Assembly (NCBI GenBank): GCA_002372935.1 | Contig: DFJF01000004.1 | Coordinates: forward strand, 118,002-182,001 | Direction: 5' to 3' | From: Clostridiales bacterium UBA3678 | GTDB lineage: Bacteria > Bacillota > Clostridia > TANB77 > CAG-508 | DNA length: 64,000 nt | In this document: positions 1 to 64,000 of the stretch, piece after piece | How the letters are laid out: every line of letters starts with the position of its first letter | How positions within the stretch are numbered: position 1 is the first letter of the stretch | Translations under genes and position numbers: made by a program | Notes under the pieces: model-generated | What the model was told of the DNA's origin: nothing | Seen by the model: only the letters and a program-made list of their open reading frames with translations | The model's database searches: none

Positions 1-662
1 ACTACTCTTTTTAATCTATATGAAGATTTTACTATTAACACTCCTATTACAGGAACTCCAATAATTAATCCTGACATAAATAATTGACTAAATTTGCAAC
101 CAGCAACTATCATCATTACCAAACAAATTCCACTTATAACAAGTGTTGCACTCATATGTGGTTCTAATAACAACAGACCTGCTATTGGTGCTATCCATAA
201 AATATGTTTTACTAAACCTTTCCAAAATTTTGGTAATTCTTCTCTATCTTTTGTCAATAATCCAGCATAAAAAATAATCATAAATAATTTTACAAATTCT
301 GATGGCTGAAATGATTGACCACCTATGTATATCCACCTCTTAGCACCATTGCTTGATGTTCCAATAACTAAAACTAGTGCTAATAAAATTATTGATAAAA
401 CATATACAAATTTATAGAATGATTTGTAAACTCTATAATTTATTTTTGAAATTATTCCCATCGCAACTAACCCAGCAATCGCAAATATTGCCTGTTTTAT
501 AAAATATGTATAACTTGTTCCACTTTCTGCAAGTGATGTTGGTGAACTTGCAGAAAGTACCATTATTAAGCCCAAAGATAATAATAGTAATATTGTGATT
601 AATAATGTGTAATCTAATGGATTATTAAAAAAACTTACTTTCTTTTTATTAGTTTTTTTCAC
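1..662 (-). CDS. ftsW: SEDS-family peptidoglycan polymerase FtsW/SpoVE (N-terminal part; gene runs off window start)
   Basis: Not in ORF track (open at window edge). Own minus-strand translation from GTG at 662 (GGGAGA RBS just upstream): VKKTNKKKVSFFNNPLDYTLLITILLL...NGAKRWIYIGGQSFQPSEFVKLFMIIFYA. This is the FtsW/RodA/SpoVE signature. Lies directly downstream of mraY. Confidence 0.8.
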   Translation of the reverse strand, partial: MKKTNKKKVSFFNNPLDYTLLITILLLLSLGLIMVLSASSPTSLAESGTSYTYFIKQAIFAIAGLVAMGIISKINYRVYKSFYKFVYVLSIILLALVLVIGTSSNGAKRWIYIGGQSFQPSEFVKLFMIIFYAGLLTKDREELPKFWKGLVKHILWIAPIAGLLLLEPHMSATLVISGICLVMMIVAGCKFSQLFMSGLIIGVPVIGVLIVKSSYRLKRV

Positions 663-714
663 CTTTATTCTCCCAAATAAATTTGGTTTCCTCCTCTCCT
701 ATTGTCTTTTGAAT

Positions 715-1698
715 CTATGCTACAGCAAAAATTCCAATTATACATACTAAAAGAGTAATTAAGGTAAATATAATAACTACTTTATTTTCACTCCACCCTG
801 AAAGTTCAAAATGATGATGTAATGGAGCCATTTTAAATATTCTTTTACCCGTTTTCTTAAAATATAAAACCTGTATTATAACTGAAATTGTCTCTAGTAT
901 TGGTATTAAAGCTATTACTAATAATAGTAATGGAATTCTTAAATATAATGAAATACTTGAAATCACTCCTCCTAAAAATAATGATCCTGTATCTCCCATA
1001 AAGACTTTTGCTGGATGTAAATTAAATATTAAAAATCCCAAAATGGCACCAATGACTATACTTCCAAATATAACTGCTTCTTCTTTTTTAAAAATTACTG
1101 CAATTGAAGTTAAACAAGTTATTATTATTATACTTACACTTGAAGATAATCCATCTATTCCATCTGTTAAGTTTATTGCATTTGTTGTTGCTAATATTAC
1201 TAAAATTGCAAAAGGTATATAAATAAACAATGGTAAACTTATATATTTTTTCACAAATGGAATAAAGGTTCCTGTTCCTATATTTGAATATTTTACTATA
1301 AATAATGTATATGCAACAGATATTAATAATAAACCAAACATTTTATAACTAGGTTTTAATCCAACTGTATTTTTTAAAACCAATTTTTTAAAATCATCTA
1401 TAAAGCCTATTAACCCAAAGCCTATCGTCAAACACAACATGGGTAAAAGATTTTTTACTATACTTGTTTCATATAGATTATTAAAATATATGTAAACACC
1501 TGTAACACATATAATTATTGAAATTATAAATATAATTCCACCCATTGTTGGTGTCCCCTGTTTTTTTAGATGAGACTCTGGTCCATCTTCTCTTTCTATC
1601 TGTCCTACTTTAATTTTTTTTAATATTGGTATAATTATAAGAGCTAATATAATTGTCACTATAAATGAAATTATTAGCATTATCATTTGAGTTTTCAT
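715..1698 (-). CDS. mraY: phospho-N-acetylmuramoyl-pentapeptide transferase MraY
   Basis: 327-aa polytopic membrane ORF with GTPTMGG, IGFIDDFKK, NAINLTDGIDGL, VFMGDTGSL and MAPLHHHFE motifs. Immediately follows murE. Confidence 0.95.
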   Translation of the reverse strand: MKTQMIMLIISFIVTIILALIIIPILKKIKVGQIEREDGPESHLKKQGTPTMGGIIFIISIIICVTGVYIYFNNLYETSIVKNLLPMLCLTIGFGLIGFIDDFKKLVLKNTVGLKPSYKMFGLLLISVAYTLFIVKYSNIGTGTFIPFVKKYISLPLFIYIPFAILVILATTNAINLTDGIDGLSSSVSIIIITCLTSIAVIFKKEEAVIFGSIVIGAILGFLIFNLHPAKVFMGDTGSLFLGGVISSISLYLRIPLLLLVIALIPILETISVIIQVLYFKKTGKRIFKMAPLHHHFELSGWSENKVVIIFTLITLLVCIIGIFAVA

Positions 1699-1702
1699 TT
1701 TC

Positions 1703-3181
1703 TTATCCCTTCTTATTAATATTTTTTATTATTTCTCTTATAATAGTTCTTTCATCAAAATCATATTTTTTATCATTTATTTCTTGATACAACTCATGAC
1801 CTTTTCCAGCTAAAACAACTATATCAGTCTTTTTTGCCATTTCTATTGCTTTTTTTATTGCTTCTTTTCTGTCAACAATAACTTCATATTTTCCTTTTGT
1901 CTTTTTTATTCCTTCTTCAATTTGATTAACAATTACCTGTGGATCCTCTGTTCTAGGATTATCAGATGTTATTATTGTATAATCCGCAATTTTACCTGAG
2001 ATTTCTCCCATTAGCGGGCGCTTTCTTGCATCTCTATCTCCACCACACCCAAATACACATATAACTTTGCCTTTTGTATAGCTTTTTACTGCTTTTAATA
2101 TATTTTGCAAGCTTTCTGGAGTATGTGCAAAATCTATCATTATAGGAAGCTCTAATTTATTATCTACCATTTCTGACCTTCCTGGCACCTTCACTTTCAA
2201 TAAAGCATCTTTAATAATCTCTGGATCTACTCCTATTTTCTTACATATACAAATAGCTACTAATGCATTATATACAGTGAATCTTCCAGGTATATCTACT
2301 TTTACTCTTTCATTTCTATCTGATAATTTTACTTTAAAGTCTACAGAAGAATTTGTAATTGTAATATCTTTTGCAATTACTTCTCCTGGATTATCAATTC
2401 CATATCTTGTTATTTCACTATCTGGAAACATTGATGGAATTTTTGCACCATACAAATCATCAATATTTACAAATCCAGTTTTGCACATTTTGAATAATTT
2501 TAATTTAGATTCAAAATAATCTTTAGTATTTGGATGTTCTTTTGCACTTATATGGTCTTCTGATAAATTTGTAAATACTACCATATCAAAATCACACCCA
2601 TCAACTCTATGTAATTTAAGACTTTGTGAAGATACTTCCATTACTACATATTCTGTTCCTTGTTCTACCATTTTTGAAAAAATCTTTTGAAGCTCTAAAC
2701 TTTCTGGAGTAGTTCTTTCACTATCTTCTATTTTTTCACCATTAATATATACTGCAACTGTGCCTATAAGTCCTACTTTTTTTCCAGCTTTTTCTAATAT
2801 ATCTTTTATCATGTATGTTGTTGTAGTCTTTCCTTTTGTACCTGTAATACCTATTAATTTAAATTTTTTTGATGGATTTTCATAAAAATTACTTGAAGCT
2901 ATTGCTAAAAATTCTCTTGTATTTTTTGCAACAATTATAGTAATATTTGATAATTTGCTTATTAATTCTTTGTTAATTTTCTCTACTACAACAGCTATTG
3001 CACCATTTTTCACCGCTTCTTCTATATATTGGTGCCCATCAAAACTAAATCCTTTTATTGCTACAAATATATAACCAGGTTGTACTTTTTTAGAATTACT
3101 TTCAATTCCTATTATATCTTGTTCTAGATCTCCTTTTGCTTTTAAATTTTCTATTCCTATTAAGATATTTTTAAGCTTCAT
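1703..3181 (-). CDS. murE: UDP-MurNAc-L-Ala-D-Glu:2,6-diaminopimelate ligase MurE
   Basis: Mur-ligase P-loop GITGTKGKTTTTYM, DNPRTEDP (DNPR motif associated with meso-DAP-adding MurE) and AGKGHELYQ. Operon with mraY. Confidence 0.9.
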   Translation of the reverse strand: MKLKNILIGIENLKAKGDLEQDIIGIESNSKKVQPGYIFVAIKGFSFDGHQYIEEAVKNGAIAVVVEKINKELISKLSNITIIVAKNTREFLAIASSNFYENPSKKFKLIGITGTKGKTTTTYMIKDILEKAGKKVGLIGTVAVYINGEKIEDSERTTPESLELQKIFSKMVEQGTEYVVMEVSSQSLKLHRVDGCDFDMVVFTNLSEDHISAKEHPNTKDYFESKLKLFKMCKTGFVNIDDLYGAKIPSMFPDSEITRYGIDNPGEVIAKDITITNSSVDFKVKLSDRNERVKVDIPGRFTVYNALVAICICKKIGVDPEIIKDALLKVKVPGRSEMVDNKLELPIMIDFAHTPESLQNILKAVKSYTKGKVICVFGCGGDRDARKRPLMGEISGKIADYTIITSDNPRTEDPQVIVNQIEEGIKKTKGKYEVIVDRKEAIKKAIEMAKKTDIVVLAGKGHELYQEINDKKYDFDERTIIREIIKNINKKG

Positions 3182-3197
3182 AAATTTTCACCTTCCT

Positions 3198-4307
3198 TTA
3201 ATTTACTACATGATATATTTTACATACAGTTTTTCCGCCTTTTGAATATGTATTTAATTTTATAGTATATTTTTTGTTATTCTTAAATTTTAAATTTTTA
3301 CTTCCATAAGAAACTGTTGCATCATTTCCGCTAGTCGTATATGAAACTGCTTTACTATGAGTATGTCTTTCTACTATTTTCAAACCTGCTTTTCTAGCAG
3401 CCTGGAATAATGTTGTACTTACCTGGCATACTCCTCCTCCAGAACCTAAAACACTTTTATGATTTACAAATATTATTGCATCTTTGAATCCTCTTGACTT
3501 ACTTGCAGGTCCCACAATTTTAAACCAGTTGAATGTCTGCCCTGGCTTTAGCACTGTTCCGTTAATTTTTTTACTTGCAAGATTTAAATTCCAATTTCTG
3601 GCTGAACCACTTTTAGGTGAATTAAGAGTTATTTTAGCAACAAGACCTGTATTTGCTTTTGGACTACCATATTTTTTACAAAGCCTTTGTCCTCCTATTT
3701 CAACATAAGCTCTTATCTTAAAATAATATGTTCTATTTGGATTTAATCCACTTTTTCTATATGAAGTTATTTTATTATTTGTAATAGTTTTTATTCTTGT
3801 ATATTTTCCATTTTCAGATGTAGACATATATATTCTATATCCTGATGCTAAACTATCTTTATTCCAAGTAATTGTGGCTTTTGTGAAATTATAGTTCATT
3901 ATTATGCTTTTTATTTGTGTCTTTTTAGGTGCAATATAAAAATATCTTGTTACTTTACCTGTATAGTCACCTATTCCTGTAATTAAAACTTTTGCTTTTC
4001 CAGGCTTTACATTATTTGAATATGTAATTTCGTAGTCCTTATTTTGAGTTAATTTCTTTTTTCCATCATATATTTTAACTTCTGCTTCTTTTCTTCTTCC
4101 ATCATATGTATGTATATAAGCACTAACTTTAATTTTTAATTTATATATTTCTTTTGTCACTTTTTCCTCTGACTCACTTGTTTTTGTAGTAGTATTATTG
4201 TTATAAACATCTTCTGCATATACTCTTCCATATGATAATGCAAATATTTGCATTATAATTGTTAATATTAAAATTAAACTTATTTTTACTTTTCGTATTT
4301 TTTTCAT
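3198..4307 (-). CDS. VanW-domain secreted protein
   Basis: C-terminal GQTFNWFKIVGP...GGGVCQVSTTLFQAARKAGLKIVERHTHSKAVSYTTSGNDATVSYG matches the VanW domain pattern. Signal peptide KKIRKVKISLILILTIIMQIFALSYG. Start moved to the ATG at 4307 (MKKIRK), which has a GGGAAAGG RBS; the track ORF extends to 4358. Confidence 0.8.
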   Translation of the reverse strand: MKKIRKVKISLILILTIIMQIFALSYGRVYAEDVYNNNTTTKTSESEEKVTKEIYKLKIKVSAYIHTYDGRRKEAEVKIYDGKKKLTQNKDYEITYSNNVKPGKAKVLITGIGDYTGKVTRYFYIAPKKTQIKSIIMNYNFTKATITWNKDSLASGYRIYMSTSENGKYTRIKTITNNKITSYRKSGLNPNRTYYFKIRAYVEIGGQRLCKKYGSPKANTGLVAKITLNSPKSGSARNWNLNLASKKINGTVLKPGQTFNWFKIVGPASKSRGFKDAIIFVNHKSVLGSGGGVCQVSTTLFQAARKAGLKIVERHTHSKAVSYTTSGNDATVSYGSKNLKFKNNKKYTIKLNTYSKGGKTVCKIYHVVN

Positions 4308-4519
4308 TTTTTTACCTTTCCCTTCTATAAAACCATAAAGATAATAAAAATTCAACAACCATTTTCTAGCTTTTGTACATTATATTTTATAACATAAATA
4401 TATTATCATATTTAAAAAATATTAACAAGTATTTTGTGAATTTTTTTAATTTCTATAGACAAATTTTGTAAATTATGATAGTATTACTATTAACAAAAGA
4501 AAAACAATAAAAAGAAAGG

Positions 4520-5002
4520 GTGTTTAATATGTTTAAAATAAAAAAAATTTCATTAATTGTTTTTGCAATATTTTTTATATTTTTTAATACAAAGTGTTTT
4601 GCAATAGATGCTAATCAACTTACATCTAATCCAGATAATCCTACAAATGGCGTGGTATCTCAAGATAATAACAGTTCAAATTCAACCACTAATCCTAATA
4701 ATGATACTGTAAATGCTAATACTATAAATTCTACGGAAAATTCTACATCTAATAATTCTATTTCTACTGATACAGATAATTCTGTTTCATCATCAGATTA
4801 TTCAAATTCAAATGTACCATTTTCTAACTCATCTACAGCTTCAACCTCTAATTCTTCAAATGATAATCAATCTACAGTTGTAAGTGGAGTTAGTTCAGTT
4901 TCAAATGCTTCTACATTTACAAATGTATTAAATATTGTTTTGGTTGTTGTTGGAGTATTATTAATTTTATTAGCAATTGCAATATTAATAAGATTACATT
5001 AA
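4520..5002 (+). CDS. Ser/Asn/Thr-rich low-complexity secreted protein with C-terminal membrane anchor
   Basis: N-terminal signal-like KKISLIVFAIFFIFFNTKCFA, about 100 aa of S/N/T-rich low complexity, then a C-terminal hydrophobic helix VLNIVLVVVGVLLILLAIAILI. AAGAAAGGG RBS upstream. Confidence 0.5.
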   Translation: MFNMFKIKKISLIVFAIFFIFFNTKCFAIDANQLTSNPDNPTNGVVSQDNNSSNSTTNPNNDTVNANTINSTENSTSNNSISTDTDNSVSSSDYSNSNVPFSNSSTASTSNSSNDNQSTVVSGVSSVSNASTFTNVLNIVLVVVGVLLILLAIAILIRLH

Positions 5003-5218
5003 TATAACATAAAAAATTTTTAAAAAATCTCTTTAAAAGGGATTTTTTTCATTTTTAAATTTGTATATTTTTTTCAAAAAAATTAATAATATTAATAGAT
5101 GTTTTAATTCTCGAAAATCTTTTACCTTGCCTGAAATTTAAGATTTGGAATCTGTGAATTAAAACAAATAATTTCATTTTAAAAAACATGAGATATTTTA
5201 TCTCGGAAAGGATCAAAG

Positions 5219-5740
5219 ATGAAAAATAAAATTTTTTATAGTATATTAATATTATTAACAATTTTATTATTTTTTACAACATATAGTTTCGCAACAGAGA
5301 ATATGATAAAAAATGCTACAAACAATGTAAAAAATGCAATGAATGAAGCTGGAAATAAAGTTCAAGATGCTGCAAACAATGTACAAAATAATGCACAAAA
5401 TATGATGAATAGAGATGAAAACAAAATTGATAATGCTACAAATAATGCACAAAACACAATGAATGGAGTTGGAAATAATGTCAGAAATACAGCAGGAAAC
5501 ATGACAAATGGTGTAAAAGATACAGTTCAAAATACCAATACTGATATGGGTAGAGTAACAACAGATAATAATTACAATGCTACAAGAACAGCAACTACAA
5601 ATGATAATATCAAATTTTTGGGATTAACATATACTGCTTGGGTTTGGATGATAATTGCTCTAGCTGCAATTGGTATTGGAATATTGGTTTATTCTTATGC
5701 TGCACAAAATACTCGTCATTCTAAAAATTATAATGAGTAA
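5219..5740 (+). CDS. Asn-rich protein with about seven 11-residue repeats, signal peptide and C-terminal anchor
   Basis: Signal-like ILILLTILLFFTTYSFA. 11-mer periodicity: NATNNVKNAMN/EAGNKVQDAAN/NVQNNAQNMMN/RDENKIDNATN/NAQNTMNGVGN/NVRNTAGNMTN/GVKDTVQNTNT. C-terminal TM helix WVWMIIALAAIGIGILVYSY. Confidence 0.55.
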   Translation: MKNKIFYSILILLTILLFFTTYSFATENMIKNATNNVKNAMNEAGNKVQDAANNVQNNAQNMMNRDENKIDNATNNAQNTMNGVGNNVRNTAGNMTNGVKDTVQNTNTDMGRVTTDNNYNATRTATTNDNIKFLGLTYTAWVWMIIALAAIGIGILVYSYAAQNTRHSKNYNE

Positions 5741-5803
5741 TATTTACTTTTGTTAAAATTCATGCTAAAATTAAAATAAATATTTTGAAATTAGGTGAAT
5801 TTA

Positions 5804-6272
5804 ATGGAAGGAAAAAAAGTAATTGCAAAAAATCCAACTGCTTATCATAATTATTCTATTGAAACTACTATGGAAGCTGGAATCGTTTTATCTGGAACAG
5901 AAATAAAATCAATAAGAGCTCGGAAAAGTCAATTTAAAAGATAGTTATGCAAATATAAAAAATGGTGAATGTTTTGTATATGGAATCCACATCAGTCCTT
6001 ACGAACATGGCAATATTTATAATAAAGATCCTTTAAGAGTTAGAAAATTACTTTTAAATAAAAGAGAAATTAACAAATTATTTGGAAAAATCAAACAAGA
6101 TAGATTGTCTCTTATCCCAATTAGCTTATATTTTAAAGGTAATTTAATAAAATTAGAACTTGGGATTGGTAAAGGCAAAAAAAATTATGATAAGCGTCAA
6201 GATATTGCAAAAAAAGATGCAGAACGCAGAATGCAAAAAGCTCTAAGAGTAAAAAGAGAAAGCAACTTTTAA
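5804..6272 (+). pseudogene. smpB: SsrA-binding protein SmpB, interrupted by a +1 frameshift near 5921
   Basis: Own translation. Frame A from the ATG at 5804 gives [39 protein letters not shown], then RKSQFKR and a stop at 5942-5944. Frame B from 5928 gives [106 protein letters not shown], stop at 6270-6272. Joined, the two read as canonical SmpB. Deleting the c at 5921 (gct[c]ggaaaagtc) restores IRAGKVNLKD. Confidence 0.85.
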
Positions 6273-6293
6273 ATAAAGTTGCCTTCTTTTTTT
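6262..6293. terminator. bidirectional rho-independent terminator between smpB and fba
   Basis: GCAACTTT-taaat-AAAGTTGC hairpin followed by CTTCTTTTTTT. Confidence 0.6.
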
Positions 6294-6297
6294 ATTA

Positions 6298-7236
6298 CTA
6301 TGCTTTATTGCTTGAACCAAATACATCTCTTATTTTATGTTGAACAGTTGCTTTTATTAATTCTCTTGCAGGTCCTAAATATTTTCTAGGATCAAATACG
6401 CTTGGTTCTTCTGCAAATTCTTTTCTTATTGCAGCTGTCATTGCAAGTCTTAAATCTGTATCAACATTTATTTTTGAAACTCCTGAAAGTGAAGCTTGGT
6501 GAAGTATTTCATCAGGTACACCCTTTGCTCCAGGAATATCTGCTCCATATTTATTACATTGTTCTACTAATTCTGGTATAACTGTTGAAGCACCATGTAA
6601 AACAATTGGTGTGTTTGGAATTCTATCTTTAACTTTTTGTAAAATATCAAATCTTAATTTAGCTTCTCCTTTAAATTTATATGCTCCATGGCTAGTTCCT
6701 ATTGCAATTGCTAATGAATCACATCCTGTTCTTTTAACAAATTCTTCAGCTTGAGCTGGATCTGTATACATAGCATCATCAGCTTTAACATTAACATCAT
6801 CTTCTATACCTGCTAATTTTCCAAGTTCAGCTTCTACTACTACACCATGACTATGAGCATAATCTACCACTTCTTTTGTAAGTCTTACATTTTCTTCAAA
6901 ATCATATTTTGAGCCATCAAACATAACTGATGTAAATCCATTGTCTATACATAGTTTACATGTCTCAAAATCTGGGCCATGATCTAAATGTATTGCAAAT
7001 GGAACTTCTGGATGTTCTTCCTCTGCTGCCTTTACCATTTTCATTAAATAATTTATTCTTGCATATTTGATTGCACTTGATGAGGCTTGCATTATAACTG
7101 GTGCATGTTCTTCAGCAGCTGCATCCATTATAGCTTGTATAATTTCCATATTGTTAACATTAAATGCTCCTATTGCAAATCCCTCTCTCATTGATTTTTC
7201 AAACATTTCCTTTGTTGTTACTAACATATTTATCAT
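6298..7236 (-). CDS. fba: class II fructose-1,6-bisphosphate aldolase
   Basis: AIHLDHGPDF, SVMFDGSK, VEAELGKLAG, IGTSHGAYKF and IVLHGAST motifs. Confidence 0.95.
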   Translation of the reverse strand: MINMLVTTKEMFEKSMREGFAIGAFNVNNMEIIQAIMDAAAEEHAPVIMQASSSAIKYARINYLMKMVKAAEEEHPEVPFAIHLDHGPDFETCKLCIDNGFTSVMFDGSKYDFEENVRLTKEVVDYAHSHGVVVEAELGKLAGIEDDVNVKADDAMYTDPAQAEEFVKRTGCDSLAIAIGTSHGAYKFKGEAKLRFDILQKVKDRIPNTPIVLHGASTVIPELVEQCNKYGADIPGAKGVPDEILHQASLSGVSKINVDTDLRLAMTAAIRKEFAEEPSVFDPRKYLGPARELIKATVQHKIRDVFGSSNKA

Positions 7237-7321
7237 CCTTTCTTGTTTACTTTTGGGTTAATTATATTCCAATTTTTTTCATTGGTCAAGCATTAATTTC
7301 TCTTTTCTATATCAATCCAAT

Positions 7322-8518
7322 TTATTCTTTTTGTCTTTCGTTTTCTTTTTCTTTTGTTTTACCAAATTCGCCCTGTATATGACCATAACCCATGTTTGTA
7401 GTGATATCTGTAGTATTTTCTAAATGTTCTTTTGCCTTTATCTCTTTTTCTGAATATTTTCCAGATAGCTCTTTTTCTTCAAGATTAAATGGTATAGATA
7501 TTTTAGATCTTATAGTCATAAATAATGGTTCTTTTTCAATTTTTGATACAATTTTTTTGCTATTTATGTCTATAGCAATATTTATATATTTTATTGCTAT
7601 ATCTTTTTTTCCTTTCATAATATTTATTTTAGAAAGTTCAAAATAACAATCTGCACTTAAATCTTCATCAGATAAAACCTGTTCAAAATAAAGTTCAGCT
7701 TTATCTAAATCCTTATATAATAATGCAATTTCTGCTAAATAATATTTTGCATTATATGCTAAATAATTTAATTCTGTAGCTTTTTCATAACAATTTTTGG
7801 CATTTTTAAAATCATTTAACATTGTATATACAATTCCCAAATTATAATTTAATTCATAATTTACAGGATTATATTTTAGTGCTTCCATATAAACCATTGC
7901 TGCCTCTTTGTATTCATCTTTTTCTATTAATAAATCTGCTAAAACCATAGAGGCATTAATATAGTCGGGTTTTTTTGCAAGTAATTTATTAAGCATTTCT
8001 ATTGATTCCTGTTTTCTGTCTAAATCTATTAAAAAATTTGCAACTTTATAATAAGAATCATAATCTTGTTTGTTAATGTCAATACATTGAACATATTCAT
8101 CCATTGACTTTCTTATTCCGCCCTCTTTTTCATAAATTTTTGCAAGTTTTTTATGAATATCATAATTTTGTGGATATTTTTCTTCAATACTTATAAGTAT
8201 ATTTTTTGCTGATTTATAATTTCCAAATGCTATATATATATCTGCCCTAAGAGATTTTAATCTTAAAAATATATTTATATTCTTTTTTTCTAATAAAATG
8301 ATAATTATTGGTAACAATATTGACATAAAAATTATTAAAAATGTTACCCAAATTTGAAGTTTCAAATTTAAAACTAATGCAACAAAATCAATTGCAATTC
8401 CTAATGCTTCTATTGCAAGTACCATAACATAACTCGTATCATTATTTTTTATCATCTTGAAAAAAATAATTGCAAATAAAATTATTGACAATATTATAAA
8501 AATTAATTGTTCTATCAT
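7322..8518 (-). CDS. membrane-anchored TPR-repeat protein
   Basis: Three N-terminal hydrophobic helices followed by repeated 34-aa TPR-like units (for example YNLGIVYTMLNDFKNAKNCYEKATELN). Confidence 0.7.
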   Translation of the reverse strand: MIEQLIFIILSIILFAIIFFKMIKNNDTSYVMVLAIEALGIAIDFVALVLNLKLQIWVTFLIIFMSILLPIIIILLEKKNINIFLRLKSLRADIYIAFGNYKSAKNILISIEEKYPQNYDIHKKLAKIYEKEGGIRKSMDEYVQCIDINKQDYDSYYKVANFLIDLDRKQESIEMLNKLLAKKPDYINASMVLADLLIEKDEYKEAAMVYMEALKYNPVNYELNYNLGIVYTMLNDFKNAKNCYEKATELNYLAYNAKYYLAEIALLYKDLDKAELYFEQVLSDEDLSADCYFELSKINIMKGKKDIAIKYINIAIDINSKKIVSKIEKEPLFMTIRSKISIPFNLEEKELSGKYSEKEIKAKEHLENTTDITTNMGYGHIQGEFGKTKEKENERQKE

Positions 8519-8695
8519 TTTTTATTTATTAGCAAAAAATAATGCTAATTGTCCTCCTTCTTGTTGTTATTTAATTTATTTTACTACAAAATCTATAAAA
8601 TATCAACAAAATTTTTTCAAAAGATATTTATTTTTTTTTATATTTATGATACAATAATTCATATAAAATATTTTTAGAAAAGGAGAATTAATGCT

Positions 8696-8935
8696 ATGGA
8701 ATTTAAAAGATGTTCTCGTTGTGGAGCTTTTTATACAAACCAAGGATATGTATGTCCAAAATGTACCAATAAAGATAATTTAGAGTTATCTCAATTTAAA
8801 ACTTTTGTTGAAAAAAATGGACTAGAAATTAATTCTTTAAGTCAAATATCAACACAAACTGGTATTTCAGAAAAAAATTTAAATAGATTTTTGAATTATG
8901 ATGGTTTAGAGGGATATAAAAAATTATTTATCTAA
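8696..8935 (+). CDS. small zinc-ribbon protein (CxxC...CxxC)
   Basis: MEFKRCSRCGAFYTNQGYVCPKCTNKD followed by a helix-turn-helix-like tail. AAGGAG RBS. Possibly the flagellar-region/YvyF-like small protein family, not verifiable here. Confidence 0.5.
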   Translation: MEFKRCSRCGAFYTNQGYVCPKCTNKDNLELSQFKTFVEKNGLEINSLSQISTQTGISEKNLNRFLNYDGLEGYKKLFI

Positions 8936-9051
8936 TTTTTTATATTAAGAGGCTTTCTTTTAAGATTGCCTTTTTTTGTTGCCTTTAAAAGTAACATATT
9001 TTTTTTTATTGAATAAAATATCTATAAATCAAAGAAAGGAGTTCAATTAAA

Positions 9052-9639
9052 GTGTATAACGATTATATGCAAAATTTATTAGGATCTAATTTTCCAAATT
9101 ATCAAAATACATATGACAATTCTTTTATAGATATAGGTTATTCTTATAATCCAATGGGTAATTACTTTTATAATAATCAACCTCAAATGAATCGTTCAGT
9201 TGATTTAGAAAGTTTATATCCAGAAATCTATAAAATTATATATCCAATGGTTCAAAAAGCTTGTTTACAAATAACAGGTCAAATAGATGCGAGTCTATTG
9301 GATAATTTAACAAATGATATTTATAACAATCTTGAAGGTGAAAATGTTGTAAATTTAAATATTAACATCGAAAATACAAAAAATGAATCCACAGATTCAA
9401 ATAATTTCAGCAATACAAGGAACAGTTCTTCAAAACAAGAAAAAAGACAAATAAACAACTCTATACAAGAAACCAGACAGATAAACAACCCAATAAGAGA
9501 TTTAATTAAAATTCTTTTAATAAGAGAGCTTTTAAGAAGACAAAGACAAAATAGACCACCAAGACCTATGAGACCTATGGATCCCATGAGACCTACTGAA
9601 CCCATGAGACCTATGCCACCTTTTGGCAACTATATTTAA
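9052..9639 (+). CDS. hypothetical Asn/Pro-rich protein with PMRP repeats
   Basis: GTG start behind an AAAGGAG RBS. C-terminal RPPRPMRPMDPMRPTEPMRPMPPF and an internal duplicated KRQINNSIQETRQINNPIRD. No family recognised. Confidence 0.45.
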   Translation: MYNDYMQNLLGSNFPNYQNTYDNSFIDIGYSYNPMGNYFYNNQPQMNRSVDLESLYPEIYKIIYPMVQKACLQITGQIDASLLDNLTNDIYNNLEGENVVNLNINIENTKNESTDSNNFSNTRNSSSKQEKRQINNSIQETRQINNPIRDLIKILLIRELLRRQRQNRPPRPMRPMDPMRPTEPMRPMPPFGNYI

Positions 9640-9676
9640 CTTTTAAAATTCTGCCCTAAAAAATAATTTTAGAGTT

Positions 9677-9721
9677 AAAAAGTCATGTATAGTTTATTTT
9701 ATATACTATACATGACTTTTT
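9677..9721. terminator. bidirectional terminator hairpin
   Basis: AAAAAGTCATGTATAGT...ACTATACATGACTTTTT, a 17-bp perfect stem between convergent genes. Confidence 0.7.
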
Positions 9722-9792
9722 AAGAATATAAAATTCGAATTTTGGAATAAAAAAAGAAATTAGAACTTTATTCCAATTCCCTTTTATTTATA

Positions 9793-10038
9793 TTATTCTT
9801 TAACATTCTCTTTGATATAATTTACAACATCACCTACAGTAACAACTTTTTCTGCATCAGCATCTGGAATTTCTATTCCAAATTCTTCTTCAAGAGCCAT
9901 AATTAATTCTACTAAATCTAATGAATCTGCTCCTAAATCATCTATAAATGATGCATCTTCTGTAATTGCTGTTTCTGAAACTTGTAATTGCTCAACTATT
10001 ATGTTTTTAATCTTTTCAAAAATCTCCTCTGAACTCAT
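9793..10038 (-). CDS. acpP: acyl carrier protein
   Basis: [22 protein letters not shown] phosphopantetheine-attachment motif. Start set at the ATG at 10038 (MSSEEIF) behind GAGGAGGTG; the track ORF extends to 10068. Confidence 0.95.
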
Positions 10039-10208
10039 TATAAGTTCACCTCCTCTCAAGTGATACAAAATAATCTTTTCTTTTTCTATTTTACATTTAT
10101 AATATATGTTTTTATTTTTGTCAATAGTTAATCATAAATTTATTTTTATTTATATCAAATTTCAATCTAAATATTACTATTTACAGGTAACATTTAGAAT
10201 TTGAACTA

Positions 10209-11237
10209 TCATTCAGTTTTTTTATTTTTTTCAAATTCGGAAATCAAATTATCAACTGTTTTATTATTCACAAATTGTTCTGCCTGTTTTATTGTAAATT
10301 CAAATAGTTTTTCATCACTACTACCATGTGCTTTTACTACAGGTTTTTTTACTCCTAAGAACAATGCTCCACCATATGATTTATAATCCATTGTTTTCGA
10401 AAAACTCTTTATAGCTGGAAGTGATGGTATAGCTAAAATTTTTGTTCCTAAATTTTTAGTAAGGCTTTCAACTAAAGTTCTTTTTACAAATTTACCTAAT
10501 CCTTCTATGGCTTTCAAAAATACATTTCCTGTAAAACCATCTGTAACAATTGCATCTACTTCTCCTGTAAATGCATCTCTTCCTTCTACATTTCCTATAA
10601 AATTAATATCTAATTCTTTTGACTTTTCTTTTAAAAGTTTATAACTTTCTTTAGTTAGCTCATTTCCTTTTGTTTCTTCTGTTCCAATATTTAAAAGTCC
10701 TATTCTTGGATGCTCTATTCCAAATGTATTTTTTATATATATGCTTGACATTTGAGCAAATTGCAATAAATTGATAGGCTTACAATTTGTATTTGAACCA
10801 GAATCTATTAATACAAGTCTACTTTTATAAGCTGGCAATATTCCTGCTAATGCTGGTCTATCTATTCCTTTTATTCTTCCAACTATTAATGTTGCACCAG
10901 TAAGTAAAGCGCCAGAATTTCCTGCAGAAATAAATACATCTCCTTCTCCATCTTTAAGCATTCTAAAACCAACAACCATTGATGAATCTTTTTTATGTTT
11001 TATTGCAACAGTTGGTGTATCTTCCATTTCTATTGTTTCTGTAGTATTATATATTTTTAATCTTGGAGAAATTTCTTCTGCGCTTTTACCATAAAATTCT
11101 TGTAATTTTGACTTAATAACTTCTTCTTTTCCTATTAATATAATTTCTGCCTTTATTTGGTTTATTGCATTTACTGCACCTTTTATAGTAGCATCTGGAG
11201 CATTATCTCCACCCATTGCATCTAATAAAATCTTCAT
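10209..11237 (-). CDS. plsX: phosphate:acyl-ACP acyltransferase PlsX
   Basis: MKILLDAMGGDNAP, ISAGNSGA, GLLNIGTEE and VTDGFTGNV motifs. Start chosen at the ATG at 11237; the track ORF extends to 11255. Confidence 0.93.
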   Translation of the reverse strand: MKILLDAMGGDNAPDATIKGAVNAINQIKAEIILIGKEEVIKSKLQEFYGKSAEEISPRLKIYNTTETIEMEDTPTVAIKHKKDSSMVVGFRMLKDGEGDVFISAGNSGALLTGATLIVGRIKGIDRPALAGILPAYKSRLVLIDSGSNTNCKPINLLQFAQMSSIYIKNTFGIEHPRIGLLNIGTEETKGNELTKESYKLLKEKSKELDINFIGNVEGRDAFTGEVDAIVTDGFTGNVFLKAIEGLGKFVKRTLVESLTKNLGTKILAIPSLPAIKSFSKTMDYKSYGGALFLGVKKPVVKAHGSSDEKLFEFTIKQAEQFVNNKTVDNLISEFEKNKKTE

Positions 11238-11380
11238 ATTTTTCATTCCTTCCAAAATTATGACAATCTTTTATATAGTCTATTTTATGAATTCTATTTT
11301 ATTATCATTTTTTAAAAATTGCAATACCTTTTAGAATAAAATTTCTATTTTTTACATATATTAGCAAAGAGGTGCATTTT

Positions 11381-11629
11381 ATGTATGAAAAAGAAAATAT
11401 AATTATTGATATAAATGATGACGAAAAAAATATTCAATTAATTGATTCAATCATAGAAGCTCAAAAAGATTTAAAAAAAGCAAACATAAATTTTGAATTT
11501 GCAGAAGATGAATTAATAGACTTTTATGCCTATCAAATCAAGGCTTTACAATCAAAATTAGATTACTTAATTAGAATTGCAAAACTTAAAAAAATAGAGC
11601 ATAATTTTTGTAATGAAAATGTCATATAA
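11381..11629 (+). CDS. YaaL/DUF2508-like small protein
   Basis: LIDSIIEAQKDLKKANINFEFAEDELIDFYAYQIKALQSKLDYLIRIAK resembles the DUF2508 pattern. ATG at 11381 behind an AGAGGTG RBS. Confidence 0.4.
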   Translation: MYEKENIIIDINDDEKNIQLIDSIIEAQKDLKKANINFEFAEDELIDFYAYQIKALQSKLDYLIRIAKLKKIEHNFCNENVI

Positions 11630-11720
11630 TTTTTTGAAAAATATTGTCAAAAACTCTTGAATTTATTTTAATTATAGTATAGTATATATAAGTAAGAATT
11701 ATATACTTAGGAGGATAAAA

Positions 11721-12776
11721 ATGGCAAAGAAAACAAAAGATTCTGAAAAAGAAGAATTTAAACCAACAATTATCAAAGAAAATCAGCTAAAAAAAGAAAC
11801 CACAACAGTAAAAGTAGAATCTTCAAAATCACCTACTACTGCAAAAAAGGCTACTACAAAAAAAACAACTACTTCAAAAGCTACTTCTAAGAGAACTACA
11901 ACTAAAAAAGAAGCAAAAAAAGAAATTGTAAAAAAAGCTAAAGAGCTAAAAAAAGCTACTAAAAAAGAAGAAAAAGCTAAAGCTAAAAAAACAAATAGTA
12001 GAAAAACTACTAAAAGATCCTCTAGCAAAAAGCTTTCTAATGTTAAAAAAACAAAAATATTAGATGAAGAAGATATTATTGTAGAAAATGAATCTACTAG
12101 TACAAAAAGCAAAAATTCTTCTAAAAAAATACAATTTCAATCAGAATATTATGATTTACCATATATGTACAACAAAACAATAGTAAAAGTTTTAGCACAA
12201 ACTCCAAAAACACTTTTTATTTATTGGGAAATCTCTAAAAATGATAGAGAAAATTTTAAAAAAACTTATGGTGAAAATTTCTTTGAAACAACTAAACCAA
12301 TATTAATAGTATTTAATGATACTTTACATTATTCTTTTGAAGTAGATATAAATGATTTTGCAAATAGTTGGTATTTGCATATAAATGATGCAAATTGTGA
12401 ATATCATGTAGAACTTGGCAGAAGACCTATATATAATTATATTTCTCAAAATCAAGAAAATGCTTCTTCAAACACTGCCTATATTCCTCATTACATATAT
12501 CTTACCTCTTCTAATGAAATGGTGGCACCAAATAATAAAATTTTATTTAATCCAAATTTGCGTACCATTAGATTTAGAAATGTAAAAACAGGACAAGTTA
12601 CCGAAAAGGATATTAGACAATTTACATTTATTACTAACTTTGGAATATTTACTATCCAAGATTTATATAAATATTTATATCCTAATGAAAACTTTGAATT
12701 TGAAAATGTCTTTATTGGAAATCCATCATCAAGAGGTGGAAATTCATCTGGAATGTTTTCATCACAATTTAAATAA
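11721..12776 (+). CDS. Lys/Thr-rich N-terminal, DUF4912-like C-terminal protein (GH57-associated)
   Basis: YDLPYMYNKTIVKVLAQTPKTLFIYWEIS resembles the DUF4912 start, as recalled. Lies directly upstream of the GH57 branching enzyme. Confidence 0.55.
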   Translation: MAKKTKDSEKEEFKPTIIKENQLKKETTTVKVESSKSPTTAKKATTKKTTTSKATSKRTTTKKEAKKEIVKKAKELKKATKKEEKAKAKKTNSRKTTKRSSSKKLSNVKKTKILDEEDIIVENESTSTKSKNSSKKIQFQSEYYDLPYMYNKTIVKVLAQTPKTLFIYWEISKNDRENFKKTYGENFFETTKPILIVFNDTLHYSFEVDINDFANSWYLHINDANCEYHVELGRRPIYNYISQNQENASSNTAYIPHYIYLTSSNEMVAPNNKILFNPNLRTIRFRNVKTGQVTEKDIRQFTFITNFGIFTIQDLYKYLYPNENFEFENVFIGNPSSRGGNSSGMFSSQFK

Positions 12777-12834
12777 AAATTTAAAAGGTTTGAAGTTAGA
12801 TTTTAGCTCCAACCTTTTTTGATAGGAGAACAAA

Positions 12835-14514
12835 ATGCAAAAAAAAGGATACCTAAGCTTTGTATTGCATGCACATCTTCCATTTATTCATCACCCAGAA
12901 AGTGATGATTACTTAGAAGAGTCTTGGCTATATGAAGCAATATCAGAAACATATATACCATTATTACAAAATTTTCAAAAATTAGTTGATGAAGGAGTTA
13001 ATTTTAGAATTACAATGACTATGACTCCTCCTCTTCTTTCTATGCTTGATAGTAAACTATTACAGCAAAAATACATTAACTACTTAAAGCAACATATTGA
13101 GCTTTCAAAAAAAGAAATAGAAAGGACTAAATATGACTCAAGAATAAATGAGCTTTCAAAATATTATTATAAAAGATATTCAAAAGATTTACATTGGTTT
13201 AAAGATATTTACAAATGCAATCTAATTACAGGGTTTAAAAAATTTCAAGATTTAGGTGTATTAGAAATAATTACCTGTGGTGCAACACATGGATATTTTC
13301 CAATTTTATATGTTAATGAAAAGACAGTTAGAGCCCAAATTGCAGTTGGTGTTCAAACTTATGAAAGATATTTTGGAAAAAAGCCGCGTGGAATCTGGCT
13401 TCCAGAGTGTGGATATGTTCCAGAAGCTGATAAATATTTAAGAGAATTTGGATTAGAATATGCAATTGTTGAAACTCATGGTATTTTATATGCTAACCCT
13501 ACACCTGTTTATGGAACTTTAGCACCAATTGTTTCCCCTCGTGGATTCACTGTTTTTGGACGTGATTTAGAATCTTCAAGGCAAGTTTGGAGTTCTATAA
13601 ATGGTTATCCAGGAGATTTTAATTATCGTGAATTTTACCGTGATATTGGTTATGAAGCAGATTATGATTATATAAGACCTTATATTGCTCATGATGGTGT
13701 TAGAGTTAATACTGGAATAAAATATAATAGAATTACTGGTAAATCTGAATATAAAGATGTTTACAATATTCAATGGGCAAAAGATTCTGCTGAACGCCAA
13801 GCAGGTCACTTTTTAGATTGTAGAACAGCCCAAATAGAAAATGCAAGTAAATATATGGATAAACCTCCAATTGTACTTTGTCCTTATGATGCAGAACTTT
13901 ATGGTCATTGGTGGTATGAAGGTCCATATTGGTTATACATATTATTTAAAAAGATTTATTATGATGAATGTAATTTTGAGCTTATTACTCCATCAGAATA
14001 CATAGATAAATATCCAGAAATTCAAGAATGTGAACCTTGCCGTTCTAGTTGGGGAGCTAATGGATATAGTGAAGTTTGGCTTAATCCATCAAATGATTAT
14101 GCTCATAGACACCTACATACTGCAGGAAATAGAATGTGTGAAATAGCATATCAATTTAGAGATTTAAATGGTGAGTTAGACAAAATGGAAAATCAAATTA
14201 AAGAACTTCGTTCTGCCAAAAAAACTGTCACCTCTATTACCTCATCATCTAAATACAGAAAAACAAAATTAAAAGTTCGTGCTTTAAACCAGATGGCCCG
14301 TGAGCTTCTTCTTGCACAAAGTAGTGATTGGTTGTTTATTATTACAAATAATACAATGGTTGATTATGCACACAAAAGAATTAAAGATCATATTGGAAGA
14401 TTCACAAAATTATATAATGAAATAAAAGAAGATAAGATTGATGCTAAATTTTTAAAAGATATAGAAATTAAAGATGCGATATTTCCAGATATTGATTATA
14501 GAATTTATAGCTAA
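12835..14514 (+). CDS. GH57-family 1,4-alpha-glucan branching enzyme
   Basis: GYLSFVLHAHLPFIHHPE N-terminus, WLPECGY, ELYGHWWYEGPYW, about 560 aa. Confidence 0.88.
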   Translation: MQKKGYLSFVLHAHLPFIHHPESDDYLEESWLYEAISETYIPLLQNFQKLVDEGVNFRITMTMTPPLLSMLDSKLLQQKYINYLKQHIELSKKEIERTKYDSRINELSKYYYKRYSKDLHWFKDIYKCNLITGFKKFQDLGVLEIITCGATHGYFPILYVNEKTVRAQIAVGVQTYERYFGKKPRGIWLPECGYVPEADKYLREFGLEYAIVETHGILYANPTPVYGTLAPIVSPRGFTVFGRDLESSRQVWSSINGYPGDFNYREFYRDIGYEADYDYIRPYIAHDGVRVNTGIKYNRITGKSEYKDVYNIQWAKDSAERQAGHFLDCRTAQIENASKYMDKPPIVLCPYDAELYGHWWYEGPYWLYILFKKIYYDECNFELITPSEYIDKYPEIQECEPCRSSWGANGYSEVWLNPSNDYAHRHLHTAGNRMCEIAYQFRDLNGELDKMENQIKELRSAKKTVTSITSSSKYRKTKLKVRALNQMARELLLAQSSDWLFIITNNTMVDYAHKRIKDHIGRFTKLYNEIKEDKIDAKFLKDIEIKDAIFPDIDYRIYS

Positions 14515-14531
14515 ATTTTTTCATTTGTTTC

Positions 14532-14598
14532 AAAAAGGGACGGTTCTTTTTCAAAAAAGAACCGTCCCTTTTTGAAAAAGAACCGTCCCTCTTTGAAA
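14532..14598. repeat. three-arm GGGACGGTTC palindromic terminator repeat (copy 1)
   Basis: AAAAAGGGACGGTTCTTTTT / AAAAAGAACCGTCCCTTTTT / GAAAAAGAACCGTCCCTCTTTG: one forward arm and two reverse arms between convergent GH57 and glyQS. Confidence 0.85.
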
Positions 14599-14605
14599 TT
14601 TAAAT

Positions 14606-15988
14606 TTAAAATTCTATCTTTTCTTCTATCCATTTTTCTACTTCAGAAATTGGTATACGAACTTGTTCCATTGTATCTCTATCACGTATTGTAACTTTAT
14701 GGTCTTCTAATGTATCAAAATCTACTGTTACACAATATGGTGTTCCTATTTCATCTTCTCTTCTATATCTCTTTCCTATTGAACCAGTTTCATCATAGTC
14801 ACACATAAATGATTTTGAAAGCTCATCATGTAATTTCATTGCTTGTTCTGATAATTTTTTAGATAGTGGTAATACTGCAGCTTTATATGGTGCAAGTGCT
14901 GGATGCAAATGCATTACAACTCTTGAATCTCCTTGTGATATTTCTTGTTCTTCATAAGCATCACATAAAAACATAAGCATTAATCTATCTACTCCAACAG
15001 ATGGTTCAATAACAAATGGTACATATTTTTCCTTTGTTTCTGGGTCTAAATATGATAGATCTTGTTTTGTAGCCTCCATATGTCTTGATAAATCATAATT
15101 TGTTCTATCTGCAATTCCCCATACTTCTCCCCAACCAAATGGAAATTTGTACTCAATATCTGCTGTTGCTGTACTATAAAATGATAATTCTTCTTTGCTG
15201 TGATTTCTAAATCTTATGTGTTCTTCATTTGCTCCTAAAGATAATAAAAAGTTTTTACAATAATTCTTCCAATATTCATGCCATTCTAAATCTGTTCCTG
15301 GTTTACAGAAAAACTCTATTTCCATTTGTTCAAATTCACGTGTTCTAAATATAAAGTTTCCTGGTGTGATTTCATTTCTAAACGCCTTTCCTTGTTGACA
15401 TATACCCATTGGCAATCTTCTTCTTGTTGTTCTTAAAACATTTTTAAAATTGACAAATATTCCTTGAGCTGTTTCTGGTCTAAGATATATTTCTGATTTT
15501 GCGTCTTCTGTTGTTCCTTGGAATGTTTTGAACATTAAATTAAACTTTCTAATTGGTGTAAAATTAAGCTTTCCACATTTTGGACATACAATGTTATTGT
15601 CATAAATATATTTTATTGTTTCTTCATCACTCCAGCCATCTGCTATAACATCTTTTCCATTTTTTGTTGCCCATTCTTCTATTAATTTATCGGCTCTATG
15701 TCTAGTCTTGCATTCTTTGCAATCTATAAGTGGATCTGCAAATGTACTTACATGTCCTGTTGTTACCCAAACTTCTGGATTCATAAGTATGGCAGTATCT
15801 ATTCCAACATTATATTTGTTTTCTTGTACCATTTTCTTCATCCAAGCTTTTTTTACATTGTTTTTTAATTGAACTCCTAATGGTCCATAATCCCAAGTAT
15901 TTGAAAGACCACCATATATTTCTGAACCTGGATATACGAATCCTCTATTTTTACATAAACTAACAAGTTTTTCCATTGAATCTATCAT
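14606..15988 (-). CDS. glyQS: glycine--tRNA ligase (homodimeric class II type)
   Basis: 460 aa. [43 protein letters not shown] and [11 protein letters not shown] motifs. Confidence 0.95.
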
Positions 15989-16194
15989 TTTATTGCATCC
16001 CCATTCGTTTTTTTAAATTTTGATATTTCTCATTGTACTACATATTTTTTCTTTTTTCAATAGTAATTTTGTAATTTTTTTGCAAAATCTATTAAAAAAA
16101 CTCTGTACAAATAGACATAAAAGTTATATAATGCAATTACAAATTTTAATTTAAAGGATAAATTTAATAACTATTAATTTTACCCTATTTTTTA

Positions 16195-17736
16195 TTGAAG
16201 GTGATAAAATTGATTTTAAAGGATGTACTAAAAGACATTGAAATTATCGAAAAAAAAGGAAATCTTGAAATTGAAATAACCAACATAACATCAGATTCTA
16301 GAAATGTAGAAAAAAATGGATTATTTGTTGCAATAATTGGTTATGTAATGGACGGTACACAATTTATTCCAAATGCTATAGAAAATGGAGCTACAGGAAT
16401 TATGGTAGACGAAACAACAGATATTTCTTCAATTGAATTTCCAGATAATGTTACAATTGTAAAAGTAAAAAATATCCGTCATTCACTTGCTATAGCTAGT
16501 TGTAATCTTTATGATTATCCGTCAAAAAAACTAAAATTAATCGGAGTAACAGGTACAAAGGGTAAAACTACTTCTACTTATATGATTAAATCTATTTTAC
16601 AACAAACGGGTTTTAAAGTAGGTTTAATTGGAAGTATAGCAATTTATATTAATAATCATAAAATTGAAGATATGGATCGTACTTCTGCAGAAAGCTATAA
16701 ATTGCAAAAAACATTGGCAATGATGGTTGAACAAAAAGTAGACATTGTCGTATTAGAAGTATCTTCTCAAGCAATGAAATTAGATAGAGTTACAGGTTGT
16801 GATTTTGATAGAGTATTATTTACAAATTTATCTGAAGATCATATAAGTCCTAGAGAACATAAAGATATGGAAGATTATTTTAATGCAAAACTCTCTTTAG
16901 CAAAAATGGCTCCTATTGTTGTGTATAATTCAGATAATGAATATACAGCACGTATCCCTGTTTTATTGAAAGATAAAAAATTAATAAGTTTTGGTTTAAA
17001 AAATAAATCCAATTTTATGGCAGAAAATTTAAAAATGGCAAATAATGGTGTTGATTTCACAGTAAAAACTATTAACTCAAAATTCGATGCACATATTTCG
17101 ATTCCAGGCAAATATATGGTTTACAATGCACTTGGAGCAATCGCTATTTCAAGTACTTTTGGAGTCAAAGAAAATCAAATTCAAGATGGTTTAAAAGATG
17201 TTAAAGTATTTGGAAGAAGTGAACTTGTACCTAACAAATTAGGTCTTACAATAATTATAGATTATGCACATACTCCATCTAGTTTGCAATCAATTTTAGA
17301 AACTGTAAAGCCATATACTAAAGGCAGAGTAATTTGTACTTGGGGTGTTGGTGGAGATAGAGATGCTAAAAAGCGTCCACTAATGGGTGAAATCTCCGGA
17401 AAATATGCAGATTACACCATTCTTACTTCTGATCAAGTTCGTACAGAAAATCCAAAAAAGATTCTTCTAGAAATAGAATCTGGTCTTAAAAAAGTTACAG
17501 ATCAATATACAATCATTTTAAATAGAACTGAAGCTATTCGTCATGCTATAAAAATGGCAACTAAAGATGATGTGATTGTTCTTCCTGGACTTGGAAGTGA
17601 TTTATACATTGAATATATGAGAGTTAAATATCCTTATGATGAAAGAGTCGTTATACACAATATAATAGATGAAATAATTTCAGGTGGACAGGAAAAGGAA
17701 AACTATCCAATAGAAAGAATAATGAAAAATTTTTAG
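16195..17736 (+). CDS. divergent MurE-like Mur ligase paralog
   Basis: P-loop GVTGTKGKTTSTYM and MurE-like overall layout. The DNPR position reads TSDQVRTENP and AGKGHE reads PGLGSD. The track start at 16195 is TTG; an alternative TTG lies near 16210. Confidence 0.8.
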   Translation: MKVIKLILKDVLKDIEIIEKKGNLEIEITNITSDSRNVEKNGLFVAIIGYVMDGTQFIPNAIENGATGIMVDETTDISSIEFPDNVTIVKVKNIRHSLAIASCNLYDYPSKKLKLIGVTGTKGKTTSTYMIKSILQQTGFKVGLIGSIAIYINNHKIEDMDRTSAESYKLQKTLAMMVEQKVDIVVLEVSSQAMKLDRVTGCDFDRVLFTNLSEDHISPREHKDMEDYFNAKLSLAKMAPIVVYNSDNEYTARIPVLLKDKKLISFGLKNKSNFMAENLKMANNGVDFTVKTINSKFDAHISIPGKYMVYNALGAIAISSTFGVKENQIQDGLKDVKVFGRSELVPNKLGLTIIIDYAHTPSSLQSILETVKPYTKGRVICTWGVGGDRDAKKRPLMGEISGKYADYTILTSDQVRTENPKKILLEIESGLKKVTDQYTIILNRTEAIRHAIKMATKDDVIVLPGLGSDLYIEYMRVKYPYDERVVIHNIIDEIISGGQEKENYPIERIMKNF

Positions 17737-17751
17737 AAAGGGATAATAATT

Positions 17752-20526
17752 ATGCAAACACATTTTAAAAAAATAATAAAAAAACTAAATACATATCAAA
17801 TGTATACAATTCTATTTATAATACTTTGTTTTATAATATTTTTTGCTTTTATAAAAAACAATAGAACTTTTATATGGAAAACAGATGGGTTCAAACAACA
17901 CTATCTTATATTAGAAAACTTTTATAATACAATAAAAAATGGGAATGGTAGTATTTCAGGATTTTCATGGAATCTTGGACTTGGGCTAGATAAAATTGGA
18001 CAACTTTCATATTATTTATTAGGTGATCCTTTTGCTTATATTAGTCTTCTATTTCCATATTCAAAATTAAAACTAGCATATAGTATTTTAGTTATACTTA
18101 GAATTTTCTGTGTAGGACTTGCTTTTATTGCATATTCTAACTATCACAAAAAAGAAAAATATGCTACACTTGTTGGTGCATTATTATACACATTTAGTGG
18201 TTTTATTATAGCTTCTGCAATTCGACATCCATTTTTCACTAATGCAGCAATTTGGCTTCCATTAATGTTTTTAGGAATAGACAAGATTTTAAAAGAAGAT
18301 AAATACAAATTATTTACAATTGTAAGTGCAATTTCTGCAATTTCAAACTACTATTTCTTTTATATGATAACTATTCTTACATTTATCTATGCTATAGTAA
18401 AATACTTTAATGAATATTATAAAGATCATGGTTTAAAAACATTTTTTGCCAAGTTTTTTAAAACATTATTATGCTATATTATTGGTGTTTTATCTGCTGG
18501 AATATTATTATTACCAACAATTTATGCTCTTGCAAACAATTCAAGACTTATAGATGTTGGTTTTACTTACTATAATCTTGATTATTATGCAAAACTCATA
18601 TTTATGAGTGAAAAAACACCATTTTGGGTAAGAATTTTCGTTTGTCCACTTGTTCTTACAATTTTACCAATATCAATATTAAACTTTAAAAAGAACAAAG
18701 AAAACAGAACATTTTTAATTAATTTAATAATACAAACTATAATTTTACTAATACCATTTTTAGGTTCTGTTATGAATGGTTTTTCTTTCCAATCAAATAG
18801 ATGGACATTTGCATATACATTTGTGCTTTCATATCTTGTTACTTTAAATATTAGAAAAGACTTAATCTATTCTCCAAGAGAATTTAAACTAGTAAAAAGA
18901 TTTTATATAATCTATTTCTTATTATGGTATATTTTAAGAGAACATGTAGGGATATTCCCTATTACTACAATAGCTTTTGGATTTTTATATTTACTAATAT
19001 TGGTTTCAAGAAGCTTAGATTATCCAGAAATTAAAAAAGAGCAACAATTTAGATATGCAGAAAATTTAAAAACTCCAGAATCTAATATTATTAAAAATAG
19101 AGTAAAATATGTCTTACTTGCAACAATTTGTTTAAATATTGTTCTCTTTTCTTGGCAAGTAATTTATCACTCTAAATATTATAAAGCGTTTTTAAAAGAA
19201 GATAAAGTTGATTCAAGGTATGGTAATCTTATAAATCAATTACCACATTTTGATGAAGCAGTTAAATATATTCAAGAAAATGATAATTCAACATATAGAA
19301 TTGCAACAAATGTTTCTGAATCAAATAATGAATCTTTCAAATACAATTATTTAGGATTAAATACATACCTTTCTGTTGGAAACAAATATATTTCTAATCT
19401 TTCAAAAGAATTATTAATATTAAATATTGCTAAAACTAATCCTTTAAGAGAATTTGATTCAAGAACAAGAATTTTGACCCTTATGGGTAACAAATACTAT
19501 GTAGTTTCTAAAGATAAAGCAAATTATGTTCCTTATGGATATACATTAATCAAAGAAATAAAAGATCAAGAATCAGATGATGATACAGCATGTATTTATG
19601 AGAATCAAAATTATCTTCCTATTTGTGTATTTTACAATAATTACACATCAAAAGAAGAATATAATAAATTATCTGCATTAGAAAAAGAGCAAGCTCTTTT
19701 AAAAACTGCAGTCATAGAAAATAAAGATTTAGTTAATAATTATAATATAAAATCAGATTCTTCTATTTTAAATAATTTGCAAACAAATAATGTAAATTAT
19801 GAATTAAATGACAGTCATGGACTTGTATCAAACAATACAATAACAACAACCAAAAAATATAAATCAATAAAATTAAATATATCTGATGGTATAAATACTA
19901 AAAACTGTGAATTATATTTATATTTTGAAAATTTAAAATTTAATGGAACTAAAGAATATTCTATTACAGCTAAATACAATGGAGTGACAAAAGAACAAGT
20001 TGTAAAAGATAAAGTTACAAGCCCATATTATATCGAAACTCCAAACATATTATTTAATTTAGGATATAGTGAGCAACATTCAGGAAGTATTAAAATATTA
20101 TTTAGTTTAAAAGGAACATATACATTTGATAATATTAAGCTTATAGCAGTTCCAATGGATAATTACTCTAATGATATATCAAATTTAAAGAAATATGAAT
20201 TTAAATTAGAATCATTTAATGACAATAATCTAACAGGTTCTATAAATAATAGCGAAGATGGTATTTTACAAGTTTCTACATCATATACTTCTGGTTGGAA
20301 GGCTTATGTAGATGGAGTTGAAACCAAAACTATAAATGTTAATACAGGATTTATCGGTATTCCTCTTACTTCTGGAAAACATAAAATAGAACTTAAATAT
20401 GAAACACCTTATTTACAATTAGGAACTAAACTTTCAATTGTCGGCGTTATATTAATTATTTTAGTATTTATTATTGATATTATTAGATCTATTATTGAAA
20501 GGAGGAAAAAGAAAAATGCTAGATGA
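17752..20526 (+). CDS. YfhO-family polytopic membrane protein (putative glycosyltransferase)
   Basis: 924 aa. About 12 or more N-terminal TM helices, a large extracytoplasmic domain and a terminal TM helix. This is the YfhO-like architecture, recognised from the N-terminal region only. Confidence 0.65.
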   Translation: MQTHFKKIIKKLNTYQMYTILFIILCFIIFFAFIKNNRTFIWKTDGFKQHYLILENFYNTIKNGNGSISGFSWNLGLGLDKIGQLSYYLLGDPFAYISLLFPYSKLKLAYSILVILRIFCVGLAFIAYSNYHKKEKYATLVGALLYTFSGFIIASAIRHPFFTNAAIWLPLMFLGIDKILKEDKYKLFTIVSAISAISNYYFFYMITILTFIYAIVKYFNEYYKDHGLKTFFAKFFKTLLCYIIGVLSAGILLLPTIYALANNSRLIDVGFTYYNLDYYAKLIFMSEKTPFWVRIFVCPLVLTILPISILNFKKNKENRTFLINLIIQTIILLIPFLGSVMNGFSFQSNRWTFAYTFVLSYLVTLNIRKDLIYSPREFKLVKRFYIIYFLLWYILREHVGIFPITTIAFGFLYLLILVSRSLDYPEIKKEQQFRYAENLKTPESNIIKNRVKYVLLATICLNIVLFSWQVIYHSKYYKAFLKEDKVDSRYGNLINQLPHFDEAVKYIQENDNSTYRIATNVSESNNESFKYNYLGLNTYLSVGNKYISNLSKELLILNIAKTNPLREFDSRTRILTLMGNKYYVVSKDKANYVPYGYTLIKEIKDQESDDDTACIYENQNYLPICVFYNNYTSKEEYNKLSALEKEQALLKTAVIENKDLVNNYNIKSDSSILNNLQTNNVNYELNDSHGLVSNNTITTTKKYKSIKLNISDGINTKNCELYLYFENLKFNGTKEYSITAKYNGVTKEQVVKDKVTSPYYIETPNILFNLGYSEQHSGSIKILFSLKGTYTFDNIKLIAVPMDNYSNDISNLKKYEFKLESFNDNNLTGSINNSEDGILQVSTSYTSGWKAYVDGVETKTINVNTGFIGIPLTSGKHKIELKYETPYLQLGTKLSIVGVILIILVFIIDIIRSIIERRKKKNAR

Positions 20527-20701
20527 AAAGAATAATCCCGAAACAGAAGATGAACCAAAAAAAGAAATTGAAATTATAACTGGTGATGGATCTGAAATCT
20601 CAATTTCCCCAGTATATGATCATATCAAACTAGACAAAGATGATGAAAAAAAGAAAAAAGATCCTAATGAAAAAATAATTATTCCAAAAGGAAAAAAGTA
20701 A
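20516..20701 (+). CDS. small acidic/Lys-rich protein, translationally coupled to yfhO-like gene
   Basis: ATG at 20516 behind AAAGGAGG, overlapping the yfhO-like 3' end. MLDEKNNPETEDEPKKEIEIITGDGSEISISPVYDH... No family recognised. Confidence 0.35.
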   Translation: MLDEKNNPETEDEPKKEIEIITGDGSEISISPVYDHIKLDKDDEKKKKDPNEKIIIPKGKK

Positions 20702-20705
20702 ACTT

Positions 20706-20774
20706 TCAAAAGGGGACGGTTCTTTTTTGAAAAGGGACGGTTCTTTTTTGAAAAAGAACCGTCCCTTTTTGAAA
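20706..20774. repeat. three-arm GGGACGGTTC palindromic terminator repeat (copy 2)
   Basis: CAAAAGGGGACGGTTCTTTTTTG / AAAAGGGACGGTTCTTTTTTG / AAAAAGAACCGTCCCTTTTTG: two forward arms and one reverse arm between convergent genes. Confidence 0.85.
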
Positions 20775-20948
20775 TTAATTATCTAATTTTGGTGCATCCA
20801 CTGGGCAAACTGCAGAACAAGTTCCACATTCTATACAAGCTTCTGGATCTATAACATATTTTCCATCACCTTGAGATATACAACTTACTGGACAGTTTGC
20901 AGCACAAGCTCCGCAAGATATACATTTGTCTGTAATTTTATATGCCAT
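20775..20948 (-). CDS. 2x[4Fe-4S] clostridial-type ferredoxin
   Basis: CISCGACAANCP and CIECGTCSAVCP cluster motifs. Start at the ATG at 20948 (MAYKITD) behind GGAGAG. Confidence 0.9.
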   Translation of the reverse strand: MAYKITDKCISCGACAANCPVSCISQGDGKYVIDPEACIECGTCSAVCPVDAPKLDN

Positions 20949-21882
20949 TTTTTTCACTCTCCTTTCTTAAATCTTCTTTATCTAATTCTTCAAGCCTTTT
21001 GAGTTCTTTTATGTCCTCTGTTTCTTCATTTTGATTATTTTCCTTTTCTGCATTATTATCTTTAATTACTTTAATATCACTTACATTGTATTTTTTATAT
21101 GAAATATCTTCTCCCTTTTGTAATCTTACTCTAACTCTTTCTGCTAATATTTCAACATTTACAATTTCTCCTTCCCCATCTTCAGTTTTTACTATTGCTC
21201 CGACATGAGGAAGTCTAGATAGTTTTTCCTCATAAACATCATTTTCATATTTTAAACAACACATAAGTCTTCCACAATTTCCCGAGATTTTTGATAAATT
21301 TAAAGATAGGTTTTGTTCTTTTGCCATTTTTATTGATACAGTTTCAAAATTATTTAAAAATGAACAACAACATAGTTCTCTTCCACAAACTCCATTTCCG
21401 CCTATTCTTTTTACCTCATCTCTTACACCTATTTGTCTTAATTCTATTCTTGTTTTATAATTTGCAGCTAATTCTTTTACTAAATCTCTAAAATCAATTC
21501 TGCCATCTGCTGTAAAGAAAAATAGTATTTTGGTGTTATTGAATTTATATTCAACATCAGTTAATTTCATTTTTAAGCCTAGTTGTTTTATTTTTTTAAT
21601 GCAAAAATTATAAGCTTCTTTTTCTTTTTTCTTGCATTCTTCATAATGTTTTAAATCTCTGTTATTGGCAATTCTTATAACTTTTTTTAATGGTTTTACT
21701 ATTTTTTCTTCTTCAATTTTTCTATTTGCTATAACTACTTCTGCAATATCTTCCCCATCTGTAGTATCAACTATAACATTCTCACCTTTTTTCATTATTA
21801 AGTATTGTGGATCAAAAAAATATATTTTTCCTAATCTTCTAAATCTTACACCTACAATATTTTTCAATGCATTTCCTCCCAT
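20938..21882 (-). CDS. PSP1-domain protein (YaaT/RicT-like stage 0 sporulation protein)
   Basis: VGVRFRRLGKIYFFDP N-terminus, CGRELCCC and CGRLMCCLKYE Cys motifs. Downstream of holB, as in Bacillus yaaT. Confidence 0.85.
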   Translation of the reverse strand: MGGNALKNIVGVRFRRLGKIYFFDPQYLIMKKGENVIVDTTDGEDIAEVVIANRKIEEEKIVKPLKKVIRIANNRDLKHYEECKKKEKEAYNFCIKKIKQLGLKMKLTDVEYKFNNTKILFFFTADGRIDFRDLVKELAANYKTRIELRQIGVRDEVKRIGGNGVCGRELCCCSFLNNFETVSIKMAKEQNLSLNLSKISGNCGRLMCCLKYENDVYEEKLSRLPHVGAIVKTEDGEGEIVNVEILAERVRVRLQKGEDISYKKYNVSDIKVIKDNNAEKENNQNEETEDIKELKRLEELDKEDLRKESEKNGI

Positions 21883-22754
21883 ATTTTTAGTAGCATATTA
21901 TCAATGCACATATTATAATTTCCATTTGCATTTAATCTTATTTTTGTATCTTCTACAATATTTATACAATTTAAATATTTAATATTTTCCTTTCCCATTT
22001 TAAATAGAATTGTATTAATCGCATCTAATATAGAATTTTTTTCTTCTTGTGATTTATAAATAACATCTGCTCTTTTAAATAAATCTATTATATCTAAATT
22101 TTCTATATTCTCAATTATTTCTATAATACTATTATAGAGTTCTTGCTTATCTTTTAATTTTTCAGCTTTTCCTATACTTCCATCAAAAATCTCTAGTAAA
22201 TTATCAGAAACTTTTATATCATATTTACTTTTTAAATAATCTTTTATCTGACTATTTTCTATGTCTTGAAATTTTATTATAGTACATCTTGATTTTATTG
22301 TACTTAAAAAATTATTTTCATTTGAGCCAATTAAAATAATTGTAACAAATTCTGGTGGCTCTTCTAATGTTTTTAATAAACAGTTTTGAGCTTCTATTGT
22401 CATCAAATCTGCATCATTTATAATATAAACTTTATTTTGTGAAATTATAGGAGCTTCAATAATTTTTCTTTGCATTTGCCTTATTTGTTCGATTTTTATG
22501 CTATTTCCATCTGGCTCAACCATCTGAAAATCCGGATTATTGTTTGAATCAAATTCTATACATGATTTGCAATGATTACAATATTTTTTTTCATTTAAAC
22601 ATAATATCATTTTTGCAAATTCTTTTGCAATTTCTTTTTTACCTATTCCTGCGGTTCCAAGAAATAGATAACTATGAGATATTTTATTTAATTCAACAGT
22701 ATGTATTAATTCATTTTTTATATTGTTATTCCCTATAATTTTTTCAAACATCAT
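21864..22754 (-). CDS. holB: DNA polymerase III delta' subunit
   Basis: HSYLFLGTAGIGKK P-loop-like segment, CNHCKSCIEF zinc module, LLKTLEEPP and KSRCTII (SRC motif). Confidence 0.85.
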   Translation of the reverse strand: MMFEKIIGNNNIKNELIHTVELNKISHSYLFLGTAGIGKKEIAKEFAKMILCLNEKKYCNHCKSCIEFDSNNNPDFQMVEPDGNSIKIEQIRQMQRKIIEAPIISQNKVYIINDADLMTIEAQNCLLKTLEEPPEFVTIILIGSNENNFLSTIKSRCTIIKFQDIENSQIKDYLKSKYDIKVSDNLLEIFDGSIGKAEKLKDKQELYNSIIEIIENIENLDIIDLFKRADVIYKSQEEKNSILDAINTILFKMGKENIKYLNCINIVEDTKIRLNANGNYNMCIDNMLLKIWEEMH

Positions 22755-22765
22755 TACACCTTTTT

Positions 22766-23455
22766 TTATTTATCTATTTTTCCAAATAAACTAAATGGCC
22801 AAATTCTTATCCAAACTTTACTTTCAACTTTTTCTAAAGGTATACATCCAAAACATCTACTGTCTGTACTTCCTGATCTGTTATCTCCCATTACAAATAA
22901 ACAATTTTGGGGTACAACAACATCTATACAACTTCCACTGCCCGCATCTGTAACCAAACCTGAAGGTAAATAATTTTCATCTAACTTTTGATTATCGATA
23001 TAAACATTTCCATCTTTTATTTCTACATGTTCTCCAGGAAGACCTATTACTCTTTTTATATAACTGGTTTTTCCTATTTCTAAAACATAATATGAAAACT
23101 TGCCCCAAAGTGAAGTTGGCTCATCTACATACCTTGCAATAACACTTTCTGAAAGCTCATTTTGAGTAAGTGTTGTATATTTATCTGTTGGAGCCTCAAA
23201 TGTAATAATATCTCCCCTAGATGGCATCTTTTTAGTTGTTCTAACCCATCTATTTAGCCAAAGTCTTTGATCTGGCTGTAATGTTGGAACCATTGATCTC
23301 TGTTGAACTATTGTTGGAGTACCTATATAATATCTAAATGCAATAGCAATAATAAGTGCAATTATTATACAAACTATCCATTCTAAAATGTCTTTAATTC
23401 TGCTTTTTATTTCTTCTTTCAACTTTTTAAATTCCTTTCTTTTGTTAAAAATCAA
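22766..23455 (-). CDS. lepB: signal peptidase I
   Basis: SMVPTL catalytic Ser box, YIKRVIGLPGE and GDNRSGSTDSR. Confidence 0.9.
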   Translation of the reverse strand: MIFNKRKEFKKLKEEIKSRIKDILEWIVCIIIALIIAIAFRYYIGTPTIVQQRSMVPTLQPDQRLWLNRWVRTTKKMPSRGDIITFEAPTDKYTTLTQNELSESVIARYVDEPTSLWGKFSYYVLEIGKTSYIKRVIGLPGEHVEIKDGNVYIDNQKLDENYLPSGLVTDAGSGSCIDVVVPQNCLFVMGDNRSGSTDSRCFGCIPLEKVESKVWIRIWPFSLFGKIDK

Positions 23456-23456
23456 A

Positions 23457-24377
23457 TTAACAATTTTTATCTATGACAGGTACAACCTGCTTTTTGCGAG
23501 ACACAACACCTGGTAAAAATGCTGTATTATCATTTAATTTTACATTAAACGCCTTTTCTGCAATGTCTTTTCTTGAACCTGCAACTAAAATTTGAGAGTT
23601 ATTTTCTAATATATCTGTTATAAGTAAAACAAATAAATCTTGCGAATTTTTACTGATAAAGTTTTTCATTGCATTTTCAATTTTCTCTTTGTCTTTTATA
23701 ACTTCTTCTATACTAGCCGTATTTACTTGAGCTACTTGATAGTTTACACCATTTGTAGAAAATGGCTTAGAATCTATATTTATTAACTCATCAGCAGAAA
23801 AATCGCTTAAATCTGTACCAGCTTTTAACATTTCTAATCCATATTCTTTTACATCAATTTTAGCAATTTCACCTAATTCTTCTAATACTTTTTTATCTAA
23901 ATCTGTAGTTGTTGGTGATTTTAGAAGCAATGTATCTGATATTATTGCACTTGCCATTAGTCCTGCTATTTTAGAATCTATTTCTATATTTTTATTTTTA
24001 TACATTCCATAAATAATAGTTGCAGTACAACCAACAGGCATTGCTGTATAGTACAATGGCTCTGATGTGCTAAATCCTGAAATTTTGTGATGATCTACAA
24101 CTTCTAATATATTTGCATTTTCTATATTTTTTACACTTTGTCCAAAATCATTGTGATCTACTAATATTACACTTTGAGAATTTTCTAAATCTTCTAACAA
24201 TTCTGGTTCTTCTTGTCTAAAATAATCTAGTGCAAATTTTGTTTCTTTATTTATATTTCCGAGTCTATAAGCTTTAGCTTCTTTTTTTAGTTTATTTTTT
24301 AAATTTGCCATTGCTATTGCTGACATTATTGTATCTGTGTCTGGATTCTTATGCCCAAATATTAATATTTTTTCCAT
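23457..24377 (-). CDS. ppaC: family II (Mn-dependent) inorganic pyrophosphatase
   Basis: DHH-family motifs FGHKNPDTDTI, VDHNDF and VVDHHK. About 306 aa. Confidence 0.9.
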   Translation of the reverse strand: MEKILIFGHKNPDTDTIMSAIAMANLKNKLKKEAKAYRLGNINKETKFALDYFRQEEPELLEDLENSQSVILVDHNDFGQSVKNIENANILEVVDHHKISGFSTSEPLYYTAMPVGCTATIIYGMYKNKNIEIDSKIAGLMASAIISDTLLLKSPTTTDLDKKVLEELGEIAKIDVKEYGLEMLKAGTDLSDFSADELINIDSKPFSTNGVNYQVAQVNTASIEEVIKDKEKIENAMKNFISKNSQDLFVLLITDILENNSQILVAGSRKDIAEKAFNVKLNDNTAFLPGVVSRKKQVVPVIDKNC

Positions 24378-24505
24378 TTCTCTCTTTCCTTTCTATCTCG
24401 TAAATTCTTACTTTCCCATTATATACAATTTTTTATTAAAAGTAAAGAGAAATATTTGATTTTCCATACTTTTTTATGTATAATATTCACATAAGGAGAA
24501 AAAAT

Positions 24506-25135
24506 ATGGCAAAAAATAAAACAAAACAAATAATAGAAATATTAAAACAAACATATCCAGATGCGCAATGTAGTTTGAATTTTTCAACTCCATTTGAACT
24601 TGTTGTAGCAGTTATGCTTTCAGCTCAATGTACAGACGAAAGAGTAAATGCAACTGTGCCTCCATTATTTGCTAAATGCAAAACAATCCAGGATTTTATG
24701 GATATTGATATAAATGAGTTAGAAAATTTTATTCATCCTTGTGGATTTTATAAAAATAAAGCAAAAAATATAAAATTATGTGCAAAACAGATTATGGAGA
24801 ATTTTAATGGTCAAGTTCCAAAAGATATGGATAGCCTTTTAAGTTTAGCTGGAATTGGCAGAAAAAGTGCAAATGTTATTAGACTTGAAGTATTTGGAAT
24901 AGCTGATGGAATAGCTGTTGATACACATTGCAAGAGAATTTCAAATAGACTTGGACTTTCAAATGAAAAAGATCCATCAAAAATAGAACAAGATTTATTA
25001 AAACAAATAGACCATAAATATTTAAAAGATGTTAATCATTTATTTATCTGGCATGGTAGATACACATGTACTGCTAGAAACCCCAAATGTGATAAATGCA
25101 CAATTAAGGATTTTTGTAAAAATAAAGTTAATTAA
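24506..25135 (+). CDS. nth: endonuclease III
   Basis: HhH LAGIGRKSANVI, VDTH, and C-terminal Fe-S motif CTARNPKCDKCTIKDFC. ATG at 24506 behind AAGGAG. Confidence 0.92.
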   Translation: MAKNKTKQIIEILKQTYPDAQCSLNFSTPFELVVAVMLSAQCTDERVNATVPPLFAKCKTIQDFMDIDINELENFIHPCGFYKNKAKNIKLCAKQIMENFNGQVPKDMDSLLSLAGIGRKSANVIRLEVFGIADGIAVDTHCKRISNRLGLSNEKDPSKIEQDLLKQIDHKYLKDVNHLFIWHGRYTCTARNPKCDKCTIKDFCKNKVN

Positions 25136-25166
25136 CATAAATAAAAGGCTCTTTCAATTGAGCCTT

Positions 25167-25586
25167 TTATGTTTTATTATCAATATATTTATTAATCATA
25201 TTATTTACTTTTTCAAATAAATCTGGAATATAGTCTAATAATCTGTCAATAGCAGTAGAATTATCAATTGGAAGCAATTTTACAATATCTCCTTGAATTA
25301 CTAAAAATGCAACTGGATTAATGGAAACTCCAGCCCCTGCACCACCTCCGAATGGTAGCCTATATTGAATCTGCTCGTCTTTTTCTTGTTTTTTATATTC
25401 ATCAATTGTTTCGCCTTTAAATTCACTTCCACCAGCGGCAAAACCAAAAGAAACTTTTGATATTGGAATTACAACAATATCAGTTGATGTTTGAATTGGA
25501 TCTCCAACTATTGTATTTACATCAATCATATCTCTTATGCTATTCATTGCTGTAAGCATAAGTCCTTCTATTGGATGTTCTGTCAT
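25167..25586 (-). CDS. ytfJ: sporulation protein YtfJ (GerW family)
   Basis: PISKVSFGFAAGGSEF and LPFGGGAGAGVSINPVAFLVI motifs. Confidence 0.85.
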   Translation of the reverse strand: MTEHPIEGLMLTAMNSIRDMIDVNTIVGDPIQTSTDIVVIPISKVSFGFAAGGSEFKGETIDEYKKQEKDEQIQYRLPFGGGAGAGVSINPVAFLVIQGDIVKLLPIDNSTAIDRLLDYIPDLFEKVNNMINKYIDNKT

Positions 25587-25665
25587 TTTTTCACTCTCCT
25601 ATATTATAAATATTATTATATTTATAATATCTACAATATTTGAGTAATTATGCATTTTTTTCAAA

Positions 25666-25696
25666 TGACTTTTTTCGACATAACTATTAAATTAAT
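25666..25696. repeat. 31-bp direct repeat, copy A (flanks the Rpn-nuclease cassette)
   Basis: TGACTTTTTTCGACATAACTATTAAATTAAT is identical to 26818-26848. Confidence 0.95.
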
Positions 25697-25755
25697 TTTT
25701 AAAAATAGTGTAAACCTATATTAGTTCTAAACATTTTCTCAAATATCTAATTTTA

Positions 25756-25797
25756 AAAAGTGACGGTTTTTCTTTTTTTAAAAAACCGCCACTCTTT
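25756..25797. terminator. degenerate member of the GACGGTT palindromic terminator family (copy 3)
   Basis: AGTGACGGTTTTT-cttttttta-AAAAACCGCCACT, one mismatch in the stem. Confidence 0.6.
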
Positions 25798-25854
25798 GAA
25801 AGTATTTAATTTTAATTCATATTTTAAATTTGTTTATTTTTTCTTTATTCTATT

Positions 25855-26748
25855 TTACTTTATTTTTTCTATCTCTTCTTCTGTTAATCCTGTAACTCTA
25901 GCAATGAATTGTATATCTACATTTTCTTGCTTTAAATTTCTTGCTATCTCTTCCTGTTTTTTTGACTGTCCAGACTTATAGCCTTTATCATATCCAAAAT
26001 CTTCTATTGCATGTTTGTCCCTTATATACTTTAATCTCATCTCGGCTAACCATTTCTCATGTTCATCTGCACTGATGTCTTCAAGAATTTTCTGTGCTTT
26101 TTTGATTTCCTCTATATCTTCTTCTCTCATATTTTTATTCACCACTACTTTCGAATTCTTTATAAAATATAGCCAAGAATTTAATTTTTGGTTATCTTTT
26201 ACTGCACCATTCTTTAACTTATTTAACTCTATTATATAAATTTCCAACACATCTGTCAAGATGATTTTTCCGTATTTTTCTTCTCTTATATTCCATTTTG
26301 TTACATATTCTGGAATTTTTTTTAATTTTTCTAAATTATAATCACTAATTAGAATTGCAATTGTTCTTTTTAATTCATCATAATCTTGACCTTGCTTAAT
26401 TCCTTGTGAATACATTTTACTCCAATAAAATAATAATCTTTTTTCAATATTCTTTTTATCACAAATCTGCATTTCCACATTACATACAACATTGTCATTT
26501 AATCTTGCTTTTATATCTAGGATTCCTAGTTTATCATCTAATAAATCTTTATCCATTATTGGATTACAATCTAATTCTATTTTTTCTATTTTATCTGGAA
26601 TTATTGAACTTAAAAAACTTTTTGTTATATCTTCATTTCCTGTATGTCCAAATATTCTTTTAAATACATAGTCGTTTTTTGGATCTAATAATTTTATGAT
26701 AATATCACTTCTCTTTCTGAATTTAATTTTTTGAATAAAATAATGCAA
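25855..26748 (-). CDS. Rpn-family recombination-promoting nuclease / PD-(D/E)XK putative transposase
   Basis: LLDPKNDYVFKRIFG N-terminus, ILDIKARL...VEMQ core and a C-terminal helical tail, typical of the YhgA/Rpn (Transposase_31) family. Confidence 0.8.
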   Translation of the reverse strand: MHYFIQKIKFRKRSDIIIKLLDPKNDYVFKRIFGHTGNEDITKSFLSSIIPDKIEKIELDCNPIMDKDLLDDKLGILDIKARLNDNVVCNVEMQICDKKNIEKRLLFYWSKMYSQGIKQGQDYDELKRTIAILISDYNLEKLKKIPEYVTKWNIREEKYGKIILTDVLEIYIIELNKLKNGAVKDNQKLNSWLYFIKNSKVVVNKNMREEDIEEIKKAQKILEDISADEHEKWLAEMRLKYIRDKHAIEDFGYDKGYKSGQSKKQEEIARNLKQENVDIQFIARVTGLTEEEIEKIK

Positions 26749-26817
26749 ATTTAAAACATTTGAATTAAATTGTCTTTATTTTACCATATATTTCCAAATG
26801 GGTCAAGAAAAATCATT

Positions 26818-26848
26818 TGACTTTTTTCGACATAACTATTAAATTAAT
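26818..26848. repeat. 31-bp direct repeat, copy B
   Basis: Identical to 25666-25696. Here it reads as TTGACT-17 nt-TAAATT, promoter-like on the + strand. An ACCCTAGG...CCTAGGGT hairpin (26880-26920) plus a T-run follows. Confidence 0.95.
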
Positions 26849-27128
26849 GATAAGTGATAAATGAGAAGACGTATTGAAAACCCTAGGAAAATCTTATATC
26901 ATTTAAGATCTGCCTAGGGTTAAATATTATTTTTCAAAACTTAATTCGAGGGTGTAGAGGGTGTATAATAAAGTGTGGAGATTTATAAAAGTCTTTACAC
27001 TTTAATTGACACAGTCTATAGTCGATTTTGTTTTTTGTTGTTTGCCTTGTTGCACTCTTGTTATGTTTTTATGTTGTATGGATATTAGATTCTAGATTTG
27101 AAACTACGCCTCCGCGAACTCAGACTAC

Positions 27129-28202
27129 TTACATAGGCCCTTCACGATGTGGCTCTTCCTCACTAACAAGTGCCCCAGAAGTATCATAATATCTAGAACG
27201 GCCGTCATCAGAATCATCTGCACGATATCCTGTAAATGGAATATCATATTCATGTGTTGTTTCATTATATTTGTATGTACTTGGTCCTTCATAATAGACA
27301 TGTACTAAATGGTCTGGTGTGCTTGGAGTTACTAAAACTTTTTTTCCATATATTTCTTGTTCTCCAAATTTAGTTAGATCAATGTCCATCATTGTTGCTG
27401 TTGCACTCCAAGGATCTTCTACAATTGATATTTTATATAAAGAATCTCCATATTGCACAATTAGATATCCTTCTCCTTCATCTTCTTCTCCTCCTGTAAT
27501 ATTTTTAAGTTTTTCAGTTGCATCAGTTATTGGTGCTACATTTTGAAAACTTCCATTTTTATTAAATACACTTGGTCCTTTTGAAAAATACTCTTGCAAT
27601 TTTGATAAATCGTCTGTTTTTGCTACTGGTGTATTGTTTGAATCATCGCTATCTGTTAAACTTCCTAATATTAGATTTTCACTTGTACCATTTCCATAGT
27701 ACACAACTTTATATGTAATTTGAGTTGTTGGTGTTGCAGCAATTTTTATAGGTGTTATTGTAGCAACTTTTGTATTTACTATACTTCCTGTTGATGTACT
27801 TTGTTTTTCTAACATATATACATCTTTTAATTCTACTGTTGCATCTCCATTTCCTAATGATTGTCTAGAACCCAACAATGCTGTTACATTTATTTGATAT
27901 TTTCCTGTATCTTCTCCTATTTCATTACCTATAATAGATTTTGATTGTAAATATTCTATTAAAGTTGATGAATTTTTTGATGTCGTTTTATCTGATAAGT
28001 ATGCTAATTCTTCTAACTGCAATTGCTCATATATATTTGCATGTTTTGTTTTATTTTTTGCTTCTGTTGTTTTATTTAATAATGCATTATCTCCTGTTAA
28101 CATTGAAATTGACACTCCTGCTAGAATTAACAACACTATTATTGTGATTACAAGTGCTATCAATGTTATACCTTTTTTATTATTTTTTTCTATTAATTTC
28201 AT
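27129..28202 (-). CDS. prepilin-type N-terminal domain protein (orphan pilin-like)
   Basis: NKKGITLIALVITIIVLLILAGVSISMLTG is a class-III signal/pilin-like N-terminus (Ala rather than Glu at +5). No pilus assembly genes nearby. The 3' end of the gene and the downstream DNA are visibly GC-richer than the surroundings. Confidence 0.65.
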   Translation of the reverse strand: MKLIEKNNKKGITLIALVITIIVLLILAGVSISMLTGDNALLNKTTEAKNKTKHANIYEQLQLEELAYLSDKTTSKNSSTLIEYLQSKSIIGNEIGEDTGKYQINVTALLGSRQSLGNGDATVELKDVYMLEKQSTSTGSIVNTKVATITPIKIAATPTTQITYKVVYYGNGTSENLILGSLTDSDDSNNTPVAKTDDLSKLQEYFSKGPSVFNKNGSFQNVAPITDATEKLKNITGGEEDEGEGYLIVQYGDSLYKISIVEDPWSATATMMDIDLTKFGEQEIYGKKVLVTPSTPDHLVHVYYEGPSTYKYNETTHEYDIPFTGYRADDSDDGRSRYYDTSGALVSEEEPHREGPM

Positions 28203-28360
28203 CTTTTTTTCCCCCTCTTTTTACTTTTGTTTCTTTTCTCTCTTTTATATTATTCTACTAAAATCAATAATTTTTGTCAATAAATTTTGAAAAAATTTGT
28301 ATTTGACAAATCAAAGTATTGAAATTCAAATTTACTAGAAATCTAAAACTCTGAATTTCA

Positions 28361-28891
28361 TTATATTTTTGTTACACTCACCACATCTATAATATTAAAA
28401 CTAATAACACAGTCGAGTTTTATTTTCAAAATATTACTATTATAGAGAGGATTTATTTCATACTTTTTATTATTAAAATCTTTCACTATTTTTGCCATAA
28501 AAAAACTTAAAATTATTGAAACATAACCAATAAGTATTGCAGTAAATGCTGGATCTTCAATTCCAACTCCTATTTTTAAATCTAGTTTTTCTAAAGCATA
28601 TCTTAATTTATCAATATGTTGTAAACTACTACCTACATTTTTAATTTTTTTTAGTGAAATTTTATTTCTTATTTTATCTTTAATTTTCTTATTTTTAAAC
28701 ATCTTTATTAAATCAATTTGTGCTATTTTAAAGAAGAATAGTAAATAAATTTTTAGCAAAATTTTACTATCCTCACTTATTGAATATAAACTATTTTTTG
28801 AAAATTCAATCTGAAAATTCTTTGTTTCAATTTTTATATTAAAAGTCAAAAATATTAATATAATTAATACAATTATTATTATCAATATCAT
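28361..28891 (-). CDS. hypothetical membrane protein, possibly YtfI/DUF2953-like
   Basis: N-terminal TM helix and LDLKIGVGIEDPAFTAILIGYVSIILSF. Same strand as ytfJ and upstream of it. Weak recollection-based call. Confidence 0.35.
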   Translation of the reverse strand: MILIIIIVLIILIFLTFNIKIETKNFQIEFSKNSLYSISEDSKILLKIYLLFFFKIAQIDLIKMFKNKKIKDKIRNKISLKKIKNVGSSLQHIDKLRYALEKLDLKIGVGIEDPAFTAILIGYVSIILSFFMAKIVKDFNNKKYEINPLYNSNILKIKLDCVISFNIIDVVSVTKI

Positions 28892-29073
28892 ACTATTTTC
28901 CTTTAATTATAAATAAACTATTATAAAATACTATATCTAATTTTTTCAAAAATTTCAAGAATTATTCATTTCAAAAATATAAAATAACAAAAAGATATGT
29001 TCTCAATTTGGAAGTATATTTTTTTTATTTTTGTAAATAATACAATTATCTCAGATCAATGGAGGTGTTAATT

Positions 29074-29166
29074 ATGGCAGAAAATAATAATAAGAAAAAC
29101 AATAATAACAACAAAAACAGTAAAAATAACAATAACAATAAAAATAATAATAACGAAAATAGATAA
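29074..29166 (+). CDS. 30-aa Asn/Lys-only micro-ORF
   Basis: GGAGGTG RBS 6 nt upstream of the ATG. MAENNNKKNNNNNKNSKNNNNNKNNNNENR. Terminator hairpin directly downstream. Confidence 0.4.
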   Translation: MAENNNKKNNNNNKNSKNNNNNKNNNNENR

Positions 29167-29178
29167 CCAAATAAACAA

Positions 29179-29203
29179 GAGTCCAAAATTTTTCATTGGA
29201 CTC
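29179..29203. terminator. bidirectional terminator hairpin
   Basis: GAGTCCAA-aatttttca-TTGGACTC with T-rich flanks on both strands. Confidence 0.55.
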
Positions 29204-29210
29204 CTTTCAT

Positions 29211-29594
29211 TTAATTATTTTCAGTTATTTCAATCTTATAATATTTGCTATTTTCCGCAGTATATGTAGCTCTAAACATTTTCTTTTCATTTGCTCCCAA
29301 ATTTTCTATTTTTAAATATTGTGTTGTAATATTTTCATCAGCAGAATTAAATATTGCAATTTTTATATATTTTCCATTTAAATTATTTTGCTCATTATTT
29401 TGAACATATCCATAAATTCTACCTTGATTTTTTGTAGCTTCTGCTTTATCTATTGTAATTTGCTTTGGCAAGTCTTGTTTAGATTCAATATTTTTATAAC
29501 TTGCATTAAAGCCAACAAAAATCAAAAAGCTGGTAAAAAGATAAAATGCAATTATCCATAAAATATATTTTAAAAAAGTTTTTAAAGTACCCAT
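29211..29594 (-). CDS. hypothetical membrane-anchored protein
   Basis: One N-terminal TM helix (ILWIIAFYLFTSFLIFVGF) plus a beta-rich domain of about 90 aa. No family recognised. Confidence 0.5.
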   Translation of the reverse strand: MGTLKTFLKYILWIIAFYLFTSFLIFVGFNASYKNIESKQDLPKQITIDKAEATKNQGRIYGYVQNNEQNNLNGKYIKIAIFNSADENITTQYLKIENLGANEKKMFRATYTAENSKYYKIEITENN

Positions 29595-29637
29595 ATATCC
29601 TGCTCCATTTCATATTAATTGTATTTGCATCTTATGT

Positions 29638-30141
29638 TTATTCTAATTCTTTTCTACTATTTTGAACTGTTTTTATAGTATCTTCTAATGAGATATGCAT
29701 TAAGTTCATTGCTTCTGAAAGATTCTTTTCTAATGTTGCCATTGTGTCTGTTAAAACTTTTTCTGTATTATTAAGTAAGCCATCTGCATATTCCTTTGTA
29801 CCATTTGTAATCTCTCTTGACATCTCATTTGCTGTTTCTATTATTTCATTTTTTTGTTCATAAGCTTTTCTTGTAATTTCATGCTCATCAATCATTGAGA
29901 TTATCCTATTTTCAGCTTCTTTCACAACCTCATCAGCCTCTTTTTGAGCCTCAACTAAGATACGTTGTCTTTCTTCTTTTATCCATTTAGCTTGTTTTAA
30001 TTCATCTGGTAATTTTAAACGTATTTCCTTTATAATATCTAATAATTCTTCTTTATCAACAATTATTTTATTAGTAAACGGTACAGATTTTCCTTTTTCT
30101 AAAATATCTTCTAAAGTTTCTAATAAAGTAAATATTTCCAT
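29638..30141 (-). CDS. hypothetical coiled-coil protein
   Basis: 167 aa, Glu/Lys-rich heptad-like sequence. Follows rsmD on the same strand. Confidence 0.5.
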   Translation of the reverse strand: MEIFTLLETLEDILEKGKSVPFTNKIIVDKEELLDIIKEIRLKLPDELKQAKWIKEERQRILVEAQKEADEVVKEAENRIISMIDEHEITRKAYEQKNEIIETANEMSREITNGTKEYADGLLNNTEKVLTDTMATLEKNLSEAMNLMHISLEDTIKTVQNSRKELE

Positions 30142-30157
30142 AGGATTTTCTTCCTTT

Positions 30158-30721
30158 CTAAGCTTTTTTAATCTTTAAGAAAAATAAATATGCTCTTCCA
30201 TAATTTCTCTTATCATAAATTTCTAAATTTAAATTCTCTATATTTTTTAAATCTTCTACCCTATTTGGATCATCAGTTTCTGCTATTATAATTCCATCTT
30301 CACATAAAAGATTAAATTGTGTAATTTTTTGTAATGATTCTATTATATAATCTGTATTGTATGGTGGATCCAAATATATTAAATTCATTTTTTTACCTTT
30401 TAATTTTTCCAACATTTTTTTAAAGTCACAATTATGTAATTCGACCATCTCTTCACAATGTGTTTTTTGTATATTTTTTCTTATAATTTCTATTGCCATT
30501 GGAGATTTGTCACATAAATATACTTTCTTTGCACCTCTGCTAGCAAATTCTAGTCCTATTGCACCACTTCCAGAAAATAAATCAAGAACTATTGAATCAT
30601 AAATTTCATTATTTATTATATTAAAAAAAGATTCTTTCACCCTATCAAGAGTTGGTCTTGTTTCTAAGCCTTCTAATGTATATAAATTTGTACCTCTTGC
30701 TTTTCCACTTATAATTCTCAT
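30158..30721 (-). CDS. rsmD: 16S rRNA (guanine966-N2)-methyltransferase RsmD
   Basis: RIISGKARG, TRPTLDRVKESFFN, DLFSGSGAIGLEFASRGA and YLDPPY. Confidence 0.9.
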   Translation of the reverse strand: MRIISGKARGTNLYTLEGLETRPTLDRVKESFFNIINNEIYDSIVLDLFSGSGAIGLEFASRGAKKVYLCDKSPMAIEIIRKNIQKTHCEEMVELHNCDFKKMLEKLKGKKMNLIYLDPPYNTDYIIESLQKITQFNLLCEDGIIIAETDDPNRVEDLKNIENLNLEIYDKRNYGRAYLFFLKIKKA

Positions 30722-30869
30722 ATATTTTGACTTTCCTCCACATCGTTATATACATTTTATAACAATTTTGCTAATTGTCAATAGTATTAACAAAATTGTC
30801 ATATAGTTTTAATATTTTTGTAATAAAAAAACCATTCTCAAAAAGAGAATAGTTTTTTCTTGTGTTTTT

Positions 30870-31325
30870 TTAATTATCATCTTTATTTATTTCTTTTATT
30901 AACTCTAGTTGTGATATTAATAATGATTCCATTTTTGCTTTATAGATATCAAATTTTTTTTGTAAATCTTCTAATTCTTTGCCTTTATAAACAATTTGTT
31001 GTTCTAATTCGCTTAGTTCCTTTTGAGCTGAAGTCTTAGCCTCTGCAACTATTTGGTCAGCTTGCTGTCTTGCAACATTTTTAACTTCTTCTGCAGTTGT
31101 TTGAGCCATAATCAAAGTATTTTGAAGAGTGTCCTCTAAATTTTTATATTTTTCTAATTCTTTATTAAACTCATCAATTTTTTTATTTGCTTCTGTTAAT
31201 TCTTTGTTTTTCTTAGCATAATCAATACTTATCTCATCTAAAAAGTCATCTACTTCTTCAACACTATATCCATTCATCATTTGCTTAGAAAATCTTTTAT
31301 TTTCAACATCTAATGGTGTAAGCAT
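30870..31325 (-). CDS. divIVA: DivIVA-domain cell division protein
   Basis: MLTPLDVENKRFSKQMMNGYSVEEVDDFLDEI followed by a coiled coil. Confidence 0.9.
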   Translation of the reverse strand: MLTPLDVENKRFSKQMMNGYSVEEVDDFLDEISIDYAKKNKELTEANKKIDEFNKELEKYKNLEDTLQNTLIMAQTTAEEVKNVARQQADQIVAEAKTSAQKELSELEQQIVYKGKELEDLQKKFDIYKAKMESLLISQLELIKEINKDDN

Positions 31326-31347
31326 ATTAATGCCTCCTTACTTATTT

Positions 31348-31827
31348 TTAGTCTATATTGTTTTTATTTAACCAAGAAACTGACAATTTATTTTTTATTT
31401 CTTCTCTTGCCATATCATTTGTAATTTCATAGTTCATAGGTGCTATTAAGAAAATAGAATTAGATACTTTCTGAATATGTGCATCTAAACAATATACTCC
31501 TCCACTTATAAAATCAACAATACGTCTTGCTACATCTTTGTTTACATATTCCAAATTAACTATTACAGATTTCTTTTCCTTTAAAAAACCACAAATTTCC
31601 TCTGATTGTTCAAAACTTGTAGGTTGAGATATTACCATTTTTATTGCTTGTTGTGTCATTGGAATAACTTTATTTCTTTTAATAAAGCCTTTTCTTTCTT
31701 CTACTTCTGGTTCATCTTCCTCTTCTTCATAATCATTTCCATATATATTATTTTCCTCTTCGTAATCCTCGTTATCTTGTTCCATTCCCAATAAATTCCA
31801 AACTTTATTCATTATTGCACTAGCCAT
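31348..31827 (-). CDS. sepF: cell division protein SepF
   Basis: Acidic linker, then SFEQSEEICGFLKEKKSVIVNL...ARRIVDFISGGVYCLDAHIQKVSNSIFLIAP. Confidence 0.9.
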   Translation of the reverse strand: MASAIMNKVWNLLGMEQDNEDYEEENNIYGNDYEEEEDEPEVEERKGFIKRNKVIPMTQQAIKMVISQPTSFEQSEEICGFLKEKKSVIVNLEYVNKDVARRIVDFISGGVYCLDAHIQKVSNSIFLIAPMNYEITNDMAREEIKNKLSVSWLNKNNID

Positions 31828-31954
31828 TTTTATCCTCCCAAAATTTTTTTTAATTACTAAACTACCATAAGTATCTTATATTTTTTTTTCTTTGTCAATA
31901 CTTTTTTGATATTGTAATCAAAATTTAACATTTTTGTAATATTATTGTAATATT

Positions 31955-33214
31955 TTAATTATAATTATAATTCGAATTTGGATATAGCATAATACTATCA
32001 TATATATCTATGCCCTCATAAGTAGAAGCATCTAATCCTAATGCTGATAAATCATCATTACTATATGAACTTATAATTGAATAATTATCATTTGTTTTTA
32101 AAACCTTAATATAACATTTTTTTAATCCAGTTGTTGTCTTCTTCAAAACATATCTCAGTTGATTATTATCTTCTAAAATAGAAACATTTGGTACTTTTAT
32201 TCCTGAATAGCTCCACCATGTGATATTAAAAGATATTTTTCTATACGATATTAGTTCATCAGTTAAAGTATTAAGTTCAAAAACAATTAACATTTTCCCA
32301 TCTGCTTGTTCTTTTTTATATTTCACTGTTGCATCTACTTCATTTCCACTTGATAATGTTAATAATACACTTTTTCCTGTTTCCACATTTTTGGCAGTTT
32401 CTGAATTTAAAATTGTTGCAATATAACAATTGAAATTATTTATTACTTTTGCCTCTTCTGTACTAGTCGCAACAATCTTTCCAGTCTTAACATCAAGTTC
32501 ATTTAATTTTTCCTCTGTTATACTGTCAAAACTATCTGGGGATAAAACTTCTTCCAAACCATCTACTCTATATGAAACTACACCACTCTTTGGTGCAGTA
32601 ACAAATTCTGAGCCATCTATTAATTTTTCTTCGTATTCTTTCCTTTTATTAATAAGCTTTTTAATATATGAACCACTTTTACTATTTTCACCTGCTATTG
32701 TAGCTTTTTTCAAAATAATATTTGAAATTTGTTTTTTATATTCTTCAAGATCTTGCACATCTGTAACAAATTTTAAGTTCTGAATTATATCATCTATCTG
32801 TGTTTCCAAATTATTTATATCTGCAGAAGAAAAAGTATTTTCTTTTTCAATAGCTGTTTGAATTTTAGCATTGATTTCATCTATTTTTTTCTGTATATTA
32901 TTTTCATTTTTACTATAATATCTAAAAATTGTCTCATTCTTTGCAGCTTTTTTTCCTTCTAAAACAATCTGGTATATGCCATTTTTATAATTATTACCTT
33001 TTACTATCGTTTCCTCTCTTATAATATAACCTGTTGAACTCTCATCATCTGTTAATGTTCCACTTTCCACAGTTACAGTATCTGTTGGCTTTTTTATTGT
33101 TAAATAAATCGCATATATTATATAAATAAAAGCAATAATAAACAATAAATTCATAAAAATCTTCTTTTTGTTAATCTTTTTCTTGTTTTCATTTAAGTCT
33201 ATAATTTTACTCAA
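31955..33214 (-). CDS. membrane-anchored coiled-coil/beta protein (HlyD-like?)
   Basis: N-terminal TM helix, central coiled coil, beta-rich ends. Family not verifiable by eye. Confidence 0.4.
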   Translation of the reverse strand: MSKIIDLNENKKKINKKKIFMNLLFIIAFIYIIYAIYLTIKKPTDTVTVESGTLTDDESSTGYIIREETIVKGNNYKNGIYQIVLEGKKAAKNETIFRYYSKNENNIQKKIDEINAKIQTAIEKENTFSSADINNLETQIDDIIQNLKFVTDVQDLEEYKKQISNIILKKATIAGENSKSGSYIKKLINKRKEYEEKLIDGSEFVTAPKSGVVSYRVDGLEEVLSPDSFDSITEEKLNELDVKTGKIVATSTEEAKVINNFNCYIATILNSETAKNVETGKSVLLTLSSGNEVDATVKYKKEQADGKMLIVFELNTLTDELISYRKISFNITWWSYSGIKVPNVSILEDNNQLRYVLKKTTTGLKKCYIKVLKTNDNYSIISSYSNDDLSALGLDASTYEGIDIYDSIMLYPNSNYNYN

Positions 33215-34149
33215 TTTATTCCCTCCAAAATAATGTTTATATTACTTTGTAAATCATTTAAGCCATCAATCCAAATTGTATTTTTATTTTTTCTAAACCA
33301 AGTTAATTGTCTTTTTGCATATCTTCTAGTCTCTTGTTTTATTTTTTCTATCATTTCATCTTTTGTTAAATAACCATTTAAGTATTCCACTACTTCTTTA
33401 TATCCTAGTCCTTGCATAGCTGTGGGGAATTCTTTGTATTTATCTAATAAATTTTTAACTTCTTCAATCAATCCATTTTCTATCATTATTTCTACTCTTT
33501 TATTGATTCTATTATATAAAATTTGTCTATCCATATTTATTACAAAAACTCTATAATCATATTTTACTTCATTTTTTCTTGATTCCGCTTCTAGCTCAGT
33601 TTTCGTTTTTCCAGTTGAATGATAAATTTCTAAAATCCTTAATATTCTTTTTTTATCATTTGGACTGATTTTTTCTATTGCCTTACTATCTATTTCTTTT
33701 GCTTTTTCATAAAGATTTGATAATCCCTCTTTACTATTTGCTATATTTTCTAGTTCATTTCTGTAGTTTTTATCAAACTCTATTTCAGGATATTCTATTC
33801 CATATATTAAGCTATCTGCATATAAGCCTGTCCCACCAATAACTATAGGCATCTTTCCTTTTGATAAAATTTCTTCTATTGCTTGTTCTGCTTGTTTTTT
33901 ATATTCTGCTACACTAAATCTTTTATCAGGCTCTACAATATCTATCATATAATGTTTTATTCCTTGCATTTCTTCTAAGCTTGGCTTCGCAGATCCTATA
34001 TTCATATCTTTATATATCTGCATAGAATCACAAGATACAATTTCTCCTTTAATCTGTTTTGCAAGTTCTATAGAAAGAGCTGTTTTTCCAGATGCTGTTG
34101 GTCCTACAATAACAATAACTTTAGGTTTCAAAATTCTCCCCCATTTCAT
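33211..34149 (-). CDS. miaA: tRNA dimethylallyltransferase
   Basis: VGPTASGKTALSIELA, SCDSMQIYKDMNIGSAKP, GGTGLY and RRYAKRQLTWFR. Confidence 0.93.
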   Translation of the reverse strand: MKWGRILKPKVIVIVGPTASGKTALSIELAKQIKGEIVSCDSMQIYKDMNIGSAKPSLEEMQGIKHYMIDIVEPDKRFSVAEYKKQAEQAIEEILSKGKMPIVIGGTGLYADSLIYGIEYPEIEFDKNYRNELENIANSKEGLSNLYEKAKEIDSKAIEKISPNDKKRILRILEIYHSTGKTKTELEAESRKNEVKYDYRVFVINMDRQILYNRINKRVEIMIENGLIEEVKNLLDKYKEFPTAMQGLGYKEVVEYLNGYLTKDEMIEKIKQETRRYAKRQLTWFRKNKNTIWIDGLNDLQSNINIILEGIN

Positions 34150-34152
34150 AAT

Positions 34153-34587
34153 TTACTTTTTCATATTATTCATCATTTCTATTATATCAACTTGAAATCT
34201 CTTTAAATATATACATTCTATAATTATCAATACTATAAAAATAATTGCAAAAATTTTTATTTTTTTTGATAATTCTTCTTTTGAAATCATATCATTCTTT
34301 ACTTTTGCAAAAATACTAGCCAATTGTGTAAGTGTTAAAAAACCATTTATCGGAATAAAAACTAGCAATACTATTTTTCTAATTTGTCCTATCATCTCTT
34401 CTTTTGGATACACTACACCTATTTTCGAAATATAGAATAAGACTAATGTAAATAAAGAAATAAATAAAGTTCCTATTATAACAAAAGATATTCTACTAAT
34501 TATTGTTTCAAATTCTTTCGTACTATTCCATGTAAAAACTATGTACATTGCAAATAAAATAAAAATTATAAAATATATTGTTTGCAT
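34153..34587 (-). CDS. hypothetical 4-TM membrane protein
   Basis: 144 aa with four hydrophobic helices, lying between mutL and miaA. Confidence 0.5.
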   Translation of the reverse strand: MQTIYFIIFILFAMYIVFTWNSTKEFETIISRISFVIIGTLFISLFTLVLFYISKIGVVYPKEEMIGQIRKIVLLVFIPINGFLTLTQLASIFAKVKNDMISKEELSKKIKIFAIIFIVLIIIECIYLKRFQVDIIEMMNNMKK

Positions 34588-34646
34588 ATTAGTCCTTTCT
34601 CATAAATACTTATTTTGCATTGTTTTCTCTTTTTAATAGGCAATAA

Positions 34647-37004
34647 TTACTTTCTAGCAAATTTTCTTTCAATGTCATATTTTGACATTTTTATTACAGT
34701 CGGTCTTCCATGAGGACAAGAAAATGGATTTGGAAGTTCTAATAACTCATCCATTAAACTTTTTACTTCTTCTTCTGTTAATGCCATATTTGCCTTGACC
34801 GCTGCTTTACATGCAACTGTTGCTATGAATTTTTCTTCTTTTTCTTGTTTTGCTGTTCTTGCTATTGTATTTATTTCATCTAATGTTTCCATAAATAATT
34901 CTTTTGTATCAAGATCAATACATACATCTGGCACTCCTGAAACCTTTAATGCATTTTCACCAAATTCTTCCACTATAAAACCAGCTTTTTCAAATAAATC
35001 AAAATTATCTTTTGCAATACTCATTTCTTTATTTGTTACTGTAATAATGTCTGGCAATAATAAAAGTTGACTTTCATTTTCCTTTTTACTATAAAAATTC
35101 TTTTTTACTTTTTCATACAAAATTCTCTCATGTGCAGCATGTTGATCCATGATATATAACTCATTATTCATTTCTAAAATTATATATGTTTTAAATGCAA
35201 TACCAATAAATTTGTATGTTGGCTTTTTATATTCTTCAATATCTTCAAAAACAGATATATTGTCATTTAAATCTTCGTCTTTTATTTGATACTCTCCATT
35301 GTTTTCTGTATTATCAATTTCAGTCTTTGTTTCTTTTTCATCTTCTTTTGTACTAATAGGAGCTTTTCCAAATAGTTTTTCATACATTTCTTCAAATGAT
35401 AAAATTTGCTCTTTTACTTCTTTTATTTTTTCCTCTCCAGTTTCTTGTATTTTCTCTTTTTCTGTTTTTACTGTTTCTTCTTCTATATCATCAGTTTTTA
35501 TTTTTATTGGTTCTTCCACTATATCATCAGTTTTTATTTTTATTAGTTCTTCCTCTATATCATCAGTTTTTATTTTTATTGGTTTTTCCTCTATATTATC
35601 AGTCTCTGTTTTTGTAAACTTTTTGCTAATATCTTCTACTAATTCTTCTTTCTTCAAATTTTTTTCAATATTAAATGCATTTGATGAAATCTCATTATAT
35701 TTTTGTGACATCTTTTTATAGTCGTCAGTAAATTTTATTTGAGGATTTTGATCTATTTGATTTTGTAATTGGTTCTGTAATTCTTTTAGCTTCTTAAATA
35801 CATCCATATTTTCCGAACTGGCTTTCTTTGTTTCATTATTAGTGATAATTGTAGATTCAGTTATGTATTCTTCTTTATTTTCTTTATCAGTTCTATTAAA
35901 ATCTAATGATTGTCTTTTACCAAATAATCCACCATTACCTGAATTGTAGTCAATTTTGAAAGCATCTTTATTTGCTTCTTTTATTTCTTTATTTTTCTCT
36001 CTATCTGAAATTAAATCTGAACCAAGTAATGTACTTTTTATTGCATGATATACTGCTTGAAAAGCAACATTTTCTTCTGCAAACCTAACTTCAAGTTTTG
36101 CAGGGTGGACATTTACATCAACTTTTTCTTGATCCATATCCAAATTCAATATTAAAAATGCAAATTTTCCAATTGGTATCATTCCCTTATATGCTTGTTC
36201 TGCAGCTGCTCTTAGAGTTTTATCTTTTATATATCTTTTATTTACAAAAAATATTTGATTTGATCTATTTGAACGAGCTATAGCCGGCTTTCCAATAACT
36301 CCATTTATTTTTATATATTCATATTCATAAGATACTGGGATTATTTCTTCTGCAATTTCTTTTCCATAAATACTATATACTACTGACTTTAAATCTCCAT
36401 TTCCATTTGTTTGAATTGTAGTTTTTCCTGTATTTATTAATTTTATTGCTATTTCTGGATGAACAAGAGCTATTCTTTCGATTACATCTTCAATATAGCC
36501 TGTTTCTGTAAAATCTTTCTTTAAAAACTTATACCTAACTGGTGTGTTATAAAATAGATTTCTTACAGTTATTGATGTTCCTTTACTACATGCAGCATCT
36601 TCTATATTTAATATATCTCCACCTTCAACAGATATCTTTGTTCCTATTTCAGAGTCTTCTGTTTTAGAAATTAATTCTACATTTGATATTGCTGCAATAC
36701 TTGCTAATGCCTCACCTCTAAAGCCCATAGATTTTACTTCTTTTAAGTCTTCTGCAGAACGTATCTTACTTGTTGCATGTCTTTCAAAAGCAAGTTCTAC
36801 ATCATCTCTTGATATTCCTTTTCCATTATCTGTTATTCTTATATATGATATTCCACCATTTTTTATCTCTACAGTAATATTAGTTGCTCCAGCATCTATT
36901 GAATTTTCCATCATCTCTTTTACTACTGAAGCTGGTCTCTCAATTACTTCTCCTGCAGCTATTTGATTAATTGTTAATTCATCTAATAATACTATTTTTC
37001 CCAT
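34647..37004 (-). CDS. mutL: DNA mismatch repair protein MutL (785 aa, expanded repetitive linker)
   Basis: N-terminal GHKL motifs QIAAGEVIERPASVVKEMMENSIDAG, DNGKGI and GFRGEAL. C-terminal QHAAHERILYE and CPHGRPT. Confidence 0.93.
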   Translation of the reverse strand: MGKIVLLDELTINQIAAGEVIERPASVVKEMMENSIDAGATNITVEIKNGGISYIRITDNGKGISRDDVELAFERHATSKIRSAEDLKEVKSMGFRGEALASIAAISNVELISKTEDSEIGTKISVEGGDILNIEDAACSKGTSITVRNLFYNTPVRYKFLKKDFTETGYIEDVIERIALVHPEIAIKLINTGKTTIQTNGNGDLKSVVYSIYGKEIAEEIIPVSYEYEYIKINGVIGKPAIARSNRSNQIFFVNKRYIKDKTLRAAAEQAYKGMIPIGKFAFLILNLDMDQEKVDVNVHPAKLEVRFAEENVAFQAVYHAIKSTLLGSDLISDREKNKEIKEANKDAFKIDYNSGNGGLFGKRQSLDFNRTDKENKEEYITESTIITNNETKKASSENMDVFKKLKELQNQLQNQIDQNPQIKFTDDYKKMSQKYNEISSNAFNIEKNLKKEELVEDISKKFTKTETDNIEEKPIKIKTDDIEEELIKIKTDDIVEEPIKIKTDDIEEETVKTEKEKIQETGEEKIKEVKEQILSFEEMYEKLFGKAPISTKEDEKETKTEIDNTENNGEYQIKDEDLNDNISVFEDIEEYKKPTYKFIGIAFKTYIILEMNNELYIMDQHAAHERILYEKVKKNFYSKKENESQLLLLPDIITVTNKEMSIAKDNFDLFEKAGFIVEEFGENALKVSGVPDVCIDLDTKELFMETLDEINTIARTAKQEKEEKFIATVACKAAVKANMALTEEEVKSLMDELLELPNPFSCPHGRPTVIKMSKYDIERKFARK
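35483..35615. repeat. 36-bp in-frame tandem repeat (about 3.5 units) inside the mutL linker
   Basis: Unit CTATATCATCAGTTTTTATTTTTATTGGTTCTTCCA starts at 35483, 35519, 35555 and 35591. It encodes (E)EPIKIKTDDIE repeats on the minus strand. Confidence 0.9.
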
Positions 37005-37150
37005 ATATTTTTTCCTTTCTTAAGTTATATGCAAATTATATCATTTATGCCTTTTTTTTGCAATGATATAAAGTAAAAAAAACTAAAGTAACACTTTTTT
37101 TTGTTTTTCATATTATATAACATAACAATCAAAACAAAAGGAGGTTCATT

Positions 37151-37267
37151 ATGTGCTGTTGTAATAATGATGATAATGTAATCCTTTGGTTCATTATTTT
37201 ATTCTTACTTCTTTTCTGTGGTGGATGTGGAAATAGAGGTTGTTGTTGTTCAAACTCTAATCCATAA
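37151..37267 (+). CDS. 38-aa Cys-rich hydrophobic micro-protein
   Basis: AAAGGAGG RBS. MCCCNNDDNVILWFIILFLLLFCGGCGNRGCCCSNSNP. Not in ORF track (under 60 aa). Confidence 0.55.
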   Translation: MCCCNNDDNVILWFIILFLLLFCGGCGNRGCCCSNSNP

Positions 37268-37301
37268 TTGCAATACTTAATTTTGAAAGGTGGTGAATTC
37301 T

Positions 37302-37421
37302 ATGCCAGAAAACAGAGGTTGTGGTGGATTCGGCTTTGGCGGTGATGACTGCTGCTGGATTATCATATTAATCATATTAATTTGTTGTTGTTGTGGTGGA
37401 AATAGAAGCTGTGGTTGCTAG
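37302..37421 (+). CDS. 39-aa Cys-rich hydrophobic micro-protein (paralog of the preceding one)
   Basis: GAAAGGTGGTG RBS. MPENRGCGGFGFGGDDCCWIIILIILICCCCGGNRSCGC. Terminator directly downstream. Confidence 0.55.
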   Translation: MPENRGCGGFGFGGDDCCWIIILIILICCCCGGNRSCGC

Positions 37422-37430
37422 ATAATGCCA

Positions 37431-37466
37431 AAAAAAGATTCAGTTTAGCTTACTGAATCTTTTTTT
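37431..37466. terminator. bidirectional terminator
   Basis: AAAAAAGATTCAGT-ttagctt-ACTGAATCTTTTTT. Confidence 0.7.
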
Positions 37467-37788
37467 AAATCTTAATAACTATTTCGTCTAAAATATCTTG
37501 CATGCCAAAAGGTGTTACTTCATTATTTCGTAAAATAGATAGTATCTTTTCTAATTCATTTTCATTTGTTGCAATATTGTCTGCCCTTTTACTTTCAATA
37601 TTTACTTCTCCCTCTATAAATTCCGTCTTCACTACTTCCAAACCGTATTTGGCTTTAACATTTTCCTGATTTTCAATGACTTTGTAATAGTCTAACTTCA
37701 TTGGATATTCTATATTGTCATTAGGATCGTCTTTATCTATAAAAATGCAATCAAAAAATGTTTTCAAGCCTAAACTCCTTTCTTCCAT
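37465..37788 (-). CDS. hypothetical protein
   Basis: 107-aa ORF with an AAGGAG-like RBS (GAAAGGAGTT). No family recognised. Confidence 0.5.
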   Translation of the reverse strand: MEERSLGLKTFFDCIFIDKDDPNDNIEYPMKLDYYKVIENQENVKAKYGLEVVKTEFIEGEVNIESKRADNIATNENELEKILSILRNNEVTPFGMQDILDEIVIKI

Positions 37789-37907
37789 TTTTAACAGTAC
37801 CTATCTATTATACTACAAAATCTTAAAAAATCAATACCTTACATCAAGTTTTTTATTGCATTTATCGCCACTTATCGACATTTATTTACATAATTTTGCA
37901 TAATATT

Positions 37908-38057
37908 TTACACATCTTGACTCATAGAATTTTTATAAAAACTAGCTATTAATTTATCTAATTCCACACTAATTTTATAGATTTCATCATAATCAGCATT
38001 ATCTTCTATGCTCTTGTTTAATTTATCTCTTAATTTACAAATTTCATCATTTAACAT
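37908..38057 (-). CDS. Spo0E-like sporulation regulatory phosphatase (49 aa)
   Basis: Own translation: MLNDEICKLRDKLNKSIEDNADYDEIYKISVELDKLIASFYKNSMSQDV. AAGGAGGAC RBS. The helix-loop-helix shape with S..LD.LI resembles the Spo0E family. Confidence 0.5.
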   Translation of the reverse strand: MLNDEICKLRDKLNKSIEDNADYDEIYKISVELDKLIASFYKNSMSQDV

Positions 38058-38233
38058 TTTAGTCCTCCTTTAATGCTACTAATTTTTATTTTTTTGATAA
38101 AAATTATTATTTTACTACATATATTACTAGAGTACCATATAAAAAAATCTTAGTCAAGCATTTTTTATGTTTTTTTACATTTTCGTATGACCTTATTTTA
38201 CTTGATTTTTCAGCATTTTACAGTAATCGACAA

Positions 38234-39520
38234 TTAAGAGTTTTTAATTACAGAAAAAACCATTTTTTCTGTATCAAAATCATTTTTTAATACTTGCTCT
38301 AAATAGTTTATATCTATACTTGTAATCTCTTCCAAATATTCAAAACTATTTATTCCATTCATAAAATCATTTAAAAACATTCTTGCAATATCAGATACAT
38401 CATTATATTCTTTTATATATTCACCATAAAGCTTCTTTTTAATTCTTTCAAAATTTTCTTTATCTAATCCATTAGTTTTTAAATTTTTAATCTCTTCATT
38501 TAATTTATTATAAAATTCTTGTGGATTTCGAGATGAACCACTTATAAGGATGTGTGCATATTCATTTGTAAAATCAAATTCATAAGAAGGGCTATTTAGT
38601 AAAATTCCTGATTTATATAAATCTTGATATAATGTAGAACTTTCACCTATAATCATATTTAGCAAAATACTTATTGCAATATCTTTTTTAACTTTTTGGG
38701 TTTGATTTGCAGGCTTACATTTTATTCCCATAGTAAACAATGGTATACTCACATCCATTTTTACTTCAATATTTGGTTTTACTATAGATTCATCTTCTTC
38801 CTCATAAATTCTTTTTATTTCTCCTGATGAATTTTTGTTAATTAATCTCTTTTCAATTTCTTTTAAAATTTCTTCTGGAACAAAATCTCCACATACAACT
38901 AAGCACATATTTGATGGGTTATAAAAAGTATTATAACATTTGTACAATATTTCTTTATCTATATGGCTTATAGTTTCTATTGTTCCTGTTATATCAAGCT
39001 TAACAGGATTATTATGATACATAGCTTCAAGTGCATTTAAATAAACTTTCCACTCTGGATAGTCATCATACATCATAATCTCTTGTCCAATTATTCCTTT
39101 TTCTTTTTCAACATTTTCATCTGTAAAATATGGATGCTGAACATAATCCATAAATTCATCTAATGCTTCATAAAAATTGTCAGTACACTCATAAAGAAAT
39201 GCTGTATGAGTATTTGTAGTATATGCATTTGCATTAACTCCTAAACTAGATAAAACATCTAAACTATTTCTTCCATTTTCTTGTTCAAACATTTTATGTT
39301 CTAAAAAATGTGCTACACCTTTTGGTACTTCTGTAACTTCATTCTCGCCAGGTACAATAAATTTACTATCATTTGATCCATAATGAGTTCCAAAAATCAC
39401 ATATTTTTTTCTAATTCCAGCTTTAGGAACAATGATTATAGTTAAACCATTTTTTAATTTTTCTATATATGCTTTTTCCTTGACTTTTAAATTTTCTATA
39501 ACTTGCATTTTATCCTCCAA
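38234..39520 (-). CDS. M16-family zinc peptidase (active-site subunit)
   Basis: HFLEHKMF (HxxEH zinc motif). About 428 aa. Confidence 0.85.
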   Translation of the reverse strand: MEDKMQVIENLKVKEKAYIEKLKNGLTIIIVPKAGIRKKYVIFGTHYGSNDSKFIVPGENEVTEVPKGVAHFLEHKMFEQENGRNSLDVLSSLGVNANAYTTNTHTAFLYECTDNFYEALDEFMDYVQHPYFTDENVEKEKGIIGQEIMMYDDYPEWKVYLNALEAMYHNNPVKLDITGTIETISHIDKEILYKCYNTFYNPSNMCLVVCGDFVPEEILKEIEKRLINKNSSGEIKRIYEEEDESIVKPNIEVKMDVSIPLFTMGIKCKPANQTQKVKKDIAISILLNMIIGESSTLYQDLYKSGILLNSPSYEFDFTNEYAHILISGSSRNPQEFYNKLNEEIKNLKTNGLDKENFERIKKKLYGEYIKEYNDVSDIARMFLNDFMNGINSFEYLEEITSIDINYLEQVLKNDFDTEKMVFSVIKNS

Positions 39521-39560
39521 ATTTAATTTATAATTATTTTTTTATTCAATTTATGTCTGC

Positions 39561-40826
39561 TTATTTTAGAAAATAAATTGTATTTATCTTTATTTTCTTA
39601 GCAAATTCTACTATTTCTTCTCTATTTACTTTTTTTATAAATTCTACATATTGTTCAATACTTATATTGTCTTCACTTAATTCTTGTCCAAAAAAATATA
39701 TTATTTCCGAATCTTGCTCATCACTTATAGATTCTATGTTAGATATAATTATTTTCTTTGCATTTGAAATATCTTCATCAGAAAAATCTGATTTTTCCAT
39801 TGCTTCAACTTGTTCTTTTATAATTTTTAGAGCCTTTTCATAATTTGAAATTTCTATTCCTGCCATAACTAAAATATTTCCATAATTATAGTAGTATCTA
39901 GAATTTGCAGTATATGCTAAACTGGCTTTTTCTCTTACATTTTGAAAAAGTTTAGAGTTTGCGGTGCCTCCAAGTATTGCATTATACATCATTCCTATAT
40001 ATTTAAGATTTTTGTCAAATTCATCATTTTCTGAATTTATAACATCATAACCAATTACCAATTTTCCCTGTGTTACTTCCTGATTTTCATTTACAATATT
40101 TTCTTTTTCTAATTGTTTTTTCTTTTTAAACTCTTTTTTATTATAAATTGGATCTCTTGAATCTAGTTTTTTTATGTTTTTGTTTTCTTCTAAAATTCTT
40201 TTAACATCAGCATTTTCTATTTTTCCAGATACAAAAATATCTATTTTGCATTCATTTATTAATTTTTTATAATATTCATATAAATTTTTTTCATCTATTT
40301 TTTCTAAATCCTCTACATATCCATATTTGTACAAGCCCTCTGGTTCATTTTTATACATTTCTTCCATACATCTAAATAATGAATAAGAAGACTTATTATC
40401 TTTTTTTCCTTCTATAATTTGTTTTATATTCTCTTTTTCTTGATTTACATAGTCTTTGCAGAATTTTTCTTCTTGAATAAAAGGGTCAAAAACAATTTCA
40501 GCCAACATATCTATACTTTTTTGTAACAAATTTTCATTTTTTTTTGGCAAATATTCATCATTTATTGATTCAATATAAAATTTAAATACATGATTTTTAC
40601 CTATTTTGTCTAAACCACAATCAAAATCCGCTCCATATATTTCTTCTAATTCTTTGCTTATTTCTTCTTGATCTTTAAATTCTTCACACCCTCTTCTTAA
40701 AACAGCAGATAATACTGCATTTTTAGTTACATTTTCTCTTTCCAAGGGTGTACTTAAAAAAATTGCTATAAGATTAGTTTTAAATTTATTTGTGTTTATT
40801 AAATGTATTTTTATTCCCTGATTCAT
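39561..40826 (-). CDS. M16-family peptidase-like protein (no HxxEH; non-catalytic partner)
   Basis: M16 fold pattern (GGTANSKLFQNVREKASLAYT) but no HxxEH motif. Start at the ATG at 40826 (MNQGIKIHL) behind AAAGGAA. Confidence 0.75.
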   Translation of the reverse strand: MNQGIKIHLINTNKFKTNLIAIFLSTPLERENVTKNAVLSAVLRRGCEEFKDQEEISKELEEIYGADFDCGLDKIGKNHVFKFYIESINDEYLPKKNENLLQKSIDMLAEIVFDPFIQEEKFCKDYVNQEKENIKQIIEGKKDNKSSYSLFRCMEEMYKNEPEGLYKYGYVEDLEKIDEKNLYEYYKKLINECKIDIFVSGKIENADVKRILEENKNIKKLDSRDPIYNKKEFKKKKQLEKENIVNENQEVTQGKLVIGYDVINSENDEFDKNLKYIGMMYNAILGGTANSKLFQNVREKASLAYTANSRYYYNYGNILVMAGIEISNYEKALKIIKEQVEAMEKSDFSDEDISNAKKIIISNIESISDEQDSEIIYFFGQELSEDNISIEQYVEFIKKVNREEIVEFAKKIKINTIYFLK

Positions 40827-41121
40827 ATTATTTCCTTTTACAAATATATTTAGGTTTTTATGTTGGTTTTGCCTATAAACCATCTATTTTGTGACATAAT
40901 TAGTATACTTCAAATCGAATTTATTATTCAATTTTTTATTATGATTAATATTATACATATATTTAAAAAGTTTTTCAACCAATTTTTATTAGTTCATTAT
41001 GATAAATTTGTCATAATTTTTTAGTCATTTTCTGTTATTCTATTGACAAATTCATAATATCATTATATAACTAAAGTGTAAGCTTTATTTAACTTTTTCT
41101 TGTAAGAAAGGAGTAATTTAT

Positions 41122-42999
41122 ATGAGGCAATTAAACGAACACCAAAAATCAAAACAAATATCACACAAAATCGATAAAATTGAAGAAAAAGAAAATAGTG
41201 AAGTTTTTAAAGTTTCAATCCGGATAAACTTTTCATTAGGATTTATTGAAAATGTCAAGTTTGCCATTTCTATCCATGATCATAAAGATGTGTATGAACT
41301 TTATTATGTAAAAAACGAAGAAGATTGTGGAGAATTTTATGCTATTTTTGAGACCAATGTAGAAATTGCAAAAGTAGCTATTTGTTACTATTATTTTTCA
41401 TTCTACGCAAATAGTGTTTTTCAGTACTATAAAAAATTAAATATTACTGGAAATAATAGTATCATTAAAGAAGAATATTGGAAACTTTCTGTTGGGTTTG
41501 ATGTTCCTGATTGGGCAAAAGGTGCTAATATGTATCATATTTTTGTTGATAGATTTTATAGATCATCTAAAAATAAATTATTACCTATGCCTAGAAGAAC
41601 TATTCATGAAAATTGGAATGATCTCCCTATTTTAGGGCCAGATGAAAATGGAATTTGGAATGCCGATTTTTATGGTGGTGATTTAATTGGAATTAAAGAA
41701 AAAATACCATATCTTAAATCTTTAAGTATTGATATTATTTATTTAAGCCCAATATGTCTGAGCCAGTCAAATCATCGATATGATACTGCTGATTATGAAA
41801 ATGTTGACCCTTATGTAGGAACAAATGAAGATTTAAAAGATCTTTGTGATGAACTTCATAAAAATGGTATGAAATTAATTCTTGATGCTGTTTTTAACCA
41901 TACAGGTGATGACAGCAAATACTTTAACAAGCTTGGAACTTATCCAACAGTTGGAGCATATCAAAGTCAAGATTCTCCATTTTTTGATTTTTATGTAAGA
42001 CGCTGGTTTCAAGGAGAACAGGATTTTTCTTACTGGTGGGGATTAGAAAATCTTCCAGAATGTGATTCAAACTCTAATCATTGGAGAGAATATATTTTCG
42101 GTGAAAATGGAGTAATTGACAAATGGTTTGCTTTGGGAATTGATGGATTACGGCTCGATGTAGCTGATTGTCTTAGTGATGAATTTATCGAAGGAATTGT
42201 TTCTGCAGTCAAAAGAAATAAAAAAGATGGTTTAGTTATCGGTGAGGTTTGGAAAAACCCAATGAGAATGAACCGTAGTTATATTTCTTCTGGTAAAGGA
42301 ATGCATTCTGTAATGAATTATCTTCTTGTAGATGCTTTAATCAGATATTATAAATATACTGATATTTCTAAATTAGATAATACCATTCAAGAAATCATGA
42401 ATGAATATCCTGAAGGAACAATTCAAACAATGATGAATTTTACATCAACTCATGACATTTCAAGACTTATTGAGTTTTTCTCTACTAATTCATTTCAAGA
42501 ATATGGAGAATGGTCTTGGGATTTGTTAAATAGTGATTTAGGTTGGATTTCTTCACATAAGCTCACTCCATGTGAATACGATTATGGAAAAATCACTTTA
42601 AAATCATATATTACTGTTTTAGCATTTTTCCCTGGTATCTTTTCTATCTTTTATGGTGATGAAGTTGGTCATGAAGGAATTGGAAACCTTGCAAATAGAG
42701 GTCCATTTCCTTGGCATAGTGCAGACTTTGATTTACTTCAGTTTTTCCAGAAAATCTGTTTTATTCGTAAAAAGGAAACTTTTTTAAAAACAGCAGATTT
42801 AAAAATTCTTGAATTAAATGCTAATTATATTTCTTATGAAAGATATGATGGTGAAAACTCTATTATTGTTATTGCTAGCAGAACACATCATGTTGTAAAC
42901 TTAGATCAACAGTTTGACTCTTACGAAATTATTTTTAATTTGCCAAATTGTTCGAAATCTGAGCTTTCTCCATATGGTGCTCTGGTTTTAAAAAATTGA
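41122..42999 (+). CDS. GH13 alpha-amylase-family enzyme (neopullulanase/cyclomaltodextrinase-like)
   Basis: GH13 conserved regions DAVFNHTG, GIDGLRLDVA, GEVW and FTSTHD. Confidence 0.88.
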   Translation: MRQLNEHQKSKQISHKIDKIEEKENSEVFKVSIRINFSLGFIENVKFAISIHDHKDVYELYYVKNEEDCGEFYAIFETNVEIAKVAICYYYFSFYANSVFQYYKKLNITGNNSIIKEEYWKLSVGFDVPDWAKGANMYHIFVDRFYRSSKNKLLPMPRRTIHENWNDLPILGPDENGIWNADFYGGDLIGIKEKIPYLKSLSIDIIYLSPICLSQSNHRYDTADYENVDPYVGTNEDLKDLCDELHKNGMKLILDAVFNHTGDDSKYFNKLGTYPTVGAYQSQDSPFFDFYVRRWFQGEQDFSYWWGLENLPECDSNSNHWREYIFGENGVIDKWFALGIDGLRLDVADCLSDEFIEGIVSAVKRNKKDGLVIGEVWKNPMRMNRSYISSGKGMHSVMNYLLVDALIRYYKYTDISKLDNTIQEIMNEYPEGTIQTMMNFTSTHDISRLIEFFSTNSFQEYGEWSWDLLNSDLGWISSHKLTPCEYDYGKITLKSYITVLAFFPGIFSIFYGDEVGHEGIGNLANRGPFPWHSADFDLLQFFQKICFIRKKETFLKTADLKILELNANYISYERYDGENSIIVIASRTHHVVNLDQQFDSYEIIFNLPNCSKSELSPYGALVLKN

Positions 43000-43006
43000 T
43001 GCCTCA

Positions 43007-43038
43007 AAAGGATATGGCTACTGCCATATCCTTTTTTG
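43007..43038 (+). terminator. rho-independent terminator of the GH13 gene
   Basis: AAAAGGATATGGC-tact-GCCATATCCTTTTTT. Confidence 0.75.
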
Positions 43039-43167
43039 TCAGTTTAAATTTAATACATTTATGTTACATAAAACTGGTAAATTATGGAATTTTTAATTAT
43101 TTCCTTGCATTTTTAAAGTATTTATGATATAATATAGTTCTATATCCAAAAGGAGGTATTCAGAAAA

Positions 43168-43383
43168 ATGGATGTTAACGAATTAATTGATAAGAGTATA
43201 TGCTTCGATGAAGTGTATCGGAAAAAGCAGTTTTTATTATTGCTAGATGAGTTTCCTCAAATAAGAGAAGAGATTGAGATTTTAATGAAAAAGGAAAAAA
43301 ATATTGAATGGGTCTTAAGAGCTGAGGAAGAAGATGTCTACTTTATTTTTGACGATGAACGTTGGAAAAGAAACAAAATATGA
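43168..43383 (+). CDS. hypothetical small protein
   Basis: 71-aa ORF behind an AAAGGAGG RBS. No family recognised. Confidence 0.45.
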   Translation: MDVNELIDKSICFDEVYRKKQFLLLLDEFPQIREEIEILMKKEKNIEWVLRAEEEDVYFIFDDERWKRNKI

Positions 43384-43462
43384 AATAAAGCTTATGTTCA
43401 GTTATTATTTGTTGGTCATGAACGTTTTCCAGTAATTAAAATTTTCATTTTCTAACATCCAA

Positions 43463-43507
43463 AATCCCCAAAATTTCTAATTAGAAATTTTGGGGATTAC
43501 TTTTTTA
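43463..43507 (+). terminator. 36-bp perfect palindrome + T-run terminator abutting the IS21 end
   Basis: AATCCCCAAAATTTCTAA/TTAGAAATTTTGGGGATT followed by ACTTTTTT. Confidence 0.7.
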
Positions 43508-43578
43508 GGTGTTAATGTCAATAAGGAAATGTACAAAATTTTGAATTTAGTTATGTACAATTTTGTACATTATTAAAT

Positions 43579-44337
43579 TCAAGTTTCTTCTGCAATTTCT
43601 GATTTTAATTTATCTTTGAGTCTGTAAGAATTTCCATTTATATTTATAATATGTGAATGATGTAAAAGTCTGTCTAATATTGCGTTTGCTAATGTTACAT
43701 CTCCAAATATTTCATACCACTTTCCAAAAGGTTTATTTGTTGTTATTATTGTGGAATGATTTTCATATCTTTTATTTATTAGTTGAAATAACATATTTGC
43801 TCCCTCGTTATCTATTGGCAAAAATCCCATCTCATCTATTATTAAAACTTTATATTTCGCATAATGATTTAATCTATTCATAAACCTATTTTCTGAATTT
43901 GCTTTCTTTAAATTTGATATCAGATCATTGCAATTTATAAAATATGTTGAATCTCTGTTCTTTGCTGCGACTATTCCTATTGATGTTGCTAAATGTGTTT
44001 TTCCAACTCCTGGACTTCCTACAAATATTATATTTTCCTTATTCTCTATAAATCTTAAGTTTTTAAAATCTAATATTTGCTCTTTATTTATTGTTGGCTG
44101 AAATGAAAAATCAAAATCCTCAAAGTTCTTTATAAATGGAAATCCTGCTGTTCTTACACATCCATATATTGCTTTTTCATTCATTAATTCTATTTCTAAA
44201 TTTGTTAATTCATATAGACTTTCTACTACATCTTTTTCTTTCTTATTTATTAGCTCGATATACTTATCCAAGTTTTGCTTTATTCTTTCTAATTTTAATA
44301 TTTCCAAATTATTTATTAATTTTATATAATTACTCAT
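43579..44337 (-). CDS. istB: IS21-family helper ATPase IstB
   Basis: Walker A GSPGVGKTHL, Walker B LIIDEMGFLP, and LLHHSHIININGNSYR tail. Confidence 0.9.
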   Translation of the reverse strand: MSNYIKLINNLEILKLERIKQNLDKYIELINKKEKDVVESLYELTNLEIELMNEKAIYGCVRTAGFPFIKNFEDFDFSFQPTINKEQILDFKNLRFIENKENIIFVGSPGVGKTHLATSIGIVAAKNRDSTYFINCNDLISNLKKANSENRFMNRLNHYAKYKVLIIDEMGFLPIDNEGANMLFQLINKRYENHSTIITTNKPFGKWYEIFGDVTLANAILDRLLHHSHIININGNSYRLKDKLKSEIAEET

Positions 44338-44338
44338 T

Positions 44339-45565
44339 TTATTTTACCTCACATAATTTATTTAAATTCTCTAAATTCTTTTTTGCTAATGCTTCTATTT
44401 GTTCTTGCGTTTTATTTTGTAATATTCCGCTAAGTCCTTCTATATAGTGTTCTTCTTTATAATTTATATTTTTTTCTGAAATTTCATGTATTGTTATTAA
44501 TTCTTTGTTATAATATACATAGAGCTTGTTATTCTCTTCTTGAATGGATAATGTATGTTCTATGTATTTATTTGGAACTGAATATCTTTTACCTTTATAA
44601 TAAAATAATGATTCATTTGATATTTTTATTTGCTTTGTGGATATCAAATATTGTTCCATTATTTTTTGATTTGGTAGTGGTTTAAGATATTCTTTTTCCT
44701 TATTAAATAGTATAATTGGTGCTACTCCTATTGTCGAATTTACTTGTCTATTTACTTTTATATTTATTTCCTTAATTATTTTTACTAATTCTTCTTCATC
44801 TTCAAATTCATGATTATATGGTATTAACCAGCTCATAAATCTATTTGCTGACTCATCTTTTCCTTTTGTATATGGATGTCTCGGTTTACACTTTTTAGCA
44901 TTTATTCCTATATCTTTTATAAATGCTTTAAATTCATCTGAAAATTCTCCTGTTTTGGTATTTACTATACTACTCATATTATCTGTAAGTAATTCTTCTG
45001 GCAATCCCCCAATATATTCAAATGTTTTTATCAAACTTCTTTGTACATCAATTCTTGTTTTAAATTTACTATATATAAATACATGTAATCTACTTGAACC
45101 AAGTGTTGATGATAATATATTAAATTCAAATACTTCGCCATGTTTACTCACCATTCTTATATCTTCTTTCCAATCAAATTGTAATTGTTTTCCCATATCT
45201 GTTTCAAATCTTAAATGTGCTTTATTATTCTTTTTAGGCTTTAATTTATGTTTGTTTATGTACTTATAAAAATTTGAATATGTTCCTATATTATTATCTT
45301 CACTAAAATATTGATATAATCCTGTTATTGTTATTCCTGGCAATTCCAATTTTTCTTTAATTTCATTTTTTAAATTATCCAATTTTGATTTTCTAATTAT
45401 CTTAATATTTTCTCTACAATATCCATTATTATATTTTTCAATTGTTCGTCTATCTATCTTATATATTCTTGATAATTCTGAATAATTTGGTTTTATATTT
45501 AAAGTCTTCATTATTAATAACTCCTGTTTTATTTTTTCTAATTTTTTTCTATATTCTTCATTCAT
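44339..45565 (-). CDS. istA: IS21-family transposase IstA
   Basis: N-terminal HTH and a DDE core (LQFDWKED..., LLTDNMSSIV, PRHPYTKGKDESANRF). Its stop abuts the istB start. Confidence 0.9.
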   Translation of the reverse strand: MNEEYRKKLEKIKQELLIMKTLNIKPNYSELSRIYKIDRRTIEKYNNGYCRENIKIIRKSKLDNLKNEIKEKLELPGITITGLYQYFSEDNNIGTYSNFYKYINKHKLKPKKNNKAHLRFETDMGKQLQFDWKEDIRMVSKHGEVFEFNILSSTLGSSRLHVFIYSKFKTRIDVQRSLIKTFEYIGGLPEELLTDNMSSIVNTKTGEFSDEFKAFIKDIGINAKKCKPRHPYTKGKDESANRFMSWLIPYNHEFEDEEELVKIIKEINIKVNRQVNSTIGVAPIILFNKEKEYLKPLPNQKIMEQYLISTKQIKISNESLFYYKGKRYSVPNKYIEHTLSIQEENNKLYVYYNKELITIHEISEKNINYKEEHYIEGLSGILQNKTQEQIEALAKKNLENLNKLCEVK

Positions 45566-45707
45566 TTTGTTATACCTCCATCAAAAGTATAACAAAAAAG
45601 AATGTACTTTTGGGAATTTATCTTTGTACATTTTTGTACATTATTAAATTCCATTTTTTGTACATTCTTATTTTATCATTAACAAAAATAAATTTAATTA
45701 CTATTAG

Positions 45708-45797
45708 AAATCAAATACAATTAGTAAAAATCTCATAAAACCTTCCAATAAAAATCAAACGAAATTAGTACAAATTTCCTAAAATATTCCAATAAAA
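45708..45797. repeat. imperfect tandem duplication, 2 x about 44 bp
   Basis: AAATCAAATACAATTAGTAAAAATCTCATAAAACCTTCCAATAAA / AAATCAAACGAAATTAGTACAAATTTCCTAAAATATTCCAATAAA, about 80% identical. Confidence 0.7.
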
Positions 45798-45938
45798 ATT
45801 GGGAAGAAATTGGTGATCAAATTTTCAAAATCACTCCAATTTTAACAAAATTGTACATCAAACAAAAAAACAGCAAAGTACTAATATCACTAGCATACAA
45901 TACAATTCAACACATCTAACAAAACATGTTATGTAGCC

Positions 45939-45983
45939 CTCATAACCCGAAGGTCGTAAGTTCGAGTCTTACCCCCGCAACCA
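45939..45983 (+). pseudogene. 3' fragment (45 nt) of initiator tRNA-Met: anticodon loop to CCA, no 5' half
   Basis: CTCATAACCCGAAGGTCGTAAGTTCGAGTCTTACCCCCGCAACCA = CAU anticodon loop, AGGTC variable loop, GTAAG/CTTAC T-stem, and acceptor 3' strand CCCCGCA + A + CCA. The required 5' strand TGCGGGG and a D-arm are absent upstream. Confidence 0.85.
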
Positions 45984-45991
45984 AACAGTAG

Positions 45992-46026
45992 TCACTAGAA
46001 CCATAACGGTTTTAGTGATTTTTTTG
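45992..46026 (+). terminator. terminator hairpin after the tRNA fragment
   Basis: TCACTAGAACC-ataac-GGTTTTAGTGA followed by TTTTTTTG. Confidence 0.65.
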
Positions 46027-46191
46027 TTTTGCTTAAAGGTTGCTATAATTACTAAAAAGTGCTTCCTTATGTCAATTTGGGGAAAAATTGGGGATGAACT
46101 CCTAAAACTAGACCTTTGTAATACTATAAATTTCAATAAAATTCATAGCTGATAAATATGAGAGCAAAAAAGATTTAGTAATATTGAATTG

Positions 46192-47388
46192 CTAATGTGC
46201 GTTAGTCACTAATAAATTTTCTAGTACGTTTCCTGCGTGTTTATCGTGTGATTTTAAAGGATGTACATAGAAATTATAGGTTGTAGTAATCTGTGCATGA
46301 CCTAGTCTTGCTGATACAGTTGCTACATCTACTTGCTGAGCTATAAGCAATGTTGCATTTGTATGGCGTAACCCATGAAATGTTATAACAGGTAAGCCAA
46401 TTTGTTTAATAAATTTTTCAAACCATTTACTAATAGTTGATGGTGTAATTGGTTTGCCATCTACTTGTACAAATAACCTATCAGAATCGTGCCAGAAATC
46501 GCCTACAATCGTTTTTTGTTCTTCATACCATAATTTATATTCTTCGAGTAAAGAAACGATAAAATCGGGAATAGCGACTTCACGAATTGAACTTTCTGTT
46601 TTAGGACTTTTTGTAAATATTCCTTTGTCAGATAAATATTGACTTGATTTGTTTATGCTGATAATTCCATTTTTTAAATCTATATCAGACCATTCAAGTC
46701 CAGCTAGTTCTCCAAGTCTTGCACCTATAAATATGTCTAGTAAAACTGCAACTTTGTATTTGATGTCATTGCCTGTTAGCTTTTCTAAATTATCTATTAG
46801 AATTCTAGTTTGAACTTCATCATAACATTCACGTTTAGGTTTAGGTGCTTTAGGTGGTTGCACACGTTCTGCAGGATTATTTACAATCATTTGCCAATAA
46901 ACAGCCTTAGTTAGCATAGCATGTAAAAGCCTATGATGTTCTAAAATTGTTTTCTTTGATAATGGTTTTCTAGTTTTCTTTCCATTGTTGTTTTTCTTTC
47001 TAACTATTTGAGTATCTTCATCTAATAAATTATAGAATTGCATAATATCAATAGGTCTTATTTTATTTAACCTAAAATGTCCAAAATAGGGAAGAATTCT
47101 AGATTCTAGCATTCCTTTATATCTGCTATATGTAGATGGCGCAAGTTCTTTTAGTCCATAATCTCTTTTCCATATTTCAACGAATTCTTTAAATGTTGGG
47201 ACAGTTCCATCAACTACAAATCCGTTTTCTACTTGTGCAATATATTTTGCAAGTTCAGTTCTCGCTTCTGATTTGTTTTTGCAATGGACTGTCTTTTGAT
47301 GTCTTATAGCTTTTCCATCTAGATCATAGCCTTTAAAGACTACTAATCTATAACTGTTTTTTCCACGCTTTTCAATACTACCAGTCAA
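46192..47388 (-). CDS. int: tyrosine-type site-specific integrase
   Basis: N-terminal SAM-like domain. Catalytic set in ARLGELAGLEW, HGLRHTNATLL and LGHAQITTTYNFYVH. Confidence 0.92.
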   Translation of the reverse strand: MTGSIEKRGKNSYRLVVFKGYDLDGKAIRHQKTVHCKNKSEARTELAKYIAQVENGFVVDGTVPTFKEFVEIWKRDYGLKELAPSTYSRYKGMLESRILPYFGHFRLNKIRPIDIMQFYNLLDEDTQIVRKKNNNGKKTRKPLSKKTILEHHRLLHAMLTKAVYWQMIVNNPAERVQPPKAPKPKRECYDEVQTRILIDNLEKLTGNDIKYKVAVLLDIFIGARLGELAGLEWSDIDLKNGIISINKSSQYLSDKGIFTKSPKTESSIREVAIPDFIVSLLEEYKLWYEEQKTIVGDFWHDSDRLFVQVDGKPITPSTISKWFEKFIKQIGLPVITFHGLRHTNATLLIAQQVDVATVSARLGHAQITTTYNFYVHPLKSHDKHAGNVLENLLVTNAH

Positions 47389-47580
47389 CTTTTTGCCTCC
47401 TTTCGTTTTATTTAGTAATAGAGTGTATTACTATGATTTTATTGTATCATCAGGAAGAAAGAAAACAAAACCCGACAATGAAAATTAGTTTATAAATAAT
47501 TATTGTATGGTGAATACACTATTTAAGTATTGTATAAAATATGATATAATCAATGTGACGATTAGATTTGGAGGAAAAAC

Positions 47581-48615
47581 ATGAGTGAAACAATACATAA
47601 ACTTAATATAAAAGAAGATGAAAGCATTTTGCCTATTGGAACGAAAAATGGATGTCTTACTATAATTGATGATTTTTCAGCTTATCAAAATGAAGTTGCA
47701 CAAAAAAAGATTGAAAAATTAGAAAAAGAAAAGCAAGACTTTATAGATGGAATTAAGCTAGAAACAAATAACTTTGAATCGGTTGATACATTTGATGATT
47801 GGATTAAGCATTGTAGAAATGCACAATATTATAAATGTCAATGCAAGTGTGGTCAAATTCATTTCTTAGATAAATCAAGATTTTTGAGGAAGAGGCATAG
47901 ATATTGCTCCAATGATTGTGGAATTAAAAAAAAGCATAATCAAGATATTCTAGATAGTTATGAAAGAGTAAAAGATGAAAGCTATGATAAAAAATTATTG
48001 AATACAATTTTTGAATCTCTAGAAATTATAGAGTGTGTTAATGATAATTATGAAAGATTGTATGGCTATCATGATAAAAGAAAAAAAGGTGGAGGAACAT
48101 ATAAAATATACAAAATATACAAATGTCGTTGTTACTTATGTGGAAAGGAATATGAGATAATATCTTCGCAATTCAAAATTAAAAATGATACATATGGTTC
48201 AAATGCAACTAAAGGATATTATAGTGATGCATACTGTGATTGCCATAAAATATCATCTTTTCAATGGAGGACGATTGACCTATTTCAAAAATATGATGTG
48301 AATTATAGAGTTGAAGTTTCTTTTCCAGATTTATATGGTATAGGAAATAAAAATCAATTAAGATATGATTTTGCAATATATGATAAGGATGGCAATATTA
48401 AATATTTAATTGAATGCCAAGGAGAACAACATTATAAACCAGTAAAAGAGTTTGGAGGAAATTATCAATATAATGTTCAAAAGGAAAATGATAATTTAAA
48501 AAGAGAATATGCAAATAAAAATATGATTAAATTAATAGAAATACCATATAAATGCAATACTTATGAAAAAGAAGAAGAGTTTCTAATAAATGAAGGAGTA
48601 ATATCAATAAAATAA
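47581..48615 (+). CDS. hypothetical Cys-motif protein with C-terminal Vsr/DUF559-like (PD-(D/E)XK-type) module
   Basis: Several CxC/CxxC pairs (CQCKCG, CSNDCG, CRCYLCG, CDCH). C-terminal LRYDFAIYDKDGNIKYLIECQGEQHY...LKREYANKNMIKLIEIPY resembles the DUF559/Vsr-type nuclease core. Confidence 0.45.
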   Translation: MSETIHKLNIKEDESILPIGTKNGCLTIIDDFSAYQNEVAQKKIEKLEKEKQDFIDGIKLETNNFESVDTFDDWIKHCRNAQYYKCQCKCGQIHFLDKSRFLRKRHRYCSNDCGIKKKHNQDILDSYERVKDESYDKKLLNTIFESLEIIECVNDNYERLYGYHDKRKKGGGTYKIYKIYKCRCYLCGKEYEIISSQFKIKNDTYGSNATKGYYSDAYCDCHKISSFQWRTIDLFQKYDVNYRVEVSFPDLYGIGNKNQLRYDFAIYDKDGNIKYLIECQGEQHYKPVKEFGGNYQYNVQKENDNLKREYANKNMIKLIEIPYKCNTYEKEEEFLINEGVISIK

Positions 48616-48622
48616 GGAAGTA

Positions 48623-49609
48623 CTACTTCCTTATTTTCATGTATTCAAGCCACTCAATTAATTCTTCGCCAGTTATTAATCCTTTTTTATATCTTTCTTG
48701 ATAAATTGGATATTCCTCTCTAAAGCATTCAAAAAGTCTTTCCACTTTTTCAGAAGCACCTATTGAGACTTGTTTATGTAAGTTTTTATATCTTTTCCTG
48801 CATTTTTGCAGATATATATCATCTTTTTCATTTTTTCTATCGCGTTCTTCTTTTGCAATTTCAAAACAAGTTTTAGTATCAGTATATAAGTTATTACAAT
48901 ATTGTTGTTCTTTATTTTTAGTATGTATAAACCAATAGTTACAATTTTTGCAACATTCAAATTTTATATTCTTAATATTACTTATTAATTCTTTTACAAT
49001 ACAATATAAAAGATTTTCAACAGAATCAGAAGAAAATGTGTAATTCATTGATAAATTTTCAGGTATATTGTTCATAAAAAATGTGTTTAAATTATAATTT
49101 ATAAATAATGTAGGATTTTCTTCTAATATAGTGTTTATAGCAGAGTAATTATGTTCTTTTTCAGCAAGGTATTCTATAATATCATAATCCTTATCTAAAA
49201 TATCAGTAATATTTAAGATGTTCTTATAATAACTGTTAGTAAAGACTTGCTCTAATCTAATTTTAAGCATTGAAAAATTTAATGATAATTCATCATATAT
49301 CCAGTCAATAAAGTCTTGTAAGTATTCTCTATTTAATACAATAGAATAATTATTTATATCACCTAAAATTTTATTATCATATAAGCTCAATAAATGAATG
49401 AATAAGTAATCTTTGACAAAAATAGTAAAATCTATATGATCATCAAAATCTGTGTTCATAAAATCTAGTAAAAAATTTCCTAATTCTTGTTCTTTTGGGC
49501 AAGCTGTTTTAATTCTTATTTTTTTATTATCAACTTCTTCTAATGCATAGCTAGAAATATATTCTTTAAAGTTTTTAAAATCAAAAATTATTTCAAGATT
49601 TGCAATCAT
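48623..49609 (-). CDS. hypothetical protein with C-terminal Cys cluster
   Basis: Start at the ATG at 49609 (MIANLEI) behind a GGGGGT RBS. CCKNCNYWFIHTKNKEQQYCNN...C motif. No family recognised. Confidence 0.45.
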   Translation of the reverse strand: MIANLEIIFDFKNFKEYISSYALEEVDNKKIRIKTACPKEQELGNFLLDFMNTDFDDHIDFTIFVKDYLFIHLLSLYDNKILGDINNYSIVLNREYLQDFIDWIYDELSLNFSMLKIRLEQVFTNSYYKNILNITDILDKDYDIIEYLAEKEHNYSAINTILEENPTLFINYNLNTFFMNNIPENLSMNYTFSSDSVENLLYCIVKELISNIKNIKFECCKNCNYWFIHTKNKEQQYCNNLYTDTKTCFEIAKEERDRKNEKDDIYLQKCRKRYKNLHKQVSIGASEKVERLFECFREEYPIYQERYKKGLITGEELIEWLEYMKIRK

Positions 49610-49744
49610 AAAATACCCCCTACAATTCATAAATAAATATTTTTTCATTTGTACGGTTTTTAATTCTTAAATAGACAATTAAAATAACAATTAGTAATTA
49701 GCTAGTTACATTATACAAAGCATTTTACAAAAAAACATAAAAAA

Positions 49745-49814
49745 TGCTGAAATTTGCTGATTTGTGTAAAATTGTGCAATTTTGTGCTGATTTGTGCTGA
49801 AATGTGCATAAAAA
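49745..49814 (+). promoter_or_regulatory. seven tandem 10-bp phased repeats upstream of the xis-like gene
   Basis: TGCTGAAATT TGCTGATTTG TGTAAAATTG TGCAATTTTG TGCTGATTTG TGCTGAAATG TGCATAAAAA. Exact 10-bp register, ending 15 nt before the ATG at 49830. Confidence 0.7.
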
Positions 49815-49829
49815 TGAGGAGGTGATTTT

Positions 49830-50033
49830 ATGAATGAACTATCAAAAGTAGAAAGAACAACACTAACAATGAAGGAAACAGCAGAGTATTTAGGAGTTTC
49901 ATATTGGTTAGTAAATCAATTAGTTAGAAGAAAACAAATACCATGTGCAAGAGTTGGTGGAAGAGTGTTATTTAGAGTTAAAGCTTTAGATGAATACTTA
50001 AGTGCAAAAGAAGTAAATTCATTAAATAAGTAA
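49830..50033 (+). CDS. xis: excisionase-type (MerR/HTH_17-like) DNA-binding protein
   Basis: LTMKETAEYLGVSYWLVNQLVRRKQIPCARVGGRVLFRVKALDEYL. GAGGAGGTG RBS. Confidence 0.8.
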   Translation: MNELSKVERTTLTMKETAEYLGVSYWLVNQLVRRKQIPCARVGGRVLFRVKALDEYLSAKEVNSLNK

Positions 50034-50050
50034 GAAAGGAGAAAGACTGT

Positions 50051-50585
50051 ATGCAATGGATTAAGATTTTTACAAGTATATTTGGAAATCCTAAAATTCA
50101 ACTATTATTAAAAGAGCGTGATGGAGATACAATATTTAGAATATGGATTCAATTATTAACAATTGCTGGGACAAGCGCGCAAGGTGGAAAGATAATGTTT
50201 TCAACAAATCAACCATTAACTGTGGAAGATCTTGCAAAGATTACACAAAAAACAAACAAAAAAATTAAAAATATATTGGATAAGTTAATTCATTGCGAAA
50301 TGATTATATTTGAAAATAATACATACATAATTAAAAATTGGGAGAAGTATCAAAGTGCTGATAAATATGTGAAAACTTTAGAACAAAATAGAGAAAGACA
50401 AAGAAGATTTAGAGAAAATCAAAAAAACGAAAATAACGTTAATGTAACGTTACGGTAACGGAACAGAAGAGAAGATACAAGAAAAGAATATAATAGAAAG
50501 AAATAAATACAAAAGTGGGTATGCAAATTATGAACAAAGACATTATCCACCGGAGTTTTTTGATCAGTTTATAGCGAATAAGTAA
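50051..50585 (+). pseudogene. phage replisome-organizer (DnaD-like) gene with a +1 frameshift near 50454
   Basis: N-terminal MQWIKIFTSIFGNPKIQLLLKERDGDTIFRIWIQLLTIAG matches the replisome-organizer N-terminal domain. The track ORF stops at 50458 (NVNVTLR*). The next frame continues GNGTEEKIQEKNIIERNKYKSGYANYEQRHYPPEFFDQFIANK* to 50585. Removing one g from ttacGGtaacgg rejoins them as VTLRNGTEEK. Confidence 0.65.
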
Positions 50586-50791
50586 GAAAGTAATAGTTTA
50601 TGAAAAAAATAAAAATAATGAAAAAGGTTGGTTTCAAAGGATAGACAATAAAAGTAGTATTAAAAAAAGTATAAACTAATAATTGAAGAAGAATATCAAT
50701 ATACAACTGATACACCTGATGATATTGCTAGAATTATAAATAGCTATGTAAATTATACTTGAAAATTAGATAAGAGAAGACTTTTAAGGGT

Positions 50792-50999
50792 AATTCCCCA
50801 ATGGGGAATTTTTAATTTTATATAAAAGTCTCCATTGGAGAATTTTCACTAAATCCCTTGATATTACTAGTGTTAATGCCAGAATTCTCACGATGAGAAT
50901 TTATAATTTTTTACTTTATGAAATGTTTGCTAAATATTTAAGCAAGATTCCCCTCTGTGTATACAAAAGGTATTTTTTGATCTTTGGGAGTAACTCCCA
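50792..50999. repeat. cluster of four short tri-loop palindromes
   Basis: AATTCCCC-aat-GGGGAATT (50792-50810), TCTCC-att-GGAGA (50829-50841), AATTCTCA-cga-TGAGAATT (50883-50901), TGGGAG-taa-CTCCCA (50985-50999). Confidence 0.75.
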
Positions 51000-51127
51000 G
51001 ACCCTTTAAATTTTTTTGTTATAGAAATTCGACATTTTATTTCAAAATACTGGAAGGTATGTTGTTAAAAAAATGATTTTGTGATATAACATATACTAGA
51101 GAAATTATAAAGTATTGAGAGGTAAAG

Positions 51128-51442
51128 ATGAAAGAATTAATAGAAGAAATAGATAAATTCAACAAAGAAAGAGATTGGGATCAATTTCATTCACCTGAGA
51201 ATTTAGCAAAGTCAATTTCTATTGAGGCTGGAGAATTATTAGAGTGTTTTCAATGGAATAATGACTATAACAAAGAAGAAGTATGTGAAGAACTAGCAGA
51301 TGTTTTTACATATTGTTTAATGATGGCTGATAAGTTAGATGTAGATCCAAAAGATATAATTTTAAAGAAGTTAGATAAAACAAGAAAAAAATATCCAGTT
51401 GAAAAAGCTAAAGGGGTTAGTACAAAATATAATAAACTATAA
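51128..51442 (+). CDS. MazG-like nucleotide pyrophosphohydrolase (small all-alpha NTP-PPase)
   Basis: FNKERDWDQFHSPENLAKSISIEAGELLECFQW...EELADVFTYCLMMADKLDVD, the EExxE/D metal-binding helix pattern of the MazG/YpjD type. Confidence 0.85.
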   Translation: MKELIEEIDKFNKERDWDQFHSPENLAKSISIEAGELLECFQWNNDYNKEEVCEELADVFTYCLMMADKLDVDPKDIILKKLDKTRKKYPVEKAKGVSTKYNKL

Positions 51443-51469
51443 AGATAATAATTAATGGGGGCAATTATT

Positions 51470-53431
51470 ATGATAGTATATGAAGCAACAAAGCAACTTT
51501 TTGTAGAAGATGTTGTGCAAGACAGAATTGAAGAAAATATAGATAGAAAATTTTATGAGAAGATGGGATATCATACATCTCAAAATGAAAGAAAAGCATG
51601 GAATAATTCTATGCAATATATGATGAAAGTTTTAATTGATAACAATATACCAGGAAATGTAGGAATTGCAATTGAATTCAAAATTCCAAATACATCTAAA
51701 AGAGTAGATTTTATAATTACAGGTAAAGATGGAAAACTTAAAAATACTGCTATTATTGTTGAATTAAAACAATGGACAGAGGCTGATATAGTTGAAGGAA
51801 AAGATGGAATTGTACAAGCATATACAGGATATGCATTAAGAGAAGTAGCACATCCTTCATACCAAGCTTGGTCTTATGCAACGACAATAGAAGACTATAA
51901 TGAAACAGTGCAAGAAAGACAAATAGATTTACATCCATGTGCATATCTTCATAATTATTTAACAGTAACACCTCCAACACTATTAGCAGATAATTATAAA
52001 TATTACTTAGAGAAAGCACCTGCATTTATAAAGGGAGATGTTGAAAAATTAAGAGATTTCATAAACAAATATATTAAATATGGCGATGATAAAGAAACAC
52101 TATATATGATTGAAAATGGAAAAATAAGACCTTCTAAATCGTTACAAGATGCATTATCTAGTATGCTAAAAGGTAATGACGAATTTGTAATGATAGATGA
52201 TCAAAAACTTGTTTATGAAACAGCATTAGAAATGGCAAGAAAATCATATAGAGATGGAAAGAAGAGAGTTTTAGTTGTTAAAGGTGGACCTGGAACAGGA
52301 AAATCAGTTTTAGCAATTAATCTTTTAGTAAAACTAACTAATGAAAATATGGTTTGTTCATATGTTACAAAAAATGCAGCACCAAGAAATGTATATGCAA
52401 CAAAATTGAGTGGAGATTTTAGGAAAACAAGAATTAATAATTTATTTAAAGGTTCGGGTTCATTTGTAGAATCTGCAGAAAATGAATTTGATGTTTTAAT
52501 AGTAGATGAAGCACATAGATTAAATGCAAAATCTGGAATGTTTCAAAACTTAGGAGAAAATCAAATAAAAGAAATTATTAAGGCTTCTAAATTTTCAATA
52601 TTTTTCATAGATGAATCACAAAGAGTAACCTTAAAGGATATAGGAAGTATTGATGAAATACAAAAATATATAAAACAAGCTAATGCTGAATCAGAAGTAA
52701 TGGAATTGGAATCACAATTTAGATGTAATGGTTCAGATGGATATATTGCATGGCTAGATGATGTATTAGATATAAGAAAAACAGCTAATAGTGATGGATT
52801 TGATTTAGATTATGATATCAAGGTATGTGATACTCCAAATGAAGTAAGAGATTTGATATTTGAAAAGAATAAAATAAATAATAAAGCTAGATTATTAGCA
52901 GGATATTGTTGGAATTGGATAAAAGATGGAAAAAATAAATCAGATGTGTATGATATAAATATTCCAGAATACAATTTTGCAATGAGTTGGAATTTAGGCA
53001 ATAGCCAAACATGGGCAATAGATGCTGAATCAGTAAATGAAATTGGATGTATACATACTGCTCAAGGACTTGAATTTGATTATATTGGTGTAATTATTGG
53101 AGACGACTTAAGGTATGAAAATGATAAAATAATTACTGATGTAACAAAAAGAGCTAAAACAGATCAATCTATAAAAGGGATTAATAAGCTAAGTAGAGAG
53201 GACTCTGAAAAAGCTAATAAAATAGCAGATGAAATAATTAAGAATACATATAGAACATTAATGACAAGAGGACAGAAAGGCTGTTATATTTATTGCACAG
53301 ATAAAAAATTAGCAGATTATTTAAAGAAAAGATTAAACCAAAAGAATGAGATTATTTATTCAATAGATGAAGACGAAGATAATGATAGCTTAATGGTTGC
53401 TGAAGAAGGAGAAAAATATAGATATGAGTAA
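51470..53431 (+). CDS. DUF2075-type protein: N-terminal PD-(D/E)XK-like nuclease + SF1 helicase-like ATPase
   Basis: KRVDFIITG...AIIVELKQW (D...ExK), Walker A KGGPGTGKSVLAINLL, Walker B VLIVDEAHRL, UvrD_C-like IHTAQGLEFDYIGVIIGDDL and YRTLMTRGQKGCYIY. Start at the ATG at 51470 behind GGGGG; the track start is 51455. Confidence 0.8.
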   Translation: MIVYEATKQLFVEDVVQDRIEENIDRKFYEKMGYHTSQNERKAWNNSMQYMMKVLIDNNIPGNVGIAIEFKIPNTSKRVDFIITGKDGKLKNTAIIVELKQWTEADIVEGKDGIVQAYTGYALREVAHPSYQAWSYATTIEDYNETVQERQIDLHPCAYLHNYLTVTPPTLLADNYKYYLEKAPAFIKGDVEKLRDFINKYIKYGDDKETLYMIENGKIRPSKSLQDALSSMLKGNDEFVMIDDQKLVYETALEMARKSYRDGKKRVLVVKGGPGTGKSVLAINLLVKLTNENMVCSYVTKNAAPRNVYATKLSGDFRKTRINNLFKGSGSFVESAENEFDVLIVDEAHRLNAKSGMFQNLGENQIKEIIKASKFSIFFIDESQRVTLKDIGSIDEIQKYIKQANAESEVMELESQFRCNGSDGYIAWLDDVLDIRKTANSDGFDLDYDIKVCDTPNEVRDLIFEKNKINNKARLLAGYCWNWIKDGKNKSDVYDINIPEYNFAMSWNLGNSQTWAIDAESVNEIGCIHTAQGLEFDYIGVIIGDDLRYENDKIITDVTKRAKTDQSIKGINKLSREDSEKANKIADEIIKNTYRTLMTRGQKGCYIYCTDKKLADYLKKRLNQKNEIIYSIDEDEDNDSLMVAEEGEKYRYE

Positions 53432-53585
53432 TGATATTGATATGTTTGCAAAGTTTTTAGCAGAAACAGATAAAATGTTAATAGAAAATGATCAAAAGTA
53501 TAATTTAACAAGAGAACAAAAAGAGCTTTTAAAACAATTTGTTGATGAGTGCTACAAAAATTATAAAAATAAAAAAATGTTATAA
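53424..53585 (+). CDS. 53-aa hypothetical protein overlapping the DUF2075 gene stop
   Basis: ATG at 53424 behind AAGGAG. MSNDIDMFAKFLAETDKMLIENDQKYNLTREQKELLKQFVDECYKNYKNKKML. Coding status uncertain. Confidence 0.3.
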   Translation: MSNDIDMFAKFLAETDKMLIENDQKYNLTREQKELLKQFVDECYKNYKNKKML

Positions 53586-53692
53586 AAGATATTGACAAAG
53601 AAACAAATGTTTGATATAAATATAAAAGCAGTTTTTAAAAATATATAGTAACGAGTAAGGATAATATATATAAATATTAATTGAGGTAGAAA

Positions 53693-54169
53693 ATGCGTAC
53701 AATGTTATTAAGTTTAAAACCCGATATTTTTGAATTAATAAGAAATGGAAAAAAAATATTTGAATATAGACATCAGTTTTATAATGAACCAGTAGGAGCA
53801 TATTTATATATTAGTAAACCAATTCAAAAAATAGTTGGATATATTGAATTTGACAAAAGAATTGAATTAAAAGATTGGAAGAATAAATACAAAGATAATT
53901 TAGAAGTAAGTAAAAGAATTGATGATTATATTTCAAGAAATTACAAGTATGCAATGCCAATTAACAAATTTAAAATGACAACAGAAATTCCTTTAAGTGA
54001 TTTAAAAAATAATCTTGAAAAATTTATTATTCCAGAATCATATTATTATTTGGATAATTTTATTGAGTTAAAAGAATATATAGAGAAAAATATAGATTTT
54101 ACAGATGAAGTAGTAGAAAATAATTTCCAAGTAGTAACAGATGAAAATATTTGTAGGAAAAAATATTAA
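53693..54169 (+). CDS. ASCH-domain (PUA-like fold) protein
   Basis: MLLSLKPDIFELIRNGKKIFEYRHQFYNEPVGAYLYISKPIQKIVGYIEFDKRIE matches the COG4933/ASCH N-terminal pattern (SIKPxxxxxIxxGxKxxExR). Confidence 0.7.
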   Translation: MRTMLLSLKPDIFELIRNGKKIFEYRHQFYNEPVGAYLYISKPIQKIVGYIEFDKRIELKDWKNKYKDNLEVSKRIDDYISRNYKYAMPINKFKMTTEIPLSDLKNNLEKFIIPESYYYLDNFIELKEYIEKNIDFTDEVVENNFQVVTDENICRKKY

Positions 54170-54232
54170 TGCAATCTAGGGGTTTGCATTCTAACAAAAA
54201 ATACAATACAATATAAGAGAAAGAGGTGCAAA

Positions 54233-55396
54233 ATGAAAGAATATAAAGTAGGAAGTTTATTTGCTGGAGTTGGTGGAATATGTTTAGGATTTCAAAACGC
54301 TAAAAGTGAAAACGCTAAATATAAACTATTATGGGCAAATGAAATAGATGAATATGCGTGTGCTACATATAAGAACAATTTTAAACATACTTTATTACAA
54401 GGAGATATAAAATTAGTATTACATCCTGAGTTAGCAAAGGATAATGAAGAAAAGAAGTATTATGAAAATCTTCACGAAATAATTTTAAAAGAGCCTATAG
54501 ATATTTTAAATGGAGGATTTCCTTGTCAAGCATTTAGTATTGCAGGAGAACAAAAAGGTTTTAATGATGAAAGAGGAAATTTATTTTTAAATATTATAGA
54601 TTTAATTAATATGTTAGGAGAGAAATTCTATAAACCTAGAGTATTGTTTTTAGAAAATGTTAAGAACCTACAAGCACACGATAATGGAAGAACGTATAAA
54701 GTTATTAAACAAAAATTAGAAGAATGTGGTTATAAGATATTTGAAAAAGTACTAAATACAATGGAATATTCGGATTTACCACAAAATAGGGAAAGAATAT
54801 ATATTATAGGTTTATCAAATGAAGAAGATATAGAATTATTTAACTTATATAATAAGGATGTCCTTTCTAATTTGCATAATAATAAGACATCTGAGGATAG
54901 AGTAAATGATATTAAAAGGGTAATTAATTATGATTTAACAAAAGAAAACGCAGAAAAGTATTATTATACAAAAACAAAATATCCTAATTATTTTGTTTCA
55001 CTTGATGAATTCAAAAATTCTGATAAAGAAAATAGAATAAATTTAGATGAGCAAATTGACGAAATGTATCAATTCTATCAATGCCGTAGAGGAATGTATG
55101 TTAGAAAAAATAAAAGTGGTGTTTGTCCTACATTAACAGCTAATATGGGAACAGGTGGGCATAATGTACCATTAATCAAAGTTAGTGATGGTATTAGAAA
55201 ATTAACACCTACTGAAACATTTAAATTACAAGGATTTCCGGTAGGAAATGGATATAATTTACCTAAAGAGTTTAAAGGAAAGAAATATCCTGATTCACAA
55301 TTATATAAACAAGCAGGAAATGCAGTTTCAGTTCCAGTTATAACAATTTTATCAGAAGAAATTTTGAAAATTTTAGAAAAAAATGATAATAAATAA
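54233..55396 (+). CDS. dcm: DNA (cytosine-5)-methyltransferase
   Basis: Motif I LFAGVGG, motif IV GGFPCQAFS, motif VI ENV, motif VIII QNRERIYIIG and motif X GNAVSVPV. Confidence 0.95.
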   Translation: MKEYKVGSLFAGVGGICLGFQNAKSENAKYKLLWANEIDEYACATYKNNFKHTLLQGDIKLVLHPELAKDNEEKKYYENLHEIILKEPIDILNGGFPCQAFSIAGEQKGFNDERGNLFLNIIDLINMLGEKFYKPRVLFLENVKNLQAHDNGRTYKVIKQKLEECGYKIFEKVLNTMEYSDLPQNRERIYIIGLSNEEDIELFNLYNKDVLSNLHNNKTSEDRVNDIKRVINYDLTKENAEKYYYTKTKYPNYFVSLDEFKNSDKENRINLDEQIDEMYQFYQCRRGMYVRKNKSGVCPTLTANMGTGGHNVPLIKVSDGIRKLTPTETFKLQGFPVGNGYNLPKEFKGKKYPDSQLYKQAGNAVSVPVITILSEEILKILEKNDNK

Positions 55397-55409
55397 GAAG
55401 AAAGAGCAA

Positions 55410-56072
55410 TTAAAATTTGCTCTCTTTTTTGTATTCTGAAAATTTTATTTTTGTATATCCAAGATCTAAAGCCTTATATAAATATCGAGAAGCTACTGAT
55501 GAATATTGACCCCATTTCCTACATTTTTTTATTATAGAGTTTCTATCTGTTTTATTTGTATTATATAACCATGAATAACTTTGAATAAAAGCCATATCTT
55601 CATAGGGTAAAATATCATCTCTACCAAGAACGAAGATTAAATACATTTTAGATGTCCATTTTCCGATTCCTCTTATTTTTTGTAAATCTCTTTCTATTTC
55701 AGAATTATTTTTTTTATCAAAAGATTTAAAATCAATTTCATTATTTAATACTGAATTTGATAAATTCTTAATGTAACCAATTTTTGAATTTGAAATCCCA
55801 ATATTTCTTAGTTCTGTGTAATCAAGATTTAATATTTTTTTTGGTGTTATATCATTTTTACATAAATTTAAAAGTCTATTATATAGTACATCTGCAACTT
55901 TGTTTGAAAGCATTTGACCTATAATAGTTTTAATTAAAAAAGTATAAGGATTATCGTATAGTGTATAAGACAAATCACCTATTAAATTAAATAAAATGTT
56001 TAAATTACTATCTTTTTTTGAAAGATATTTTATTGACTCTGAATTATTATTTAAAATAACTATTTTACTCAT
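55410..56072 (-). CDS. AlkA-like HhH-GPD DNA glycosylase
   Basis: IIGQMLSNKVADVLYNRL, HhH LQKIRGIGKWTSKMYLIF and a putative catalytic Asp in DDILPYEDMAFIQ. No Fe-S Cys cluster. Confidence 0.75.
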   Translation of the reverse strand: MSKIVILNNNSESIKYLSKKDSNLNILFNLIGDLSYTLYDNPYTFLIKTIIGQMLSNKVADVLYNRLLNLCKNDITPKKILNLDYTELRNIGISNSKIGYIKNLSNSVLNNEIDFKSFDKKNNSEIERDLQKIRGIGKWTSKMYLIFVLGRDDILPYEDMAFIQSYSWLYNTNKTDRNSIIKKCRKWGQYSSVASRYLYKALDLGYTKIKFSEYKKESKF

Positions 56073-56134
56073 ATTATATTCACCTTACAAGAAATTATCA
56101 TATTTTAATAAAAAAAGCAATATTGAAAATTGTA

Positions 56135-56163
56135 TTTGCATTTATTATATTTAATAATGCAAA
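56135..56163. promoter_or_regulatory. imperfect 29-bp palindrome between the glycosylase and controller genes (candidate C-box/operator)
   Basis: TTTGCATTTATTATATTTAATAATGCAAA. The two arms match apart from a 1-nt indel. Confidence 0.35.
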
Positions 56164-56223
56164 GTTACAGTTTGTTTTAATAATTTATCTTTTTTTGTAA
56201 AATAATCTCGAAGGAGGAAGTAT

Positions 56224-56454
56224 ATGGATAATAAACATTCAGAGAAGTATATAAGAATAGGATTAAATATTTCTTTACAAAGAAAATTAAAAAAGATGAC
56301 ACAAATTGAATTGGCTGAAAAGATAGGTATAAGTAGAACTCATATGAGTAATATAGAAGCACCTAATATGGTAACGCCAGTTTCTTTAGAAGTAATTTTT
56401 GACATATGCGATGTCCTAAATATATCTCCAGAAGTGTTATTTAAAATGAATTAA
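56224..56454 (+). CDS. XRE-family HTH protein, likely R-M controller (C) protein
   Basis: IGLNISLQRKLKKMTQIELAEKIGISRTHMSNIE. GAAGGAGG RBS. Directly precedes the nuclease candidates. Confidence 0.7.
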   Translation: MDNKHSEKYIRIGLNISLQRKLKKMTQIELAEKIGISRTHMSNIEAPNMVTPVSLEVIFDICDVLNISPEVLFKMN

Positions 56455-56473
56455 TTCATATATAAGAGAAGAT

Positions 56474-57031
56474 ATGAAACAAGTAAAAGTAAAATTAAAA
56501 GATAATACAATAGTAATTGGTGATGAATTTGATATGGAAGATTACAAAAAATTTAAACAAATCTTCCGTAAGTGGACTGATATTAATTCTGATTTAAAAC
56601 AATTTGGAGGAAGAAACTTAAATGTACCAGATGTATTCAGTGAAGCTCTATATTGTATATTTTTTAATGCAGTAAGAACAAATGGAACAGCTCATTCATA
56701 TGATGCTGTCGATAAAGAAACTGGTGAAGGAATTCAAATAAAATCAGCTTCTATACAAAATGATTGTACTTCATTTGGTCCAACTTCAACATGGGACAAA
56801 TTGATTTTTGCAGATTTAGCACCTAATGGAAGTGTGGACGGAAATGTTTGGTTTTATGAAATAGATTCGACCAATATTTACAATATTATTTTAAATACTA
56901 AAAAAGCTGAAACATTTAGAGATCAACAGTTACAAGGCAGAAGACCTAGACTTTCAATAAAAGATAAAATAATTAATCCTTTAAGATTAAAACCAATAAA
57001 GAAAATAAATTTAATGGAAGATGAGGATTAG
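56474..57031 (+). CDS. putative type II restriction endonuclease (small, possibly Bsp6I-like)
   Basis: 185 aa following the C protein. SYDAVDKETGEGIQIKSAS...CTSFGPTSTWDKLIF could hold a D...(E/Q)xK site. The family guess is from memory only. Confidence 0.45.
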   Translation: MKQVKVKLKDNTIVIGDEFDMEDYKKFKQIFRKWTDINSDLKQFGGRNLNVPDVFSEALYCIFFNAVRTNGTAHSYDAVDKETGEGIQIKSASIQNDCTSFGPTSTWDKLIFADLAPNGSVDGNVWFYEIDSTNIYNIILNTKKAETFRDQQLQGRRPRLSIKDKIINPLRLKPIKKINLMEDED

Positions 57032-57043
57032 GGGGAATAATTA

Positions 57044-58162
57044 ATGAAAGAAGTTAGTTTTAATAGGGATGATATTATTGAAAGAGTATATTTTATAACG
57101 AAATTAGTTCAGAATCAAAAAGGTACAACAATGCAAGGGGCATTAACATCTAAGAGTGATTCAATGGGTGGTATATTTGATAGATTTATAAATACAATAT
57201 CAGATTCGTTGGTTTTTGAAAAAATTATTTTACCACAAATAAAAACGAAAAAGAAAGTTAATGTAATAAATGATTACTATTATTATGATCCAAAAAAATC
57301 AGTTTCAGGAATAGCACCAGATATTTTTGGAATTACTGTAAATGGAAAACAAATTCGTTTTACGAAATTTAATAATAAGTGGGAAGCTGAAAAAGGAATG
57401 CCACAAATTGAAATAAAGACATTTAAAGCAAAAGATCAAATGATTAGCCTTAGAGATCAAGGCTATTCTGAATATATGATATTTGTAGATTTAGATTTAA
57501 GAATAGATTATTTAGTACCATTTTTAGATTCTAAATTATTAAACAAAAATATTGCTAAAAAAATGCAAATGGATGATAAAGTATTTATTGAAAAAGATAA
57601 AAATACAAGAGTTACTAAAATAACTCCTATAGATTATTCATCTGATGTCATAGGAACGCTAAAATTAATTGCTGTTACAAATGCTACTGATTTTATGAAA
57701 CAAGCTACTTTATGTGGTGGAAATGTAAGTGTACAAAGAATGAAAGAAATGAATGCTAGAAAAACAAACATGAGATCAAATCTATTACATGATAAATTAA
57801 GTTCATATGCAAATAAAAGCCCTCGTGTAAAGAAACTATATGAATTTAATAAATTATGGAGAGAAAAGATGAGTATTAGTGAGAATACTGCAATATTAGA
57901 CTTTTCAGCTGATAATATAGAAAATATTGAAATATGTAAGTACAATAATGATGGAATGGTAATTACTGCTTTAGAAAATGGTTGTAGCTTTAACGGTATG
58001 CAATTAGAAGTAGGAAGACAATACCCAGTTAAATTTGCAACATTAGACAGAACAGGAAATAATGGAAGTGAATATTTTATGCAAAAACAATGTGCATTTT
58101 ATTTAAATGGCATAGAAAATAAACTCATAAAAGAATTAGAAAAAATAATAAAAAGTAATTAA
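57044..58162 (+). CDS. putative PD-(D/E)XK nuclease (second restriction-endonuclease candidate)
   Basis: GIAPDIFG ... PQIEIKTFK gives a classical PD...ExK spacing. GGGGGA RBS. 12-nt gap after the preceding gene. Confidence 0.45.
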   Translation: MKEVSFNRDDIIERVYFITKLVQNQKGTTMQGALTSKSDSMGGIFDRFINTISDSLVFEKIILPQIKTKKKVNVINDYYYYDPKKSVSGIAPDIFGITVNGKQIRFTKFNNKWEAEKGMPQIEIKTFKAKDQMISLRDQGYSEYMIFVDLDLRIDYLVPFLDSKLLNKNIAKKMQMDDKVFIEKDKNTRVTKITPIDYSSDVIGTLKLIAVTNATDFMKQATLCGGNVSVQRMKEMNARKTNMRSNLLHDKLSSYANKSPRVKKLYEFNKLWREKMSISENTAILDFSADNIENIEICKYNNDGMVITALENGCSFNGMQLEVGRQYPVKFATLDRTGNNGSEYFMQKQCAFYLNGIENKLIKELEKIIKSN

Positions 58163-58190
58163 ATAATATAACAAATAAAAGGAAAGTAAT

Positions 58191-58451
58191 ATGAAATTAA
58201 AAATAGGAAAAATTTATAGATATTCAAATCAAAACAAATCAGAAGATTCAGAAATAAGAAAAAGTGAAGCAGTACCAATCGTATTTTGTGAAAGAATGAA
58301 TTATGACAATAGAACTAAATAAAATTTAAAATTTCAAGGTTTTGGAGTTTTAGATAGTGCAAAGCTAATTATTTCACCTAACAAAAAGGAAAAAGCAGTT
58401 CAAATTGTTATAAGACAAGCTGAGTTAAAATGTAAAGAGATGATAGGATAA
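58191..58451 (+). pseudogene. 87-codon reading frame interrupted by an in-frame TAA at 58320-58322
   Basis: AAAGGAAAG RBS. MKLKIGKIYRYSNQNKSEDSEIRKSEAVPIVFCERMNYDNRTK*NLKFQGFGVLDSAKLIISPNKKEKAVQIVIRQAELKCKEMIG*. The final stop abuts the ATG at 58452. Confidence 0.25.
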
Positions 58452-59315
58452 ATGAATAATGAAATAAAGGATGTTTTTGAGGATATAAACAATATATTTA
58501 TAAACAAATTACAAGAAGCTAAAAAAGAGATAAATAATTCTATAGAGATCGAATTATTTAATGATTGTATTGATACATATAAACGTGCGTATAGACTAGT
58601 AGATAATAATAGATTATTGGATGGAATAGTTTTAACAAGGAATGCATTTGAATTAATGATGATGCTATTTGGAATTAGAATAGATGCAAATGTAAGAAAA
58701 GAATATTGTAAAGAAGATAGTTATGAGTGTTATCTTGAAAGAAGAAAGATAAATAAAAAAGCAAAGGATTATTTATCACAAAGTTATTTAAGAAAAATAA
58801 TATTAAAAAAATATGAGAACATAGAAGAAGATTATAACAAAATATATAATGTCTTATCTAAATTTGCTCATCCAACAATTCATAGGAATATGCTAAGATT
58901 TTTTGAAAGAGAAAAAGCAGATGTCGTTTTATTATATCTTAATGTAATAATGGTTTTACCAATTTTATTTTTAGAAATACTTTATGAAGAAAATATAATA
59001 GTTGATGAAACTTTTCAAGATTTAGTAATATTTAAATATATTATAGAAAAGCTTACTTTAATTTATTTTTGCAATTATATGGATAAGGATAAACTAAAAG
59101 AAGTAAATAAATATGCATTTTTAGATATTAATAAAGATTATTATAATAAGATGGAAGATATAATAAAAAAAGAGCTCAAAGAAATTGAAAAAGAATCAAC
59201 AGATAATCAAGAAAAATATAAACAAGCAATAGAAAAAGTTTTATCAAAAGTTGAATATTATAATATTGCTAAAAAATTAATAGATTTAAAACTAATTAAT
59301 GGAGAGAAAGAATGA
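58452..59315 (+). CDS. hypothetical all-alpha protein
   Basis: 287 aa, helical and Lys/Glu-rich, with an LSKFAHPTIH segment. No family recognised. Confidence 0.5.
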   Translation: MNNEIKDVFEDINNIFINKLQEAKKEINNSIEIELFNDCIDTYKRAYRLVDNNRLLDGIVLTRNAFELMMMLFGIRIDANVRKEYCKEDSYECYLERRKINKKAKDYLSQSYLRKIILKKYENIEEDYNKIYNVLSKFAHPTIHRNMLRFFEREKADVVLLYLNVIMVLPILFLEILYEENIIVDETFQDLVIFKYIIEKLTLIYFCNYMDKDKLKEVNKYAFLDINKDYYNKMEDIIKKELKEIEKESTDNQEKYKQAIEKVLSKVEYYNIAKKLIDLKLINGEKE

Positions 59316-59551
59316 AAATAAAATGTTTGAATTGTAATGATATTATTGAATCTAAACATAGGCATGACTTATTAAGCTGCAAATGTAATAATTGTTATAT
59401 TGATGGTGGACAAGATTATTTACATTTTGGAGGAAATGATTTTAGTAAAATCCTAATTATTTTTGATGATGGCACAGAAGTATTGGCAAATGATGAAGAA
59501 AAATATAAAAAGAAATATGAGGAATGGGAAGAAAATAAATACTTAAATTAA
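59312..59551 (+). CDS. small zinc-ribbon protein
   Basis: MKIKCLNCNDIIESKHRHDLLSCKCNNCYIDGGQDY (CxxC...CxC). ATGA start/stop overlap with the upstream gene. Confidence 0.55.
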   Translation: MKIKCLNCNDIIESKHRHDLLSCKCNNCYIDGGQDYLHFGGNDFSKILIIFDDGTEVLANDEEKYKKKYEEWEENKYLN

Positions 59552-59575
59552 TTTAAATAAATAAAATCACAGAAG

Positions 59576-59626
59576 AAAAGCAAAGTATGATAGTAATTAA
59601 TAATTACATGATTATTTTGCTTTTTT
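59576..59626 (+). terminator. possible terminator (long-loop hairpin + T-run)
   Basis: AAAAGCAAA ... TTTGCTTTT with an inner GTAATTA-a-TAATTAC stem, followed by TT. Confidence 0.35.
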
Positions 59627-59673
59627 GATAATAAAAAGAAATTTAGAATATTTTAGAAATATAAGGAGTTATA

Positions 59674-60666
59674 ATGGTTGTATTAAATATTTATGGAAGG
59701 ATAAAGCCTATATGTATATCAAAAAAACTAGGATTGTATATAGCTAATCTTCCTAAAGAAGAACATAATAATTGGAACGATATGTTATATGAAGAAATGA
59801 TTTTAGCTAAAAAAAGAATAGATGAGAGTTCTAAGAGATACAAATTAAAGTCGCCGTTCGAGATAGATAAAATATATTCAGCTGTATGTTTTCCAGCAAA
59901 AGATAAAAAAATAAATAATTATAAGAAGATTCATGAAATTGTTAATAATATGATTTGTGTATATTTAGACTATAATTATGACGATATGCCATTAGGAGGG
60001 TGGGAAACGAATTGTTTTGATGGGAGAATGTGCGAAAATGATTATGCAGAAAAAATTATAAACTTTATATGTAGCATAAATGAAAATGGTAATGTTCCAC
60101 ATTATATCTATTCATCTAATCACGATTTTAACAATCCTTATGGTTTTTTACAATATACATCTGAAACAGATAAATATATAGAAGGATTAAAAGAATGGGG
60201 AAAGAAATTTGATGATTTTTTAATTAGTAAAAACGACTATTTACAATTAGATTATTTAATTAATGCTTTTTTTAAAGACAATGATTATAATGAATATCAT
60301 TTATTAAAATTATATTCATTATGCCAATTATTTTTAGAGAAAGAAAAAGAAACTGAATTAGATAAAAAATTAATTATTTTTTTAGATGATATGTATTCAG
60401 AAGAACTAAAAAATATTATACCTGAGAAGTTACGAAAAATGCGAAATAAAATTGCACATGGGGATTTTATAGCATTTGAAAAATTGGTTGAAGAATTTGC
60501 TTGTGAGATAATGGACAATAACTTCTATTTTGATTATTCAGAATATAGTAGAAAAAATTGGGTTATACTACATATTTGCTGTGAACTTGAAATAGTAGTG
60601 AAAAAAATGATTAATATGTTATTTTTAGATAGAGAAAAATTAGAAAAAATAAAAAATTGTAATTAA
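59674..60666 (+). CDS. protein with C-terminal HEPN-type Rx4H motif (putative RNase effector)
   Basis: 330 aa behind an AAGGAG RBS. The C-terminal helical region contains EKLRKMRNKIAHGDF (R-N-x-x-A-H, the classic HEPN active-site motif). The N-terminal 190 aa or so is unassigned. Confidence 0.55.
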   Translation: MVVLNIYGRIKPICISKKLGLYIANLPKEEHNNWNDMLYEEMILAKKRIDESSKRYKLKSPFEIDKIYSAVCFPAKDKKINNYKKIHEIVNNMICVYLDYNYDDMPLGGWETNCFDGRMCENDYAEKIINFICSINENGNVPHYIYSSNHDFNNPYGFLQYTSETDKYIEGLKEWGKKFDDFLISKNDYLQLDYLINAFFKDNDYNEYHLLKLYSLCQLFLEKEKETELDKKLIIFLDDMYSEELKNIIPEKLRKMRNKIAHGDFIAFEKLVEEFACEIMDNNFYFDYSEYSRKNWVILHICCELEIVVKKMINMLFLDREKLEKIKNCN

Positions 60667-60679
60667 GAGAGGAAATATA

Positions 60680-63600
60680 ATGGAAAATATTGAGCAAAAA
60701 ATTACTAGATTATATGAGGATGGAATTAATTATCAGATAGTTAATAATGAGAAGAATAAATATGAATATACAGAAAAAAACACAATTAAAAATCAAAGTG
60801 AGTTTATTTCTTTATTAAAGAGAAGAAAAGGAATATCTATTATAACAGGCAATAATGGTATAGGTAAGACATATTTACTAAAACAGATTAATAATAAGTT
60901 TATAGAAGAAAACAAAAGAGCAAAATTGATTGAGTTAAAAAACTATAACACCTTAAATGAAATAGAAAATCAAATTATGGATGAATATGAAATTATTATT
61001 TTTGATGGACTGGATGAAATAAATATAAACATAGTAGATAGTGTTATAAATTTAATTTTTGCAATTAAGAATAAAAGAATAATTGTTTCTAGCAGAAAAG
61101 ATTTTTTACAAAAAAATAATATGCTCAATGTTATATATAATGTTTATGAAATAATGCCTATTGAAGAATATAGGGTAAAGCAATTTATAGAAGATTTAGA
61201 CATAGAAGATTTAAAAACAGATAATATTATGAACTTGTTGAAAACTCCAAGATTTTTACTTTATATTATTGATAATATTGAGCAAGTTAAAAATTTGAAA
61301 AAAATTAATAAGTATAATCTATTAAATATGATAATAGAAAATCATCTTGATACGTTAAATAATAGAGCTAATGTAAAAATTGAAAAACATATACATAGAA
61401 AAATATTACAGTCTATGGCATTAGTTATGATGATGGCTGGAAAAACTAATTTAACTATTGAAGAATTTATTACATTTTTAAGTAGAATTAACTATTTAGA
61501 TATTAAAAGTTATATTTTAAATGAAAATATAATTGAAAGTTTTTTGAATAATCAATTAATATTAAATGATGGTAAAATATTACAATTTGAAAATAAGGAG
61601 TTAATGGAATTTTTGGCTGCAAAAGAAATAATTGAAAATGATATATCGAATGAGCATTTATATAATATGGTTATCAATGAAGAAAAAGAAATAGATTCAT
61701 TTTGGTTTAATACTATTACATATTTAGTATGTGAGTCCAAAATATATAGAAGATTAATATTAGAATATATTTATAATAATATAGAAGAACAAGACAATTT
61801 AATAAATCTATTATTTAATATTAATTTTGGATTTGAAGATAAAGAATATGCCAGAATAATATCTAATAAGTTAATTTTCCAATATACAAAGCTATACCAA
61901 TATTTGAGCTATAGCGATAAAAGTATTTTAAACATTGTATCAGCAAATTACAAAGACATATTAAAAATACTGATAGATATACTTAGTAAATTTGATTTTA
62001 AAAGTTCAATTGATGAATTTAATGTTATTTATATAAATAATATATTGTCTATTATAGATAATATTTTAGAAAAATATGCTCCTAAACAAATACAATTAGA
62101 TTGTTTAAAGAAATTTTTAGTGAATAATGAAAAATACATTATGAGTGATAGAAGATTTAATGTTAGATATTTAACTATTTATTCAAGAATAATGAATATA
62201 GATGATATAGATAATTTATTAAATACAGGAAAAATAAACAATAGATTGTTTTCGATAATACTGCATGAATGCCCCCAAAAAAACAAATTACAAAAGTTGG
62301 ACGATATTATTAATAGGTATATTTTAAACTATAAAGATAGATTTGAAGAAGAAGTTTATTTTTTTATGGATGATACCTTAATAAAAGAATTTATAATAAA
62401 CAATTATAATGTAACTAGAATAAATAAATTATTGAATAAATTAGATTCTGATGAAAATATTGCGAGCTTTTTGAGATTTGTAAATAGTAATAATACTGAT
62501 ATTTTGAATAAATTTGATAGAAAAACGATTATTAAGGTTTTATATGCAAAAATAATAAAAAGATTTTTAAAAGAAGATTCTAAAGGTAATATGGAACTTA
62601 GAGAAGAAATAATGTTTGATAGGAGACAGGGGGATGGATTTGAAAAAATAATAGAGTTATGTATAAATTACAAATACATACAGGCTGTCGATTTAAAAAG
62701 TATTAATCCATCAAATTATATAATTCAGTATATTTGTGAATTAATTATAAAAAAACTATTAGAAAAAGGTACGCAAATTCAAGAAATATATAACTCTTTA
62801 ATAAAGAGAGAACTTGTTTTTTATGTTTGGAAAAATGATATATCTAGTATAGAAAAAAAGAAGTATGAGGATGAAATTAAAAGATTATTTCCAGAACAAT
62901 ATAAAAATTATATCATTGCTATGGAAAAATTAAAAAATAGGGATTATGTAGATATAGAAAATAGTATGAAAAAAATTTTAGAAGCTTCAAATATATTTTA
63001 TGTTATAGATAAAATGTATAATTTTGTAAAAGATGATAAAAAGTATAATATGATTATTTCAGATACAATAATGAAAAACACTTTCAAGCAAATCATAAAC
63101 AAAATAAATCAATATATATCTAATTTAGATATTTCAAAATTACAGATTAAATATAATACTAAAGACAAAAATTATACATTAAGTTATGGTGTTATTTTTT
63201 ATTCTAAAGCTATATATATATTAAAGAAAGGTGATATAGACATTAATATATACAATGAGAAAAATATAATACTGCTAAGGGATTATAATAATGAGATAAG
63301 TATTAATTATACGGACAAAGAGTACAAAATTTTTATAGATTATCTAAAAAGAAAGAATAATGAAGGATACATAAGATATTATTTCTATTCGATAATTGAA
63401 AAAATTAAAAATAGTCATATAAATGAATTGTATGATTTGATTTTTCAATGGATAGATAAATATGAATTTGAAGAATATGAAATTAATCAATTATTAAGTG
63501 TATTATGTGAAAACATTAATATTATTGACAAAAATAAACTTGATAAAATAAAAAAATTTAAAGAAAATAAAACTTGTCAAGACTTACTAATACTATTGAA

Positions 63601-64000
63601 TACAGAAAGTGAAATTATTAATAGAATAAATTATATAAAAGAGCATTTAGTATACTCAGGGGATATTTTATCTATTGAAAAGAATTACAATTTTGAATAT
63701 TCATCAGGATACTATACTAGTCCATTAAGCAAAATAGATATAAAATATATAGGATATATAATTGATATAACAGAATTTGCTTTTAAAAAGTATAATGAAG
63801 GTGATTATTTTTATTTTGCAAAATATATTCTAGAGATGGTAACTAGTTTTATAAAAAATAATATTGAAAAACCAGAAGTTTCTAGTCTTATAAAGGAAAT
63901 TATGAATTTGGAGAAAAATAACAATAATAGATATTTATTTAATATATGTAATTCTATATCAACAATGAAAAAATTAAATGTAAAACAATTAGGAAGAACT
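60680..64000 (+). CDS. NACHT-like STAND P-loop NTPase, more than 1,107 aa, 3' end beyond window
   Basis: Absent from the ORF track (no stop in window). Own translation is open for all 1,107 codons. AGAGAGGA RBS, 13 nt after the HEPN gene. Walker A ITGNNGIGKTYLL (aa 55-67), Walker B EIIIFDGLDEI, RIIVSSR, YEIMPIEEYRVKQFIE, LLKTPRFLLYII and FENKELMEFLAAKEI, in NACHT order. More than 800 aa of Asn/Ile/Lys-rich helical C-terminal region. Confidence 0.85.
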   Translation, partial: MENIEQKITRLYEDGINYQIVNNEKNKYEYTEKNTIKNQSEFISLLKRRKGISIITGNNGIGKTYLLKQINNKFIEENKRAKLIELKNYNTLNEIENQIMDEYEIIIFDGLDEININIVDSVINLIFAIKNKRIIVSSRKDFLQKNNMLNVIYNVYEIMPIEEYRVKQFIEDLDIEDLKTDNIMNLLKTPRFLLYIIDNIEQVKNLKKINKYNLLNMIIENHLDTLNNRANVKIEKHIHRKILQSMALVMMMAGKTNLTIEEFITFLSRINYLDIKSYILNENIIESFLNNQLILNDGKILQFENKELMEFLAAKEIIENDISNEHLYNMVINEEKEIDSFWFNTITYLVCESKIYRRLILEYIYNNIEEQDNLINLLFNINFGFEDKEYARIISNKLIFQYTKLYQYLSYSDKSILNIVSANYKDILKILIDILSKFDFKSSIDEFNVIYINNILSIIDNILEKYAPKQIQLDCLKKFLVNNEKYIMSDRRFNVRYLTIYSRIMNIDDIDNLLNTGKINNRLFSIILHECPQKNKLQKLDDIINRYILNYKDRFEEEVYFFMDDTLIKEFIINNYNVTRINKLLNKLDSDENIASFLRFVNSNNTDILNKFDRKTIIKVLYAKIIKRFLKEDSKGNMELREEIMFDRRQGDGFEKIIELCINYKYIQAVDLKSINPSNYIIQYICELIIKKLLEKGTQIQEIYNSLIKRELVFYVWKNDISSIEKKKYEDEIKRLFPEQYKNYIIAMEKLKNRDYVDIENSMKKILEASNIFYVIDKMYNFVKDDKKYNMIISDTIMKNTFKQIINKINQYISNLDISKLQIKYNTKDKNYTLSYGVIFYSKAIYILKKGDIDINIYNEKNIILLRDYNNEISINYTDKEYKIFIDYLKRKNNEGYIRYYFYSIIEKIKNSHINELYDLIFQWIDKYEFEEYEINQLLSVLCENINIIDKNKLDKIKKFKENKTCQDLLILLNTESEIINRINYIKEHLVYSGDILSIEKNYNFEYSSGYYTSPLSKIDIKYIGYIIDITEFAFKKYNEGDYFYFAKYILEMVTSFIKNNIEKPEVSSLIKEIMNLEKNNNNRYLFNICNSISTMKKLNVKQLGRT

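Follow-up and report, generated by a model that had tools for sequence, protein, structure and literature searches.

A DCTPP1-like MazG pyrophosphohydrolase paired with a nuclease-DUF2075 helicase: a candidate two-gene defence module of the Nhi-like kind

The window considered here is the whole stretch of 64,000 nucleotides from Clostridiales bacterium UBA3678, and the part of interest contains four open reading frames that run co-directionally on the + strand. They encode a MazG-like protein, a large nuclease-helicase, a 53-aa micro-ORF product and an ASCH protein. A reading made from the sequence alone had flagged these four frames as a module of three to four genes. All four are indeed present, and their domain matches and conservation across phyla are far beyond chance. 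The conserved unit is two genes, namely the DCTPP1-like MazG (51128–51442) and the nuclease-DUF2075 protein (51470–53431); this part of the proposed module stands, while the micro-ORF and the ASCH gene lie outside it.

The first gene of the pair (51128..51442, + strand), preceded by a GAGAGG ribosome-binding site, encodes an all-alpha NTP pyrophosphohydrolase of the DCTPP1/RS21-C6 type with 104 aa. It matches Pfam PF12643 with E = 1.1e-21 (77 bits, cut-off 27) and PF03819 with E = 3e-6, and its best solved relatives are 4qgp (E = 1e-18) and DCTPP1/RS21-C6 (E = 4e-17), which belongs to the same fold family. The metal ligands E33, E36, E39, E55 and D58 are kept in at least 58 of 61 DUF2075-linked homologues, and each of the residues equivalent to the DCTPP1 cytosine pocket (F11, W17, F20, H21, W43, Y62 and Y89, with roles assigned from PMC13291643) is found in at least 52 of the 61. 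In DCTPP1 numbering, the pocket of Trp47, Trp73, His51, Phe41, Phe50, Tyr102, Tyr129 and Asp98 is conserved in the MazG-like partners together with the metal ligands, whereas His38 is replaced by Ile or Leu in the prokaryotic protein. The Pfam match, the ExxE...ExxD ligands and the cytosine pocket place the protein in the MazG-like/DCTPP1 all-alpha family. DCTPP1 prefers dCTP and C5-modified dCTP and blocks their misincorporation (PMC13291643, PMC7162842). Since the cytosine pocket is conserved, dCTP and C5-modified dCTP are the most likely substrates of the MazG partner, with the monophosphate as product. Unlike mammalian DCTPP1, it has 104 aa and is encoded on mobile DNA, in an operon with a nuclease-helicase.

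The second gene starts exactly 27 nt after the MazG stop, at ATG 51470, as had been proposed. This start is the right one, since a GGGGG ribosome-binding site lies 7 nt upstream and 71 diverse homologues begin with M-I-x-Y at this position. The length of the protein is 653 aa, the 654 aa given earlier having included the stop codon. Residues 1–262 (51470..52255, + strand) are predicted to form a PD-(D/E)xK-type nuclease and a helical linker. The motifs that had been cited by eye (RVDF, IVELKQW, Walker A and Walker B) are all present, and no positions are better conserved in an alignment of 72 sequences with 29–56% identity, in which D80 (RVDF) and K100 (IVELKQW) are invariant and E98 is kept in at least 90%. 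An alignment of the N-terminal region (36 sequences, 29–52% identity) shows E69, R78, D80, E98, K100, W102, H128, P129, Q132 and Y136 to be invariant. The AF2 model of this domain (pLDDT 92.7) has an alpha-beta-beta-beta-alpha-beta core, and both the motif and the order of secondary-structure elements fit the PD-(D/E)xK type. In the hhalign comparison with the verified Nhi-like protein, this region pairs with the nuclease part of the latter, and a faint NERD match was obtained for one homologue. A Foldseek search of the domain against the PDB gave no significant fold match to any solved nuclease, for which reason we only infer the activity; the weak list (best E = 0.1) includes EcoO109I, Cap4, Exo5 and EndoMS.

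We also considered whether the protein belongs to Type IV (modification-dependent) restriction. No modified-base reader (SRA, DUF3427, PUA/EVE, McrB-N and the like) was found in residues 1–262 by Pfam, NCBIfam or fold, and the Type IV theme comes from the neighbouring genes only, so the assignment was not made. A general dependence of the module on 5mC is unlikely, because no reader is recognisable and because C5-methyltransferases are frequently co-resident, in this window as well.

The remainder of the protein, residues 263–653 with the stop codon (52256..53431, + strand), comprises a DUF2075/SLFN-group-3 SF1B helicase-ATPase and an acidic tail (residues 628–653) that is disordered in the AF2 model. 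PF09848 (DUF2075/SLFN-g3 helicase) is matched over positions 1–354 of 354 with E = 7.6e-107 (358 bits, cut-off 24). Walker A GGPGTGKS (G275, G277, K278), Walker B DEAH (D346, E347) and residues Q384, R418, Q532 and R600 are invariant in the 72-sequence alignment. The best Foldseek matches of the full-length AF2 model (pLDDT 90.8) are DSH9, SLFN11, RecD2, Dna2, nsp13, Upf1 and Dda, the last six with a probability of 1.00. The invariant motifs and the similarity of the modelled fold thus point to an SF1B helicase. About a tenth of the relatives carry a fused C-terminal LexA/UmuD-type S24 domain, and seven such relatives were identified. The fusions retain a cleavage site of the form A-(A/C)-G, together with the serine of G-x-S-M and a lysine. 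This autoprotease domain is absent from the 653-aa protein of the window.

We now consider where the module ends. The micro-ORF (53424..53585, + strand) has GGAG upstream of its ATG at 53424 and shares 8 nt with the end of the large gene, stop codon included (ATGAGTAA). No match to it turned up in Pfam, NCBIfam, PHROG or PADLOC. Homologues with 55–97% aa identity occupy the same overlapping position in only five of about 110 loci examined, a small sub-lineage, and the genes downstream differ among these five. It is probably a real small gene, lineage-restricted and not part of the core of the module. The ASCH protein (53693–54169, + strand; PF04266 E = 4.8e-5, 24.4 bits, cut-off 21.2) heads a cassette that continues with a C5-methyltransferase (Dcm), a C-protein, a Bsp6I-like REase and a 372-aa gene. 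A near-identical Dcm gene (88–95% identity) follows ASCH in 20 of 21 informative metagenome loci, and the other three genes are also found wherever the contig reaches that far. An intact MazG-DUF2075 pair upstream of ASCH was found in none of these cassette loci; in one locus the cassette is followed by a DUF2075 gene, and in another it is preceded by a 50-residue remnant. In locus L022 the cassette lies upstream, not downstream, of the pair. Among 80 DUF2075 loci, ASCH occurs in one, where it is upstream. The ASCH gene belongs to the neighbouring restriction-modification cassette and not to the pair, and the suggestion that a PUA/ASCH domain reads modified bases for the module therefore falls away. 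In PADLOC, ASCH matches the candidate PDC-M11B (E = 3.2e-15), and PDC-M11A does not appear among the matches listed (for Dcm, the best 25 of 58 families).

The pair itself was followed in species-level GTDB loci with 51–96% identity, the best 80 of 106. The loci had been retrieved by exact peptide words taken from the query, which biases the census toward closer relatives. MazG is encoded on the same strand as the DUF2075 gene, adjacent or near, in 58 of 75 informative loci, which agrees with the conserved cassette that had been anticipated. The two genes lie within 160 nt of each other in 41 loci, with MazG upstream in 33 and downstream in 8, while in 17 loci they are separated by 0.45–4.9 kb of unrelated genes. 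The gene order flips between loci, and in Bacteroidota the start and stop codons overlap (ATGA). The pair is present in Clostridia, Coriobacteriia, Bacteroidota, CPR, Opitutia and methanogens; a plasmid of a haloarchaeon has it too, as does one record that was deposited as the genome of a Microcystis phage. In all, the pair is conserved across at least seven phyla. More than 100 clusters (90% identity) from mobile elements of gut and rumen Clostridia match the window pair at 86–91% identity. The two proteins co-diverge, with a Mantel r of 0.75 that 0 of 999 permutations reach. Relatives of the large protein with no MazG within 10 kb number 17 (16 Bacillales and one Anaerovibrio), and another candidate dNTP pyrophosphohydrolase is nearby in only 6 of them; these relatives fit an accessory role of MazG.

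The neighbours of the pair and the inserts within it are mostly defence genes, and many are modification-dependent nucleases (SauUSI-like with NUDIX, AspBHI-like, McaZI-like). In 24 diverse loci the neighbours include Type IV REases, DUF3427, MrcB_N, Mrr, NERD, HNH, SoFic, PLD and NUDIX, and the genes inserted between MazG and helicase are AspBHI-like, SauUSI-like with NudG/MutT-like NUDIX, GIY-YIG-DUF2075, AbiU2 and HNH. Pairs of SauUSI-like and NUDIX genes lie beside or inside the MazG-DUF2075 pair in five loci. In Clostridia elements the pair is found beside RnlAB, Fic, Hachiman and Thoeris. This defence-island context on cargo-rich mobile elements is a suggestive sign of a defence role, not proof of one. 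The candidate small dNTP pyrophosphohydrolases encountered are of three kinds, namely DCTPP1-like MazG, an all-alpha protein of about 105 aa with YNKLVRD...EELAD, and NudG/MutT-like NUDIX; their possible nuclease partners include Nhi-like DUF2075, SauUSI-like, McaZI-like and HNH enzymes.

The Nhi-type architecture noted by eye proves, on profile comparison, to reflect homology to an experimentally verified protein. This is the single-gene anti-phage protein 'Nhi-like' (SG141) of B. cereus FSL H8-0482 (Millman et al. 2022, 10.1101/2022.05.11.491447), in which an N-terminal PD-(D/E)xK-type nuclease precedes a DUF2075 helicase in the same order. The E...D...ExK motif and PF09848 give the window protein this domain organisation, and the hhalign alignment (98.95%, E = 1e-17, 314 columns, 21% identity) covers the nuclease motif and Walker A/B. 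The 653-aa protein is, judged by these profiles, a remote homologue of the Nhi-like protein. The latter differs in having DEAQ instead of DEAH as Walker B, and it was validated as a lone gene with no pyrophosphohydrolase partner described. The window protein falls outside SG141 as its authors delimit the group, in view of the 21% identity and of a single genome: B. vietnamensis NBRC 101237 is in the Millman set, yet its protein, 62% identical to that of the window, is missing from the SG141 list.

Partial and weak matches were obtained to the PADLOC models of Nhi (PDLC02372; E = 1.4e-15, 55 bits, positions 124–332 of 470), AbiO (E = 1.2e-16, positions 121–330 of 468) and PDC-S41 (E = 3.1e-18, 63 bits, two stretches), none of them near full length, and the protein was assigned to none of the three. 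Nhi (SERP2475 of S. epidermidis; Bari et al. 2022), AbiO and PDC-S41 share with it the nuclease and SF1B/DUF2075 helicase, the horizontal spread and the defence neighbourhoods. Nhi degrades phage replication intermediates, for which both activities are needed, and it is a single-gene system without MazG among its reported top neighbour families (10.1101/776245). The MazG-like protein has no match in PADLOC, and no earlier description of the pairing was found in the literature; the earlier reading had likewise not recognised the combination as a named system.

Two further comparisons concern the partner. SauUSI, an ATP-dependent nuclease-helicase, is likewise encoded beside a small dNTP pyrophosphohydrolase, a NUDIX hydrolase linked to it in at least 60 genomes in a role left unexplained (PMC3141236) and dispensable for restriction (PMC3312211). 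The two systems are not homologous, as SauUSI combines a PLD nuclease, an SF2 helicase and a DUF3427 reader of 5mC/5hmC, whereas here a PD-(D/E)xK nuclease and SF1B helicase with no recognisable reader are joined by an all-alpha MazG. Enzymes of the dNTP pool are also known from defence: dCTP deaminase and dGTPase, which Tal and colleagues are said to have described in 2022, reportedly act as stand-alone defences that deplete a canonical dNTP on infection. They have other folds, while here a MazG-type pyrophosphohydrolase is coupled to a DNA-degrading effector.

The reading that we favour, with a probability of roughly 0.45, is that the pair constitutes a self-contained, horizontally mobile two-gene anti-phage or anti-plasmid module of the Nhi/Nhi-like kind, in which MazG would hydrolyse (modified) dCTP. 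The copy in the window would, as part of the same reading, be cargo of a small integrative element in a gut or rumen Clostridia-type bacterium. The pair probably destroys invading DNA. The effector would be the 653-aa protein, whose SF1B ATP-driven translocase/helicase may bring the PD-(D/E)xK nuclease to foreign or replicating DNA to degrade it, like Nhi, as homology and the invariant motifs suggest. By analogy with SauUSI-NUDIX and from the gene neighbourhoods, MazG would contribute accessory pool hygiene rather than restriction catalysis, its conserved residues pointing to conversion of dCTP and C5-modified dCTP. Removal of non-canonical cytosine nucleotides could starve phages that build modified DNA, and it could also bar the salvage of degraded foreign nucleotides into the host chromosome, where they would be a target of co-resident modification-dependent nucleases. 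For the S24-fused relatives, activation by RecA*/ssDNA is suggested.

Another option is that MazG keeps the level of a nucleotide ligand low (a dNTP, a (p)ppGpp-like compound or another NTP) to which the nuclease-helicase would respond by activation or inhibition, so that a change of this ligand on infection unleashes the nuclease in the manner of an abortive-infection or toxin-antitoxin-like pair. The ATGA overlaps and the co-divergence are typical of two-component toxin/antidote pairs, one Nhi homologue was toxic when expressed (10.1101/776245), and in other conflicts signalling nucleotides are reported as substrates of enzymes from the MazG family (10.1101/2022.06.09.495361). However, 17 close helicase relatives do without MazG, an antidote would not usually be set apart by inserts as in the 17 separated loci, the substrate pocket is of the cytosine dNTPase type, and neither Pfam profiles nor Foldseek reveal a nucleotide-sensor domain in the large protein. 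We regard this option as improbable.

A repair or maintenance function on mobile elements was considered as well, in which the pool is sanitised and damaged or stalled replication intermediates are processed, with the S24-fused relatives under SOS-type control. It would account for the intact cleavage site and Ser/Lys dyad of those relatives, for the position of the pair directly after replication genes in Clostridia elements and for the fold matches to Dna2 and RecD2, and DCTPP1 is a genome-integrity enzyme in mammals (PMC7162842). Yet the distribution is patchy and horizontal, with identities above 50% among archaea, CPR and Bacteroidota, the pair is missing from many sister elements that share the replication genes, it is consistently surrounded by defence genes and not by repair genes, and the large protein is homologous to a verified defence protein. 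An unlikely explanation results.

The pair might also serve the element against its host, with MazG breaking down nucleotide signals of host immunity or mimics of a depleted pool, and with the helicase-nuclease turned against competing elements or host defence DNA. That integrative elements and plasmids carry the pair, as does one record deposited under the name of a phage, fits this, as do phage MazG-like enzymes reported as anti-defence factors (10.1101/2022.06.09.495361), but a pattern scan of 2.9 million IMG/VR viral contigs revealed no relatives, 50,697 phage records gave only one close match, the pocket suits dCTP rather than cyclic nucleotides, and many copies have Type IV enzymes as neighbours in defence islands of the chromosome, which leaves this very improbable. 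Finally, that ASCH, with or without the micro-ORF, works with MazG and the nuclease-helicase in a three- to four-gene system is contradicted by the census above and has hardly any probability, despite the co-directional genes, the lack of a terminator-like hairpin between micro-ORF and ASCH, and the same DUF2075-micro-ORF-ASCH junction in one other locus.

Returning to the two-gene Nhi-like reading, it bears on several matters. Nhi-type nuclease-helicases are regarded as single-gene immunity, while here a subfamily has a DCTPP1-like partner in at least seven phyla. That this partner is retained, in CPR, methanogens and haloarchaea as well, suggests that it matters to DNA-degrading immunity how the cytosine-nucleotide pool is controlled. 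The comparison also links a bacterial module to two human antiviral and genome-integrity proteins, the SLFN11-type helicase and DCTPP1. One can speculate, although we hold it to be rather doubtful, that in Bacteria and Archaea alike the three kinds of small dNTP pyrophosphohydrolase serve restriction nucleases that degrade DNA as their dedicated partners, and so form a 'nucleotide-pool hygiene' arm of restriction that has gone unrecognised. If true, such an arm would keep modified nucleotides from destroyed foreign DNA out of the host genome, deprive phages of modified precursors, or do both, and it would explain, in a testable way, the SauUSI-NUDIX linkage, unexplained since 2011. Current PADLOC models would miss the pair. 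Mobile elements of gut and rumen Clostridia carry it in abundance, and if it restricts incoming DNA, it could shape the flow of phages and plasmids there.

The sequence-only reading had proposed that a MazG-like gene, a nuclease-helicase gene, a 53-codon micro-ORF and an ASCH gene together form a multi-gene defence module. All four genes are indeed present, namely the MazG-like gene at 51128-51442 on the + strand (PF12643, E = 1.1e-21), the nuclease-helicase gene, which follows on the same strand after 27 nt at 51470-53431 (PF09848, E = 7.6e-107), the micro-ORF at 53424-53585, which overlaps the helicase stop by 8 nt, and the ASCH gene at 53693-54169 (PF04266, E = 4.8e-5). The start of the large protein at ATG 51470 is upheld by a GGGGG ribosome-binding site 7 nt upstream and by homologues that begin with M-I-x-Y, and its length is 653 aa instead of the 654 counted before. 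The proposed interpretation is partly supported: the MazG-like gene and the nuclease-helicase gene stay together across GTDB loci, and locus comparisons remove the ASCH gene and the micro-ORF from the module.

The pairing was followed in a scan that represented each GTDB species by a single genome, where the window's proteins were searched by tblastn against the best 80 of 106 loci (51-96% identity to the large protein), a sample that is skewed to relatives having exact peptide words in common with the query and in which the gene calls are simple ORF calls. A MazG-like gene lies on the same strand within 160 nt upstream of the helicase gene in 33 of the 80 loci and within 160 nt downstream in 8 (Coriobacteriia and two Lachnospiraceae), and in 17 the two are on the same strand but 0.45-4.9 kb apart. 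Contig ends make 5 loci uninformative, and the gene is absent within 10 kb in the last 17 (16 Bacillales and Anaerovibrio). The stop codon of MazG and the start codon of the helicase gene overlap in Bacteroidota, and the pairwise distances of the two proteins are correlated over 57 loci (Mantel r = 0.75, a value reached by 0 of 999 permutations). Since gene order varies while adjacency is kept, and given the translational coupling and the co-divergence, these sequence comparisons show the pair to be a functional unit.

The hosts in the GTDB census comprise Clostridia, other Bacillota, Coriobacteriia, Bacteroidota, Opitutia, three CPR lineages and Methanobrevibacter. A plasmid of Halalkalicoccus and a database record submitted as the genome of a Microcystis phage also contain the pair, and a pattern scan of IMG/VR viral contigs gave no relatives. 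The combination had not been recognised as a named system, and this still holds: PADLOC v2.0 contains no model covering the pair, and no description of MazG-DUF2075 pairing was met in the literature found on DUF2075, on Schlafen, anti-phage and pyrophosphatase proteins, or on MazG-like proteins and defence islands.

Two possibilities were considered for the MazG-less Bacillales. A hidden hydrolase in the divergent upstream gene was rejected, as this gene is an XRE-type HTH regulator or unrelated, and replacement of MazG by a NUDIX hydrolase is true in part only, namely in the loci L035, L038, L042 and L044.

We now turn to the large protein, whose family comprises 811 clusters (50% identity) matching at E < 1e-30. 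In a motif alignment of 72 full-length members (29-56% identity), the N-terminal positions D80, K100, W102, H128, P129 and Y136 are invariant, as are Walker A G275/G277/K278, Walker B D346/E347, Q384, R418, Q532 and R600 in the helicase part. E69, R78, E98 and Q132 are kept in at least 90% of these members, and a separate N-terminal alignment of 36 sequences has E69, R78, D80, E98, K100 and Q132 all invariant. AlphaFold models the protein with confidence (pLDDT 90.8), the helicase half resembling SF1B enzymes (DSH9, SLFN11, RecD2, Dna2, nsp13, Upf1 and Dda). Residues 1-262 (pLDDT 92.7) form an alpha-beta-beta-beta-alpha-beta core bearing E69...D80...E98-x-K100. Since the isolated N-terminal model has no significant match among solved structures (Foldseek), a predicted PD-(D/E)xK nuclease is the best inference for this domain. 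A faint NERD match was seen in one relative, searching PDB sequences with the large protein gave P-loop noise only (RecA, spermidine synthase and the like), and no modified-base reader is detectable in it.

The kinship to nuclease-helicase immunity proteins, which had been raised from the architecture, is borne out. The Nhi-like protein, verified by experiment, was compared using the greater part of its sequence, taken from the supplement to Millman et al. 2022; this profile comparison (98.95% probability, E = 1e-17, 314 columns, 21% identity) identifies the large protein as a remote homologue, the alignment taking in the W-x-x-S, E-Y, R-x-D and E-x-K positions as well as Walker A/B. Nhi-like and the S. 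epidermidis Nhi have the same architecture as the large protein. However, in PADLOC the Nhi, AbiO and PDC-S41 models cover it in part only (55-63 bits), and the family list of Millman et al. omits its homologue in B. vietnamensis NBRC 101237, although this genome was analysed there. The large protein is outside the Nhi-like and Nhi families as currently delimited.

A C-terminal Peptidase_S24 domain, with its A-(A/C)-G cleavage site and its dyad of G-x-S-M serine and lysine intact, is present in about one tenth of the close relatives and points to RecA*/ssDNA-triggered regulation in these variants. Such fusions to a LexA/UmuD-type autoprotease were observed in the relatives P0122, P0123, P0129, P0135, P0189, P0205 and P0236 and at the loci L060 and L068, where the fused proteins still adjoin MazG; another relative, P0171, is fused to a PIF1-type helicase instead. 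A repair or SOS function of the pair itself is disfavoured.

For the MazG-like protein, the closest solved structures are the archaeal pyrophosphatase 4qgp and the mammalian dCTP pyrophosphatase DCTPP1/RS21-C6 (E = 1e-18 to 4e-17). In DCTPP1 cytosine is selected by a Trp47/Trp73 sandwich together with His38/His51, and Phe41, Phe50, Tyr102, Tyr129 and Asp98 are further named residues (PMC13291643). The equivalents F11, W17, F20, H21, W43, Y62, Y89 and D58 are kept in 52-60 of 61 DUF2075-linked MazG proteins and the metal ligands E33/E36/E39/E55 in 58-59 of them, His38 being the sole residue replaced, by Ile or Leu. Because pocket and metal ligands are conserved, the activity is most likely that of a dCTP or C5-modified-dCTP pyrophosphohydrolase. 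A regulatory or toxin-control role of MazG is disfavoured.

A metagenome scan with the ASCH protein gave 25 loci, 21 of them informative. In 20 of these 21 the gene after ASCH encodes the same C5-methyltransferase (88-95% identity), with the same HTH C-protein (92-100%), Bsp6I-like REase (88-99%) and 372-aa protein coming next wherever the contig reaches. In none of these 20 loci does an intact MazG-DUF2075 pair precede ASCH. Because the cassette genes recur after ASCH without the intact pair, the locus comparisons assign ASCH, which matches the PADLOC candidate PDC-M11B (E = 3e-15), to the neighbouring R-M cassette. The DUF2075-micro-ORF-ASCH junction of the window is repeated only in the related locus L083, where a different C5-methyltransferase follows. 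Homologues of the micro-ORF occur in five loci only, and its overlapping position is constant whatever genes are downstream; this ORF is probably a lineage-specific addition to the helicase gene.

The genes of the cassette (53693-58162) stay together in about 20 metagenome loci with ASCH as the constant first gene, and in the window the cassette continues with the C5 cytosine methyltransferase (54233-55396), the C-protein (56224-56454), the REase (56474-57031) and the 372-aa protein without a family match (57044-58162). The gap between methyltransferase and C gene is about 200 nt in sister cassettes, and in the window only it holds an HhH-GPD DNA glycosylase gene (55410-56072, - strand), beside which lies a bidirectional terminator-like hairpin (55401-55425). 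By analogy with Vsr or Mig, this gene could encode a putative mismatch/alkylation glycosylase recruited to the 5mC system.

The MazG-DUF2075 combination is a recurrent cassette amid defence genes. Among 130 neighbour proteins from 24 loci, with the Clostridia element family left out, Pfam matches include HNH (4), Fic (4), NUDIX (4), DUF3427 (3), NERD (3), PLD (3), MrcB_N (2), Mrr_cat (2) and C5-methylase (2), and PADLOC matches include Type IV methyl-directed REases (4; best E = 4e-231), PDC-S07 (4), PDC-S04 (3) and SoFic (3). A counter-defence function of the pair is disfavoured.

The spacer between MazG and helicase is an insertion hotspot, 17 loci (L006, L008, L009, L014, L018, L029, L064, L069 and L078 among them) having 0.45-4.9 kb of other genes there, mostly nucleases. 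These nucleases comprise an enzyme combining AspBHI_N with Mrr_cat, a SauUSI-like enzyme (PLD-helicase-DUF3427) accompanied by a NudG/MutT-like NUDIX, a GIY-YIG-DUF2075 paralogue, a YhcG nuclease and an HNH_4 nuclease whose partner has about 105 aa; AbiU2 and RadC make up the rest of the inserts. The loci L010, L013 and L025 have an operon of NUDIX, McaZI-like DUF3427 nuclease, a protein of about 102 aa and MazG, with start and stop codons abutting or overlapping as far as MazG; in L010 two small ORFs stand between MazG and the helicase gene, which is immediately 3' of MazG in the other two loci. These operons agree with the co-localisation of a DUF2075 NTPase with McaZI reported by Lutz et al. 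2019 (PMC6765204).

The protein of about 105 aa (102-112 aa) has the pattern YNKLVRDxIP...EExxE...EELAD and no Pfam or NCBIfam match. It occurs in Clostridia (L010, L013, L014, L025, L064) and, at 44-50% identity to these, in MazG-less Bacillales (L032, L036, L038, by blastp homology). It is immediately 3' of the helicase in the latter three and in L042, with an HNH_4 nuclease next in L032, L038 and L042, and it adjoins a McaZI-like or HNH_4 nuclease wherever the neighbour was typed. Its similarity to all-alpha NTP pyrophosphatases is weak (PDB profile E = 0.08-0.16 for HisIE, YpjD and 5ie9), and the ExxE/EELAD pattern fits; it may be a candidate third kind of nuclease-linked dNTP hydrolase.

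The genes are carried by an integrative element between 46 and 64 kb of the window, the G+C of the window being about 25%. The element has a tyrosine integrase (46192-47388, -), an HNH-like gene (47581-48615, +), a DUF6076-like gene (48623-49648, -), an HTH_17/Tn916-Xis-like gene (49830-50033, +), a phage replisome-organiser N-domain gene (50051-50458, +) and a co-directional cargo block from 51128 onward (+). Metagenomic sister elements share this backbone (integrase, DUF6076, HTH_17, replisome organiser or RepA_N, DnaC-like loader) and carry different cargo, for example Thoeris, Hachiman, RnlAB, Fic and R-M systems. Two 24-nt direct repeats (TGCTGATTTGTG...), 30 nt apart at 49755-49808 between the DUF6076-like and Xis-like genes, may be an operator. 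Between the replication gene and MazG lie 670 non-coding nt (50459-51127) with terminator-like hairpins (50792-50841), a position occupied in sister elements by a DnaC-like loader and a 104-aa gene. These hairpins and those at 55401-55425 are the sole outstanding ones in 50400-56500, and operon boundaries are unreadable from the promoter scan of this region because promoter-like sites are no more frequent than in shuffles (52 vs 49.7).

An IS21-family element (istA 44339-45565, istB 43579-44337, - strand) directly adjoins the integrase, and a 44-nt tandem duplication lies at 45705-45792; in the sister elements L109 and L117 a ComEA-like gene abuts the integrase instead. At the other end, a non-coding or alternative-code nature of the last 3.3 kb, which are AT-rich, was rejected, as a single long ORF is found there. 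It runs from about 60653 to beyond 64000 (+, at least 1116 codons, about 20% G+C), has the P-loop GNNGIGKT and resembles a 1940-aa AAA_22/NPHP3_N NTPase of the sister locus L001; it is probably another defence gene.

Concerning the mechanism, the MazG-DUF2075 pair is a non-homologous analogue of the arrangement in SauUSI, an ATP-dependent 5mC/5hmC-dependent nuclease-helicase that at least 60 genomes link to a NUDIX hydrolase (PMC3141236) and whose restriction does not need this hydrolase (PMC3312211). The Nhi-like effector would degrade foreign or replicating DNA, and the MazG-like protein, as a cytosine-dNTP pyrophosphohydrolase, would have the accessory task of cleaning the nucleotide pool, a non-essential role that fits the existence of MazG-less relatives. 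The module is often co-resident with C5-methyltransferases, also in the window, which argues against plain 5mC dependence of the effector. It is not a new category of system; the real unit is a widespread, mobile two-gene module of MazG and an Nhi-like nuclease-helicase, the function of which we infer.

Follow-up and report, generated by a model that had tools for sequence, protein, structure and literature searches.

The window, by which we mean the whole 64,000-nucleotide stretch of DNA that was analyzed, ends in two adjacent genes on the forward strand, here called A and B, with the following features:

59574–59626, + strand: AT-rich hairpin between the DUF7695 gene and gene A (RNA fold)
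59663–59668, + strand: ribosome-binding site of gene A, AAGGAG (direct sequence reading)
59674–60666, + strand: gene A, a 330-amino-acid frame in the list of open reading frames
59674–60228, + strand: N-terminal α/β domain of A, residues ~1–185 (alignment and secondary structure of the model)
60229–60663, + strand: C-terminal all-helical, HEPN-like domain of A, residues ~186–330 (helices 186–328 in the model)
60433–60459, + strand: HEPN motif of A, R254-x2-R257-N258-K-I-A-H262 (Rx4H), with invariant residues in 37 sequences
60667–60673, + strand: ribosome-binding site of gene B, GAGAGGA, within the spacer between A and B (direct sequence reading)
60680–64000, + strand: in-window part of gene B, codons 1–1,107 of 1,297, for a NACHT-like STAND NTPase
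60812–61669, + strand: NTPase (NOD) module of B, residues ~45–330 (motifs, invariant columns and sub-threshold Pfam matches)
60848–60871, + strand: Walker A of B, GNNGIGKT, residues 57–64
60992–61018, + strand: Walker B of B, IIIFDGLDE, residues 105–113
61079–61096, + strand: sensor-1-like motif of B, IIVSSR, residues 134–139
61235–61270, + strand: motif LLKTPRFLLYII (LLKTPRFL) of B, within the NTPase module
61586–61630, + strand: winged-helix-type motif FENKELMEFLAAKEI / FENKELMEFLAA of B, within the NTPase module
61670–64000, + strand: middle region of B, residues ~331–1107 in the window and on to ~1120, rich in Ile, Asn and Lys

The frame of gene B is unbroken from the ATG at 60680 through base 64000, as judged by its translation, and the gene is missing from the list of open reading frames because the program that made the list leaves out frames that run off the end of the window. 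A preliminary description of the locus had reported both frames, the 13-nucleotide spacer between them (60667–60679), a separate ribosome-binding site for each gene and a series of protein motifs, and all of these were present at the expected places. It had also placed a probable terminator upstream of A. The hairpin at that site is stable (−15.8 kcal/mol, z = −3.7 against shuffled sequences), but it lacks the G+C content that a consensus terminator scan calls for and was not called by it; it is thus a possible weak intrinsic terminator, in which case the promoter for A and B would sit just 3′ of it. A strong bidirectional terminator lies directly 3′ of B (positions 14905–14935 of contig L001). 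Given the short gap, the common strand, the hairpin before A and the terminator after B, the two genes are probably co-transcribed. The G+C content of B is 19.7%, as compared to 25.6% for the window. The island in which the genes lie carries HTH_17 and Phage_rep_org_N genes. In a relative of the window locus (L050), which carries T4SS genes, synteny extends over the whole block, from its MazG-like and SLFN-helicase genes by way of DUF7695 as far as A and B. We read the site as the end of a defense island on an integrated mobile element in AT-rich, uncultured gut Clostridia.

The complete sequence of B, 1,297 amino acids in length, was taken from four contigs (L001–L004) with an identical gene A, and 37 full-length homologues were found. 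In an alignment of 30 homologues, extending down to 34% identity, residues G57, G60, G62, K63, D109, G110, D112, E113, S137 and R139 were invariant, which places the NTPase motifs beyond chance. The DGLDE of Walker B fits D[GAS]hDE, the Walker B signature specific to NACHT proteins (Kibby et al., bioRxiv 10.1101/2022.07.19.500537). The Pfam NACHT model matched 17 of the 30 family members at scores below its threshold (best E = 5e-6), and there were further sub-threshold matches of the module to AAA_22, NB-ARC, NPHP3_N and nSTAND. This evidence supports the assignment of B as a NACHT-like STAND NTPase, as previously proposed. The ensuing ~800 residues are presumably the sensor: residues 332–1131 had no match in Pfam, no family or repeat could be assigned to the middle region, and invariant aromatic residues are scattered through it in the 30-homologue alignment. 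The full-length protein is, as had been remarked, rich in Ile (15.8%), Asn (12.0%) and Lys (11.3%).

Only about 55 residues precede the P-loop of B, which had been described as effector-less. We now find that this was an artefact of the window edge: the last ~190 codons lie past base 64000 (L001:14328–14900) and encode a predicted PD-(D/E)xK nuclease domain, the putative effector of B itself. Residues E1175, E1192, D1202, E1217, K1219, N1258 and Q1259 were invariant in the same 30 homologues, whether or not A was nearby in the case of the active site. An AlphaFold model built on residues 1100–1297 of P0122, a protein 89% identical to the window's B (pLDDT 83.8), had the order α(E)-β-β(D)-β(ExK)-α-β(Q), which is the canonical α-β-β-β-α-β arrangement of this nuclease fold. 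The best Foldseek matches of the model in the PDB were mostly PD-(D/E)xK or restriction-type nucleases at marginal E-values of about 1e-3; N.BspD6I headed them (probability 0.98, E = 1.2e-3), and others were BstEII, the nuclease domain of DdmD, Ecl18kI, SwaI, Mus81 and Shedu. In Pfam, REase_DpnII-MboI matched weakly (E = 0.01), and no nuclease model scored above its threshold.

Gene A belongs to a family of 280 homologues (212 clusters at 50% identity), some of which bear the UniRef name "Apea-like HEPN domain-containing protein." The AlphaFold model of A (pLDDT 87.6) has two domains. The N-terminal domain is strongly conserved, with S16, K18, N113, F115, R118, C120, E121, S147, S148 and W175 invariant, and had no match in Pfam, PADLOC, NCBIfam or PDB sequences, nor by Foldseek in the PDB and BFVD; we presume it to be a sensor, regulatory or ligand-binding domain. 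The motif EKLRKMRNKIAHGDF corresponds to residues 251–265 (60424–60468) of the C-terminal domain. R254, R257, N258, A261, H262 and G263 were invariant among 37 aligned homologues, which sets the motif beyond chance. Several HEPN models matched members of the family, all below their curated thresholds: pEK499_p136 in 7 of 37, RiboL-PSP in 3 of 37 (best E = 4e-5), and also the Swt1, AbiU2, MAE_28990 and Apea HEPN models, in addition to a sub-threshold match to Ribonuc_2-5A (KEN). Foldseek returned no significant fold match for the HEPN assignment. The invariant RNxxxH and the several weak matches nonetheless make it credible that A is, as the preliminary description had it, a HEPN protein. Full-length members across the 212 clusters are 330–386 amino acids long with a single exception of 563 amino acids, which had no Pfam match at E ≤ 0.01. 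No fusion of A to an NTPase was found among the clusters, and no homologue of A was found in phage or plasmid collections.

Are A and B inherited together? A adjoins B solely at loci whose B shares 69% identity or more with the copy in the window. Within that clade the adjacency is kept throughout, down to 69% identity in B and 80% in A (L006, L050 and L059), an observation that counts against A and B being autonomous. In eleven more distant lineages of B, at 22–61% identity, other genes stand before B, and a profile search found no homologue of A upstream of it. The genes in the place of A encode an OLD-family ATPase, an SLFN-type helicase, a DUF4153 protein, a NERD and Zn-ribbon protein, proteins of 110, 236 and 336 amino acids (the last unrelated to A) and an ApeA-like protein of 424 amino acids. 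These loci are defense islands, with Cas9, type I and II restriction-modification (R-M), GmrSD, SIR2, reverse transcriptase, Fic and toxin-antitoxin genes. Conversely, B was present at 2 and absent at 30 of the 32 informative loci of A homologues, including close relatives of A at 74% and 77% identity, beside which Gabija or an opposite-strand gene takes the place of B. Neighbors of A homologues include Gabija GajA/GajB, Wadjet JetA, a MobA/L relaxase, a CHAT protein, R-M genes, STAND proteins and a serine recombinase. In Tn916-type conjugative elements of Enterococcus, Streptococcus and Peptostreptococcus, a homologue lies between ardA and tcpE, and this element-borne cluster occurs on over 1,000 contigs, among them contigs of S. 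agalactiae, E. faecium and Listeria. Thus, as judged from these genomes, A and B are not co-inherited outside one clade, an outcome that the preliminary description had itself named as speaking against its split two-gene system; that system is not supported. Two other arrangements also count against autonomy: a HEPN protein of another family (ApeA_NTD1 with RNQYVH) is encoded 259 nucleotides upstream of the very distant B homologue P0157, and in L018 a homologue of A lies 59 nucleotides before a different STAND NTPase.

We think it likely that A and B are two adjacent, functionally autonomous, single-gene putative defense modules, probably transcribed together; A is best read as an ApeA-style HEPN RNase module and B as an NLR-like nuclease module. 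B would consist of an N-terminal NACHT-like NTPase switch, a sensor of ~800 residues and a nuclease at the extreme C-terminus. If B works as Avs and bNACHT proteins do, its sensor would bind a phage-derived trigger, nucleotide-dependent oligomerization would gather the nuclease domains, and the resulting cutting of DNA would stop the phage or kill the cell. The HEPN domains of A may dimerize and so create a composite R-N-x3-H active site, which would be turned on during infection and would cleave tRNA or other RNA.

A genuine two-gene system, in which A cooperates with B in this clade, seems to us unlikely. Oligomerized B might, for example, recruit or license A as a second effector that acts on RNA, or A might feed into B as its sensor or regulator. 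The operon-like layout, the retention of adjacency over ~30% divergence in B, a second independent case of a HEPN gene before B (L045), the case of A before another STAND gene (L018) and the existence of HEPN-STAND fusions (Anantharaman et al. 2013, PMC3710099) would all fit such a system. Set against these are the B lineages and A loci at which the partner is missing, the replacement of B beside close A relatives, the lack of fusions and the constancy of the B active site irrespective of A. Moreover, the synteny in L050 means that inheritance as part of one element suffices to account for the retained adjacency. Because B has a nuclease domain of its own and the genes are not co-inherited, a HEPN effector encoded in trans is neither needed by B nor indicated by the genome comparisons.

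We give still less credence to the view that A is a factor of mobile elements, be it for anti-defense or establishment or as an addiction toxin, that conjugative elements carry in the region transferred early and that adjoins B incidentally. Its place in Tn916-family elements, flanked by tcpE and by ardA, an anti-restriction gene, the spread of that cluster, the neighboring relaxase and recombinase genes, and the HTH_17, Phage_rep_org_N and T4SS genes noted above are consistent with this view, but many copies lie in clear defense islands by Gabija, Wadjet, R-M and STAND genes, the pairing of a sensor-like N-domain with HEPN parallels the proven defense protein ApeA, and the phage and plasmid collections held no homologue. 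Finally, it is highly improbable that the C-terminal domain of B is inactive or serves in DNA binding, tethering or sensing with an effector supplied in trans, as the small C-terminal domains of "hybrid" bacterial NACHT proteins may tether (Kibby et al., bioRxiv 10.1101/2022.07.19.500537) and as the marginal Foldseek and sub-threshold Pfam scores would allow: the invariance of E, D, ExK and Q down to 34% identity would be unexpected in a binding domain that had degenerated, no partner gene is conserved alongside B, and some bacterial NACHT proteins do carry effectors at the extreme C-terminus (same reference).

Neither gene matches a named defense system in PADLOC or NCBIfam, in keeping with the preliminary description, and both appear to be uncharacterized; for B, the best scores were mad8 (1e-6) and EruA (25.8 bits; the cut-off is 1000). 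Like the catalogued HEPN-STAND fusions and the HEPN Abi proteins AbiU2, AbiD/F and RloC/PrrC (Anantharaman et al. 2013, PMC3710099), A would be a HEPN RNase of conflict systems regulated by an attached or neighboring NTPase or sensor, and its family has weak profile similarity to pEK499_p136, RiboL-PSP and AbiU2; unlike the fusions, A and B are separate genes. Another parallel to A is ApeA, experimentally demonstrated to be a single-protein HEPN defense (bioRxiv 10.64898/2026.01.26.701840; see also bioRxiv 10.64898/2026.03.20.713152). Both are stand-alone, have an N-terminal region without detectable homologues and a C-terminal HEPN with an RNxxxH-type site (the RNase activity of A being predicted), and occur near defense and R-M genes. 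ApeA, however, has ~580 amino acids in N-terminal, Mid and split HEPN_ApeA domains, whereas A has 330 with a single α/β N-domain of ~185 and lacks a match to ApeA_NTD1 or PADLOC models, HEPN_Apea matching just 1 of 37 family members (E = 0.038). B resembles the Avs/AVAST proteins (Avs1–4 and newer families; Nature 2026, PMC13581612) in joining an NTPase switch, a sensor and a nuclease in one protein, and may share the logic of activation by oligomerization upon recognition of a phage protein. The Avs order is N-terminal effector, NTPase and C-terminal sensor (PMC13581612), so that the position of the effector is reversed in B, whose sensor has no recognizable repeat family and which no PADLOC Avs model matched. 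With respect to bNACHT proteins, B differs in having its effector at the C-terminus rather than the N-terminus, the NTPase beginning ~55 residues from the start, in a Pfam NACHT score slightly below threshold, and, by motif alignment, in having N, C, T, S or V at the "defining" winged-helix His (NLRC4 H443). The antiphage bNACHT proteins, such as bNACHT25 with its Mrr-like REase effector (Kibby et al., bioRxiv 10.1101/2022.07.19.500537), are like B in that one large protein chain combines a NACHT-type NTPase (GxxGxGKT, D-G-h-D-E, SSR and a winged-helix-type FxxxxxxEFLAA), a long sensor region and a restriction-endonuclease-fold nuclease, in B the putative killing domain; both lie in defense islands.

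The gene for the NACHT-like STAND NTPase (gene B) is cut by the edge of the window. An exact look-up of the HEPN-like protein encoded immediately upstream (gene A) returned four contigs (L001 to L004) on which an identical A is followed by a 1,297-aa gene, and so the window copy is B without its last 190 codons. Translation confirmed that the frame of B is free of stops for 1,107 codons, as far as the window end; it is absent from the list of open reading frames because that listing omits frames running off the end. Gene A is listed and is a real open reading frame. All of the motifs quoted in the preliminary description were found at the expected coordinates, and the layout of the two genes is as follows.

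59674-60666, + strand: gene A, 330 aa, with AAGGAG on its 5' side
60664-60666, + strand: stop codon (TAA) of A
60680, + strand: start codon (ATG) of B, after a gap of 13 nt that contains GAGAGGA

The region is extremely AT-rich (G+C of 25.6% for the window, 23.5% for A and 19.7% for B), and full-length B is composed of 15.8% Ile, 12.0% Asn and 11.3% Lys. A strong bidirectional terminator lies 8 nt past the stop codon of B (L001, 14905-14935). As for the probable terminator that had been placed before A, an AT-rich hairpin does exist at 59574-59626 (-15.8 kcal/mol, z = -3.7), but it failed a consensus terminator scan.

B had been thought to be effector-less. In fact, the protein ends, past the window edge, in a predicted PD-(D/E)xK nuclease domain. 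Only the P-loop is better conserved in the family than this tail, in which E1165, Q1169, G1173, E1175, E1192, K1198-K1199-R1200, D1202, E1217, K1219, N1258 and Q1259 are invariant. It was modelled with AlphaFold2 on residues 1100-1297 of P0122, an 89% identical homologue (pLDDT 83.8). In the model, helix alpha1 carries E1175, beta2 starts at D1202, beta3 contains E1217-T-K1219, and a further helix leads to beta4, which ends in N1258-Q1259; this is the canonical alpha-beta-beta-beta-alpha-beta core order of PD-(D/E)xK enzymes. Foldseek matches in the PDB included N.BspD6I (prob 0.98, E = 1.2e-3), BstEII, the DdmD nuclease domain, Ecl18kI, SwaI, Mus81 and Shedu. The top matches are mostly PD-(D/E)xK enzymes and largely agree with one another, at marginal E-values (1e-3 to 1e-1). 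The Pfam model REase_DpnII-MboI matched the tail weakly (E = 0.01), and a profile of the tail found nothing relevant among PDB sequences. B consists of an NTPase (residues ~45-330), some 800 residues that are sensor-like and the nuclease (residues ~1160-1297), with ~55 residues alone preceding the P-loop; it is a complete NLR-like protein whose predicted effector is located at the extreme C-terminus.

The description of B as a NACHT-like NTPase holds, with caveats. The Walker A (GNNGIGKT, residues 57-64, fitting GxxGxGK[ST]), Walker B (IIIFDGLDE) and IIVSSR motifs are all present, and residues G57, G60, G62 and K63 of the first, D109, G110, D112 and E113 of the second and S137 and R139 of the third do not vary among 30 homologues with identities as low as 34%. 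The sequence DGLDE fits D[GAS]hDE, which lies at and just after Walker B and is one signature separating NACHT from other STAND proteins (Kibby et al., bioRxiv 10.1101/2022.07.19.500537). The Pfam NACHT model (PF05729) scored 24.3-25.0 bits against window B, below its gathering cut-off of 26.7, and covered the P-loop alone; it matched 17 of the 30 family members at E <= 0.01 (best 5e-6), one of the homologues, P0149, has a precomputed match to it, and NB-ARC, NPHP3_N and nSTAND5/6 also match B, weakly. Among PADLOC models, the only ones to match were mad8 (E = 1e-6, in 19 of the 30 members) and, weakly, PtuA and TRIP13. Kinship with mad8 of the MADS system was rejected, the match being confined to the NTPase core. 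NCBIfam EruA scored 25.8 bits, far under its cut-off of 1000, and the literature under that name yielded just an unrelated E. coli regulator. No curated model of Avs/AVAST, MADS, EruA or another named STAND defence family in PADLOC or NCBIfam was properly matched by B, which, as judged from its sequence, is a divergent NACHT-like STAND NTPase placed in no named family.

A feature of B that may set it apart is found in its winged helix. The pattern for this region in NLR proteins is FxHxxxQEFxAA, and its conserved histidine is a site of mutation in NLRC4 autoinflammatory disease; mutation of the histidine in other NACHT proteins causes constitutive activation. B carries a winged-helix-type FxxxxxxEFLAA motif (FENKELMEFLAA, window 61586-61630, residues 303-317), and aligning it by eye to the NLR pattern, independently of any structure, places N305 at the position of H443 of NLRC4. 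Across the homologues this position is occupied by N, C, T, S or V. B therefore appears, by this motif alignment, to be without the conserved histidine, a 'defining residue' in the words of Kibby et al. (bioRxiv 10.1101/2022.07.19.500537).

Gene A, for its part, probably encodes a HEPN protein, as had been proposed, although the assignment carries caveats. The Rx4-6H motif (R257-N-K-I-A-H262) is invariant in 37 sequences at R257, N258, A261 and H262, as are R254 and G263. Because the motifs of both A and B are invariant among homologues, we take them to be evolutionarily constrained rather than chance matches. Window A itself matched nothing in Pfam, PADLOC or NCBIfam. Its 37 family members gave sub-threshold matches to several models of the HEPN clan: pEK499_p136 (seven members), RiboL-PSP (three, best 4e-5), Swt1 (two), and AbiU2, MAE_28990 and Apea (one each, the last, HEPN_Apea, at E = 0.038). 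Relatives in Enterococcus and Lactococcus match Ribonuc_2-5A, the KEN domain of RNase L/Ire1, at ~1e-3, and UniRef labels relatives of A as 'Apea-like HEPN domain-containing protein'. An AlphaFold model of A (pLDDT 87.6) shows an alpha/beta N-domain (residues 1 to ~185) and, from residue 186, an all-helical region containing R-N-K-I-A-H. A Foldseek search with the whole model against the PDB and BFVD gave nothing under E = 0.8 (Cas13bt3 appeared at E ~2), and none of the sequence and structure libraries that were searched contained a detectable relative of the N-domain. When A and B were compared with PDB chains by sequence and by profile, nothing but P-loop noise or chance matches (a three-finger toxin, NMNAT) came back. 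Neither protein corresponds to any named defence system in PADLOC or NCBIfam.

The two genes form the closing end of a defence island, which includes the following features of the window.

~51128-53431 (position from the L001 offset): MazG-like gene and SLFN-group-3 helicase
54233-55396: Dcm-type C5 methyltransferase
55410-56072, opposite strand: HhH-GPD glycosylase-like gene
56224-56454: HTH_3 C-protein
56474-57031: Bsp6I-family restriction enzyme
57044-58162: 372-aa gene without a family, 13 nt after the restriction enzyme gene
58452-59551: 287-aa DUF5677-like gene with a 4-nt overlap with a 79-aa DUF7695 gene

The stretch 54233-57031 holds all the parts of a type II restriction-modification cassette, the controller included, and its HhH-GPD gene is possibly a Vsr-like mismatch-repair substitute. 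The MazG-like and helicase genes recur together beside B homologues on unrelated contigs (L046 to L048 and L050), which suggests a separate two-gene defence candidate travelling in the same islands. The DUF5677-like gene recurs just 5' of an A homologue in L039, and DUF7695, whose product is Zn-ribbon-like (CxxC...CxC), adjoins A in L050 and is found in the island of a distant B homologue in L045; the two may be a small defence-island module in their own right. On the 3' side of B are housekeeping genes, among them a purine/uridine phosphorylase-family gene, ispG and ispH. The closest relatives occur in MAGs of uncultured Clostridia.

A and B had been put forward as a split two-gene system, and co-inheritance across divergent lineages was the test set beforehand. 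The two families do not co-occur in this way. On the side of B, gene A lies upstream solely of B genes that share 69% identity or more with that of the window, and it was not found upstream in eleven lineages of 22-61% identity.

Genes immediately upstream of B and its homologues (locus or protein; identity to the window copy of B; upstream gene)
L001 to L004; identical over the window part; A
L005; adjacent A 95% identical; A
L058; 93%; A
L059; 86%; A
P0128 (L050); 71%; A
P0130 (L006); 69%; A
P0131 (L049); 61%; OLD-family ATPase
P0133 (L048); 51%; SLFN-type helicase
P0139 (L051; also L060, L062); 48%; DUF4153, adjoining Cas9
P0140 (L042 to L044; also L061); 47%; 110-aa protein
P0142 (L052 and L053); 47%; 110-aa protein
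P0148 (L054 and L055); 46%; 236-aa protein
P0155 (L046 and L047); 43%; NERD + Zn-ribbon
P0154 (L056 and L057); 42%; NERD + Zn-ribbon
L064; 42%; unrelated 336-aa protein
P0157 (L045); 34%; ApeA-like 424-aa protein
L069; 22%; small ORFs unrelated to A

The 336-aa gene of L064 was considered as a divergent A and rejected (-8.6 bits against the A profile with filters off, and no Rx4-6H motif). On the side of A, a survey of one genome per species gave 37 loci, spanning Clostridia, Erysipelotrichaceae and other Bacilli, Enterococcus, Streptococcus, Lactococcus cremoris and Bacillales, of which 32 have downstream sequence. A B profile detected B at just two of the 32 (L005, with A 95% identical, and L006, with A 80% identical) and not at the other 30, among them L039 (A 77%) and L007 (A 74%). 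The neighbours of A are instead Gabija GajA and GajB in L039, Wadjet JetA in L009, a MobA/MobL relaxase in L013, a CHAT protein in L014 and a LysM amidase in L022. Synteny of the entire island accounts for the adjacency of A and B in the close clade, since L050 has the same gene order, HTH_17, Phage_rep_org_N, MazG-like, SLFN helicase, DUF7695, A, B. We conclude that A and B are probably single-gene defence proteins of known kinds, neither of them yet characterised.

A real functional coupling of the two is, in our judgement, unlikely. The layout is operon-like, down to the terminator beyond B, the pair persists down to 69% identity of B, and HEPN-STAND fusions are known (PMC3710099). Moreover, 259 nt upstream of P0157, the most diverged of the B homologues whose flanks are sequenced, lies a HEPN protein of a different family from A (L045, 4468-5742; 424 aa, ApeA_NTD1 at E = 3e-5, HEPN motif RNQYVH), and one A homologue precedes another STAND protein, a different 1,087-aa NTPase beginning 59 nt after it in Caproiciproducens (L018, 9079-12339). 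The latter has ~200 residues before its P-loop, a Walker B of IIIDGLDH and, near its N-terminus, GYTYQ (possibly Cap4/DUF4297-like). Against coupling, the catalytic residues of the B nuclease are invariant in the 30 homologues with or without a neighbouring A, and nothing points to complementation between the two proteins. Also, a fusion to an NTPase occurs in none of the 212 A-family clusters that a profile recovered when run exhaustively against 1.84 billion representative proteins; the full-length members of these clusters are 330-386 aa long, bar one of 563 aa without a Pfam match at E <= 0.01. Nor is the tight spacing alone evidence of partnership in these islands, since the OLD-family ATPase gene of L049 (4069-5988; AAA_15 + TOPRIM) is separated from P0131 by the same 13 nt.

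A bolder reading, improbable as a whole in our view, has B working with swappable upstream helpers, A-B being one pairing, and, separately, takes the A family for a HEPN gene of immunity or addiction that stands alone and has not been described before. The helper candidates, by B lineage, would be A-type HEPN, ApeA-like HEPN, NERD nucleases, an OLD-family ATPase and small proteins, and such genes might supply the B-family nucleases with another activity or an additional trigger.

At six loci (L026 to L030 and L037), a Tn916-family conjugative element carries A, placed between ArdA (orf18) and TcpE (orf17), as exemplified by the 38% identical homologue at L026 8001-9023. Neither the tblastn scores nor the ORF layouts differ between these loci, which are from Enterococcus, Streptococcus thoraltensis and Peptostreptococcus russellii. 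The cluster borne by these elements comprises 491 proteins and was seen on over 1,000 contigs, those of S. agalactiae, E. faecium, Listeria and S. pseudintermedius among them. Tn916-type elements may have spread the A family through Enterococcus, Streptococcus agalactiae and Listeria. Searches with tblastn found no A in plasmids or phages; for B, searched in plasmids, the sole result was a 24%-identity match to the NTPase core in plasmids of Arcobacter. Neither gene turned up when viral contigs were scanned for patterns. Genes of ~166-186 aa abut A in several loci and were considered as a conserved small 5' partner, an idea rejected because they are mutually unrelated (ArdA in the conjugative elements, an unassigned 186-aa protein in Gemmiger/Flavonifractor). 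The position beside ardA would suit a role for A in element establishment, anti-defence or addiction, which we nevertheless consider unlikely.

How might the two proteins work as separate defences? By analogy with Avs and bNACHT, the sensor of B would bind a phage trigger and the NTPase would drive oligomerisation, upon which the clustered PD-(D/E)xK domains, with the catalytic residues seen in the family, would cut DNA and abort the infection. For A, analogy with ApeA suggests that the N-domain would sense a signal and switch on a dimeric HEPN RNase.

The notion of an effector-less NLR with a trans-encoded HEPN RNase was a false lead, produced by the cut at the window edge and a defence-island neighbourhood. 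In its place are two uncharacterised candidate immune genes worth recording: B, with its C-terminal nuclease and non-histidine residue at the H443 equivalent, and A, of a family widespread on Tn916-type elements. The B family, which comes from gut Clostridia in all named source records, could reveal how autoinhibition is achieved without the winged-helix histidine. Relatives of A ride Tn916-type conjugative elements in clinically important Gram-positive bacteria; should A restrict phages or stabilise the element, the family would matter for phage therapy and for how these resistance-carrying elements spread.

Finally, we compare the two proteins with known systems. ApeA is a protein of ~580 aa with N-terminal and Mid domains (ApeA_NTD1) and a split HEPN_ApeA domain (boundaries from bioRxiv 10.64898/2026.01.26.701840). 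It can also cleave RNA-phage genomes. A is 330 aa long and has no match to PF18862 (ApeA_NTD1) and none in PADLOC at E <= 1; it is therefore not an ApeA orthologue. Were B to act with interchangeable helpers, the arrangement would be the bacterial counterpart of NLR pairs made up of a sensor and a helper. In the usual NACHT protein an N-terminal effector is followed by a central NTPase and a C-terminal sensor, whereas B departs from this tripartite order in having its effector last, an architecture that is unusual yet previously described, C-terminal effectors having been noted as rare among bacterial NACHT proteins (Kibby et al., bioRxiv 10.1101/2022.07.19.500537).
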